Positions 1 to 64,000 of a stretch of DNA of 64,000 bases are shown in pieces. The notes beneath the pieces were generated by a model. It did no database searches. It worked only from the letters and a program-made list of their open reading frames with translations, and was not told the origin of the DNA. A program made the position numbers and the translations under genes. This DNA comes from Podarcis liolepis (lineage: Eukaryota): assembly GCA_965112155.1 (NCBI GenBank), contig OZ218106.1; one strand, given 5' to 3'. Within the stretch, counting starts at the first letter, position 1, and every line of letters starts with the position of its first letter.

Positions 1-2807
1 TCCCTTGCTATCATGAACTGTCTGAACAAGTTACAGGATCTGTTAAATCTCAGCTTTAAATATAACCAGCAAAATAAAGCAGATAAAGGTAAAATCTACA
101 TTTTTAAAATATACGTATACTGCTTTTTCAACCAAGCTATTGATTACAGTATAATGACAAGCCAGTCTAATTATATGCACTAAGAGTCCACCCAGACATG
201 ACGTTCCCCTATCACTAATAGAACAGGGTTTTGATGGCTTTCAACAAAAATAAAATATGAAATCAAGGAAGCGGTTGGCACAAAAATATATCAATCTCAT
301 ACAGATCATGGAGTTTACTTGTCATATTGCAAAACTCACTGGGCTCTAGTCCAAATACAGACTTTGGGCCCCCCTAATATTCACTTCAAAAGAAAAGATG
401 ACTGTTACAAGGTCCCTGAATTCTTGTTTGGCTCAGATTAAAATTTGAGCTGTGCAAGAACGTGTTTGTAACCACTCAGCTCTCAAACTCCCTGTCATGG
501 GTTGGCCAGCGCAGGACCATGCAGATGGATAGCTTGTTGGAGAGTAATGGGGAGGGCTCCAGTGGGATAGGGTGGGGGTTCTTCCAGACACAGGGGGGCC
601 TGATAGTAAGGATTCTAAGCAGGGGTCAAGTGGGGTGCAGCCTTTCCCTCAGCCTTTTCTCTCACCTCACCTGAACCCACAGCAGGTGCTGTGAGCCCCA
701 CCTCCCTCTTCTTCACAGCTGCTGGAGCCTATCTCTGACTACTTCACAGTGCCTCTTGTGCCACCCATACTAGAGTTATCAGATGCTGGGTCTAACCTTG
801 CTTCTGCAGAGGGGACAGAGACACCCCTTCCATTACCCCAGTCCTGGAGAAACCACAGGAGATGTGAGAATATGCAGCCGATCCCACTTTCAAGGCGGAG
901 TGCCAGGTTGCTAGCTAAGGTGTAGATGCACTAAGCTGAGCCCAATCCATTCCTTTATATAGCATAGCAAGGAACATGTCAAGTGTCAGACTAACGTCTA
1001 TGCTTTGATTAGATAGATCACCTGCCTTTGTATAACTGTGCCTTGGATTAACTATGTGCATGGCCTGCTGCACCTAAGACCAGACCAGCACTTTGCATAT
1101 GTATTGCACCAACCTAAAACATTTGCAAGAAAAGCTTTGCAGCGAAAATGTTATTTGAGTTATTGTTCTTCAGCAACTGGGAATAAGGACACTCCCTTTT
1201 TCTTCCCAAACCCCAGTCTAGGCATAGACCTGGCATGGACTACTGCAGCATTAGTGCCTTAGCCAGGGGAAGAAAGAAGCATGGCTTCTGGTTTTATCTT
1301 GTTTCTCTTGACTCTGGTGCGCTAGTAATATGCCAGTGAGAAGGACCTCGGTTGCTCTTGGGAAATGTTTTTACAGGGGCAACTGCTCAGGTTTGGATAT
1401 GTGCTAGTTCATAATGGTCACTCCATTGAAGAGGTAAGCATTACCAGACCCCAGAGAAGAGTTCCTGGCTTGGGAGTAACAGTGCAACTATGCACAGAAA
1501 GAAGATTTGATTTCCCTATCATGCTAGTACCACAGCATGCTTGTACCACAGCTACTACCACGGTGACTTTGGGGGTTGAAAATTAAATGCAATGATTTCA
1601 GTTTAAAAATAAAATACCTCCACTTGCTATCCAAGTGAATTCAATGGGGGCCAAGGCCAAAACTAGAATTCATAATTGGAAATAAATCTCATGCTAGCAT
1701 CCTGCAATTCTCTGATGATGATGATGATTAAAAAAATAAACCTTATCAGTTTGCATTTCTTGGTACAGAAAGTATTGATCTGATATTTCCTATTATAATT
1801 GATTCAAGAGGGTTCTGGAAGCTTCTCTGTGTGATATAAGCTGGTGCAAGCTGGAAGTTTCTAGCTGACAAGCAAGTTTATATTCTGCCTAGAAACAAGC
1901 AGAAGGTTCCTGATGTTTGGGTTATTCCTTCAGAGAAACAGCAGGTTTGAACTAGTTCTGTTACCTCTTTCACTCAAGGTCATTGTGACCTATAAAACAG
2001 GCCATAAGGACCCTGAGTTTCACTTTTTACCTCTCTTTCCTTCTGGTGTGGTGTTCTGTATGTAGTATGCTTAGTGTTAATGTTTTAGTCTTTCATAAAT
2101 TATTGGAAATTAAGTCTGCTGCAACTGGATTTCTTATGGACAGTGCCAATCCTAATGTACATTGTAAAGCTCTGCTGGATGAAATATTAATTGCCTCTGG
2201 TCTGGGTTTTTTTGTTTTTTGTTTTGGAGAAACCTGCAATGTGTTTATTTTATTCTGCTGACTATACATTGGAATCTGCTCTGGCTCAATATGAGCAGAA
2301 TTCATGACAACCCTTACAAGTCCTACTGTTGGGGGGGCGGCGGAGAAAATCTTCTTAAGTAGAGATGTTACATTTTGTTTTAGCTAGCACGGAATAGAGG
2401 AACCTCATATATTCAGCTTGGCAAACACAGAAATAGCTTCTGTCACTTACTTGATAGACATGACTGAAGGACAGCTGAAATAAGCAGGCAGAGTCATTCT
2501 ATACTAGCATGGAATGAAAGCCTTCTTGTAGTTTCAGTTTGCCATTCCAATGCATTACTACTTTGTCATAGCAAATGTTTTCCTTATCAAGACACAAAAA
2601 CATGCTGTAAAAAGACAACACAAACAATCACATTTGCATTTTTACAAACCCGCTTAATTGAGTTGCACTGATAATAAGAAATTTAAAGGCAAATTTCCCA
2701 GAGGAACTTAAAGGATAATATTAATATTATATTAAAATATATTCTTTTGTGTCCTTTCTAAGGGTACAGTTCTAAACACAGGTACTTTTAAGTCAGAAGG
2801 TTCCAGG

Positions 2808-3109
2808 TCATAGAATCATAGACTTGTAGAACTGGAAGGGACCTTAAGGGTCATCTAGTCCAATCTCTTGCAATGCAGGAATCTCAACTAAAGCATCCGT
2901 GACGGATGGCCATCCAAACTCTGCTTAAAAGCCTCCAATGAAGGAGAGTCCACAACCTCCCGAGGGAGACCATTCCACTGTCGAACAGCTCTTACTGTCA
3001 GAAAGTTCCTCCTAAAGTTAGGCAGAATCTCTTTCTTGTAATTTATATCCATTGGTTCAAGTCCTACTCTCCAGAGCAAGGGAAAACAAGCTTGCTCCAT
3101 ACTCCATGT
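2808..3109 (-). mobile_element. CR1 LINE 3' fragment
   Basis: Minus-strand translation RRNFLTVRAVRQWNGLPREVVDSPSLEAFKQSLDGH is the CR1 ORF2 C-terminus. The TCATAGAATCATAG tail repeat is at the left end. Confidence 0.85.
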
Positions 3110-3122
3110 CAGTCCTTAAGAT

Positions 3123-3608
3123 ATTGACATTGTGTACTTAGACTTTCAAAAGGCTTTTCATAAAGTTCCTCATGAAAGACTTAAGCTTAGTAAGACTCAA
3201 GAAAGGAACTTGGAAGTCATGGAAAAAGAAAAGGAAGTAGAGAGTAGAAATAAATGGACAGTTCTCCCAGTGGAAGGTTGGAGAAAGTGAAGTCCCCCCA
3301 AGGATTTGTATTCGGACCTGTGTTTTTAAACTTGTTCATAAATTAGTGATCCCTATATGATCCAATGATCCCTACATTCTGAACAAAATGCTTGTTTAAC
3401 CTGGAGGTAGGCTGTATGAATTCTGTATTGCTTTGTAACGATTTGTTGGGTCTCTGGACCGTAGTAAAGATTGATGAGTTAGGGGTGAGCAGTGAGGTAG
3501 CCAAATTTGTTGATGGTGCCAAATTGCTCAGAGTGGTTAAGACAATATGTGACTGTGAAGAGCCTCAAAAGGAGCTGTCCAAACTAAGTGAATGGGCAGT
3601 AAAATGGC

Positions 3609-3610
<2 letters not shown>
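3123..3610 (+). mobile_element. Degenerate CR1 LINE RT-region fragment
   Basis: Translates to DIVYLDFQKAFHKVPHERL and ELGVSSEVAKFVDGAKL..DCEEPQKELSKLSEWAVKWQ (CR1 RT motifs), interrupted by indels. Confidence 0.75.

Positions 3611-3643
<33 letters not shown>
3610..3643. repeat. (CA)n microsatellite
   Basis: Uninterrupted CA run. Confidence 0.95.
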
Positions 3644-3650
<7 letters not shown>

Positions 3651-4100
3651 CACACGTACGCATAATACCCAGTGTATGGCATCAGTGAAAAAGGCATGTT
3701 CCAGCTAGGATAACTGGAAAGGAATATAAACTAATAATGGTATTATGCATGATTAGCTTTTCAGCATGGTATGATGCATGACTAGCTGTGGCAGAATGTA
3801 GATGCACATTCATATGGGCAAGAAAACAACATCCCATGCTTACAAATGCAGCAAGTGGCTCAAGAATGGAAGCCTGCTTCAGCACATAGATCTCTTTATC
3901 AACACCAGAGGAAGGAGGTTAGAGGCATTTCTACCTCTGCTTTGATTTTCACTGTGACTTTGCTTGAGTTTCTTGACATCTTTGGTCGAGAAACTTACAA
4001 AAGCATTTTCCTCTGGGGGAAAAAATCAGTTAATAATAGTCTTCTTTACAAATGATTCAAAGTACACCTACACAGTTTGAAAAAAATGAAAACTCTTTGT

Positions 4101-4248
4101 CAGATGCTTCTGAATACCTGTTTCTGGAAACCGCTTGAGTCCTGCATGCTGGTTTCCCAAAAGCATCTGGGTGGCCACTGTGAGAACAGGATGCTGAATT
4201 AGACAGGCCACTGGCCTGATCCAGGAAGCACTTCTTATATGCTTATGC
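4101..4248 (+). mobile_element. CR1 3'-UTR fragment
   Basis: GGCCACTGTGAGAACAGGATGCTG..GGCCTGATCCAG..CTTATATGCTTATG resembles the CR1 tails at about 35520-35680 and 38580-38728. Confidence 0.65.
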
Positions 4249-4324
4249 TTTCTCCTGCATGAGCCTGCCTGCCTACTGTGGCCATCACCTGATGACTTAC
4301 TTCATGCCCAGTCCAATCTATTCC

Positions 4325-4770
4325 AAATAACTTTATTGCACTAGCTGTTGGACATGACAAATCTGAATCAAAAATAAATACAAGCAAAAGGGATGCTGCG
4401 CCACAAATAATAGTCTCTATTCAGATCTCTGCATCTCCCTTACAGTTCACTGCTGTATTGCCCAGGGTCTTCTTTCTGATCTTTTTGGCTGCCAAAGCAA
4501 AAAGGGCGACTTTTTAAGAGTCACTAGAATGTTTACATTGCTAAGAAGCCATAGTACCTTCTCTAACAGCAAGAGACATCTTTCCTGTATGGACAGCAGG
4601 GTGAGAAATTGCGTCTTAGGTCCAATGTGTAGTGGGCAATATAGTAAATGGTGCAAGATGTCTTCCACTGGTGGTTGCCCACATATACAGAGTCTGTCTT
4701 CATACAGTACTCTGCTGTATCATCCATAGCTTGAAAACGCAGGTCAGTAAAAGCAAATCTTAGTGAGGAT
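4325..4770 (-). mobile_element. Non-LTR retrotransposon 3' fragment with C-terminal CCHC finger (RTE-X-like)
   Basis: Minus strand gives LRFAFTDLRFQAM..RLCICGQPPVEDILHHLLYCPLH, followed by an AATAAA-type tail. The clade assignment is tentative. Confidence 0.55.
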
Positions 4771-4989
4771 GGCCTACTCCATGTCTTGTTGCCATCTGAG
4801 ACTCAGTTGGCTCAGATATGGAATGTTGACTTCTTGTCATGGAACTCTTGTTGAGAGACCTGATTGGCTCCTGTGGCTTTCAATGGAGCCACAATACATT
4901 TTGCCAAGTATTTAGCTTGATGTCACTTTATCTTTGATGTGTGGCTAGGTTTTTATCTGCTTTTGTTTTCAACTCTCTCTGCTATGTAT

Positions 4990-5138
4990 TGTTGTAATTT
5001 TAAGGCAGCCCTGTTTAGGGAAGTTTTTAATATTTAATGCTGTATTGTTTTTAACACTCGATTAGAAGCCACCCAGAGTGGCTGGGGAAACTCAGCCAGA
5101 ATGGGTGGGGTATAAATAAATTGTTGTTGTTGTTGTTG
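4990..5138 (+). mobile_element. L2-type LINE 3' tail
   Basis: AAGCCACCCAGAGTGGCTGGGG..GGGGTATAAATAAAT followed by (TTG)n. The same tail occurs inverted at about 61503-61573. Confidence 0.6.
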
Positions 5139-6297
5139 TAATTATATCTGCTATGATTGTAAGCTGCCTTGAAATGTCTTTATGGGCTGAAAGGTGTGGT
5201 ACAAATGTTTTTACGTAAATAAATAAATGCACACATAAATATATATTATTTCTGTGCTGGTTGGTACATTCTTGCTGAATGGTCTTTGGTATCCGAAGGC
5301 TGTATTTGTATTGTTTTGTTCAAATGCAACAGCTACAAACATGAATATATGTAGTGTCCCTTAATTAATTATTTTAATATCACTCTTCCTTACTAACTTA
5401 AAACAGCACATTTATTTATTTGCTGTATCTAATAACTAATGTCCAGCTAATGTCCATTACTTTGTAAAGCTGATGTGTCTCTTCTTACAGTAAACTTGAT
5501 ATTCTGGCTTTATTTTTAAGCCAAGACTGACAAGACTTTTGTGATGACGGTGACAATTTAAAATGGCCACTGAACTTAGCGGTTTCTCATTTCAGTGACA
5601 GTGAAACCCAATACTTTAAGATTAAAGGCGGCACTTAGTAAGTCAGGCACACTGGCACTACAATAATCTCAGACAAACCCACACAGGCAGGCCATCCATT
5701 TAAGCATAAGACTCTCTACCAAAGCCAACCCAAGCCAGGCATATTGCTTTCAAAGTTTTGTACAAGTATTCCCCTCCCATATCTATCATAATAAATATAT
5801 CATTTGAAGAGGAGCTTAGTGACAGCTGCAGAAGTGAGTTAAAAAAAAAGAAAAAATAAACATCAGTGGCATTCATACATTCATTAATCCTCTTGTTGCA
5901 TAACAGCCACGAACCAAGTTGCACATTTGTTTGCAAGGAACAAATAACTAAGACAGACAGGAGTATGTCAAAGCCTTAAAAACAAAATTGAGTGACTTTT
6001 TGTTATAGTCCTCATTCAGAAAAGGTGGGGGAACTATTTGGGATTGGTACTACATCAGTAAATAAAAATCAAACAATTCAACCTTTTCTGTGATAAATAA
6101 AGCCAATAACTATGCAACAGCCAGATGAGAGGAAGAATTCCCGCTGCCCCGCTTGATGTAAAAGAGAAGTCTGCAATAGCAGAATAGTATTTCATGTTTT
6201 GTTTATAATTCGAATACATGAAGTGATTCAGACTCTGTCAAAAAACCATCTATGGTCTGGCTCTTCTTTTTCAAACCACCTTATTCTTAATGCCATC

Positions 6298-7054
6298 TGT
6301 CAGGGCTGCCGCCCAGTCCCAGCTCACATAGGACCAAGTCAGCCAGCGTTCAGTTTCAAAGAGTCTTTATTGGATTACAGGTTCCATTTCCAAACTGCAA
6401 CGTGCAGCCCTACTTCTTCTAGGTCAGAACGACGAAGACCCGTCTGAGTCTCCGCCTCTAGCGCACCAGCTTAATACCCTAGCCTTGCTCCACCTCCTGC
6501 GCCTTTCCTTCCGTCTCTGGGTCCTCCTGCCCCCCTGGGTCTCTCCTTTCCTACTCTCTTCTGGCGCGGACCCCCCTGACCCTTCCGCCTCCTTGCGGCG
6601 GGCTTTGGGACTCGGTTCACTCTCTGGGCTGCTGGCTGCGCCAGCTTCCGTTACATTTGAACTTGGCGCGCGCGCCCAACTCTCCACTTTCCTCTTGATC
6701 GTTTCCTCGCTCCCCGAGGTGGGCGTGACTACTCCTGACTCATGCCCTCCCTCCTTCTGAAAGTCTCCGGAGCCCGATATCTGGTCCCCTTTCTCCCCGC
6801 TGCTCCCGGCTGGGAACGTGGGTCCCGATCTCCAACTGCTGCTTTCTGATCCCTCTCTGGACCCTTTTTCCTGGGGTGTCCCCCTGCTCTCCCCCCTTGC
6901 TCTGGCTGCTGGCGCTCCCTTCTGGGAATCCTCGGACTCGCTAGACAGGCTCGGTGATCTCGGGTCGTCATCCCCACTCATCCTTCCTTTGTATTCCTCC
7001 CCCTCGCTCTCTGTCTCCTCCCTTCTCTGCGTCTCTGCTCCTGAACCCCTGACA
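6298..7054 (-). repeat. Complete 3' LTR (757 bp)
   Basis: TG...CA ends, preceded by the PPT. TATA-like TATTAA at 6471-6476 and AATAAA at 6366-6371 on the minus strand. 6744-7054 is identical to 11506-11816. Confidence 0.93.
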
Positions 7055-10000
7055 TCCATCCCCCCCTCGAAGCCCCCCCTTCCCCCCTCCCCGCTTTCAA
7101 GGGTGGTTGGTGGGTGCTCCGTCATCACGGGAGTGAATGTCGGATACAGTTCGCTCCCCGTTGCTGGCCGCCAACTGAAGACCTCCGAGTCTTCCTCCCC
7201 GCGTTCGTCAACGGTGGTCTCCTCCGCCTCCATCTCGGTGCCGCCGTGCTCGAAACCAAGGTCCTCCCCGCAAACGTCCATGTCCGTCTCTGCGTCTGTC
7301 GCTGGACCTGGTGTCTCCTGCCACTTCCGGCGCCACTGCTCCTCTGGCCGATCGTCCCACCAATACGAGTTGTCGGACGCCGAACCCTCCGGTGACCCCT
7401 CTGGGGAACGTGTGCGCGGTGCGGGTTCCCCTTCCGAGTCGAAGCCATGGAACGTGCTGGAGGAAAGCGTGGGCGTGAACAACCAGTCGTCGAAGAAGCC
7501 CGCTGGCATAGGTCTGTGTGGGAAAAGGGCATGAAACTCATCCTTGAGCAGGGGTTCCTCCAAGGCGTAGTCCGGCACCCAGCTATTAGTACTGGCCCGG
7601 GTGCCCTCCCTTGCTAGTAGATATTCGACTCCGTCTTCCCCCCATCTGGAGTCCAAAATCTCCGTGACTTCGTTGATGGGGTCCTGCTGTGGCAATCTTC
7701 CCACCTCCGTCCGCTCCGGAGACTGACTCGGTGCCGTTCCTGGTTCCTGGAACCTGTGCGGTGCCCTGTAGGGAGTGAGCACCGACCTGTGGAACACCGG
7801 ATGCATCCTGGAACCCTCTGGTAGCACCAGCCGGAAAGCCACCGGGTTGATCTGCGCTTCGACTCTGTATGGACCGAGTTGCTTGTGCCCTAGCTTCCTC
7901 TTGGCTAACGATCGGGTCGGCACCGCGTGGGCTGCCAACCAGACCCAGTCTCCCACTCGGATCTCCTCGCCAACTCGCCTGTGCTTGTCAGCTTGGACCT
8001 TGTATGCGTGCTTCGCCAGCTCCAGCTGCCGTCTGAGTTGATCGTGGACCTCTTGCAACTCAGATGCGAAAGCGTCCGCCGTCTGTGGTTCCCCTTCCCC
8101 CACTCTGTCCAGTCCCGGGAAGGTTCTGGGATTCCTCCCATTGTTGGCGAAGAACGGCGTCACCCCTGTGGATACGTGTTTCGTGTTGTTGTAGGCGAAT
8201 TCGGCGAGCGGCAGGTAATCCACCCACGTCGCCGGCTGTTGATTGGCATAGCATCTCAGGTACTGCTGCATGATGGCATTGACCCTCTCCGCTTGCCCGT
8301 TGGTCTGCGGGTGCCTTGCCGATGTCAGGTTGATCTTGACGTTCAGGAAGCCCATCAGCTTTTGCCAGAAATTCGAGATGAACTGGCGTCCGCGGTCGGA
8401 CAGTATAGACCGTGGCAGCCCGTGCACTTTGAACACGTGATCTATGAACAACTTGGCTGTTTGTTCTGCCGTGGCCACCTTCGCACACGGTATGAAATGT
8501 GCCATCTTGGTGAACAAGTCCACCACCACTAGTACAGCTGTCTTGCCTCTCGAGCTGGGTAGATCCGTGACAAAGTCCAGGGCCACCCTCTCCCATGGTT
8601 CAAACGGCGTTTGCAGCGGTTCCAGCAGTCCCGCCGGTGGTTTGTGCACCGGCTTGGCCCTCTGGCAGGTGTCGCACCTCGCGACGTAGTCCGCGACTTC
8701 CCCCCTCAGTCTGGGCCACCAAAAGTCTCTTGCGACCAATTCCACCGTTTTTTCTGTGCCAAAGTGCCCGGCCGTGGGTGCGTCGTGCAGCTGCTGCAGT
8801 ACCCGGGCGCGAAGTTCGTCTCCCGGCACGTAGACGGCCCCTTTACGTAAGAGCAAGCCGTCTCGTATCTGGAACTCGTCGCCCTTCGCCGTGCCCCTGT
8901 GCACCTCTGCCATCTTCGCCTGCGCGAATGAGTCGTCCGTCAACGCCCTTCGCACCGCATCCAGGTCTACTGTGGCTGAAGCGCACGCCCACGCTGTTGG
9001 CGCGAAGATGTGCATGGCCGCCGCTGGCGTCGCCTCTTCGAGGTACTGCGGTTTTCGGGACAGGGCATCCGCCATGATGTTGGTGTCGCCCGGGACGTAC
9101 TCAATTCGGAAATTGAAGTCAGCAAAGAACTCCGCCCAACGGATCTGCCTCTGGTTCAGGAACCGAGCCGTGCGCCAGTGCTCCAGATTCTTGTGGTCCG
9201 TGCAGACCTGCACCGTGTGCTTGGCGCCGATCAGGAAGTGCCTCCACGCCTTGAAAGCTGCATGAATGGCAAGCAGCTCCCTATCCCAGATGGTGTAGTT
9301 CTGCTCCGACTTGCTGAGCTTTCTGGAGTAGAACGCCCCCGGCCTCCAGACCCCCTGCGGGTCCTTCTGCAGCAGTACCGCTCCCACTGCTCTATCGGAC
9401 GCGTCTGTCTCCACCCTCAGCGGTCTGCTGGGGTCGATATGCAGCAGTTGCTCTTCCGACGCGAAGAGACGCTTGAGTGTCTGAAAGGACCGCTCCGCCT
9501 GCTCCGTCCAGATGAATTTCTTTTTCTTGGAGCTTAGCGTGTCCGTAATAGCTGCCGTCTGCATCGCGAACCCCTTGATGAACTTGCGATAGAAATTGGC
9601 GAATCCGACAAACCTCTGGACCTCTTTCCGGTTGCGCGGGCTCTTCCAATCCAACACCGCACGAACCTTGGCGCTGTCCATGGCTAGCCCCTTGTCCGAC
9701 AGCTTGTAACCCAAGAAATCCACCTCCGTCGTGTCGAACTGGCACTTCTCCAGTTTGGCGTACAGTCTATGCTGCTGCAGCCTCTTCAGCACCTCCCGAA
9801 CGTCCTGGTCGTGTGCTTGCTGCGAGTCAGAGAATATCAGGATGTCATCCAGAAAGCAGACGCACTTCTTGTAGAGGAGCCCCGCCAACACGTGATGCAT
9901 AAAAGCTTGAAAAACGTGGGAGCCATTTTGCAATCCAAAAGGCATAACTCTATATTCGTAGGTGCCCAGAGGCGTGAACATGGCTGTCTTCCACTCATCG

Positions 10001-11097
10001 CCCTCCCTCATACGGATGAGATTGTACGCTCCTCGCAGGTCCAACTTGGTGAACACGCGTCCCTTGCGCACCGTCGCCAGCAGGTCGTCAATCCTGGGCA
10101 TAGGGAAATCGGAGGGCTTGGTCATTCTGTTTAAGAGGCGGTAATCCACGACCAATCTTTTTTGGGGCGTGTCCTTTTTCTTCACGAAGAAAACAGGACT
10201 GCCCCCTACTGCGCTGGACTCCCGGATGAAACCGCGCTGCAAATTGTGATCGATGAACTGTTTGAGTTCCTGTAGTTCGTCCTCAGACATGGAATATAGC
10301 TTTCCCTTCGGCAGCGTCGCCCCTGGCAGGAGGTCAATCTTGCAGTCATATTGCCTGTGCGGTGGTAGCTTGTCTGCCTCTTTCTCGCAGAAGACCTCCA
10401 GAAAGTCCGCGTATTTGTGGGGAACTGCTTGCAACGTTCCCAACTGCAGTTGTGAGTCCTCCTCCTCCCCCTCCTGCCTGGGCAGGATGCAGTGTTCTGC
10501 GCAGTAAGAGGAGCCGAAGATCAGCTGTCTCTGGTACCAAGCCAGCGTTGGACTGTGCCTGTCCAGCCAACTCATGCCCAACACAATGGGCGTGTCCGAC
10601 AGTCGGGTGACATTAAAACTGATGACTTCCCTGTGGTTACCAAGTTGCATCACCATTGGTGGCGTCTGCTTCACCACCTGCCCCCCTAGCAACTCTCTGC
10701 CATCCACTGTGACGACTTGCAGGGGCAGAGTGGCAGGCAGCAGCTTTATAGCGTGCTGCTCCACAAAATCCTGTGCTATAAAGTCTGCGTTGCTTCCAGA
10801 ATCCACAGAAAGCGGCACTTCGATGGTGACTCCATTGGGTAGCTGGAGAGACGCTGTGAGTTGCACTACTGGTTTGGGTGGGAGGGGGTCCGTGGGTTGC
10901 AATATCGCTGGGGACTGCTTCACTGATGCGTCTGGCTGGGCCCCAGTGCCTCTGTCTCCAGCCAGACATCGTCGTTTCCCTGCTGGGCTTCGCTGCATTG
11001 TGTGGCCACTTTCACCGTTGCGGAGGCTGCAGTGTGCTTGGAGCTCCTCTGGGGACACTCTTTCGCCAAGTGTTGAGGGCTCTCGCATATGTAACAC
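6424..11097 (-). CDS. pol: Pol polyprotein (protease, RT, RNase H, integrase, GPY/F, chromodomain, long C-terminal tail); probably expressed from about 10980 by -1 frameshift
   Basis: Uninterrupted 1557-codon ORF. Motifs: VDSGS protease (about 10801), KLDLRGAY / MPFGL / FLDD RT (9844-9855), ETDAS..DHKNL..ADALSR RNase H, HHCC and DFVTD..SDRG..GQAER integrase, GPY (7867-7875), chromodomain-like EILDSR..YLL..NSWVP..EFH (about 7510-7675). Confidence 0.95.
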   Translation of the reverse strand: MLHMREPSTLGERVSPEELQAHCSLRNGESGHTMQRSPAGKRRCLAGDRGTGAQPDASVKQSPAILQPTDPLPPKPVVQLTASLQLPNGVTIEVPLSVDSGSNADFIAQDFVEQHAIKLLPATLPLQVVTVDGRELLGGQVVKQTPPMVMQLGNHREVISFNVTRLSDTPIVLGMSWLDRHSPTLAWYQRQLIFGSSYCAEHCILPRQEGEEEDSQLQLGTLQAVPHKYADFLEVFCEKEADKLPPHRQYDCKIDLLPGATLPKGKLYSMSEDELQELKQFIDHNLQRGFIRESSAVGGSPVFFVKKKDTPQKRLVVDYRLLNRMTKPSDFPMPRIDDLLATVRKGRVFTKLDLRGAYNLIRMREGDEWKTAMFTPLGTYEYRVMPFGLQNGSHVFQAFMHHVLAGLLYKKCVCFLDDILIFSDSQQAHDQDVREVLKRLQQHRLYAKLEKCQFDTTEVDFLGYKLSDKGLAMDSAKVRAVLDWKSPRNRKEVQRFVGFANFYRKFIKGFAMQTAAITDTLSSKKKKFIWTEQAERSFQTLKRLFASEEQLLHIDPSRPLRVETDASDRAVGAVLLQKDPQGVWRPGAFYSRKLSKSEQNYTIWDRELLAIHAAFKAWRHFLIGAKHTVQVCTDHKNLEHWRTARFLNQRQIRWAEFFADFNFRIEYVPGDTNIMADALSRKPQYLEEATPAAAMHIFAPTAWACASATVDLDAVRRALTDDSFAQAKMAEVHRGTAKGDEFQIRDGLLLRKGAVYVPGDELRARVLQQLHDAPTAGHFGTEKTVELVARDFWWPRLRGEVADYVARCDTCQRAKPVHKPPAGLLEPLQTPFEPWERVALDFVTDLPSSRGKTAVLVVVDLFTKMAHFIPCAKVATAEQTAKLFIDHVFKVHGLPRSILSDRGRQFISNFWQKLMGFLNVKINLTSARHPQTNGQAERVNAIMQQYLRCYANQQPATWVDYLPLAEFAYNNTKHVSTGVTPFFANNGRNPRTFPGLDRVGEGEPQTADAFASELQEVHDQLRRQLELAKHAYKVQADKHRRVGEEIRVGDWVWLAAHAVPTRSLAKRKLGHKQLGPYRVEAQINPVAFRLVLPEGSRMHPVFHRSVLTPYRAPHRFQEPGTAPSQSPERTEVGRLPQQDPINEVTEILDSRWGEDGVEYLLAREGTRASTNSWVPDYALEEPLLKDEFHALFPHRPMPAGFFDDWLFTPTLSSSTFHGFDSEGEPAPRTRSPEGSPEGSASDNSYWWDDRPEEQWRRKWQETPGPATDAETDMDVCGEDLGFEHGGTEMEAEETTVDERGEEDSEVFSWRPATGSELYPTFTPVMTEHPPTTLESGEGGRGGFEGGMDVRGSGAETQRREETESEGEEYKGRMSGDDDPRSPSLSSESEDSQKGAPAARARGESRGTPQEKGSREGSESSSWRSGPTFPAGSSGEKGDQISGSGDFQKEGGHESGVVTPTSGSEETIKRKVESWARAPSSNVTEAGAASSPESEPSPKARRKEAEGSGGSAPEESRKGETQGGRRTQRRKERRRRWSKARVLSWCARGGDSDGSSSF
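7055..7092 (-). promoter_or_regulatory. Polypurine tract
   Basis: Minus strand GGGGAGGGGGGAAGGGGGGGCTTCGAGGGGGGGATGGA lies directly 5' of the LTR's TGTCAGG. Confidence 0.85.
10920..10980 (-). promoter_or_regulatory. -1 programmed ribosomal frameshift signal (G GGA AAC plus predicted pseudoknot)
   Basis: Heptamer at 10974-10980 is in the gag frame and pol is in the -1 frame. 6-nt spacer. 10-bp stem GTCTGGCTGG/CCAGCCAGAC (10958-10967 with 10930-10939). Loop CACTG (10944-10948) is complementary to downstream CAGTG (10921-10925). Confidence 0.85.
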
Positions 11098-11505
11098 TTC
11101 CTGGTCCCTCTAGGAGGTTTAGTCTTGACTGCTGTCGGTGCAGAGGCTCTGCTAGCTGACTGAGCCCTGGCGCCTCCCACTTCCATAGGTTCCACTCCCC
11201 CTCCTGGCGGAGGTGTGGATTGCGCACGCGCTGCTTCCCTTGGAACGAAAGAGAAACTTCTCGCTGCTTCGCGCCCTCCACGTCCTTCATCTCTGCACCA
11301 TGGACGTTCTTCCAGCCTCACCCCCACAGTCAGCGCCCTTTGGACCACCTCCTGCGTGCTTCGGGGCCTCTCCCCCCTCGCAATTTCATCCTTCACAGCA
11401 GAGCTGAGACCCTCCCAGAACAGGTCCCTGACTGGGGGCGAGTCCCGGTCCCATTCCAATGCACTGACCAGCGCAAAAAAGCGGGCGTGGTACTGTCGGA
11501 CGCTC
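10920..11505 (-). pseudogene. gag: N-terminally truncated gag (capsid C-terminal part plus CCHC zinc knuckle)
   Basis: Contains SVRQYHARF..L..LEW..LFWEGLSSAVKDEI (retrotransposon gag core), EPMEVG and CYICESPQHLAKEC. It is fused directly to LTR sequence at 11506 with no ATG upstream of the gag core. Confidence 0.9.
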
Positions 11506-11816
11506 GCCCTCCCTCCTTCTGAAAGTCTCCGGAGCCCGATATCTGGTCCCCTTTCTCCCCGCTGCTCCCGGCTGGGAACGTGGGTCCCGATCTCCAACTG
11601 CTGCTTTCTGATCCCTCTCTGGACCCTTTTTCCTGGGGTGTCCCCCTGCTCTCCCCCCTTGCTCTGGCTGCTGGCGCTCCCTTCTGGGAATCCTCGGACT
11701 CGCTAGACAGGCTCGGTGATCTCGGGTCGTCATCCCCACTCATCCTTCCTTTGTATTCCTCCCCCTCGCTCTCTGTCTCCTCCCTTCTCTGCGTCTCTGC
11801 TCCTGAACCCCTGACA
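11506..11816 (-). repeat. Truncated 5' LTR (first 311 bp of U3 only)
   Basis: Identical to 6744-7054. Lacks the TATA, R and U5 portion, and no PBS follows. Confidence 0.93.
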
Positions 11817-14194
11817 CCATCGTTTAAAAAAAGCCTGTCACCTGCATTCAGGGCAGCATCTTTTGGTAGCCTAACCAGCAACTTTGTTAAATATATCTCT
11901 TTATTTACACAGACATATACCACTTGGGTAAAGAAACACTACAATAATTATTCTACCCGACTCTTAACTATCAAAATACAATTTGAACAAAAAGCATATT
12001 AAGTCCAAGGCCAGGATTGGGCAGGTATAGCTGGGCATTTGCCAATAACCATATCCCTGAAGGGACCCACTGAAAAGAAGACTTTTCAGAGCTTCTCAAA
12101 TTTTCTGATTAGAAAGCACTATTGCACTGTAAGTAAAAGAGAGGTTATTCTGAAGTTCGCAACACAATTTAAAGCTTACATTCAGCTATCAAATATATCT
12201 GTGTAACGTATTAGTGCCAAGGAATCAAGCAAAAAGTCATTTTAAAGGAAGTATGAAAACTTTGTTTTATTTGTTTCTGCCAATCTGCCTGCCAGTAAAG
12301 GGAGATAATATTTCATCTTTACTCAGTCTAGCTGCCATAACTGTAGACTAACAACAGACATCTCTTGACTATGAATAATTTGACAAAGTCTACATATAAA
12401 TATTAAACAGGGGCAGATCAGAAGCCTATAGAATGTCATTCATTAAGTCCACACACCCCTCCGAGAACAATAGCCACCTATTGATACATCTGTTGTATGG
12501 TCAGGTGTTTTATGAATGAAGCCATCTTAGAACGGAACCAGGCAACTTGTAAAAATACATGAGGGATTTCGCCAAGTATATAATAATCAGCTGCGTTGAA
12601 AGCTGTACAATGATTAAGTGCTTTAGGATGAGGATAGATGCCTAGACAAAAGAAGTAAATGTAAGAAAGCCATTCATAACCTTCACAGGCGGAGTCTATA
12701 CTCCCTAGAGCTTTAGCATAATGAATACAGGGTATTTTGATAGAGCATCATACAGAGATTTATGCATTGCCCACTGAAGAAATATCAGGAATGGATGGGA
12801 AAGATGTGGGAGAGGAACACTTAGACCTTGGTTGTTCTTGGAACATTGCTGCTGAAAGAAGCCCAGGATTCTTCCACAGCTGCTCTTTCATATACCTTTA
12901 CTCCATAATTGCATACTTAATAGCTTCAACAGAACTTCTCGTTGCCACTCTAGGTATACTCATTGCCATTAATGCTCCTGATTTAGGCTTCCAACTACAT
13001 TTAACTTAAATAAATCCTCATCCTCCTTTGAGAATTTTTTTTATAAAAAAAGAATAACGAAGTTCTTTCTTTACACTAATCTGTTTCAGAACAAAAACAT
13101 AGACTAACTTTTACAGAAAAACAGAGCTAGTTGCATAAGTGCTTTTAGCATTAGATAATGTCTATAAAAATACATTTTCCCCTTTTCAGATGTATTTTTA
13201 ATTATGTCAGCAGGTTTTTCACCATCCGCCACTGACAAGAGCCCTTTTCACACCTTCAAAAACCATGTGGGATCAACGTGTAAAGGAGAAGCATGAGCTT
13301 GCCTGATCGTCCTGTTCTTGGTGTCCATATGTTGACTGGCAGGTAAAAACAGAACTCCCTTATACAGTTGGTTCATAACCAGGAACCATGAAAAACGCAA
13401 GGCCTTGATCAAGCAGACTGCATTCATATCTAAGTTGTATGCACATAAACTCAGTTCAACATATGGAGCTTGGACAGTCATAGTCTTATTCACTTTTCCA
13501 CATGTTGAACCCCGTTCTTCTGCTTCTGCTGTCCCCACTATGGTCTTTCTTCTTTTGCCCTTCTTTCAAACAGTGTGTAAGCCACTACAACATTGCCCAG
13601 CCCACACAGATACTCTGCTCATGCTCTTACCATCCTTCATGGCAGAGGTCAGAGGATCATAGTGACAAATTCGACCTCCACTCACTGTTGTAGAGTTACA
13701 GGTGCACAGATTCTTTGTGGCATGTGATGTATGTGTATTTCTCCATTATGCAAGGGCTGCATTTTCTGGAGAGAAAAGTTGGGGAAGACGTACTAAAGGC
13801 AAAGAGATAGATGGTCAAAAAATACAGCAGGTCCCAGGAACGGAGAGAGAAGATGGGTAACAGTATGCAGCAGGATATGCAGGGAAAGCTAATGAGGGTT
13901 GAGGGTCTCTTATGTATTTATTTCATTTATATACTGCTAGTCTTCTGCAGTGGAACTCAAGGCAGCATACAAAGGCTTTCCAGCTGGTCTCCAATCCTGG
14001 CATGGGTAAGACCCAAGCCTACTCAGCTCTAGCAAGGTTGCTGCAATCAGGTGACTTCAATCCATCTCCTAGGATTGTGCTAGCATTTGTGCTAGCATCA
14101 CTAATATTTAATTTAAAACCTTGGAAAGGAGCAGTGGTGACCTGGGAATTAACGTAGAGCAAGTTTTGTGAGCAATGTTCTGGTGCATCTAAGG

Positions 14195-14328
14195 CAGGCA
14201 TCCCCAAACTCAGCCCTCCAGATGTTTTGGGACTACAACTTCCATCATCCCTAGCTAACAGGACCAGTGGTCAGGGATGATGGGAACTGTAGTCCCAAAA
14301 CATCTGAAGGGCCGAGTTTGGGGATGCC
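14195..14328. mobile_element. Palindromic hAT-type MITE
   Basis: Near-perfect hairpin CAGGCATCCCCAAACT...AGTTTGGGGATGCC. 8-bp TSD ATCTAAGG at 14187-14194 and 14329-14336. Confidence 0.85.
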
Positions 14329-17300
14329 ATCTAAGGCCTTACACTGGGAATATGATGTCATCTCTGGAGTGTGATCTGAATCAGAATAGAGTAGTCCACA
14401 AAGAACAGAAGGTAGCTGAGTATTATCTTCTTGTATTTGATACAGCAGCCTCCTGTGACTTAGTGATATGACAGAGGGATCCATTCTCCTCTTCTTCTCC
14501 TATAGTTTTGTGTTCCCATTAACTTTGTCTTAAGTCTCTTAATTCCCCCCCAAAAAGGGAAAGCAAGCTTTTTTAAAAAAAAATGTTGAGAGAGTGTTTG
14601 TTCCCAACCACAGTTCAATGTAGCAGAGAAATGTCAAATCAGATTATTACTTATGCTTTCGGCACTACCTATTGATTACGTAAAATTGTTTTGTTGTTCT
14701 CATTACATGTGAAATGGCAAGTACTTGCTACCAAAAGGTCTCATCACTTCTGTAACTTGCAATCACTGCTTACTGCTGATTTTCTATTGCAGCACCAGCA
14801 GGTGATTAATGAGACTATTTCAAGTGCCTTAAATCTGGATGCTCAATCTCAGGACTAAGTTCTCACAATTCCACATGAGAGTCAATGTACTCTACAAAAA
14901 GTGTGCCCTGGCACCTAATTATGAGCCGTTATCTATTCTAGTCGCACAGCATGTGCTTATGATGTGTGTTGCTGAGGTTTCCCTCCTGCCTTTGAATATA
15001 TGAATCTGATACATAAAAGGAAGCCCTCTGTCTACCACTTCTGTAGCCCCTGACTACATCCTAAAAAATAATAGTGGTGAACATACCTTTTGTGAACCAA
15101 AATGGTATTTTCTTCTCTTCGAGTGTTCATTTCTTCCCAGACTTCAAACTTTGAAAGAATGACTCAGTGGCTTCCTGAAATGGCCTCTGTACTACAAAGT
15201 GCAACTCTCCAGCTTAAAGTCACAATTAAGAGCAAGAATAACAGGAGAATAACTGTATTCATTCAGCAGCTCCAAGGAAAGTTTCAAAAGATATGTACAG
15301 CCTCTGCTACCTTTCTTGTAGAATCCAGGATCGAGACAAAATTATACATTTATTCCACCAACATCCCTTTTTCAGCGATACCCAATTTGCACACACTGGT
15401 TATGAACTGGTTGAGGTCTTCACCTTTCATCCCTCCCCTTTATCATGTCCACACATTGCAAAATGAACAACAGTAATAGTTTTTTTGTGTGTGTGTGTGG
15501 CTGCGAGCAAAATCAAGGCACAACCCCTGAAATGAAGTCAACAGATTAGCTGTTCATCTCCCTGTGCACCTCAGAATAATTATTCAGCTCCTAAAGCAAC
15601 ATGTATTGACACACCTTTTCAAAAAGGTACACAAAAAGTTCCACAAGAATTTCCCTGGCATTAACATAATGCCAAAAAACAACCACACACAAAACATATT
15701 CAAGCAACAGAGGCTACTGGCACAGTTTGCTGCATTGTACTGGACAGCAGGGGAAGGAGGACTCAAGAATAGGCTTATCAGACAGTGAGTAATGGAACAC
15801 CTGCTGCCACCTATAGTCTTTCTGAATCTGTGCTATACAGTTTCACCATTCACAGCACTGGGGCGTAAGTAATGCTCGAAGGCCAAATATGGGCCTGTCT
15901 GTCAACCACCCAGCGCTTGAACAAAATGTCCCATGTAGCTGATGATGCTGTGATATTCAGAAAATGTAAGAAACATAGTTGGAGTCCCATCCCCGAGCAA
16001 TGGTTTTAGCAATTCATGCTGTGGCATTATCCCTCCTTTCTGTGAAACACATTTTCATTACAACCGTGCCACATACCCTGAGTCAATAGGGCTCTCAAGA
16101 TTACACAACCCCCCTCCCCCTCCTGTTGAATTTATTGCAGGCATGGAACGGAGAACCTGAAGCTCAAACACAAAACATGATGGCAGCAGACAAAAGTGCT
16201 CCAAGGCATCCAGACCTCACCCCTCCCAGCTAATACCAGCGTGATCAGCTGCCAGTCTCTAACCTACTGTACTAGTTACTGTCCACCTACTCAGATAATA
16301 GTTTGCACAGGTGCGAGATTTCTGTGCTCTTGCACGTTCCCAGCGGAGACAACAGGAGCTCTTCTCATCTGTCAAGCACAGGGTGGCTATTTCAGTTTCA
16401 GAAACTCTTTTGCCTTCCCTCCTCAACATCACGGACAAGGTCAAGACAAGTATTCCCCAATAAAACACAGAGGGCTTACAAGCCTTATGGCACAATGTAA
16501 CTGAGATCATCCGGAGGGTTAAGTGTCTTCAGTTCTCATTAAAGAAAGGGTTGAGTTTCAGCCTATGAAGACCTGGACAGGTATTCTAGCTGCAGGGCCA
16601 GACACGCAAACCACAATTATGAACAGGTCATGTTGTCTCTGGTTACTTTTTAAAAATCCTTTTCACAACTGTATTTATTTATTTAAAACTATTGCTGCCT
16701 GCAAATACTGTAAAAGCTATTTGGGTGCTGTAATACTACTTTATTCTTGTATGGTAAGAGGGAGGGAGAAATGGGCTGACTAAGATGACTAATTTTCTGC
16801 ATACAGTATTAGAATCAACTATTTTTAAAATAATAATAATAAATAAATAAATTCATATAGACACCAGTGCAACTTTTCTTTCGTACAAATGGTAAGTAGG
16901 CAAGAGATCTTTCCCCAAGTAAATAATTCTTCCTTATAGGTAAGATGCACAAATTACCAAAGCATAAAGTTAGAAACCAGTCCCTACCCCACTCCAGTGG
17001 TTTGCTGCCATGGGAGGTCACACTAAATATTTATTTGCATCAATCTGCACAGCAATTTATGCACTAAGTACAAACAACGAACAGATTATGGATTGCATCG
17101 AATGAAGTCATCCTGTTAGCACATGAACTTCTGCCTGTGCAATTGGCACAGAACACTATAGTTTCAACCAGGTATTATTATAAGGACTTTTAATTGTAAA
17201 AAAGAAGAAGCTTTTTTTAATCCATGATTGATTAGGCAATTTTTTTCCAGAGACTCATGTGAGGAACTGAATCAAATTGCTGAATCAATGCACTTCTGTA

Positions 17301-18579
17301 TTTTTTAATATATATTTGTCAGTTAGATATTTTGAAACCAACAACAATCAGTAGTGGATCTATAGATTGTCTAAGCCCTTCTTGTTCATCCACCAAAACA
17401 GATTTCTCTTTTAACCAGTCAGTTTATTATGAAGGTGCTTTACAAACTATCAGGAAGAGAACTTGCTGCATCAACTTTAGAACCTTTTCTTAAATGTGAG
17501 GGAAATTACAACAATATAATCCAAGCATCAGATACTATACCTGTTGAATCAATAAAAGTAAATACAACTGCTAATAGAAAAGCCCATCAGCTAATATTAA
17601 ATTTCAAAAATTCTGGTGGTATGAAATTTATACCTTTATTTATTATTTAGCTGGAGGAGAAAATTCTTAACTGCAGTAACTGACATGGGAGGCCACTGGG
17701 ATAGGTTTTCTGGAATATCTCGTTTTTGGTTAACCTTAACATCAGCATCCGTGAATAATGATTGATTAAAGGCACAGTTTTGAGCAGGAAATTTACCAAA
17801 TTTTTAAAACCAGGTCTACACAAATGTGTCTAGGATTGCAGGCTTAAGTATTTTAACCACAAACTCAATAATGATTTACAAGCATGTGGTTTAATTACCG
17901 GTACTAGTATCAAGTGATTAAAAGAGTTCAGATATTTCGATTACAGCATTTTACAACTGACTATATCTACATATACTGAAAAACTCCCCCCCCCCAAACA
18001 TTTGCAAGCAAGTGACAGATATCTGATAGAGATCTGATAAGGACATGGAGGTGGATCCCATGAAGAAGAAGAAAATACTGTGGTTAGATGTGAAATACTT
18101 TTCTTTCTTTTTTTATGATGCAGCTCCTGCAGAAATGTGAAAGAAACTGCCATGTTTCAACAACCCCCTTCTCTCACACATTTTTGTATGGACAAAGAAA
18201 GCATTTTATGGTTTACCAGGAGCTTGAGTTCTAAAGAAGAAAATGGGGTGCCACCCTTCAAAAGAACTACTTTATTATTTCAGAGTTCACAATTATGCAT
18301 TATTTATTGCTCAGCAGTTTAAAGAAATATTGTTTTGCCACTTCCGTTTAAAACACTGACGTCTCACTTTTTAAGCCCGACAGCTATTCCCTTGAGAAAT
18401 TTGTTATTTCAGGAAAAGATCATCATTCAGACTTATGTAAGAATGGTAACATTGGGTGACAACTAAAGAAATCTGTTCCTTTGGTGCAGAATTCTTCAAT
18501 GCTTTGTTGCTTTCCAAAGCTGAATTTCTCTCTCATTAAATTCACCAGAGACGGTGCTAATGATAACCATTACTTGAGG

Positions 18580-18611
<32 letters not shown>

Positions 18612-21600
18612 TACCCAAGGTTGAATGGTACCCTTTCCAGACCCCAGTAACCAATTTCATTATGTGTTCTAGTTTCTTAGTCTCAAATAGTTGGGGGTTG
18701 GGACCAACCCCATTGTAACGCTCCTTAATACCTTACAAAGAAATAAATTTCTAAAAGCTTTTACCCATAGATGCAAAGCTTTCAGCAACAAATTTGTTTA
18801 TAGCATTCAACTCTGTACTGCATTTTCTGCATACAACTTTGCTAAACCATATTTGACATCTCTCCACCCCATGCTCTTAGAGGAACCAGTTCTAGTCTTC
18901 AGTAGGCAGGGACATCCAGGGCAGGGTAGACAATTAGCCATGTCCATTAATTTCAATGGGGCTACTCATCAGCCCCAGCCAGCATAACCAATGGCCAGGG
19001 ATGATGATGGAAGCTTTAGCCCAACCTTAGCCCTCACCTCAGCAGTTCTTCCTGAATCCTCAGGCCATTCCCTTCGGCTGACGATCAGAGCTGTGTACAC
19101 CACACAGATTGTCAAGCGTCCTCTAAATGGAACTGCTTCCCTAAGGTGCGCTGGATAAGGCTGGCCCACTGCCAGTGATGACATTAGCTTCAACTGCCAG
19201 GCCAGTCAGCAACTGTACATAGAAGGAAAAGAAGGGGTGCACCATCTTGTCCTTTGCCTCTGGCAACAAACTGTCTTAAACCAGTCTGCTCTTATCTTTA
19301 AAAGGCTGGTGTGTGTGTGTGTGAATTGACACACAGTAGGATTTCCAAGGACATGCCACAAAGCTTTCATATATCTCATATTAGAAATTAGAACAACATA
19401 ACCATCTGCAAACAGCTGATAAGTAGGTCAGGTGTATTTCTGGTGTTTGTTTTTTAAGAGTGTCTTAATACATATTGAAGAAAGGCTAGCTCTCACAATA
19501 AAAATTGTGCCAAATTAGACAACCCTTAAATATCCTTCAATATTTGGGATTTGTGTCTGACCACTATTGGAATCAATGGATTATATCTGGCCAAGTCAGA
19601 ACAGATCCATCGAAATCAATGGATTTAAGTTTGTCATGTCCATTGATTTCAATGTAGCTTTTCATCAGCCCCAGCCAGCAAGACCAATCAGGGATGATGG
19701 AAGTTGTAGTCGAACAACATATGGAAGGCCACAGGTTATACACACACAAACACAAATTATGCCTAAGAAAAGTTGGTCATGGAATCAACTAGAAGGGAGG
19801 CAACCTTGCACTGAATTCAAAGTCTGAGTTATAAGTGAACTGAACTGTAACCAAATTATTATCAAATTCAATACATATTTAAGTAGGCAATTGCCAGGAA
19901 AATCCTATACATTCAACATTTGACTTAAAAAACAACAACAAACAGCGTTTCTCAAAAACAACAAGGAAAAGGAATTTCAGAGGGAGAGAGAAATGGGTTC
20001 AGTCTCTCCATAACGATTAGAGGTTACTTAAAACTGCAATAATATAATGTCAAGCTAGAATATGTACCACAGATCAGAAAACAAACCATCACCTCCAAGG
20101 AGATGCAAGTGTGGTTAACAAGGAAGCTATAAAAGGCAAGAAAGCTTCCTCCAGAAATTGGAAGTCTTGCACTAATTGAGGGCTGTGGGAGACAAAACAC
20201 AAAATCTGGCACAACAAATGCAAACTGAAGCAAGGGAAGCACACACAAAAGTATTTGAGGAGTATATTACTAAAGACATTCAGACTAACAAGAAAAATGA
20301 AAATACACCAGAAGCAGCAAAAAGAGCCAGGAGGCAACCAGACTCTTAGATGAAAAGGAGTGAAACATGTGCTAGAGGAGGAGTCTGCAGAGAAACTGAA
20401 CGAATTACTGGCATTCCCCCCCACTTCTTCGTGTTAAGCGCACATGACTGCATATATGTGTGGTGCTGAGAAATCAATCAATCCATCCATTCAACCCGGA
20501 AATGGTGTGGTTGAGGAGTAAGTGATACTTACAAGCCAAGACACATGCTGGGACATTAAATACGCAGGAGGGAAATGTTCAAATAAAAGCTTTGGTTGCT
20601 TGGGTCATTTCTGTTGTTGGTAATCTGTCTTAGTTAATGTGCTGTATATAACACTGGAGAATTAGCATTTTATGATTAGGGAGTAATCTACTCAAAATGA
20701 CTAAAACATGTACATTGTTGAAGACATGTCACAGATTCTGCTGTATGCTGGCAGTATGTACCAGTTAGGCATCTCCTGCTAGAGACCAGCTGAACTCTGC
20801 ACTTTAATGGAATTTAAGCTGTCTAATTGGATGTGGGACTGCAGCCCAGGATATTAGCAGCTCTGCCGATATTATTCTCTCTACTAGCTGGTTTGTAAAT
20901 GGAAGAATCTGATCTTGTTCCAAAGGGAGCATGGTTTAGCAGTACTGGCGTAGATACAGCAAATGCTAGGGATGTGCAATCACTTCAGCAGAAACTCAAA
21001 CCAAGAATTAAAGCAGTTTGATTAAAAAAAGATTTAGGGGGTAATCTGAATCAGAGTGTCATCGGAGGCATCCCAAACTGAATCTGAGTCATCCCAAAGT
21101 TGCATTAGTGATTCAGAGATGAACAGAGACACAATGAGTATGTAGAAATTGATACTCGCCACCACCCCACCCCCCAGCAATGCTCTCCATAAAAGAAAAA
21201 TGCTAGGGAGGAGAAAGGGCGAAAAGAGAGGAGGCGGCAGTGCTGTTTTGTGACCGACAACTGTAGCTTTTAACCAAGGGCTATCATTTTCACTTCCAAT
21301 CCCCGTGATTTGGGGAGGGATGTAGAAAGCAGGAAAATGTCAACAGAAAACCAGAACAAAAAAACTATTTTTTCTTTTCTTTTTTTAAAACACAATGACT
21401 TGACCCCTTCACCAACCCCCTTTGAAAGTGACTTATCCAGGGGTACTTCTATCTTTGGTCATTTTCATGGTCATTGTTTGCCACAGGCAGGTTGGTATGG
21501 GTGTAAATTGTCTTTCAGAAAAACACCTGATTCCAAACAATTCAAAACTTTGTGTCAGTACTAACAACTTTAAATTGATTCTGGGAAGTTATGGTTAATA

Positions 21601-21809
21601 AACGCAGCTGGGACAGAAAGCTCGGCTAGACTAGAGTATGGTGATGCAGTGCTTTAGAATTTCACCAGAGTGCTGGGCTATAACCTCACTCTGATGGGCT
21701 GCAGGTACAGCTAGCCAGAGGGATGGGAAGTCAGCACTTTGGGAGGGAAAAAGGAAGAGCATTGGAGAGTTGATAGTGTTTGGGTTCTTGATGCTCAGCT
21801 GGATAGGAG

Positions 21810-22070
21810 CACTGGCGGAGGAACAGGGGTGGGGAGCGCACTGCCCCCAGCGGCATGATCCCAGTGGGGTGCCATTGTGGCTCCTCCCCCCCCCCGCGCG
21901 CAGGGCGCCATGCCCCCACAGACAGTGCGCCACACACCCAGGACGTATGCCACGCCCCTGCAGGCAGCACACCACGCCCTGCAGGCAGCGTGTCATGCCC
22001 CCCCAGGACGCGCGCTAGCCATGCCCCTGCCTGCTCTCCCCCCCCCACCAGAGCTTGAAGCTCCGCCACG
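21810..22070. mobile_element. GC-rich non-autonomous hAT element
   Basis: Imperfect TIRs CACTGGCGGAG / CTCCGCCACG. Perfect TSD GATAGGAG at 21802-21809 and 22071-22078. Confidence 0.8.
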
Positions 22071-22191
22071 GATAGGAGTATATCTCCTGAGCTGTGTGTG
22101 TAAGATCCACTCTGAGAAAAATATCTGTAGCCAGAAAAGGAAGTCTCTGAGCTCAGTCTGAAAGGCAGAGATTGGTGTCTTTTTAGGAGTA

Positions 22192-22422
22192 CAGTGGTAC
22201 CTCAGGTTACATACCCTTCAGGTTACAGACTCCGCTAACCCAGAAATATTACCTCGGGTTAAGAACTTTGCTTCAGGATGAGAACAGAAATCGTGCTTCG
22301 GCAGCACAGCAGCAGCAGGAGGCCCCATTAGCTAAAGTGGTGCTTCAGGTGAAGAACAGTTTCAGGTTAAGAACGGACCTCCGGAACGAATTACGGTAAG
22401 TACTTCACCCGAGGTACCACCG
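22192..22422. mobile_element. Tc1/mariner-type MITE (CAGTGGTACC family), copy 1
   Basis: TIR CAGTGGTACCTC..GAGGTACCACCG with TA flanks. Homologous copies at 26716, 51339 and 58192. Confidence 0.85.
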
Positions 22423-22889
22423 TATACAGAAATGGGGAAAAACTGGGATGCTGAATTAGGGACAGGTGAAGTGGAGTTGTGAGGGATCACTTTACTTGGG
22501 TCTCCATTCAGTAAGGAGGCGACAAAACTTCTAGAGACAGAAAAGAATCCCAAACCAATTGGAGGGCAGTGGTGATCTCCTGGGTTTGTTATACTACTAG
22601 AGGAGCCTCAGTAATGTGATTTATAGAAGGTTGGGAAATTGACACCTTGTTTAAGAACCCAAGAATTAAGACCTAAACATTTAAACTTAAGCAAAGGAAG
22701 TGAAGTATCTGAAAAGCTGAGTGTTTACTATCTCTTTTGGAAGCTTTTAGCATCCACTAAATTTAATATATATAAATAAGTTTACCTGCTTCTATCTCAT
22801 GAGACATTCTTTGGTTTACCCGTTTTGTTCTCTTGCTCCCTCTCTTTTTTGTTTAATTTCCCTAAGTCTCCAAGTACCAGCTTTATTTA

Positions 22890-22935
22890 GAAAAAGAAAG
22901 AAAAGAAAAGAAAAGAAAAGAAAAGAAAAGAAAAA
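22890..22935. repeat. (AAAAG)n microsatellite
   Basis: Pentanucleotide tandem array. Confidence 0.9.
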
Positions 22936-24669
22936 AGTATTAGTTAAAAGCAGGCATGCCTTAGCAGCTGATACAGAATTGGTATAATATAATAAAACCA
23001 CCTAGCTGCTGGAAACTGAATTTTGCACCAGCTGAAGTTTGTGGACTGTTTTTGAAGGCAGTGTTTCTTAAGAGGGCATTTGTTACGCACATAGACAATC
23101 CGAGGCTTGTGCATACAGTTGTCCCAAAATATTTAATCTGGGTTAACAATTTTGCTGCATGATTTCTTCCTCTAAGAAATGGCTCCCTTGACAGACTTGC
23201 TAGTGACCTAAGTACCCTATTTTTATGGTTCATCTGCTGTAATCGTTTTTATTCCAGAAAAGCACAAGCTTGCTATTGAGCAGTAATAGGGCTATGTTTT
23301 TGGAAGACAGAAAGCAAGAGCAAGGAACTAAGGTTGGAGGCAGAGAACAATTTCCAGAACAAATTATAATCCTGTGTGAAGATCGCCTGCGGCATCCAAT
23401 ACAAGGATCCAATCAAGAATGGATGATTGCCACATTAAATTTCACTACACGATGCAGGTTACAAGCATTGCTGCTTTCTCAAGCAATTATTGAAAGGTTA
23501 TCAAAATTCCAGTGTTGATTCCTTTCACCTCTCCCCCTTACATGTTTTATTATAAGCACTCTCATTGAGAGTAATAAATTGCTATTCCATGTTCATCTAA
23601 GGTGAATTCCACACAGCCATAATATCAGCTGAGGTAGCTCACAATAAAGCAGACAACTTTCATACAATGTTAAAGTGTTGGGACTTTCTGAAAATAATAC
23701 TGCCAGTCTCTACAGTTTCAGAAAATTTAAAACTAACAAAATCAAAGATTATAAGAGTCTACTTTTAAGTTATAGCCTCTGTCCTGGTATGCAGCAGTGA
23801 CTTAGCCAAAAATATTGAGGGGGGGGGGACACTTTAATATGTAGTTTGAAAGAATATGCACATTCAAAAACATATTTTGAGATAAATAGTCATTATGTAC
23901 ACATATTTTAGTTATAGCTACTTTGTTTGAAGATGTTTCAGTTACAAAAGATAAACGTTTTATTAACCGATTTTATTTATTCTCTTTTTATTTATTCTCT
24001 TTTTGTAACCAGTTACAAGAGAGAAACATTGTATTAAGAATTCATTTCAAACATAACCCATATTTGCAAATTCTCGTTTTCAGAGTGATCAGATATCGAA
24101 TTCACTGAAAGTATTGCACAAAGTGCATTATAAACCAGAAGACATATATAAGATAGAGGTTTTTTTACACATACCGGCTTTTAGAGTCAACATATACCAG
24201 AAAAAAGGACAATTTCTCCGCTATACCACACTTAAAATTAGAGTACAAAGTGGCCCTAATTTGCACAAATATTTCTCACACTTTGGGAGACCCACCTTAA
24301 TAGGTGGTTTCTGGGGTCATTTCCACTTGTTACACTAATTGCAGTTTGGCTGCTATTAACAAAAGGCCCATTAATTCAAGCTGTGTACTTGGACTAGAGA
24401 ACAATAAGCAGGTTCAAAGGGACCACAGATCCTGCAATAGACGTAATATAGCTAAAGCTTGGATTACATCTGGGCAAGGTTCACAGAATATGCAAATATG
24501 TTCCTCTGCTGGCACATCTCTTCCAATACTTATCAGGCTATTTCTTGTTAATATAATGTATTTTAACTGGGTCAATTATATTATACTGTTTCTACCTAAA
24601 AGTGATTTCTCCACATGAGTATTTTGAGAATGAATTTCACAAAAGAGTCACAGAAAGTGCTCCCTAGAC

Positions 24670-24991
24670 AAGGGATGAGGAATATGTGGCTTACTATATG
24701 TCTAGCTCCCATCAGCCCCAGCTAGCATGGCCAGTGATCAGGAAGAAAGAAGCCCCAGTGCTAGCTTCCTGGCAGCGGTGTCACTGCTGCTTACAGGGAG
24801 AGGAAGACAGCTATGAGGGAGGAACTGTAAGTACAGTGTCCATTCAGGTCCGACTTCAGCCTTCCTGATTAGCGGCAGCAATGCTACTGTTGGGAAATTG
24901 GCACTGTTGACTCCTTCCCACTGGGTAAGCCACTTCTGATGAGAGCTATAGCCTTGCAACATCTGGAGAACCATGGGTACCCCCACCCCTG
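24670..24991. mobile_element. Degenerate hAT-type MITE
   Basis: Ends AAGGGATGAGG / CCCCACCCCTG with flanks CCCTAGAC / CCCCAGAC (7/8 TSD). Internal CCCATCAGCCCCAGC motif is shared with other MITE fragments in the window. Confidence 0.55.
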
Positions 24992-25009
24992 CCCCAGACG
25001 TGAGCTAAG

Positions 25010-25338
25010 TAAAAAGGTAAAAGGACCCCTGACCATTAAGTCCAGTCATGACCGACTCTGGGGTTGTGGCGCTCATCTCGCTTTACTGGCCGCGGGAGCC
25101 GGCGTACAGCTTCCGGGTCATGTGGCCAGCATGACTAAGCCACTTCTGGTGAACCAGAGCAGCGCATGGAAACACCGTTTACCTTCCCACCAGAGCGGTA
25201 CCTATTTATCTACTTGCACTTTGAGGTGCTTTCGAAGTGCTAGGTTGGCAGGAGCAGGGACCGAGCAACGGGAGCTCACCCCAGTTGCAGGGATTCGAAC
25301 CGCCGACCTTCTGATCGGCAAGTCCTAGGCTCTGTGGT
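25010..25338 (-). mobile_element. Sauria SINE, 5'-truncated
   Basis: AAAGGTAAAAGGACCCCTGACC tail and body matching the other four copies. B-box GGATTCGAACC present. Confidence 0.9.
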
Positions 25339-26715
25339 ACACTTCAGCAATAAAATAAATCCCAAAGGCTTTTCTCCTGAAAATATAAGATACAGTAAAT
25401 GTAGAATGTACAGAAAACAGCAGTGAGTGAGTCAAGGAACATCTTCCATAACACCTCAAGAAGAGCAGTAGCCACGCTAGTTTATTAGAGTCAGTCTTAA
25501 GATACCACAGCACACCTTTTCATTTCATTCTACCAAAGGAGAGCACAGAAAGGAAATGCACATGCCCCAATCCAGAGAGGTTCACCTGCAACAAGATGCT
25601 ACATAAAACTACTTATGCTTCCAGAAATCCTGCAAATGTTAGATATGGGTGCTCATTAAAATCTGCACTGGGTAAATGATAAAGAGAAGCAGAGTCATCC
25701 ACCCTGTATTGTAGGTGCTATAGTGTCACATTGAAACATGTGTGGCCATGCATCTATGGCCATGTGGATCCACTGCTCTAGTCATGATCTGTGTGCAGTG
25801 AATGACATTTGGCAAAAACCGTATACACATGGAGGATGATCACCAGATCTTTTCCTAGAACAAACCCTGCTTTTCCACAGAACTACTAATGTGCACATAG
25901 AACAACTGATGTATTGGGTAATGGCTTTTCCCCTCTATTCTCATCTTTAGTTTTAATTACTGGTCAGTTCTTGCCATGTAAGTTTCATCAACTGAAATAA
26001 TGTCATCCCTAGCAAACAGCAAATTTCATTCCCAAGGCAGTAAATGACATTCATTGGAAATGATGAGACAACAGCATCCGCAGACACACAGATGGTCTAT
26101 CGATTTTCATGCGGACTCCTCCACACTAAGACACTTTATCATTCTTCAGCAGAGTTTATGCAAAGGGTTTTTCATTGCTTTCGACAGCACTTCGCAGTCC
26201 TTCATCAAAATCATGTACTCCTTGAGAAACATTCTAGAGTTATAGCATGAATCTTTTCTTTAAAAGAGTCACAGTGGTGGCAAATTCCTTAAGTCTGTAC
26301 CTGGACTTGAAAGCTGGTGTGTGGGAAAGTGTCTGAACACAGAAGTACAAGCAAATGTGGTAACCTGAGGCGGAATGTGATGGTTGGACAGAGGTGAGTG
26401 ATTTAGGAACATTACACCAGGAAACAGAGAGAGAGAATCTGAGAGAACACAGGCCGGAGAGTCTGGCAAAGGAAATGCTTTTGTTTAAGGCACTGCAGCT
26501 TGCTGAGCCAAGGATCAGAAAAACTTTGTTCAAAGACATTGATTTAGGAGACATGGATAGCCACCTGCTGCAGTCCCAGTTACTGGAATTCCTCCTAACA
26601 TGGAAGGAAATGTCCGCAAATCTAATCCAATTGTCACTGACATTCTAACATATGTATCACTTTCCACCTCTCCCCCCTGCCCAAATAACAATTAAGGTTT
26701 GGGGGGGGTTAAGCA

Positions 26716-26956
26716 CAGTGGAACCTCAGGTTACGTACCATCCTCCTTACGAATGCTTCGGGTAATGAGCTCCACTAACCCGAAGTAGATGCTCCTGGTA
26801 GCGAACTTTGCCCCAGGATGCGAGCAGAAGTCATGAGGCAGCGGCACAGTGGCAGTGGGAGGCCCCATTAGCGAAAGCGCGCCTCAGGTTAAGAACGGTT
26901 TCGGGTTAAGAACGGACCTCCGGAACGAATTAAATTCATAACCGGAGGTACCATTG
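26716..26956. mobile_element. Tc1/mariner-type MITE, copy 2 (diverged)
   Basis: CAGTGGAACCTC...GAGGTACCATTG TA. Internal GGTTAAGAACGGACCTCCGGAACGAATTA is shared with copy 1. Confidence 0.8.
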
Positions 26957-27231
26957 TAAAGAGTTAGCTTTGATCCTACCCTTACACCAACTTTCATTAT
27001 TGACACTTGGAAGAAATTCTGCCATTTCCAGTTCTCAACTTAAGTTGACATGCTGCTTTCATCTACCTCTGATCACTAACACCTGTTTGTGAGAAGAACA
27101 ATAGGTGAAAGGAAGCACCACTGCATCAGACTTCTAATGCTAGAATTGTTTTCATTTTGCAAAAAATTGCACTCTTCAAGAAAGCCAAGCAACAGTCCCA
27201 AATATTTCTTTAAAACATCACTGCTAAAGTC

Positions 27232-27812
27232 AGTGTAGTGGCTAGGGTGTCAGATTATGGCCAGGGAGACCAAGGTTTCAATCCTCACTCAACCATGAAA
27301 CTCACTGTGTAACCTTGGGCCAGTCACACAATCTCTCAGTCTAATCCATGCACAGGGTTGTTGGGAGGGTATAAAGGTAAAGGTAAAGGACCCCTGGATG
27401 GTTAAGTCCAGGCAAAGGCAACTATGGCACAGTGGCGCTCATCTCGCTTTCAGGCCAAGGGAGCCAGTGCTTGTTCACAGACAGCTTTCCAGGTCATGTG
27501 GCTAGCATGACTAAACTGCTTCTGGTGCAATGGAACACCGTGACGGAAACCAGTGTGCATGGAAACACCGCTTACATTCCTACCACAGTGGTACCTGTTT
27601 ATCTACTTGCACTGGTGTGCTTTTGAATTGCTAGGTTGGCAGAAGCTGTGACAGAGCAATGGGAGCTTAACCCATCATGTGGATTCAAACCACTGAACCT
27701 CCGATCGCAAGCCCAAGAGGGCTAAGTGGTTTAGATCATAGAACAACCCGCTCCCCTTTGGGAGGGTATAAAATGGGGTAGAGGAACTCTGAAGAAAGGA
27801 CAATAAAATAAT
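27232..27812 (+). mobile_element. Older tRNA-derived SINE, split by a Sauria SINE insertion
   Basis: A-box AGTGTAGTGG, B-box GGTTTCAATCC, body ACCTTGGGCCAGTCAC..CACAGGGTTGTT. The element resumes at 27758. Confidence 0.65.
27376..27757 (-). mobile_element. Sauria SINE (subfamily shared with 44304)
   Basis: Full length, with 15-bp TSD TTGGGAGGGTATAAA at 27361-27375 and 27758-27772. Confidence 0.92.
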
Positions 27813-29640
27813 GAATCAATAATATGAACGCCATTTCCCTTGCTCTAGAATTTAAAGATAAATGGGCAACAGTTATCATGTAAAGGGCTGGGTTTAGGCA
27901 TCTCATTCAGAAATGTGATGGCTTTGAAGTTGAAAAATAACCGATTCCACAAAATCTGTCTCAGTTCATTGAAGAGAGAGAGAGATGAGGAGGATGGATC
28001 TCTAGTAGGCATAAGAAACAGGAAAAGGTTTATTGGGCAAGGAAGCAGAAAAGGAATGCAAAGGAACACAGGGGTATCGAGTTGATGACTTGCTCATAGG
28101 ATGTGTTTTCTTGCACAGGAAAATCTTCTGGCAGGAGATTGTAAAAGAACATGAAAGGACAATGATTAAACAGTTGGTGGGGAGAGGAAAAGGGCTTGGG
28201 AAGGAAGACTGAAGAGAGTTCTCCAATAAATCAGAGTCTTCTCTTTTTCAAACATAAAGCCTCCCACCTAGGTAAGCAGATTGGACCTCCATGGCCAAAC
28301 ACCAACCACAGTTCTGTGTCAGTCATTAATGCCATCAGGCACCAGAGCCAGGTAACCACAATGTCTCCAGATCACCATTTTAATTGAGGATCCAGCAGGA
28401 AGTGCTGGTGGGGAGACAGAACACATAAAAACGACTGTCCAGGTCTGTCTGAACTAGAAAAAAGGTAACTAACTACTCACTGTACCGGAAAATGGAGTAG
28501 GACAAAGGAAATGGACCATTAGCTGTTACACACATATCAATTACAAGTGATTGACTTTGCAGGTTCAGCTTCCAAAATGGACTTTGTATTTCTAAAATGG
28601 CTATCAGTTGGGCTAGATTATAGTACTAACAACTCACACCGACCTTCCTCCATCACAACAATTGACCCAGAAATTCTAGAAACTGAGAAGAATAAAGATA
28701 AAAGTTAAGCCAAAAAGACCCACTCCTCCCACCCAAACATGGCTTCTTAATTTGGCAGGAGGGGGTAAAAAAACTCCAGCTATTCATAATATCTCGACAT
28801 CCTCCAGAAACAAATCTTGGTTTCTCTTGGACTCATTTGTACTTTTTGCTTCAATAGCCTTCTCGGGTAACATATTCCATCTGTTTATTATCCTTGCACA
28901 GAAACAGACAAAAATTTCTCATTGAGCTGACATCTGGCTGTCTCCCATAGAAACTCAGACACTCTGTGGTCCTCCTGGGTCTTCCCTTCACACACACTAA
29001 GCCATTTAAGCTACCAGTGAAGTTTTTCTTTTAGTGTCCCTAGCGAGAAATGTATAACCAACAGTTCACTACACCTCACCCTATAAAAACACACAGCATT
29101 AAAACAAGGTTGAAATGTCATTAAACGGAAATGTTTAATATATCACATGGACCATGTCTCTTTTATGCTGTTAAAGTCTTTATTATTTCCTTTAGCAATT
29201 AAATGCTTTACAGGGTATGATTGCTGAACTTCAGAAAAAGGACTTTGCTGTTAACATAGCTAAAATAGTGCCCTGCGGTCAGGTGAGGACTGCAAAATTT
29301 AGAAACAGAGCATAGTTCTTCAAAGAGCTCAGCCACAAATTTTCAGGAATTGTTACTGACAACTAAGGAGAGATATTAGAAACGTAGAGGAGACCCAGCA
29401 GCTCTCAGTGTGAAACATAGGCCTGGATTTTTGGAAATCAGCACTCACCAGGAAATGGTTTCATAACAACTCTTGCCAACTTTTGTGGCTCTGCTTGCAC
29501 TCATGGGGAAAAGCTGGAGATCCTTGAACAGCCAAAACACTTGCATTAGCAAACTCTGACACTGTCCAGTGATAGGTACTACTGCATCATGCAATGTGGA
29601 CAGGATGAAGTCTAGTCAGCAGAAAAACTGCCCACTTTAC

Positions 29641-29909
29641 TGTTAAGTTGTGGGTGAACATATCAGACGGCACAGCGATTCTTCAAACAGCTCTTGTTTA
29701 TTCACAGAACAGAGCAGAACAGAACTGAACTGAAGGGTTCAGCCAGCCTGCTTATATAGAGCTCCACTAGAATGCAACAGTAACCATTTTCTGTAACTAT
29801 CCACTCACTGAATGTCACTTTCAATCCCTTATTTGCATATGCGGACTTGAGTGAAAACTATCTACAGTATCCCCCTGCTGGCCCAGGGTAAGAACATCAG
29901 TACATACCA
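29641..29909 (-). mobile_element. Solo LTR (269 bp)
   Basis: TG...CA ends. 5-bp TSD TTTAC at 29636-29640 and 29910-29914. Minus-strand TATATAAG (about 29751-29758) upstream of AATAAA (about 29697-29702). Confidence 0.75.
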
Positions 29910-30007
29910 TTTACAAAGCACATTCTATCCAATCCGGCCTTCTCTTCCACTTGCAACATGTACATATCTTAGAATCCATGAGCAGAGTGAGTTGAGCGGT
30001 TTGTATG

Positions 30008-30341
30008 CAGTGGCAGAGGAAGGGGGTGCGGTAGGTGCAGGCCGTCCCAAGTATCACCACTGAGAGGGGTGACAAAATGCTGGGCGGCACTCAGCGCGGG
30101 GCCTGCAGTGGGCCCAAACCACACGTCTCTCCTGGGAGAGATGCGGTGACTTGGGCACGTGCAGGTTCTACTCTGCCCAAACGGTCAGCCTGCTGCCTCC
30201 CCCCCCCCCAGCTGTAGGGCGGCTGAGTGGAAGGAGGCAGGCAGACTCTGGAGCCCCCGCGGTGGGCCCCGTCCCTATGGGCGGCGCCCCCTGCCCATGG
30301 GCGCGCCGCCCCAGGCGCCTGAACGGCTTCCTCTGCCACTG
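30008..30341. mobile_element. GC-rich non-autonomous hAT element
   Basis: Perfect 15-bp TIR CAGTGGCAGAGGAAG / CTTCCTCTGCCACTG. TSD TTTGTATG / TTTGTATA (7/8). Confidence 0.88.
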
Positions 30342-31149
30342 TTTGTATATTGGTTACACAAGTGGAAAAACTAGCTGTTGTCTGGAAAGTTAAAGACAGA
30401 GCACAACTTAATTACATTTTATGCATACAGCATACAGTTCAGTCCTCTAACATCCATGCCCTAGCAGAAAAGACTCAGGTTTTTAACCTCAAACAGGAGT
30501 TCGATATAGACTTATTTTAGAGTCCTAGTAAGTTGTCCCCAAGTTTTCTGTTGTAACTGATAATTGTAGAGTTAGATATTTAAGACTATACCCTACAGCT
30601 TGTTATTGTGGCTACTTTTACTTCCTTCCACTGTGGTTTCCTAGCCTGTTCATAAATAAACAGCCTCTTGTTCTGGGCCTAACAAAGTTATTATATTAAA
30701 TAAGTAAAGACTGACCAAAAGAGGAAGAGGAGTTTATTTACCCAGGAAGATTTCAAAGGCACAAAATCATGGTCATATATAGTCTCAATATATAATCTTC
30801 AAAAGGCCTTGGGAAATCTGCCTATTATAGCAGAGAACTTACACAATTCAATTGATATGTGCACATTCCCCAAGGCTTGCTGGAAACTATGCATATTGAC
30901 CAGAAAATGAGCATAATTCCTTCTTTATAGTTGGATTATGTGTACATTCTCTATGAGGCCTGGTGAACGTGCACAGTGACCACTCTTATCTCCATTAACT
31001 ACATAAATTACATTCCCCTAAACATAAACACAATAGATCAACATAAGTGCCTGGATTTTGGGGCTCTCTTTTGTGGGCTTGCCTATGGGACTTCATTAGA
31101 GTAATGTAGGGTGAAAATCCAGACACAAATGTTGCTATCCCTATGCTGC

Positions 31150-31260
31150 TGATCATCCTGTTGTGGGTTCGAGCCCCACATTGGGCAAAAGATTCCTGCA
31201 TTAAAGGGGGTTGGACTAGATGACCCTCATGGTTCCTTCCAACTCTACAATTCTAGGATT
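31150..31260 (+). mobile_element. Short tRNA-head, CR1-tail SINE fragment
   Basis: B-box GGTTCGAGCC followed by TTGGACTAGATGACC..TTCCAACTCTACAATTCTA (CR1-like tail). Confidence 0.65.
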
Positions 31261-33008
31261 CCACGACACCCTAAGCTATTCTTTGCAATAGTGGCCAGCA
31301 GCGTGGTGGTACTTACCTGACCTCTTGGCATGAAAGTCACAGCGGTTTACTGTGAAGGAAAAGGCACCAGAATGGTTGACATGGTGCAAATGCAGTGGTG
31401 GAGCCAATCTGGCACTAATGCTGATGCTTTTGTCCAGCACCAGCCTTGCCCTTCCTTGTAAACAACATTGAATCCAGCCCTGGGAGGTCCGATAAGAGAC
31501 CCTACCCCATCAACTGCTGCTGATTTATTGTTGGATTGGGTGGAACGTCCTCTTTATTAGTAAAGATTTTGCTTTTTTGTAGCTAGACACTTTCCAAAAG
31601 CTAACTGCAAGATTAACCAAACAGTGGGGCCTTTCTTGATAGAACACTTTCCACACAACTCCATCAACTCTCTGGCATAAGCATAGATAACATGCTGATC
31701 AGGGAATCCTAATGTAGAACATGCTGGCTTTTCAATTTAGGGTTGCTATATATATTCTTTCCTCTGCAACATATCACTTTTGTTCTGACTCTTGCACATG
31801 GTTAGCTTCCAGAAGCTGTAAAGTTCCCTGTCAAAACTGTTTCAGCACAATGGGAGCCCCAAATACTGGCTCAGTATAAGAATATGATGGAGTGTAACAC
31901 ACATGCCAAGTTGGACAGTGAAATCTGGATCTATTAGTAAAACAAATCAATTGTCCATATTTTTCACTTTCCCTCTTTCAGGCAGAATGGCCTTTATGAC
32001 AAAGACAGCAGAGAAAGAACAAAGTGTATCCCCACTCCCCCCACCCTAACTCCCTTAAAATAGAACAGATCATACTAGATACTAGGGGGGGAAACCAATC
32101 TGGTTCTGAGGGAATTCTATATCTTTTATGAATAATGTTAATCTTAAAGCACCAAGACTTTGGGCCTGACTTTTATTAGTGCTCTGAACACACCACACGT
32201 ACAAGTACAGGAATTAACAGAAAGCAGATATCTGATCTAGCATAAGGTTTTCATAGGAGACTTGAGGAGCCAGGATGCTTCCACTTTCCCTCCCAAAAAG
32301 GACACTTGCAATGTCACTTCCTGACAACTTTCTAGCACCAAAACAGAAAAACTGTGGTCATACCACAAAGTAGGAAGAATTAATGAATGGGCACTTCTGA
32401 ATGCCAATCATTGAGCTTGCCAGTCCGCCAGGCCCACAGTATGGGACACCCAGGTAAACTACAGCACTGCAAGGTGGGGGCAGAACAGCAAATGTAATTT
32501 TTGCCATTGTACACACGATCTATACTCCATCCAGGGAAACTAGAAGCATTATCGAAGTTGAAGGACACATTCCAGTTGAAATAAACCCTCAAGGAGGGTG
32601 CAAATAGGGCCTGTAAAATGTGTGGCCTAAGAAGAGGGCACCACTTGAGGAGAATCCCAAAGGCCAGATAGAGAGACCAGGCCTGCATTGAAAACTGTTC
32701 CCACAGCTCAGACCTGATCAAATTAAGACCCACCTGTGGCATAACCTGGAGTCCCTAAGAGGGATCCTACTGTTCTTTGTAGCTTGACGCCCCCTAGGCA
32801 TCACAAGGAAGACCACTTCAACCGAGCATCCTGCACCTTGCTCACCAGAATTAAATCCACAATATAATAGCCCAATTGATTGCAAGCTGCCACCACATAT
32901 TGCATATAGAGCAGCAGAACTCTTCAGTAGCTTGGCTAAAAGGCACAAGGCAAGGGTATAATTCAGAATCCCCTTGGATCTAACCACACATTGTACTTTA
33001 ACCAAGCA

Positions 33009-33032
33009 ATATATATATACATATACATACAT

Positions 33033-33067
<35 letters not shown>
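33009..33067. repeat. Compound (AT)(CATA)(CA)(GA) microsatellite
   Basis: Consecutive simple repeats. Confidence 0.9.
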
Positions 33068-35191
33068 ACAGTGTTGCATGGTAAATAAACACGGAAAGCT
33101 TGCTCTACTTCTGAACTTGCCCCAACAAGTAGTTTTTCTCATATGCTGCAACATTAGCTGAGCCAAGAATCAGCTGTCTCCCTTTCTACCCTCCTGACAG
33201 ATGAACAGCAAAGACTTCATGGGGCTTACAAATGGTTCGGAGAAGCTCTTTCTTGACAGTCCAATGCCCAGTTCTTCTAGTCATGTAGCTGCCCTGAATT
33301 CACAATTTTTCACAATGCACAAGCGAAGTGTTTGTGGCTATTGTCAAGCATTCGTTTCTATGATGAGAGAGCCTTTAAAAAGACATCCATAAGAAATCAC
33401 CAGTAGCTTATAATTTTACTCATCTAGGTTCACATGTTTCTGATGGTGAGACTGTATGTAGAACAGTAAGGGCAATTCAAATGGACAAGAAAGAACAGTG
33501 AGGTCCATGTCCTCTTGAGGGAAGCATCTGACTTGTTAGCAATTCAGAGTATGAAGTTACATTCCAAAGGTAGAAGATATACTGATTCAAATAATGAATA
33601 TATGGCTGAAGCTTTCTCAATAACTAAATAGCTCCAGGTAGATAACATTACCAAAGGACATTTTTGGTTCCATTGCTTCTTCACTCTAGAGAAATGATAT
33701 TAAATAATGATTTAGTTTAATAGCCATCTGTTTTATAGTGTAGCCTTTTAAACCACAGATTTCCAGAAAATAATCTGGTGCAAGAATCAGCGTCAATGTA
33801 GGTCCATCTCAGAGTAATAAAAAAGCCATAAATAAATTCAGCCATTAGGTCTTCGTGAAATAGAGACATGCAGTTTCTCTCTGCTACTAAATCTTCCTTA
33901 ATGAAGAACGTACGTTACGAGATAACTTTTCATCAGTTTTAAAACTAGCTCTTTCTCTAACAATGCTGGCACTTTCCAAAGAAAAAATAGCATCCACCAA
34001 CTAGTACTTTTGCTCCTATGATATTTCACAGTGATCATTACCAACTGAATGCATGGGTGGAAATTAAAAATAAAAAGTAAATGAGGTTTTCAGCTCCAAC
34101 TATATTTATAGGGCTGGAAATAATTAGCAGGTGAAGTTAAGTAATTACTGCATCATTAACCTGTCACTTGAAATTTTAAAATTGTCTTTTGGTGTCTGAT
34201 GAAAGAATAATACCAAATGTTTACCAAATTAGCATGAAGTATAGAAAATGCACGCACACAAAGTCTCATTCAGAAAATGTAGCAAGTTCCTGCAACACTG
34301 AGATAAGCTGGAGGAGGAGCTATCTGGCAATCAATATCCCTTTTAAGGAGAACAGAAGGAGTTATCAGAAACATCCAGACCATGTTTCTATCAACCATTT
34401 ATGAAGATGATGCTGACATCTCTAAAGTCAACAGGAAAACAAATCTGTGTAAACAAAACCCAAATGGCTATTTGGAAATGAAGTAGGTCATCTCCAAATA
34501 TGATACAATGGGACAAATAGCTTTTGAAAACAATCAGCTACCCCAGAGTAAAGGTGAGGAACACACACACACAAATATACATTCAACAGCCATTAATGGA
34601 AGGCAGGTACACTGAAATCTATTCCATATTAAAAAGCAGCTGGAATATTGACAGTAGGCTCCGTAATGAATCTCCTAGCTCTCCAAATGCAGCCCCTTCT
34701 ATCTGGACCCTCTGGCTCTTCCTAGGCCACACCCTGTGCTATAGATTTAGGGAATGTAATTCTTAGCAATGCTGAATCTTTTTTTGGGGGGGGAGAGACT
34801 GAATCTTTGGGTGGAGATGTGGAGGATTAACAACATTCAGGCCCTGTTACTATCACAGTGAGGGAGAGCAATCTCCTCTTTTAAACATAGTCTGATAAAT
34901 GTACTATGAGCACTTAACGTGCATGCTGATATCAACCTCCAGGCTTTAATTTGTATAAAACAAATTAATATTTTCCCATTGAAGCTTTGCTCAAAGAGGG
35001 AAAAGGAGATTGATGACACATGGAGCTGCCGTACTCACTTGTTTTCAACAACTGTTGATTTTATCAGTATTTCCTGTGAATATTTTATATATGCTTAGAG
35101 GTAATAGACAATTAAGAGATATAAAAATCATGTTCAATTTATTATTATTTTATCTTATTTTTAAAGGTTCAGAGGCAGCAGGCCTCTGAAT

Positions 35192-35517
35192 TAGGGTGGT
35201 TACTTATGGATTCTCCCCCCCACACACACACACACAAAAGGGCCAAAAGAGAACACAAGATTTGCACACATTTTAAATATGCCATAAAATTTTATATAGA
35301 AATAAAATTCATCTCACTGTATTAGATGAGACTTTGGCTAGGTAAGTTGTGTGCCTGACCAGGTGAAATCCCTATGTTAAGTGCCAATGGACAACTGACT
35401 GAAAGCTGCTCTACCTTCTTAGGGCTATTTCTCTTTAAGCTTGGACCGGACAGCCCTTCAAACAGAAGATTCTTTTAAACAGAGGACTGTTTAACAGTAG
35501 GGCATATGGCCACCCTA
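35192..35517. mobile_element. Non-autonomous hAT element nested in a CR1 3' tail
   Basis: TIR TAGGGTGG / CCACCCTA. Perfect 8-bp TSD CTCTGAAT at 35184-35191 and 35518-35525. The flanks join to give the CR1 tail AGAGGCAGC..CTCTGAATACCAG. Confidence 0.82.
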
Positions 35518-36242
35518 CTCTGAATACCAGTGGCTGAGAAACAAAACAAAAAAAAACAGGCAAGTGCCATTGCTTTCATGCCTGCTTTTGAACTGCTCAG
35601 AAGCATTTGCTTGGTTGCTGTTGATAGCAGGATGCTTGGTGGACCCTTGGTCTGATCCAGGAGATCTCTTCTCATGCTCTTTTAGTACAGCAATAAAGCT
35701 GTCCAGGTCCTGCTGCTCACTTCTATTCTCAGTGTTTCTTTCTTTATTGAACTGATACCATTTGCTGTGCGCTACTGAAAGTGACCAGCAATACACAGGC
35801 TCCTGTACATATAAGGGAATTAGGGCCTCTGAGCATTAGACATCTAAGAAAAATAGGTAAGCAAAGTGCATGTTAATTCCTAAAGCCTATTACTCAACTA
35901 TATCATCACAATACCCCTTCTTTCGCAATTAAAGAGGTGCTAAAGCCATTGGAATAAAAACTCTGTAAATGTATAGAAGTATCTCATGAGAAGTAAATCA
36001 CACTGGAGGGATAAAACTGATAAACCGTGAAATTTTCATTTTAGAAGAGCTGTGCATTATGCAAATCATACTGTGTCAATGCTCCATTCCTCTGAGCTTG
36101 TTCCCCTGCCCATAGCTACTCCTCAAATCACAACAAGAATTTAAAAAAAATGTTTTGTTTTTAGAAAAGACATTTTCATAGAATGCCAAATGTTTAAGCT
36201 CTGGATAGTAGGTTCAACTTTGCTGCTGAAAACATGATCTTT

Positions 36243-36813
36243 TAGGAACATAAAAACACAAGAAGGGCCCCCTGGATCAGACCAAAGGTCAAACTAGTCC
36301 AACATCCCATTTTCACAGTGACTAACCACATGCCTATGGGACACCTGTAAGCAGGACTTGACCACAACAGTGCTCTCCCCATTTGCAATTCCTAGCAACT
36401 GGTATTCATGCCTCCAACAGAGGCATTGATAGCCTAATTCTCCATGAATGTGAGCCAACTCCTTTTAAAGCCAACCAGGTTGTTAACCACCTGGTAGCAA
36501 ATTCTGCAGTGTCTGTCCTCAATCTTGCAGCATTCAGGGTCACTGAATCTTACCAAGTTTTTGTATTAGGGGTTGGGGAGGGGAACTTCTCTAGCTACTT
36601 TCTCCACAACGTGCATCATTCTATACACCTCTGTCAAGTCACCTCTTACTTGTAGTTCGTCCAACATATTGAGCATATTGGTTCTGAACCTTTTCCAACT
36701 CAATAGCACCCTTTCGGAGGTGCATTGAATGGAAATACACAGTGTGGTCACATCATAAATTTGTATAATGACATTCTGATACCAGCAGTTTTATTTTCAA
36801 TCCTTTTCCTAAT
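36243..36813 (-). mobile_element. CR1 LINE 3' fragment (deleted and degenerate)
   Basis: Minus-strand RGDLTEVYRMMHVVEKV motif, with a CR1 3' UTR at the left end. Confidence 0.75.
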
Positions 36814-37780
36814 AAAAAGAGGCTTCACAACTGCAAAGAAATGAGTGTTTTGAGGCTAATATTTCAATAGTTCATTGGCAGGCTGCATCACAGTCCACAA
36901 GACACCTGCTCAGTCATTTTTTACCTGTTCCATTTGTTGAAGTGAAGAAAAGGAGAGTAGGTAATGATCTCATGGTTAAGTCTCTCCTCACTAACTGTTA
37001 TCTGTAGCCAGTCACAAACCTTGACTCTTCTGAATAAACATGATGTGTTTTGCTGCACAATTCATATTTGACCACTACTTAGTAACCCACGTGGCAAGCA
37101 TGTTTGCTAAGATCACCCTGTTTTGGCTGGGGCTGATGGGAGTTGCAGTTCAACAACACCAGGGTGGGGTGGGAGCACCAGGTTGGCAAAGGCTGCTGTA
37201 GAGTATTTAAGTAACAAACACTTTCAGCTGAGCTTATAATATTCCTGCGGTTTGCTGGGCGTTCCCCAAATAGGTCTGGCCATGCTATTTTTAGGAGAAA
37301 CACTGGGTCCTGCATCATCAACCCCATTGCCAATAAAATATAGCAATTTAAAATACGATCTGTATATACTGGCAAATGTTGCTATGACCTATGTGCATGC
37401 TATAAATAACGACAAGCAAACATGAGAATATGTCACTCTCTTTATTTGCAAAGTTTAGGAAAGAGTGCCAATCCTTACAGAGCCAAAACTGCAACATGCT
37501 CACACAAGAGGCTTGGGAAAACACTAAAAATTTGCAGAGGTCCAAGCGTCTTTAGAAAAGCTAAAGCCAGACTCCCACACTCACCTGTATGCAGGCTGGT
37601 TGGTTCCATTTTTAAATGTTCAAGAATATTTCATGGGCAAATATATATATATTTATTTAGTTTTTAAATGTTCAAGAACTAACCCCCCCCCCCCATGAAA
37701 TAAGACCCAAATTACAGCAGGGACTCCTGAGATGTTACATTTTATCTATTTATTTATTTAGATATATGTATATTTATATA

Positions 37781-38132
37781 AGGGGTGCGGGTGGTGCTTT
37801 GGGTTAAACCACAGAGCCTAGGGCTTGCCGATCAGAAGGTCGGCAGTTTGAATCCCCACAATGGGATGAGCGCCCATTGCTCAGTCCCTGCTCCTGCCAA
37901 CCTAGCAGTTCGAAAGCATGCAGTGCAAGCAGATAAATAGGTACCGCTCCAACGGGAAGGTAAAAGGCATTTCCGTGCGCTGCTCTGGTTCACCAGAAGC
38001 GGCTTAGTCATGCTGGCCACATGACCGAGAAGTTGTATGCCAGCCCCCTCGGTCAGTAAAGCGAGATGAGCTCTGCAACCCGAGTCATCCGCGACTGGAC
38101 CTAATGGTCAGGGGTCCCTTTACCTTTACCTT
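37781..38132 (+). mobile_element. Sauria SINE
   Basis: tRNA head, TCCCTTTACCTTTACCTT tail, TSD TATATTTATATA at 37769-37780 and 38133-38144. Confidence 0.92.
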
Positions 38133-38389
38133 TATATTTATATAGTCTTATCCATAGTTATGCAGTTACCCATCAAACCACATGTGGTGCATTTGCTCAA
38201 ACATTTCCTATAAAACAATCCTCTATTCCCATGGAGAACAATACTGTTACCCACTCTGCTGCCTACAGGATTAGCGTGAGCATGCCTCTGAATAGCAGTT
38301 GTTGGACAACAACATTGGGGAAGTCTATTTATCTCACAAACTTCCTATAGGCATCTTAATGGCCACCATGTTAGAAGATTCAGGACAAA

Positions 38390-38728
38390 TAACTGAAAGC
38401 AATTCTTCACGCAGCACATAGTTTCAAATTATGGAATTTGCACCCAGAGGAGGCAGTGATGGCCACCAACTTGGATGGCTTTAAGAGAGGATTAAATAAA
38501 TTCCTGGTGGATAAGACTATAAATGGCTACTAGTTGTAGATAGCTATGTTTTACTTCCACTTTCAGAGGCATTACGCCTCTGAATACCAGTTACTGAGAA
38601 TCACATTTGGGCAGTGGGCAGTTACACTCATGTCCAGCTTGCAGACTTCTCACAGGCATCTGGTCAGCCACTGTGAGAACAGGATGCTACTCTGGACTGA
38701 TCCAGCACACTTGTCTTGTGTTCTTAAG
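38390..38728 (+). mobile_element. CR1 LINE 3' end
   Basis: FFTQHIV..LWNL.PEEAVMATNLDGFKRGLNKFL (CR1 ORF2 end) plus the 3' UTR. Confidence 0.8.
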
Positions 38729-38870
38729 GATGTTGGACTAGATAGGACTTTGACGTGACATAGTCCTATATGAATCTAGTACATTGTCCTGGAAATATCA
38801 TCGCAGTGCTGGGATGTTTTCTACATGATCCCATGGCTCCATGTGGGAATAAGATTTAATTCTTATAGCA

Positions 38871-39358
38871 TGTCAGGGACTGGACTGAAGAGGAATGGTG
38901 GAGGCCGCCTCCTCCCCCCAACCTTCACAAGAAGAGGAGGACAGTATAGGTTTACAACGGTAGTTTGCAGAAAGTCACGAGTCTGAGACAGAAGAAGGAC
39001 AGAGCTGGGAGATAATGGAAGGGGAGGAGGGGGAAGGAGCAGAGCCAGAACAGCTGGCTAACATGTTATCATTAGAAAGCATTCCTGATCCCCCTTCTCC
39101 TAAAACCAGGAGGGCTGTGAAAGTGGAAGAGCAGAAAGCGAACAGACAAAGGGCCTTACGCAGCCACTGTAGAAGGGGTGACACTGCAGATGACGTAGAA
39201 TAAAGGGGGGGGAGATTACTCGGAGCAACGCCATTGATTAATTACATTCCTTTCTCTCTCTCTGTAAATTCTGAATAAATTATGTGGTAAGGACTCTTCT
39301 TGTTACCTACTTTTTTTGCTGCCACCAGAGGAGGGGAAGGATTCTCTGAGCCTTGACT
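38871..39358 (+). mobile_element. Solo LTR of a second Gypsy family (488 bp)
   Basis: Begins TGTCAGGG, like the chromovirus LTR, and ends CCTTGACT (degenerate). 5-bp TSD TAGCA at 38866-38870 and 39359-39363. AATAAA at 39274-39279. Confidence 0.82.
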
Positions 39359-40774
39359 TAGCATCATGGAGGCCCAACTGCCAAACATAGATTTTTCAGG
39401 GAGGCGACTATTCTGAAATATGTCTTCTGTGCATGCTTGCAGGGAAAGCGGGGGTTCTAAGTCTACCATAAGCTCATTGCCAGCTCCAGACTCATATTAT
39501 TTTATTAGCACAACCATTCCAAATCTGGTTTGGTAGTAGTGATGCAGCAAACACAGTTTGAGTTTTGAACATCAGGAACCTCAAAGCATCATTGCATCAC
39601 CATGAAGCCAGATGCGGTGCTGGGGGGTAGGCCGTGCTCAGTGGTGCAGCATGAGCTTAGCATCCATAAGGCCCCACTCATCCCTGGAAATTCTTTAAAA
39701 GTAGCTTGAAAATAGCAGGTGCTGTGAAAGTTCACCTCCCAGAAAGCCACTGCCGGTCCAGGCTAGATGACTCCGTATAAGGAAGCTTTCTATGTTCAAC
39801 ACCATTTCCTTTGGACCATGTAATTATACTACCTTTCCTCCCCAATAATTATAAATGTTGTTGACGTATAATCCAATTAGTTCCAAAAGAATTGCCTATG
39901 GAAAAAGAAAGTGCTCAGCTAATAAAAGAAAAGCGATCTGGTATTCGCTGGGGGTTTCCTTCCAAAATCAAATGATAGCAAAACAGTTATTCATTCACTG
40001 AACTGGAACATTAATTTTATTATGAAGCAAACCAAATTAAATACAAATATAAACAAAATCCTCATGGAGTCTCTGAATCATGACAATGTTTGCTCTTTTT
40101 CGAGCAAAATATAACAGAGATGCAACAAGTATTTGCATCTAAAAACAACACAGTAATTTTCACTATTTCTGCAGAAGTGGGATGTAGGTAGAATGCAAAA
40201 ATCCAAACAACCCAATGTGCAGGCCTCTGTGTAAACTTCTACATTAAAAACATTTAAAAAGAAAAGTAAAGTGGATGCTGGATGTTACAATCAGGAATGG
40301 AGGAGAGGTTGGAAGAGTAAGGTGCTTAACTCACTCCCCACCCAGTTGTTTTTTCCTTTTAAAATCATCCCATCTCTAAGTGTCCCTACTGGGAAAAAGA
40401 TACAGGTCTCCTTTCCTTTGACTAGAAATCAGTGAGAAAATTATCTGGCAGGGAAAGGGTTAAGTGTGCACGTGCACACGCGCACACACTCAAACCCTCC
40501 ATATCTGGCTTTCCTCTGCTCCTGATTTCAGCCTCTAGTGGCTGTTTTTCATTTAAAAAACCAAAAAAAAATCGAGGAAGAGTTACTTAGAACTCTATGG
40601 AACATGCCAACTGGCCTTCGATCATTTTTTTCCGGATTCTGAAAACGTACATCAAGATTTAGAAAAATCCATGTATAGTAATACCTGAGAGTCAGAGAGC
40701 TATTTTAGACATGCCTAGTGGGATACTCTGGCTTATTCCCCCCCACCCCCCATTTTAAGCAGTATACCCCTATC

Positions 40775-40775
<1 letters not shown>

Positions 40776-40808
<33 letters not shown>
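40776..40808. repeat. (TCTA)n microsatellite heading an L2-like tail on the minus strand
   Basis: Tetranucleotide array followed by TATATCCTGCCCTTC..CAGGGCGGTTTACA. Confidence 0.8.
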
Positions 40809-40809
<1 letters not shown>

Positions 40810-42077
40810 ATCAACAGTTATATCCTGCCCTTCTTCCGAAAAAGCACTACTCAGGGCGGTTTACAACATTTTAGCCTCATTAAAAACTATGAGCCAAGGA
40901 AATATGATCAGCAGTTAAAATCAATCAGAAAACATTCAAAAAACACACAACAAAATATTGTCAGAATAAAGCAGTATTTTGTAACCATGCAATATCAGAA
41001 ACTGTTTTTGAAACTCCCACATCTAAAAAGGAAAAAGGAAGAAAAACAGCTTGCCGTATAGCATGGAGAGCTGCTGTTTAAGACAGACAAGTCCAAGACT
41101 GCCTTGGGCACATGGAACCTCTCACAGATTTCTTTGGATCCTTCTCTTTATGCACTATATCTAATGGTTCTTGTTGCAACCCCCAAAACCATACTGAAAA
41201 GCAACAAGGATTTATTTCACAAACCAACCACAGTGCTTTCCTTACTCCTCTCCTGCGCACAAAAAGAATAACGAATAGCATCTTGCCTATAATTTCCAAA
41301 AATAGCACCAACGTAAATGGAAGCTAATTAAAATGGGGAGGGTTGTCCCCCACCCTTTTTTCTTTGTAAACTGATGCCTTCCGCACTGGCTTCCATGCAG
41401 AGAAAAGGAACAGAAAGTAGACAACTATCCACTTGGTGAAAGATTTTGATGCCACTGCATGACTAATGGATACAGCAATAAAAATCTGTTCCAGGAAACT
41501 CTGTAATCTATTTAACATACAGAGTTATTCTTTGCAACAAGAGCATCACCCCCTCAGGATGTAACACTATAATACAAATTTTGCCTAACTGGTGCCTTCC
41601 AGCTGTTTTGGACCACGACTCCCACCAGTCCAAACAGCTCGAGGGCACCAGGTTGGCAAAGGCTGCTGCTACAAGAGAATATCTACTTAGAAAAAATATT
41701 GGGATGTATTGAGCAGCCAATCTTATATATCACTATGGCTTCTGCTGAGGGAATTTTTGCTACTGTTGCACACTTCTGGGGTTAAAAACTATTACTACTA
41801 AAAACTTCACTATGCTTTCAACTGTTGTGTTAGTCTGAATCAAAGCTAAAAGATGTGATGTTCAGGGTTCCTTCCTCAGCTGTCATCTACAGCAGCATTG
41901 GGCTTCAGGAGAGAGAAACTGCACCTCTCCATATGCTCTTCTTAAATACTGACTCCATCTGGCTCTTCCCTCACCTGGCATTAGCAGCTATTCCATCAGG
42001 CTGCAGAAGAGGTAGAGCGGATTGCAGGATAGGAACTTTTGGCTCCTCCTCTCCTTAAAATATTCTCATGCCAAGTA

Positions 42078-42258
42078 CAGTGGACGCTTGGGTTGCAAAC
42101 GTGATCCGTGCGGGATGCACGTTCGCAACCCACAGTGTTCACAACCCGCAGCGGTGTGTCTGAGCATGCACAAAGCGCAGTTTAGCGCTTCTGCGCATGC
42201 GTGACTGCCAAACCCCAAAAAACACAACCTGAAGCATCTGTAACCCGAGGTATGACTG
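42078..42258. mobile_element. Tc1/mariner-type MITE, related subfamily
   Basis: TA CAGTGGACGCTTGGGTT...AACCCGAGGTATGACTG TA. Confidence 0.7.
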
Positions 42259-44303
42259 TACTGATTACAAGAACTCGGTAACTAAGTAATAATGCCTGAG
42301 CTTTCTCTTTTCCTCCTTTCCAGGCTCTTTTCCCATTATGTCTTCCTGTCTTTTATATTGTAAACCTGAGGGCAGGGAATGTCTTATTATTGACATCTGT
42401 AAGCTGCTCTGGGGGCCTTTTTTGGCTGAAGAGAATGATGAAATGATTTAAATAAATAAACACAGTGGCGAGGGTTTTGAAAGGAAATACATTTTCTTAA
42501 AATCCAAACGTAAACCCCAAATGCAAAGTCCAGCATGGAACTATCAGATGTACAATTTGATTTTAAAGACACTTGTTATGATCCAAGGATGCCTCCAGAA
42601 TCCTCTGATATTCATGTCTGGCTGTGCTGTTTCAGGCTTTCCAATCTTGATAGTTCATATATTGTAGGGATGCCTAAACATGCACTAGATCCATCAAAAT
42701 TAGTGCTGAAAGTCCAGTGCTGCATGTGCAAACCACATGACTCCCCTCCCTTAGTTAGCATGGGTGACACAGGAGCTGAAGTATGGGGCAGGTCAGCAAT
42801 AAAGCACCCAGTGTCAGTGAGGTTAACTCCTTATTCAAAGAAACCAAAACAGGGCCTGCCTATCTGCACAGATCTAGCCTCAAAACTCACAGCAACTCTT
42901 CCCAGTAGATCTTGCCCCAATGAGGCAGTTGTGAAGACTGAAGGTCCCCACCTTCCCACCACTCTCTAAGGCTCCTCACCCGGTTCCTTCCCCAGCAACC
43001 TGAGGTTCCTTCATCTTGTCTCTCTTTCCTCTGCCCTCTTCATTTCTCTGCATGTTCTGGGAGACCAGCAGGGAGGAAAGCTGGTCACAGGAGGAGGGGA
43101 GCCAGCTCTTGAGTTCCAGCTAGGAAGCTTTCTTTTGGCACTTGTTTCCCTCTCCCCCGTTTTGCTTGTGAGCGTGCTAATCCATTTGCCTCCTATTTTT
43201 TTGGGGGGGGGGGGAAACCCTGACTATTTATGTAATTCTGCAAGCTGTAGGATTCTTACAGGCTTGCTGTTACCTTTCCCTTGTGTGGGGATGTTTCTGC
43301 TTTGGCTACATACGCACCAGCCCTCAACCCCTGAAGTTGGAAAATAGAAGGAATTACAGTATAAGATTATTCTTTCTCTGAAATGTCAAACAATTATTTC
43401 CATTTTCACTCCATAAAAGCCACCTCTGAGCCACCTAGTGCAACCAGCATCCAGCTAATTTAATTAAATTATCTATACGACTCCCCAGCATATAGCCATC
43501 AAATTTCGCACGAATGATTCTGCCAGACTGCCAGCACAGAAATTAGGGATTGCAGCTGAGCAGCTGTAGAGGCAGGGTAAATGGACAGGAGTTAGCTCAT
43601 ATTCCCCAGGAAAAAGTACAGATAGAATTTAATGAAAGATATCACACAACCAGGTATTAGGAAACCAAGAAATTCAGGCACATACTTAATTTGATACTTA
43701 ATTCTCAGTGATTTTGATCTTAAACACAGACACACATGCCGGGAAGTAAGCTCTTTAAATTCAGCTTTACATTCCAGAGTCTAGCTTATAATGATGTTGA
43801 TAGAGAAGCAATGGATTAATGAGAAGCAAGGCTTTAAAGCCTGACAAATTTTGCAAAGTGTATCCAGATTTAAGGGCTATAATGTCCTGTTACAGAGGAG
43901 AAGGGAACCTATGTTCTCATTCTTTGCCTCAAGCAAGGCTGAGGGCAGTCTGTGTGCGTGTGAGTCTGCCACACCTTCAAGAACAGTCCTGCAATTTTCC
44001 TGGCTCGTTTGCAAACTGGTCAAAAGGGAATACACAGAGGCTCTTCACATATATACCTCACGTCTTGGGGAACAACCACATAAGACTAGGCCAAGTCTCA
44101 CTCCTTAGGATTTTTATTTATTATCTTTCGACATATGTTACCATTACTGCGTTGGTGATGATAATCTCTTCTTTCATTTTTGCAAACAAGTGAGCATTAT
44201 GCGGGGGGGGGGGGGGAGCTGTTTGGAGGCTGAAAACCTGAAATACTGTAAGAACACAGGAAGCTAATTAGTATCCACTTTCTCTACACTATGCATAGTT
44301 GTA

Positions 44304-44680
44304 AAAAAGGGTAAAGGACCCCTGGGTGGTTAAGTCCAGTCAAAGGCAACTATGGGATTGCGGCGCTCATCTCGCTTTCAGGATGAGGGAGCCAGTGTTT
44401 GTCCACAGACAGCTTTCCTGGTCATGTGGCCAGCATGACTAAACTGCTTCTGGTGCAACAATACGCCGTGATGAGTGCCAGAGCGCACAGAAATACCATT
44501 TACTTTCCCGCCGCAGTGGTATCTATCTACTTGCACTGGTGTGTGTTTGAACTGCTAGGTTGGCAGAAGCTGGGACAGGGCAATGGGAGCTCACCCTGTC
44601 GTGCAGATTCGAACCACCGACCTTCCAATCTGCAAAGCCAAGAGGTTCAGTGGTTCAGACCACAGCACCACCTGCTCCCC
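44304..44680 (-). mobile_element. Sauria SINE
   Basis: Full length. TSD core CATAGTTGTA at 44294-44303 and 44683-44692. Confidence 0.9.
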
Positions 44681-45019
44681 TACATAGTTGTAGAAACCTC
44701 TAGCACACACAGACATGGGTTAGCTTTCACTGTGGAGAAAATGCTACAGCCCTTTGATCATTTTATTGCCCTTCTCTGTATTTTGTCCAGCTTTTAGATG
44801 GGGTGACCAGATCTGTATGCCATCTACAGATTTATATAAAAACATAATGAAATGGACAGTTTAATTTTTTTCAGCCCCTTCCCCAATAATCCTTAGCATG
44901 TAATGCGTGTCTTTGGCTGCCTTGGCATGATGGGTTATGAAAAAAACCACCTGGACTCTTACCATGTTTTTGATGTTGCACATCAACAATGTGCACATTA
45001 AGCCTCATTTATAGTTTTC

Positions 45020-45368
45020 TCTTGAGAGTCCCATGGACTGCAAGAAGATCAAACCTATCCATTCTTAAAGAAATCAGCCCTGAGCGCTCACTGTAAGGAC
45101 AGATCCTGAAGCTGAGGCTCCAATACTTTGGCCACCTCATGAGAAGAGAAGACTCCCTGGAAAAGACCCTGATATTGGGAAAGATGGAGGACAAAAGGAG
45201 AAGGAGACGATGGAGGATGAAATGGTTGGATAGTGTTCTCGAAGCTACAAACATGAGTCTGACCAAACTGTGGGAGGCAGTGGAAGACCGGAGTGCCTGG
45301 CGTGCTCTGGTCCATGGGGTCACGAAGAGTCAGACACGATTAAACGACTAAACAACAACAACAACAAC
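45020..45368 (+). mobile_element. BovB (RTE) LINE, 5'-truncated
   Basis: LRVPWTARRSN..LKLRLQYFGHLMRREDSLEKTLILGK..WRALVHGVTKSQTRLND, then a (CAA)n tail. TSD ATAGTTTTC at 45011-45019 and 45369-45377. Confidence 0.95.
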
Positions 45369-47035
45369 ATAGTTTTCATACTACAAACATGAAAAAAGGG
45401 ATAATGTTGACCTTGCTGGAGCTCATGAGCTACTTGAAGCATGGCAAGGAACTTTCACATGCTCAGTACAAGTTCTATTTAAAACAAAAACCAGCAGACT
45501 CTAGGACAATATCACAAACTGCTATTGAAACGGCAATGAGTTCAAAGCACTACTAATACAACTAATACAGTTATTTGGATTGAGGATGCTGTATCAAGCT
45601 ATGTTGCCTAATAGTGCAATCCTAAACATGCTTAGCTGTTTTAATTAATAAGAATATTAAATGGAAATACTGGTATACATGGAAATGCTGGTATACACTG
45701 AGTCCTATAAACGATCTTTTCTATTTTATGGGGGGTTGGAGACATAGACAATGGAAATCTAGGCAGCAAAAAGTATGTTGTTTCCTATTGTGGCCTCTTG
45801 CTATATGCAAGCATTTGCAATATCATAAAACAATTATTTTCAGAACCTAGTGCTGTAGAATGTTTTTAATTTTATTCTCTTATGAAGAATGTCATTTACA
45901 AGCACTAATTGAATTAAAGTTCTGATTAATCCTAGGTGGGGGGCAGAAATCCCTTCTGTGTTTTTGTTTGCATTTTGCATTTCATTTTAGGCATTTAATA
46001 AGCCATAAAAAGGACTGGAGCTAGTTTTAAAAATCATTACATTTAAATATTTGTTTAATAGAAAGTGATGGCATAAATGTTACAATATGTTGCCAGACTA
46101 TCTTCACATTAAATAGTAATTGAAGAAAAAGCCCCCTGGATCTGCTCAAGGGCATGTCCCACAAAGATCCTCATTATCGTAATTTCAAACTTGGAAGCCA
46201 AACTAAATAACAAGGAGTAATTTGCCAATTAGAACTTCCTGCTCTTTTCCCTTTATTCGTTAAACACCATTCAGAGTCTGAATCAGTCAAACACTTTTAG
46301 CTTCAAAACTGCAACTGAAAGAATTTAATTTGTGTCTCTCCATGGTGAACCTGTCAAGAGGCAGCAGTGATGCATACCATGTCTTGACAAACAATTTCCC
46401 TTAAATACACAGAATGGATTTCCATGCAGTTGGGATATCTGGGGTTTCCTTTTCCCATTTCCTATCATTTTGCTACTATTGGTGGCAGGGAGGGTGTGTG
46501 TGTGTGTACCCAAAATAAAACATTCTGTTCTAAGATTTCACACCAGTGAATTCTGACATACAGAAATGTCTTTGGAGTCAAGACATGATCCTCTAAGAAT
46601 AAATTCTGCATATGATTAGTATTTCCATATACATGAAATTAGAACCAAATCAGAAAGCTAATTCATACAGCTGAAGAGGTGATAGCATTAAAAGTAGTGT
46701 TTGCTTTTAAAATTTAAATTTAAATATAATTTTATATTTTAAAAAAATCTGAAATAACTGTAAACTAAATATTATAAGGAAGAAAATTAACGGATAGATG
46801 ACTTGATAGGTTGGATCCATAGATAAGTGCATATATTGGAGCGGGTAGAAGCTGAATTTTCCTGCATCCTCTCTGTGGCAGCACACTCTGTCACATGTAA
46901 GATGTGCCACTGATGATCAGGGATTTTGCTGAATGGCCAATGGGGAAGAAATATATGTTACTCCCACAACTCACCTCTGGATCCAACTCTATAACTCATA
47001 CCACGTATACATGACAAAGATAACATCCCAGGAAG

Positions 47036-47183
47036 AGAATCATAGAATTGTATAGTTGGAAGGGACCCCAAGGGTCATTGAGTCCAACCCGTGTGATACA
47101 TGAATCCTGCCCACAACTATCCTTGGGTGGATTCAAACCACCAACCTTCTGGTTAAACAGCTGGGCATACTGGCCCATTGCAC
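47036..47183 (-). mobile_element. tRNA-head, CR1-tail SINE
   Basis: AGAATCATAGAATTG tail. B-box GGTTTGAATCC on the minus strand. Confidence 0.65.
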
Positions 47184-49276
47184 GTATGCTCCTACGATAG
47201 GCAATTTCCCTATTTTAGAGGCACTAGTCAGACAGTTCACATGCATTAGTAATACAGTGTTTGAGTCAGAATCAGTGGTTAAAGGAAGCAGGAATTGGAC
47301 CAGTACAGAGCACCAGAAAAGTTTTAATTCACATTCATAACTAAATATAGAGGGATACATAATACTAATGGAATCCGGGGGGGGGGGGGGAATCCCAATT
47401 CTATCTACCTCTGGAACGACAGCCATGTTAGGGAGCAATCCAAACACTCTAACTCCCACCAACAGGACCTTGTGGAGCAGAGGAGACATTGCTCCATCCA
47501 CAGCCCAACCACTCATGGCAGCTGCAATGGAAGTTGAGCAGTGGCAAGATGATTGGATCCCATCCCTGCACCAGCTCCAGGCTCACACAACAATCAGGTC
47601 TGGATCAGGCCCAATGGTGTCATTCATTAATGAGACCAGCTCGGTGTGCACATCTCACCGAGATGCAGAAATGTATCTCATCACTGACCTTTAGGGAGAG
47701 ACATAAAATACATTTATTCCTGCAGGCATATCAAGCCCTGAAAGGAGGCTTGTGAAGGCTGTTGTGATTTTAAGTTGCAAAGGCTGTTCTGATTTTATGG
47801 CTGTTATAATTTTTATTATAATGACTCTGTTTTTACTGTTGCATTTTGGTAATGGCCTTTCAGTGCTCTGTTTTATTCAGCTGCTTGGTGATTTTTATGC
47901 TGCAAGCCACCTTGAGCTTCAGGGCTAAATATGAAAATAAAACTATCACATGAAACTTGGTCACCAGAAGTTGTAGTCACATGGCATTTCGATCTTAGAT
48001 TACTTTTTCAACATATACAATCTGAGTGGAAGGCAATGCATAAATTTAACACCACATGCGAAATTTGTATGGATACAATCTAAGTGAAATGCCACGTCTT
48101 CTATGATATATGCAATGGATTTTATATTGTGAGAATCATATGTTGTGTTCTTATTTCCACGCCATTTTACTGCTAATGAACTGGGAGCTTTGTGGCAAGA
48201 AATCACCCTGCTGCCTTAGGAAACACCCAAATAAACAAGCATGCATTATTTGAACAATGCGTTAGCAACACCAAGAGGGTATAGTTAAAATCCAAATGGC
48301 AAATCTCACACTAGCAGAACTCAAACATTTTGTTTTGCAAAACCTTTGTTTGCTCTACCACAGTGCTAGCGAATTCTCAGGCATGTCTTATGCATATATC
48401 TGTACAATCCTTCATCAAAAGATTGAATTTAATAGCACAAGTGTAATTCAATCAGCCAAAAAGTATAGCATAACTGTATTAACTCCCAAAACACATGTGC
48501 TTATATAATTCCATTCATTAAAATGAATTATATGTATTTTAAAGTTTTCCACAATGCTAATGCGGGGATAATATAGATCTGTACAGAAGAAGATTTTAAC
48601 ACCTGAGTTTATTAAAAGTACCTGCCAAACGTCAAGTGACTCTTGTTCTGTAGGTTCAGAAAATGAATAACTGTTTATTATTTAGGATGGAACATATGCT
48701 CAATGCTGAAGTCACTTCAGAGTTGGAAACATGTGCTTGCGAGGGAGAATGATGCAAGGAGAAGGTATGCTGCTTATTTTCTTACGAATCCAGGTATTTC
48801 AATAACATAATAAAACTTGTTGCTGTTATTTTAAAGATTTCTACTGATTTGCTGGCTCTGCAAGACTGATTACAGAGTTCAGTAACTGTCAGTACCAAAT
48901 GCTTAGCAGATTTTTGCACGGCATAGTTATACAGACCTAAAATGCCAATTGTTGCAATGAAAATTTGCAAACAGGTCAACCAAAGGTCTCCTATCCCCCT
49001 AAAACAACTGTACCCATTTTCCATTGCTGAACATGATGCCTGGAACTGCTTCCCAGAATGCTTCCATGTGACCATATTTCCTCCCCTATGTCCCTGCCTC
49101 AAAAAGTCATGTTTTTTTTCCTGTTGTAATAAGACTGTGTCCTGGTCTTCTTGCAACCGAGCCGAAATGTGTGTATTTGAAATCATGTCATATTCTTTGT
49201 AAGAGTTCCTTGGGTACACGGAAATATGCCACAAATTAAGAGGGTTAAAAAAAGAACCCACCAAAATGGCCTGGAA

Positions 49277-49662
49277 CAGTGGTGAGGACCCTATGGCCTT
49301 AAGGGCTAATTAGGCCCAGCAGGCCTACTTTGGTTCATAAGGCTATACCGCCCCCAGCCACATCTACATATATGACGTCAGGTGTGGGACAGGCAAAGAC
49401 ATGGCTCCCTGGGTTTGAAAGCACCAGCCAGCTGACTATCAACACTTGCAAAGCCCAAGCGTTGACATTCAGCTGACGGGTGCTTGCAAAGCCTTATGCC
49501 TTTGCCCACATGATTTGACTTCAAACCATGTAAGCATAGGGAAACATTGGTTATGCCAGGTGATTGACAGGTAGGTGGCTTTATCCACATGCCAAACTGG
49601 CCTGCAGAGTTTAGGAGGGGTCAGGATCCATCCCACTAGCCAGATCCAGGTGCCCACCTCTG
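49277..49662. mobile_element. Probable old hAT (Charlie-like) non-autonomous element
   Basis: Imperfect TIR CAGTGGTGAGGACC / GGTGCCCACCTCTG. TSD decayed. Confidence 0.45.
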
Positions 49663-51338
49663 TTCTAAGATACACTGAATATATCAGTTGAGAAGGAACC
49701 AGGAGAGCATGGGAGCTGGGAAGGAGGGGGAATTAGCATTTTCAAGCACATAGCAGCTTGTAGTAGTAACCTGCAGGACAGATTAGAGTGAGAGTGGAGA
49801 TATATGTGCTACGAGGTTAGAAAACACAATTTCCTGAATTGCAGAATTGACAGGAAATTAACATTTCCCCCCATTTTCCAGCCCCCCACCCCCTTATAAA
49901 ATACTCAGGGTCAGCACTGGCAACCCCAAACCTGATCTCTCTTGCGCTACAAAAACACAGGAAGCTGCCTTCTCTTCTCCTAGGTATGCCTATTAGTCCA
50001 TCTAGCCCAGAATTGTCTACTCTGCTTGACAGAGCCTCCCCAGGGGTCTCAAAGGTCTTTCCTGCTACCGCTTTCTTTTAGCACAGCAGGGAAAGGCCTC
50101 AAAGGAGTTGGGTTGGAAAGCGGGGAAAGCCCAACATTGATTCCCCCCCCCCCGGTTCCACCCTCCTGAAACTCTACTCTCAATGAGGCCAGAACAAGAC
50201 TACAAGGCTCCTATTCCAGGGTGGTTGTGAGATAGCAACGGCCTGACGCAAAGCCGAATAGCCTCTCCACAACCAAATATGGATGCTCAACAAAAAGGTC
50301 ATCTGGAAGCAACCTTGAATGCAAAAAAGCATTTAACACCCCTTGTAATTTGGCACTGAGTTTTACCCCTAAAAGGTTTAAAGAGCTTGAGCAAGGAGCA
50401 TAGAAAAGGAAGCTGGCTGGCGTGTGAAAGTCTATGCTTTTTTTAAAGCTATGACTCCACCTAGCTCTAGCCACTCCTAGCCACAACTGGGCAAGCTACA
50501 GGGTGGGGCCATTTTGGATTTCCTTTCCTTCAAAGGAAGCAGTGTATAGAAGCAGTGGGCTTTAAGCTTTCCAGTCTGTGCAAGGGACATTCTGAGCTGC
50601 CCTAGCCATTTGTCTGAATCTAAGAGAACGTGGGAGGGCAGGGGTGCATTTATTTGAGCTGCACTAGAACCAGTAGCGACTCCCAAAGCAGCTAGGGAGA
50701 CAGCTTGCCATAGTTTTTAGCACCCCTGTGAGTTGTAAACATGGCTATTGTCAAACCGGCATCTGTTTAGGGCTGCCCCGAGTCGCCCGGCAATTTACTG
50801 TGACAACTTCATGGCAGTGTTAGAAACTGGGATAGACAAGCTAGGAGCCAAATGGCTTCTAGGACCTGGGTTGTGGGCACCAAAAAGAATGTCTAGTGGT
50901 GGCTACTGGGGGGGGGGGCAACACTTTTTTTATATAAGCATGAACTAATACACAGTTCACATAAGTGACACATTGTTAATATCTCATTTTTTAGCAGAGA
51001 TTTTTTATACATGTACTGTACTTCAGTTTTCCAAACACTCTACTCTTTATTGTTAAACTCCTTTTTACCCGTTTACCTTTACTTCAAGACTTCAAAGCCC
51101 ATGCATTTCAGTAATCCCTGAGTGTCAGCCAGGCGCAAAAAATTGCATCCAGACTTTTCGTGTTGTTCACAAATCAAGAATCTTTAAGCGCAAATGCACT
51201 TGGTGCCTTGCTAATTTTGAACCCTGCTTCAAGGTGAGTTCTGGCACCTATTTTTCTTGAGGGTGGGGAAGCACTGGGAAGGACAGATTGAAAGATTAGT
51301 CTGTTGGAATGAAGGTCCATTGTTAGTGGAGAAGGATA

Positions 51339-51580
51339 CAGTGGTACTTTGGGTTACATACGCTTCAGGCTACATATGCTTCAGGTTACAGACTCCGCAA
51401 ACCCAGAAATATTACCTCAGGTTAAGAACTTTGCTTCAGGATGAGAACAGAAATCGTGTGCCAGCGGCGCGGCAGCTGCAGGAGGCCCCATTAGGTAAAG
51501 TGGTGCTTCAGGTTAAGTACAGTTTCAGGTTAAGAACGGACCTCCAGAATGAATTAAGTACTTAACCCAAGGTACCACTG
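51339..51580. mobile_element. Tc1/mariner-type MITE, copy 3
   Basis: TA CAGTGGTAC...GGTACCACTG TA, highly similar to the copies at 22192 and 58192. Confidence 0.88.
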
Positions 51581-53262
51581 TATTATATATGCTATTTGGG
51601 ACCTTGCTAAACTATTTATTTCTGGAGACCAGTCACTGGCACTTGTTTTCCCTTGGAGTCATATGTGGGGAAACCAAGGAAATACCTTCTTCGCGTGCTT
51701 TGCTCTCTCCCTGAAACTGATTCAGCATTCTCTGTGGCTATTCTTTCAGTGTGTGCGTGACATGGGGTAGAGAGTAAATCAGATGAATCAAGTGACTGCT
51801 TCACAGCTAGCAGAAAGTCTGCTCTTACAAATGGCCTTTCACAACCCTTCACATTCCAGCTACCAAAATTACTTTGCTGCATGTTTTACAAGAGAAATCA
51901 CTTACCAACAGGGATCTCCCTGTCACGCCATGCCAAGTTGTTGGCTATAATTTTATATAAAACATGTCCATAATAAATGTTATTACTGTGTCTATTAAAA
52001 ACTTTCCACTGGAAAAACTAATTATGAAGTGCACAACTGTTTAAAAGATTCAGTATTACATTTGCATTTACAGAAACGCCTTCTCTGTTGCCACAAGCCA
52101 GTCTAATAAATTGGCAGTCTTAGGTTCAGCTCACACTCAGCAGCTGGGTTGATGGAATAACACACAGAGAAAAAACCCTCCCTCCCTCATCATAATAAGC
52201 AGTTTGTTGGCTGGCCCAGTAGGTAGACCAATGACTACTACAGAGCATGAATTAACCTCAGTACTAGAGCCTCTTATTCCAGAACATGACTCAGGCATGC
52301 TGGAAAAATGGTAGGTGGAAATTTACTCTATTCTCATGCCCCAGTTTTGCTAAAAAGTATTTGAGCATATATCCAGTTCTATGTGAGGTCTGGCTCATAT
52401 AAATGTGTTCTCCAGTACATTTTAACTTGATATTAAATAAGCAGTTTTTGTATATAATTCATCTACCACACAAGCCTGAGGTGACAGCTGCAATGGAAGT
52501 GTATATGTGGTTCTCAGGTTCATATACAGGAACTTTACCAGACCTAAGTCTGCTTAGCTTCAACAAGGTGGTGGCTTCATGCACCTTTAGACCATACTGT
52601 GGGATGAGTCAAGTGCCTCTCCACCCTCTCACTCCCGAGGCCAACATAGCTCAGACACAACATGGAATGCCCCTAGCTTAGACATAAAAACTAACATTTG
52701 ATGGTGACACTAATAAAAACAATAATAAAGAAGTATGTTCCATGACTCCCAAAAAGTCACTGCAGGAAAACAGAGGAGCATTTATAGAAAGCAAAGCAAT
52801 TAAACTAGTAACATTTCTGAGACATTTAAATGACAGATGGCCTAATCTGTAACCTAGTTCAGTTGGATTTCAGCCCACTTAGTCCCATGGGATGTTGTTG
52901 AAGATAAATCAAACATTTTTAGTATTTTTTTTCTGGAATGAAAAAATCAACCCTGCTCAAAGTGTATACTACAAAGGGTTTCTTGAAACAACCAGCTTTT
53001 TCTTTTGATAACAAAACCAAGAAACTTTGGTGAACATTGGGAGGGAGGGGGTCATGTATAGTGACACCAAGTATCAAAACTAAGCTTGAATCTGCATTCT
53101 AATCTCCATTCAGAACTCCATTTTTGAGAATGTAAATGACATACTATGTTGCAAATCAATGGAACATTGATAAAAGTGAATGAAACAAATAATATAACCC
53201 CAAACATAGGTTAAACTGCAAACCTAGTATTCCAAAGTAGTCTTTACTGAAACCTATGGAGA

Positions 53263-53968
53263 CTTTGTTTGTTTGTATATAGCCCTTCATGTGATCACAG
53301 GATGGTTCACAACGTAAAAATACCAAATGAAAACACAAAATGCATAATAAGCAAAAACAAAACAATACCCACCCCGATAAGATTTTAAAGGCCGTAGAAT
53401 GTTAACCAGACAAAGGCCTGGTTGAAGAGAAGCATTTTTGCCTGGCATCTAAAGCTATGTAACGAAGGTGCCAGGTGATACTGGAGAGAGCATTCCACAA
53501 GTGGGAAGCCGCTGCAGGAAAGGTCCATTCCTGTGTTGCCAGCCTCTGGACCTCTCATGGGGTATTCACTCAAAGAAGGGCCTCAGATGATGATCACAAG
53601 GTCTGGTTGGTTCATATGGGGCAAGGCTGTACTTGGACTACAGACCCTTCAAGTGTCCCTATTTTCCAGGCACAGTCTCAGATTTACAGAAGCTGTCCCT
53701 GTTTCTTATTTGATACCCGAATGTCCTGCTTTTCCTTAGGACATCCCTATTTTTATTGGAGAAATGTTGGAGGGTATGGAAGTATTGTGGTCCTGAGTCA
53801 TTTAAAGATTTATTTGTCAAAACCAGCAGTTTGAATTGGGCCTGGAAACTAATTGGCAGCCAATGCAGTGAGGCCAGGATCAGCGTAAGATGCTCAAGCC
53901 ATCTTGTCTCAGTGAGCAACTGGCCGCCAAATTCTGTACCAGCTGGAGTTTCCAAACTGTCTTTCAGG
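53263..53968 (-). mobile_element. L2 LINE 3' fragment containing a short hAT-like insert (53641-53778)
   Basis: Minus strand gives HLTLILASLHWLPISFQAQFKLLVLTNKSLN (L2 ORF2 C-terminus). The insert has imperfect TIRs CAGACCCTTCAA / TTGGAGGGTATG. Confidence 0.75.
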
Positions 53969-56619
53969 TGACTTGAAGATTGTTTAACATGGTTTATTCA
54001 TACAGTTCATTATTTGGGTTTCCTAAATTTGACTATAGCTAAATACATGCCTACTGACCTCATGTCTTTTGAACAATTTCTGAATTGCTGCGGGGTATTG
54101 TAAAGATGTAGGTTGAAAGATGGGCACATTCTTTCCACTGAGAACATCGGATAATCACATAACAATGAGGGTCTTGCTGTGATCCCTGTAATCACTACTC
54201 TACCATAATAGTAATGTGGTTCTACTTACCACATTATTGCATCAATGTAAATGTCATGTAAACATATAAGGCTAATGTGCTTTCGTGATTATGCATCTGG
54301 AAATAGTCCACTAGTAGTCCTTGTCTCCTTGTTTCCTTCTTCCAGTGCTATGTGTTCACTTAACATTTAGTTATAAATATAGAATGGAAGATATGGTGAT
54401 TTATGCTCTCGAAATGCCTAGATTTTTCTTGAAATCCTGCAACTTCAGTCTGAATATTAAAATCAAACACTAAATTGACTTAATTGCATTTATTGGCTAT
54501 GGTTTTTTTCAGCCTCAAAAATCCTTTGCACAGCACAGTTAATTTTTGTCTCAGCAGTGAAAATGTAACAATGGTACATCAGGTGAACAGTTCATCCGTA
54601 TTAGTATTTCCTTACCATATAACAGCCTGCATTATAGACAAGACATTTACTGAGGGGGTGGGGAGGTTAAAAAAATAATCCCTTTCCCAAACTTTCCCAG
54701 AAATTAGAATACCTTGGGATATACCAAATGTTGAGAATAGGTGCTTGAAATCCAGGGATATAATAATTTATGAGTGAGACGGCTCCATTTATATGCTTTA
54801 TCTTAGACTCAAATGAGGGTGGGGATAGAGGATTTCAGTGGAACAATAAGCTTGCTAGAATCAGCTCTATGTACTATCAAGTTCATGGTGTTTATGAAAA
54901 ATATTTCTAAAAGTGCTTCCAAATCACTGCCTTCTGCATCTCAAGAGATAGAACTGCCAACTATAGTCCAGAGAGCATGAGCTTCAGTCTGACACTCTTG
55001 AGAAAGCAAGGCAATTAGAAATGCATAAAAGGAACCATTTAGACAAGGCTCTCTGGGACACAAGCTGACCTACTGTGTAGGTGTCAAGTGAAAGTAAAAG
55101 CTGGAAGAGTTTTCTAAAGGCCTTTGTCTCTTCTGGATAAAAGCTAAAGACCTTTTGAGAATTGGCCTTTGAAATAGGTTTCCTAGAATAAGACTGAGTG
55201 CAATGGTTCATTTAAAAGCAGGCACTAAGAAATAAAACTTAAATTGGATCTAGGCGTATTAAAAGAAATAATCGTTGGTTGCAACTAGTAGGGAGATACT
55301 GAATTCTGCAAAAAGAAAAACAAATCAAATGATCAAGACACATTATATATATATTTCTGTATATATTGGTTGTAAAATTGTGTCCTTTGTCTTTTGATTG
55401 ATCTCCAAGTCCCTTGAGATTATCCTTGCAGGACATAGGCCACCGTAAGGGTTTGTGCACACATTATAGCCACCACTAGGGTCTTTAAATTGTGGCACGT
55501 GGCATGCTCCTTGTACACAGCAGATTGACATATGAGTTATATCCATTTAGAAAAAAAAAGTCATACAGAAGAACCCTTTATTTCTGAATGTGTGTGTTTA
55601 GGCTCATGGTGAAAGGTATTTTCTAAATTCCTAAGACACAGAATTACACTCAATACAGCAGGCAATCTGTTTACAATGCTACACATAAGAAAGTCATTTC
55701 CGAGTCTGATCCGATTGCTCATGACCCTTTCCATAAGAGATGATCTAGAGTTTCACTTCATTCCATACAACTATGACCAGAGGTTAAAATGTTCTGCCCA
55801 AAGGTAAGCAGGCAGTATGCTAAGGCTGACTGCATTTCGTTTCCTCCAGGGTTCAATTATTTCCCATCTTCCACTCTACCCACCTCAAGTTGGAACAAAA
55901 TTAGCTTCCCTTATGCTGGGAATGCAGAATAATATTGCTCTAGATTCTGGCTGCAATCCTACACACACTTACTTGGAAGTATGTCCTATTGAACAAAATG
56001 GTCTTACTTACTTAGGAAACATACAATGGATGGCTATCTTCCCTAGAGCTAGAAGTGTGCAGAACCATCTTCAAAGGAGGGGTTTTCTTCAGGACCACAG
56101 GAAGGGAAAGAGAATAAGGGGCTAAAAATTCCCCATGCTCACAATCTTACCCATTAAAAACAACAACGGCCCAGTGCATTAAATGCAAATTTGCATTTAA
56201 TGCCTGTGTTTGCCCCAGAGCTACATCCATTTCCTAAAGCATCATTTTCAAAAGGACGCACAGACACAAGTCATTTAACAATTCACCTAACCTGATGAGA
56301 TTTTTACCCATCCATTCCAAAATTGGGAATCTTGTATTTATAATAGATATTATAACCTAAAACACTTTGAACTAAGCCAGTCCTCATCAAACACAAGAAA
56401 GAATATTGGAAGAAAGCTAATCAGTCTTCTGCTTGAGAGTAACTTGGTCAGAAATGTGGCCTTTGAGTCATTAAGGGCCAATGTTGCTTAAAGCTTTCTG
56501 TACCAAAATGGAATTAAAATTGTGCCAATAAATTATTATCACTCAGATCTTCTGAAGAGTTGAAGAGTTTCATTTTCCAATGGAATGATTGGGATTAGAT
56601 AAGGGGTAAGGAGAGGGGG

Positions 56620-56978
56620 AGGGACGTGGGTGGCACTGTGGGTTAAACCACAGAGCCTAGGACTTGCCGATCAGAAGGTCAGCGGTTCGAATCCCCACGA
56701 CGGGATGAGCTCCCGTTGCTCGGTCCCTGCTCCTGCCAACCTAGCAGTTCGAAAGCACGTCAAAGTGCAAGTAGATAAATAGGTATTTATCTCCAGCGGG
56801 AAGGTAAACGGCGTTTCTGTGCGCTGCTCTGGTTCACCAGAAGCGACTTAGTCATGCTGGCCACATGACCTGGAAGCTGTACGCTGGCTCCCTCGGCCAA
56901 TAAAGTGAGATGAGCGCCGCAACCCCAGAGTCAGTCACGACTGGACTTAATGGTCAGGGGTCCCTTTACCTTTACCTT
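56620..56978 (+). mobile_element. Sauria SINE
   Basis: Full length, B-box GGTTCGAATCC. TSD TAAGGAGAGGGGG at 56607-56619 and 56979-56991. Confidence 0.93.
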
Positions 56979-58048
56979 TAAGGAGAGGGGGGGAGTGCTT
57001 AACACTAAGAACCCTAACAACACAGAAAACCATCTTAAATTAAGACAGACCATTTTTGCCCATCTAGCTCAGTACACTGAGTGGCAACAGCTCTCCACGA
57101 TTCAGGCAGGAGTTTCCCCCAGCCCTTAGACCTTCTGTATGCAAAGCATGTACTCTGTCATTGAGCTCCAGCCTTTCCCTGCCTGTCACCTCTTCTCTCC
57201 AAATCTGCCAAAGCACCTCCCCATCCCAACAGAATTCCAAATGTAGGTAAAGAAAGCTGTGTGTTACGGGCACTTGTTTCCATTAGATTTTTAAGCCAAC
57301 AACATGCAGCTTGATTCAACAAGGGATCAAAGGGCTTGTGTGCCTCATCTGCCAGCATAAGAGATTGCTGCCCACAGATAATATTCCCGCATCAAGCTCT
57401 CTGTGAGTTCCCACACCTAAGCCAACAATCCACAAGCACAACAGCAAATTGTCGCAATAAATCACTATTGTTTGTAGATGGTGTTTTGTTTATAAGGCAT
57501 CTCTAAAGATAGAAGTCTTCGTTAATGACCATTTAGTGCATGCATTCTTCAGGATGCCTTTTCACTATAACTACACGTGCTTACTATATGATCCACAAAT
57601 CAAAATAATTCCAAACATTACTGGTACAGCTTCTTGTTGGCTACATGCATTCAACGTAAGAAAATCTGCATAGCTAACACTGGCATACACCATGTTGAAA
57701 TAATGCCATTCTATTCCCGACCGTGTAGTGTAGTATCAAAGGCATGGGCATAATTGAAATACTGTAGTCTGTGTACTAAAGCTTCTAAATACCTCCATAT
57801 AAAATTACAGTTATGGCATGTTGACGAGCCACCTGTTGGGCTGAAGAAAAACTGTGCAACACTGTGCCCTTGTGAGGCCACCTTTCCCCGCGTGTCTTTG
57901 TGAAGCCTTTCTTGCAAAGCTCTTTTTCTATCCGAAAGTCCTGTGTTGGGAGGTGTAAAATGTCTGTAGCTTTGTGTCACAGAGGTGTGGAGCAACTCAG
58001 CGCCAGACATAGCTGCTCCTTTCCTCAGACATAACAAGATAATATAAG

Positions 58049-59140
58049 CAGTGGCGTAGGAAGGGTGGTGCGGTGGGTGTGGTCCGCCCTGGGTGTCATC
58101 ACTGAGCAGGGGTTGACAAAATGGCAAAAATATGTGGGTTTTTTATAATAAAAAATTGGGCTCATGACACTTTTTAAAAAAAATTGTATTACAGTGGTAC
58201 CTTGGGTTACATACGCTTCAGGTTACAGATGTTTCAGGTTACAGACTCCACTAGCCCAGAAATAGTACCTCAGGTTAAGAACTTTACTTCAGGATGAGAA
58301 CAGAAATCGTGCTCCGGCGGCCTGGCGGCAGCGGGAGGCCCCATTAGCTAAAGTGGTGCTTCAGGTTAAGAACAGTTTCAGGTTAAGAACGGACCTCTGG
58401 AATGAATTAAGTACTTAACCCAAGGTACCACTGTAATTAAAACGCGTTTAATAGCTTCGTCTGACAATTAACCTCAACAAGTCAACATAATACGTATTGA
58501 AACTTTTTAGTTCAGTCAACAAACTCAACGAAACGTGGATGAACTCGATGCTGTATAGTGGAGAGCGTATGGATAGGGAAAGGGGGGGGGTTTCTTTCCG
58601 CCGATTCACTGAAGTCTGTCTCTGCAGTTTGTACTCGAGCGAGACGTAAGCAACTGGTGACTCATCATCACTCAACCCGCAACCAATCCTATCCGCTGCC
58701 ATGCCTGTCAGTCACCCCACGTCATTCTGTGGAGATAGTTGTGCATTATTACTGAAGCTTATAAGTTCTGTGCTGAATTTATTTTTCTTACATTTTTTAG
58801 TTTATTGATTCATTGTGATCATCCTCTTCTCTATGATATTGAGTTTGGTAAGTAACATAAACATTATGATCATGCTATTTGTTTGTATTTGTACGTTAAG
58901 CCAAAGCTTCAAAATAGCGAAATTAAGTTAAAAATTTAATTCATAAGAAATTTCCATTGCAAAAAAAGGTTTTAAGTGCTTATGCTCAAAATGTTAAGTA
59001 AATAAACCAGAAAATAATACTTGCAAATGTAAGTATCTTGTTTTTGTAAGTATCTTGTTTTTCCTTCTTTTAATAATTTCAGTGTGGGGGTGACAAGAAA
59101 TTTTCCGTACCGGGTACCACTTGACCTTGCTATGCCACTG
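58049..59140. mobile_element. Non-autonomous hAT element (about 1.1 kb) with a nested MITE
   Basis: TIR CAGTGGCGTAG / CTATGCCACTG. The first ~75 bp resemble the start of the 30008 element. TSD decayed (5/8). Confidence 0.72.
58192..58433. mobile_element. Tc1/mariner-type MITE, copy 4, nested in the hAT element
   Basis: TA CAGTGGTACCTTGGGTTA...TAACCCAAGGTACCACTG TA. Confidence 0.9.
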
Positions 59141-59230
59141 AGGACAAGTTGCACAGCAGTCAAAGAAGGAGGAGGAGGAGAAATAGCCCCTTCCTGCATC
59201 AGCGCCACTTGCCTTTCTCACAAAGCCCTT

Positions 59231-59450
59231 GAGAGTTGGTGCGGTGTAGTGGTTAAAAGCCTGAGCGATGAGCTGGAATGCCCTACCACCATCACCCTAG
59301 CATACGGTCTTATGCAAGCGGCTGCCTCTTATAGCCTTGGCCACCATCTGTAATATGACAATAATACTACTGGCCTACTTCCAGGATTCTTGCGGAACGG
59401 CTGAGATGATGTATGTGATATGGTTTGAGCAATTAGAAATAGCACCAAAT
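59231..59450 (+). mobile_element. Ancient MIR/CORE-like SINE
   Basis: A-box GGTGTAGTGGTT and core-like CATCTGTAATATG..ATAATA..CCTACTTC.AGG.TT.TTG.G. Confidence 0.5.
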
Positions 59451-60049
59451 AATTACCAATTGTGGTTGTAACAGAGGATGAGACAGGGAAGCCTTACATG
59501 CCCTTCATAAATATAAAGATTATATCCCTTAAGAGGACCCATTAAAATCATCTTAAGATGTGAACAACTTCAGCATTCGCTAAAAGCAAAGTTCTACGCA
59601 ACAGCTCTCCTTTTTTCAGATGATGACACCATCACTTTAGGAAGCATACTAGATAGAGACTAAAAATGGGTCCAATCAACATTTTTTTTAAATCACACAG
59701 TTGACCTGCTGCTATTACTACAGCTACTACCATAACCCACAGAATGACCTGAATCTACTCACTATGGCTTAAAAGTCTTTTATATACTGCATATAAAATA
59801 TAGCAAAGTACCAAAACAACTTGGGACCTTGTTACTTGAGAGACCACTTTACTCCACTTTATTTATCAAATTATATTTTGTTGTCCCCTGTCACCTTTTC
59901 CCAAGTAGAAATATTTTGTGGGTGCTGCGGGGGAGGGGCGTATGGATTTGCAGAGAAAAAGGTGAAGTCCAGGAAAACAAGGTGGGAATCTTTATGTGCT
60001 TTGAGTATTTGAAACACACACATTTGAGGCTTTTTGTTTTTTATATATA

Positions 60050-60395
60050 TAATATTTTTTATTGAATTTTACATTTCCAAGTAAACATTTTACGAACTTT
60101 AAAATATCCAGTGACTTCCCTCCTTCTCTTTTCATGGTTCATTTTACATACCATACATCCCTGCATATTTTACTATAGCCATTCAAATCAGTTTTCCACT
60201 TTTACATCAAAAATTATTTACTCTGTTGAATTTATATTAATGCTGCCAGCCTTTTCAGCTGTATACAGTCATTTCCCAGATATTCAATAAAAGTTTTCCA
60301 GTCTTCTCTAAATGTGTGTTCTTCTTGATCTCTTATTCTATATGTTAAGTCTGCAAGTTCTGCATATTCCGTCAACTTAAGTTGCCAATCTTCTG
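60050..60395 (-). mobile_element. L1/Tx1-type LINE 3' fragment
   Basis: Minus strand gives EDWQLKLTEYAELADLTYRIRDQEEHTFREDWKTFIEYL (L1-clade ORF2 end), then AATAAA and an A-rich tail. Confidence 0.7.
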
Positions 60396-60849
60396 GTTTT
60401 TGAGGGCATCTGAGGCTTTTTGAGTGTTTGCTTAGAATACTCAAAAATCCCTGAACAGTTTAAGGGTGGGTGGAAGGGTGATTGCCCATCCTCAACTAGA
60501 AGACTATATTAATTGTGCTCATTCAAACTTTTGAATTTCTATCAAGGCTTCCACTTACAAGCAAGGAAGGTAAAGGTATGTTTTCATTCAGTATTGGCTG
60601 GCAACCCATTTCATATAAACCAGTAGCTGTTGGAAAGCACCCCTGTTTAATATCTGGTGACCTCGGAGAGAGCTGCACTGATTAAATATATAAGTGTCAG
60701 GGCCTATATTCTAGCACCAGTGGAAAGTATATTGTGATTATGATTGGCAATCCGGCTAATAAACAAACTCAAATCTAGATAAGACAGAGTTACTTTGCAG
60801 ATGGTTCATCTACCTAGTTATGTGTGTTCAACTTGTTTAGGATACTTTT

Positions 60850-60977
60850 GCACAACTCCTGAAGCAGCAGGTTAGTAATTTGTGGTACTCCTGGAACCAG
60901 TATTGTTACCTGAGGCACAACTCCTGAAGCAGCAGGTTAGTAATTTGTGGTACTCCTGGAGCCAGTATTGTTACCTG
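60850..60977. repeat. 63-bp tandem duplication
   Basis: 60850-60912 and 60915-60977 differ at one base, with a 2-bp AG spacer. Confidence 0.95.
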
Positions 60978-61034
60978 GTCTTGATGGCATGGGATGTCTT
61001 TTATCAGCTTCAGCATATACAACAAAATATGACG

Positions 61035-61500
61035 CTATCGCAGTTGGATAACTAATGTGTTATATGTGGGGCTGCTTTTGAAAATGGCTCAGAAACTCTA
61101 GCTGGCCCACAACAAAGCAGTGAGGACATTAATGGGGCTGGCAGATACAAGCACAACACCCCAACACTTCATCAATTGCGCTGGATTCCAACTCACTTCC
61201 TGGTCCATGTATAGTGTTAGAACAGACCTTATACTAAATGTTGTGAGTGTAGGTTTCTGAAAGGATCACTTCCTCCATTATATACCTTAAAATCTTTTTC
61301 TTTTTCTTTTAAAAAAGCCAGGCAGTGCCCATGGGTCTCAAACCGCTGGAAGCGATCGGGAGATCCAACCAATGTGTTGGTCAATGGAACTGCTGGGCTA
61401 AGCTGGCTCGCCTTAAAATCTTTATCAGAGGCAGTTCTCTAGAATCCTCCAGCTAAAGGGGTGTGGTGGGTAGCCGCTACACTGGTAGCACTCCAGCTAT
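61035..61500 (+). mobile_element. Degenerate L2 LINE fragment, host of the vault-RNA-like insertion
   Basis: NVLYVGLLLKMAQKL*LAHNKAVR..HNTPTLHQLRWIP (L2 ORF2 C-terminus). Confidence 0.65.
61298..61410 (-). pseudogene. Vault RNA-like processed (retroposed) copy
   Basis: Minus strand GAGCCAGCTTAGCCCAGCAGTTCCATTGAC...GGTTTGAGACCCATGGGCACTGCCTGGCTTTTTT matches the vtRNA end motifs (TTAGCTCAGCGGTTACTTCGAC; GTTCGAGACCCGCGGGCGCT). GCCAG/CTGGC terminal stem, A-rich tail at 61298-61310, 13-bp TSD CCTTAAAATCTTT at 61285-61297 and 61411-61423. Confidence 0.8.
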
Positions 61501-61797
61501 GGATAATAATAAAATAAGTCATTTATATGCTGCTCATCTGACTGGGTTGCCCCAGCCACTCTGGGTGGCATCCCAGTTGGGTAGCATCCCGGATGAGCAT
61601 GCTCTGCAACTATGTTAGAACATCATATACCACCAAAGTTGTGACAACTCCTAACAGGATGGTGAAAACCACAGAGTTGGAATCAATTTGCCAAGTGGGA
61701 AAATTCCAACCCGGTCCCAAATATGGTGACCAACAAATGTCAACCATGCAGGGAGAGAGGGTAGGAGATCCGGTGAAGAAGGGGCTTGAAAAGGTAG

Positions 61798-61800
<3 letters not shown>

Positions 61801-61836
<36 letters not shown>
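61801..61836. repeat. (AC)n microsatellite
   Basis: Uninterrupted AC run. Confidence 0.95.
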
Positions 61837-61838
<2 letters not shown>

Positions 61839-64000
61839 TATATTCAGGACACAGACCCAAGTAAAACCTTCAGGTCCAGTTGGGCCTGCCCATCAGGAGT
61901 GGCCCGCTCCCATGCCCACTTGTGACTGCCCATTTGTGCGATTCGGCTGAATCCACCCCACAGGCAGCAAGCTCGGCCCAGGGCTTTTGTGATATGGCTC
62001 AAAGGGGGCATCTGTTGTTGGACCAACCCACAATGGCACCCATCTATGAGGGTGAGACATATTTTGGTACCAGATAAAGACCTTCGTATTCTACCAGGTC
62101 TTTTAAAATTATGCTTCAGTGTATCACAGTCTTTGGAACAATTTTTAACTAACTTGATGCTTCTCTTAAAGTGATTTTATGCTGCTTGCTTTGATTTGAT
62201 ACAAATATTTGTAGTGATACTATTATTTTACTCCATTTGAATGATTTTTTTTAAGGTGAACTTCCCAGAAGAATATTAATGCCATACACAAATGAGGCAT
62301 GAAGGTTTTTATAAAATTCTGCTCCTCAGTCCAAAAGCACAGACATGTAAAAGTGACAGGGAACAGTTGGTTCCTTGATGGCGGTTTCAAAATATGTTGT
62401 TTATGATTCTGCAGCAGCATAAATTAACTGGAGTCTTAAGGGGGAAAATAAAGTTCTTTGTGGCATGGGTGATGGGGTCACTCTAGGCATTCAGATTTGC
62501 AAAGCAATGCAAAAATAGGGGCATGTTTTTAAAAGCTATTTTTTTCCTACTAAGCAGACAGAAAATCTTGCTCAGACTAAGCATGTTTGGAACTGATAGC
62601 TTCTGAGCCATGACTACCCAGTAAAACACAGAAGTAGTTCATTGGCTGGTTCAGACATAACGTGAAATCATGACTTGTTCAGCTGAGCTATGGTTTGATT
62701 AAATGTCAAAGCTACAGTCTTTCCACAATCTATTGTTTGGTTGGAACCCACAAACCAAGATCTAAGTCCTCTGTGGTTCATTTACAGCCACAATTTGTGC
62801 AAACTATGGTTTGCTGTTATGGCTGAATCAACATATCACTGACAAACAACAGTTAGGGCTAGTCTTCTTTTCCTCAACACCATGGAGATGGGAGTTGTCT
62901 AGCCTGAACTCCATTGCTTCTTAGCAATGGAGATGGGTTTGAAGGTATTAAAGTGACTGATCAGCAGATGGAAAGCAAAAGCAGGCAAACTATTATCTGT
63001 CTGCTGAGATCTTTATCAGCCTATTGTATACAGCCAAATTATGGCTGTAACGATCTGTGATTTCCCCCTGTGTCTAAGCCCAGCCAGACACTCTTGCTTT
63101 ACATCTGTACTCAGTCACATACACTCTGAATGGCCCTGGAGTAGCCACTCACAGCCTCCGTTCCCTTCTGTATTATTGGGATGGTACTGACATATCGGCT
63201 AATATTGAGAATGAAAACTTCATTTTATGTGCACACCAATAGGGTTTTAATTAATGAAAAATTATGCTTTTTATTTACTTTGAATATGAAATCTAATTAT
63301 CTCTTTACTAAACACATCAATCTCTTTGCAGCATCTTTTATTTTTAATTTTTTTTAATTGCTTTGCTGTATTCACAGGACTGAGAACTGAATTAATTACT
63401 TAATTAGCACTAGATTTATTAGGTTTTGCTTTATCAGAACTGATTCACCAAATGGCAATTCAGATTAAATATGAATGTGCGATGTCTGAACCTTAAAAAC
63501 AAAATAAAAACAACTCTACATAATTGTGCGTAAATATCAATTCCTGTGAATTTATTTTTGCTATCTACAAAAAATAAAAAATATGCAAGTTATGGTAATC
63601 ATTCTGATGAATTGTCTTAAATTGTTATTTTTGGACTTTGGCAATTCCTGACTCCACCCTAAAGTTCCGTTCATCTGCACATTTCTTATATTTACCAAAA
63701 GAGCCGGCTGTTGTTAATTCAATGACAACCGGCACAGTGAGCCAGTAGTCAAGCAGAGGTGGATATGTGACCCATTTATTGACCTGAATGACTGCCCATG
63801 AATTAGTGTGCTGACCTCTAAATGAGTGGGGAGAACACTTTAACATGGTCATTATGATTAATAGTTTTCCCAGACAATCCCAGACAATTCATATTTTTCC
63901 AGAGTAGGCGTAGAGGCAAGGAGGAAATTAAGCAAGTATTCCTATACACATTTTTCCAATGTTTTCCTCATCATGGGCAAGTTAAATTGCACTTAGCTCC

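Follow-up and report, generated by a model that had tools for sequence, protein, structure and literature searches.

In a recently inserted chromovirus of the lizard Podarcis liolepis, the pol frame continues past the polypurine tract (PPT) and through 209 codons of the 3′ LTR, and the best-conserved candidate motif of the resulting integrase tail, a short helix followed by a linker and FxGF, is encoded upstream of the PPT, shortly after a chromodomain that is predicted to fold but has lost its aromatic cage. We consider it about an even bet (a probability near 0.5), judging from the sequences compared here, that integration targeting moved from methyl-lysine reading to a tether of the LEDGF/HRP2 type, the LTR-coded part adding basic clusters for nuclear import. 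The fuller scenario, to which we give somewhat less than even odds, is that in one squamate chromovirus lineage the heterochromatin-type pocket of the chromodomain decayed and one or two host-mimicking TND-interacting motifs (TIMs) were gained that recruit LEDGF/HRP2. Mimicry of host motifs would then have led independently to the lentiviral tether, a phosphorylation switch would be part of it, and the promoter LTR would also encode the end of the tail that serves nuclear import.

According to this proposal, Pol would be produced by a −1 frameshift from full-length RNA and, since such RNA ends with U3 and R, the LTR codons would be translated. The motif would bind the TFIIS N-terminal-type domain (TND, the same as the IBD) of LEDGF/p75 or HRP2, proteins whose PWWP domains read H3K36me2/3. 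The tether would bring the integration complex to transcribed chromatin, replacing the lost methyl-lysine pocket, and the LTR-coded basic clusters may serve in nuclear import or DNA contact. The final peptide of the frame would owe its sequence to the TATA box and self-primer that underlie it.

To our knowledge, little has been established on how vertebrate LTR retrotransposons select their insertion sites, and tethering by LEDGF is viewed as a lentiviral trait. If the proposal is correct, a retrotransposon has acquired a lentiviral-type tether independently; a 25-residue peptide of a young and abundant lizard family is then predicted to bind the LEDGF/HRP2 domain, and lizard assemblies to show an excess of insertions in transcribed gene bodies. 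The arrangement would be a vertebrate parallel to the plant CRM elements, with a single LTR stretch acting as promoter, self-primer and coding sequence at once.

The Chromovirus Copy and Its Pol Frame

The element lies in a 64,000-nucleotide stretch of P. liolepis DNA (the window), with the following parts:

6298..11816, minus strand: Ty3/gypsy chromovirus copy, 5′-deleted, flanked by a 5-bp target-site duplication (GATGG at 11821-11817 and 6297-6293)
11506..11816, minus strand: 5′ LTR remnant, showing no difference from the 3′ LTR over the first 311 nt of the latter
10920..11514, minus strand: 3′ part of gag with a CCHC zinc knuckle, in a −1 frame overlap with pol
6424..11109, minus strand: stop-free pol frame of 1561 aa (protease, RT, RNase H, integrase, SH3, chromodomain and a 364-aa tail)
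6298..7054, minus strand: 3′ LTR, 757 bp, TG...CA, with U3 at about 7054-6446 and R from about 6445

The order PR-RT-RNase H-integrase between LTRs, together with the target-site duplication, is that of Ty3/gypsy elements. The copy is a recent, non-autonomous member of a lacertid-lizard chromovirus family, probably of the Tf1/sushi type. The 5′ LTR remnant and gag meet in a short shared stretch (about 11514-11506), and gag continues to 11514 in contigs from other copies. Neither the 5′ deletion nor the degenerate chromodomain had been mentioned in the preliminary description of this DNA.

That description had pol reading through the PPT into the 3′ LTR to give a tail of ~360 aa. This is borne out: the frame is open past the G-rich tract (GGRGGFEGGMD) and runs from LTR base 2 (7053) to a stop at 6426-6424, and the part beyond the chromodomain measures 364 aa, 209 codons of it in the LTR. 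PSPKARR (6615-6595), an Arg cluster and RVLSW over TATTAA (6476-6471) are all present as had been reported. The tail and the LTR-coded basic clusters are laid out as follows:

7055..7431, minus strand: acidic, disordered tail part upstream of the LTR; it contains a further aromatic helix (YWWD...WRRKW) and ends in the PPT
6427..7053, minus strand: 209 LTR-coded codons, the first part acidic and Ser/Glu/Gly-rich, then basic clusters
KRKV (6696-6685), KARRK and RRTQRRKERRRRW (6528-6490), minus strand: LTR-coded basic clusters

The tail is predicted to be disordered; fold predictions of the SH3 domain plus tail for four sequences had a mean pLDDT of 37. No Pfam family, CHZ included, matched the tail at E 1, and the top score of an ESM Atlas search, 0.84, is a lead at most.

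The Open LTR Frame within the Family

An open frame of this length might simply follow, as a by-product, from the composition of U3, rich in purines and poor in T, in a copy of very recent origin. U3 contains 10% T, and since both LTR remnants are identical over 311 nt, there was no time for the window copy to decay. Against this explanation, dinucleotide shuffles left the frame open in 43/5000 cases (any frame in 120/5000), 4 and 7 stops interrupt the two alternative frames of the 627-nt LTR-coded stretch, and both frame and end are shared with subfamilies at 73% and 52% identity. The openness of this frame exceeds what composition would give, and we regard the by-product explanation as largely refuted and very improbable.

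Among the 21 family proteins (gene models) that reach the LTR, 13 have the same C-terminus, and the remaining eight leave the frame or stop early. In the diverged protein P0008, 108 of the 209 LTR-coded residues are identical (52%), all five gaps are whole-codon ones and the frame is open; a neutral model for this divergence predicts 4.8-6.1 stops (P open 0.002-0.007). On these alignments, the open LTR frame is a family trait, retained across subfamilies. The view of the LTR as both promoter and coding sequence is supported by this retention and by the mapping of a TATA box, start site and poly(A) signal within it:

6471..6476, minus strand: TATA-like box TATTAA, 31 nt upstream of the inferred start site, encoding part of VLS
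6435..6445, minus strand: inferred self-primer of 11 nt at the start of R, in overlap with the last pol codons
6366..6371, minus strand: AATAAA poly(A) signal, 53 nt downstream of the stop codon

A self-priming mechanism has been described (10.1101/2022.12.06.519325). The 11-nt complement of the self-primer adjoins the LTR end in a contig of a sibling copy, and in that one contig only; in the window copy, the region that would carry it is deleted. The closing VLSW and DSDG peptides are encoded where the TATA box and self-primer are situated, so DNA constraint accounts for them.

These overlaps bear on an explanation that we judge unlikely, in which protein function is confined to the pre-LTR part, and translation of the LTR codons is tolerated as a run-on. 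Their frame would stay open for reasons of RNA (a stop near the poly(A) site, a short 3′ UTR), and their apparent conservation would come from the att site and promoter, from the TATA box and from the self-primer. The end peptide does sit on TATTAA and the self-primer; the middle of the LTR-coded part, predicted to be disordered, is identical to P0008 at 28/70 positions; and the length of the run-on varies widely among relatives, from about 20 to over 200 aa. What a mere run-on does not lead one to expect is that KRKV, RAPSSN and KARR blocks survive at about 50% overall identity, or that the acidic-then-basic order and the closing basic cluster recur in the unalignable tails of P0011, P0012, P0016 and P0024.

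Two motifs had been proposed as marks of the LTR-coded protein. PSPK[AT]RR does not behave as a family motif: its Ser is found in 0/18 pattern-matched relatives (PGPKA.. in 17, PGAKARR in one), and at base 6612 another base dominates the read depth in 4/4 sequencing runs. From these comparisons, PSPK is private to the window copy. SxCxRG likewise fails as a protein motif, relatives having NWCRGG, SWCTGG or LCWKRR at this place and the window version lying over TATA-like DNA.

A solo LTR elsewhere in the window had been said to share the architecture:

38871..39358, plus strand: solo LTR, unrelated, decayed, 488 bp, with duplication TAGCA

Its frame from LTR base 2 ends after 25 codons. The acidic-to-basic piece that it does contain (PSPKTRR, SHCRRG) is in a different frame and beyond a stop, its similarity to the tail is not significant (best E 0.88), and none of 61 candidates was a relative of it. 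On both counts, frame and similarity, the solo LTR was rejected as independent support.

A Chromodomain without Its Cage

7519..7680, minus strand: chromodomain fold with N, R and T at the three positions of the aromatic cage; HP1alpha profile match E 0.001

Chromodomains of type I read methyl-lysine through three aromatic cage residues, none of which the window copy has. AlphaFold predicted the structure with a pLDDT of about 90 across the domain, and the matches listed for it were all chromodomains (best E 0.0035), although Pfam Chromo itself gave no match in the window copy at E 0.1; the relatives P0011, P0012 and P0019 score above the Pfam Chromo cut-off. Six further family rows retain 0/3 cage aromatics (five rows) or 1/3 (one row). 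By these models, the chromodomain folds and its cage is gone.

A Candidate LEDGF/HRP2-Type Motif Upstream of the LTR

7432..7497, minus strand: candidate TND-interacting motif, with a short helix (FFDDWLF), an 8-residue S/T linker, FxGF (7452-7441) and an acidic flank

In PMC9987994, a TIM is described as a helix, an 8-16-residue linker that is acidic or carries phospho-S/T, and FxGF, the last being essential in every known LEDGF and HRP2 partner. AlphaFold placed a short helix on FFDDW (pLDDT about 60) followed by coil. The helix-8 residues-FxGF arrangement is matched by 22 of the 23 family proteins spanning the block, the middle residue being H, Q or R. Between P0008 and the window copy, the motif block is identical at 23/29 positions, compared with 36/50 for the chromodomain and 42/97 for the next aligned residues. 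The linker of the window family has 8 residues, including five S/T, no D/E and no plain CK2 site, and so would fit the TIM layout only if phosphorylated.

Beyond the family, the distant relatives P0011, P0012 and P0019 carry a Phe followed by 8-10 mostly acidic residues and then FxGF, an arrangement that lies 19-20 or 66 residues past the chromodomain and occurs twice in P0012; the Zootoca protein P0028 has an LxGF form 70 residues past it. With spacings of 19-20 versus 66-70 residues among relatives, the idea that the motif is a structural extension of the chromodomain was discarded.

Using a search pattern that was fixed after the data had been seen, we found the motif in 9 of 139 rows, each with at most one cage aromatic and all in one branch (SH-aLRT 99) of a quick SH3-chromodomain tree (142 columns, vertebrate and unnamed rows, with a profile built from the window family). 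Since 7 of the 9 belong to one family, they amount to about three independent lineages. The pattern occurred in 0/124 rows with two or three cage aromatics, and four rows outside the branch have lost cage residues without gaining the motif. It was also absent from the 128 other rows, 54 of which have tails of 30 residues or fewer and hence no room for it. Shuffled tails yielded the pattern with P 0.001-0.003. Searches of solved structures by sequence, whether with the motif region, with a profile of four motif rows or with P0012, matched no TIM complex.

The best-conserved candidate motif of the tail is coded upstream of the PPT, and the working part of the tail is likely the pre-LTR portion rather than the LTR codons. 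The suggestion that the LTR supplies a nuclear or chromatin-targeting module therefore survives in part: such a role is plausible, but the leading candidate motif precedes the PPT.

The tail may also be selected as a protein module whose aromatic-acidic motif binds some other partner (a different TND protein, for example TFIIS or IWS1, a transcription-factor surface for acidic activator motifs, or histones), with the LTR-coded acidic-basic part as the main import or chromatin module, in line with the preliminary description. We find this fairly unlikely. Proteins of a viper (Vipera) and a worm-lizard (Rhineura) have acidic-to-basic tails of 100-119 aa with the cage kept and without FxGF, basic clusters are retained in the diverged P0008 and P0013, and the linker of the window family is not acidic. 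On the other hand, otherwise unalignable tails share FxGF preceded by a Phe at a distance of 9-11 residues, PMC9987994 describes FxGF as a mark of LEDGF/HRP2 partners, and the tail is without a Pfam match at E 1, also to CHZ.

Comparison with Known Systems

The element can be compared with four known systems. With the Tf1/sushi group, it shares the Ty3/gypsy domain order, an SH3 domain and chromodomain at the integrase end, and the 5-bp duplication; the self-priming signal of this group (V-clade) is known in the window family from the single sibling contig. The nearest named relatives come from lizards, snakes, amphibians and fish. From Tf1/sushi-type relatives, the window element differs in the lost cage, the FxGF motif and the 209 codons in the LTR. 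The expectation that other vertebrate elements have short tails is only partly right. Across 128 other matches, the median tail measures 44 aa, compared with 364 aa in the window copy; fish-type proteins extend about 18-24 aa beyond the G-rich tract, but longer tails exist, as in the viper and worm-lizard.

In the centromeric retrotransposons of plant CRM group A, the LTR encodes the CR motif, which stands in for the chromodomain, and the primer is tRNA-Met (PMC3059260, PMC3605345). The pol of the window copy likewise runs into the 3′ LTR, but the element keeps a cage-dead chromodomain, has its candidate motif before the PPT, probably primes itself and has lizard relatives. The CRM likeness is one of analogy, not membership.

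Known TIM/IBM partners of LEDGF and HRP2 include MLL1, JPO2, IWS1 and Drosophila JIL-1 (PMC9987994, PMC10854676, 10.1101/624023). The candidate motif has in common with them a disordered context, a short helix with Phe, an 8-10-residue linker, FxGF and acidic flanks and, in one relative, two motif copies; it differs in residing on a mobile-element integrase and, in the window family, in an S/T-rich rather than acidic linker. HIV integrase is tethered to LEDGF/p75 via a pre-arranged folded surface (PMC5053271, PMC10854676), whereas the window element would use a disordered motif of the host type. The predicted tether of the element is the one that lentiviruses use, and insertion into transcribed H3K36me3 chromatin would be expected of it as well.

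Relatives and Sequencing Reads

We found no published account of such a lizard integrase tail with a LEDGF-type motif in the literature. Metagenome contigs gave 78 + 37 pattern matches to the DNA of relatives, with 0 confirmed, and viral contigs also gave none. In one RNA run, 418 reads matched the element, mostly at <90% likeness and on both strands, without start or end sites. Sequencing runs contained 743 variable sites; among the 40 listed, five lie in the tail. The small indels listed in the 3′ LTR (n = 4) form +1/−1 pairs spaced 6 nt apart.

The Pol Frame of the Element and Its Extension into the LTR

The element lies on the minus strand and comprises the following parts.

11816-6298, minus: Ty3/gypsy element, bounded by GATGG duplications
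11514-11506, minus: junction of an LTR/gag deletion, ca. 9 nt common to both sides
11109-6424, minus: stop-free frame of 1561 codons with matches to protease, RT, RNase H, integrase and a Tf2-type SH3 domain
10980-10974, minus: G GGA AAC, a slippery heptamer set in the gag frame with the correct phase for a -1 shift
minus strand, 757 bp: 3' LTR

The 5' LTR breaks off after 311 nt, which are exactly those of the 3' LTR, and runs into the middle of gag via the short common stretch. The contigs of other copies track gag as far as 11514, and an overlap of ca. 9 nt would be expected after a template switch or after repair by microhomology. The copy has no 5' promoter, primer site or gag start and is therefore non-autonomous; since its truncated 5' LTR is identical to the 3' LTR over these 311 nt, it is very young. 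Named relatives come from Podarcis muralis and P. lilfordi, pointing to a lacertid host, and the stretch is present, in whole or in part, in 20 of 24 listed runs (nine studies). By the slippery-site rule, G GGA AAC permits a -1 shift; together with the stem-loop that follows (-27.5 kcal/mol over 76 nt, z -1.9, equalled by 7 of 200 shuffles), it likely forms the frameshift signal that links gag to pol (10980-10929, minus).

The preliminary description held that pol reads through U3, and this was borne out: the tail continues for 364 aa past the chromodomain, 209 codons being read from LTR base 2. The two remaining frames contain 4 and 7 stops across the LTR-coded part, and the read-through frame stayed open in 43 of 5000 dinucleotide shuffles. 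In so young a copy an open frame is weak proof, and the question is decided by the relatives. The G-rich tract or the LTR peptide is reached by 21 of the 37 family proteins examined. Of these, 13 run to the same C-terminus; the remaining 8 stop short or leave the frame. Since the set consists of gene models and contig calls, detected in part through the tail, 13/21 is not a census of copies. The divergence of the relatives that keep the frame is the stronger point. Two related database proteins, P0003 and P0008, are identical to the window copy at 153 and 108 of the 209 LTR-coded residues, respectively, the latter with five whole-codon gaps; P0013 (P. lilfordi) has an end of the P0008 type. 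A simple neutral model, seeded with the window sequence and ignoring CpG effects and ascertainment, gives ca. 5-6 expected stops at 50-55% identity, with a probability of an open frame of 0.002-0.007 (0.03-0.05 at 73% identity). The frame is thus retained. An antisense stop-free frame of 257 codons (6761-7534, plus) over the tail is probably a shadow of the sense frame.

Chromodomain and Adjacent FxGF Motif

A Pfam search of the window Pol did not detect the chromodomain. The family profile matched HP1alpha (E 0.001), and a structure model built on 60 sequences predicts a chromodomain fold. The three cage aromatics are lost, their positions in the HP1 alignment being occupied by N, R and T. 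These residues are described as recognising methylated H3K9, with plant type II domains lacking the first and third (PMC3059260, PMC3605345). Since the aromatics are replaced, the window chromodomain would no longer read methyl-lysine.

Immediately 3' of the chromodomain there is a block composed of FFDDWLF, eight residues, FxGF (7452-7441) and an acidic flank. Identity to P0008 is 23/29 in this block, 36/50 in the chromodomain and 42/97 in the following stretch, the block being conserved about as well as the chromodomain. The same layout is present in 22 of 23 family proteins covering the block, with H, Q or R as the middle residue; the structure model predicts a helix on FFDDW, then coil.

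The arrangement resembles motifs bound by the TFIIS N-terminal-type domain (TND) of LEDGF and HRP2, in which, as described, a helix is joined by 8-16 linker residues with many D/E or phospho-S/T to an FxGF that all known LEDGF and HRP2 partners require (PMC9987994). Other reports show DFxGFDE in JIL-1 (10.1101/624023), a conserved Phe in the upstream helix, in contrast to HIV integrase, which uses a pre-arranged site (PMC10854676), and LEDGF tying lentiviruses to H3K36me3 chromatin (PMC5053271). The window family shares the helix-linker-FxGF layout. Two observations count against the likeness: its linker contains no acidic residue, and sequence searches of solved structures matched no TND-motif complex.

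A profile made from the window family was searched over 1.84 billion representatives. Among the best 150 of 3156 matches, which were examined, there were distant relatives with barely alignable tails, the same layout and acidic linkers: P0012 carries two motifs, FATTDEEEEDFVGF and FESTDDDSSSFRGF, P0011 one, FESDENEDTDFLGF, P0019 (P. muralis) an acidic-linker version and P0028 (Zootoca) an LxGF form. In P0011 and P0012 there follow a G-rich peptide and DV, as at the LTR start of the window element, and a basic cluster end with LLCWKR; judging by the peptide, this part would be LTR-coded.

A usable SH3-chromodomain segment was available for 139 of 156 proteins (P0008 and P0019 are among the 17 excluded). 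All nine rows with the pattern retain at most one cage aromatic and, together with P0028 and P0009 (whose motif region has shifted out of frame), form one branch (SH-aLRT 99) in a quick tree of 142 columns, the pattern having been defined after the data were viewed and seven of the nine rows being near-copies. The pattern was found in 0 of the other 128 rows, whose 9566 tail residues hold a bare FxGF in one row; four outside rows have lost the cage and lack the motif. A second aromatic block, YWWD...PEE.W.RKW followed by GE..[G/E]FEH, is conserved at ca. 7370-7250 (minus), near the slot of the distal motif in P0011, P0012 and P0028, and may be a decayed second motif.

Signals within the LTR

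6476, minus: TATTAA, TATA-like, sequence match
6445-6435, minus: putative self-primer (one sibling contig), overlapping the last codons of pol and the start site
6371, minus: AATAAA, sequence match

In Tf1/sushi elements R is described as beginning at the self-primer (10.1101/2022.12.06.519325; PMC6317226), and the putative self-primer of the window element fits this layout. One sibling-copy contig (n = 1) carries, beyond the LTR end, an 11-nt complement of 6445-6435, expected by chance with a probability of ca. 0.001 anywhere in the LTR and lower at this position. With the self-primer as the start of R, the start site would lie 31 nt downstream of the TATA-like box. The pol frame spans the whole U3, enters R for roughly six codons and ends 53 nt ahead of the poly(A) signal; it would therefore fit within a full-length RNA. 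Since VLSW and DSDG at the protein end lie over the TATA box and the primer, they need no protein explanation.

Possible Role and Distribution of the Tail

In the mechanism we propose, Gag-Pol would be produced via the -1 shift. The integrase would combine a cage-dead chromodomain with a candidate motif of the LEDGF/HRP2 type, followed by an acidic spacer and by basic clusters that the LTR encodes (net charge +9 over Pol residues 1528-1557). Through the candidate motif the integration complex would be anchored at transcribed chromatin, and the basic end may serve in import or DNA contact. We infer that the tail is translated, stays attached after processing and acts in targeting through such a partner.

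The median tail of the 128 other rows, among which are chimeric gene models and probably fungal sequences, is 44 aa. Labeo and Cirrhinus proteins extend 18-24 aa beyond a G-rich tract. The fish-type integrases P0026, P0029, P0046, P0078 and P0109 end with GRGRP, which we take to be AT-hook-like, a G-rich tract and ca. 20 further residues that close in SPE[YF] or a similar peptide. Acidic-to-basic tails of 119 and 100 aa that begin at DSV occur in P0016 (Vipera latastei) and P0024 (Rhineura floridana), respectively, which retain the cage and lack FxGF; they are a second squamate group and possibly a separate case of LTR read-through. As in the window element, pol is described as entering the 3' LTR in plant CRM elements of group A and in certain beet elements (PMC3059260, PMC3605345). 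The read-through is therefore unusual in length only. Searches of a full-text literature collection with few subscription journals yielded no description of the lizard lineage, its LTR-coded tail or FxGF on a retrotransposon integrase.

Solo LTR and Dispersed Repeats

Two further proposals did not hold. PSPK had been put forward as a family motif, yet its Ser occurs in 0 of 18 matched relatives and PSPK is private to the window copy, with an alternative base predominating at 6612 in 4 of 4 runs. A solo LTR was said to show the same architecture; its acidic-to-basic piece is in another frame, behind a stop.

38871-39358, plus: solo LTR with TAGCA duplication

This piece showed no significant similarity to the tail (E 0.88), nor its frame to any of 191 proteins or 61 database candidates. 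The solo LTR may have belonged to a distant family that shared the read-through habit, and have decayed since. A Trp/Glu-rich peptide opens its frame from base 2, the acidic-to-basic piece stops on AATAAA at 39199, and the LTR terminates in TGACT, not TGACA.

Two dispersed short repeat families are also present; they resemble the remnant of a lizard DNA transposon and a SINE of squamates.

22174-22419, 26803-26959, 51337-51582, 58190-58435: family 1
25011-25338, 27377-27706, 37781-38134, 44305-44630, 56620-56980: family 2
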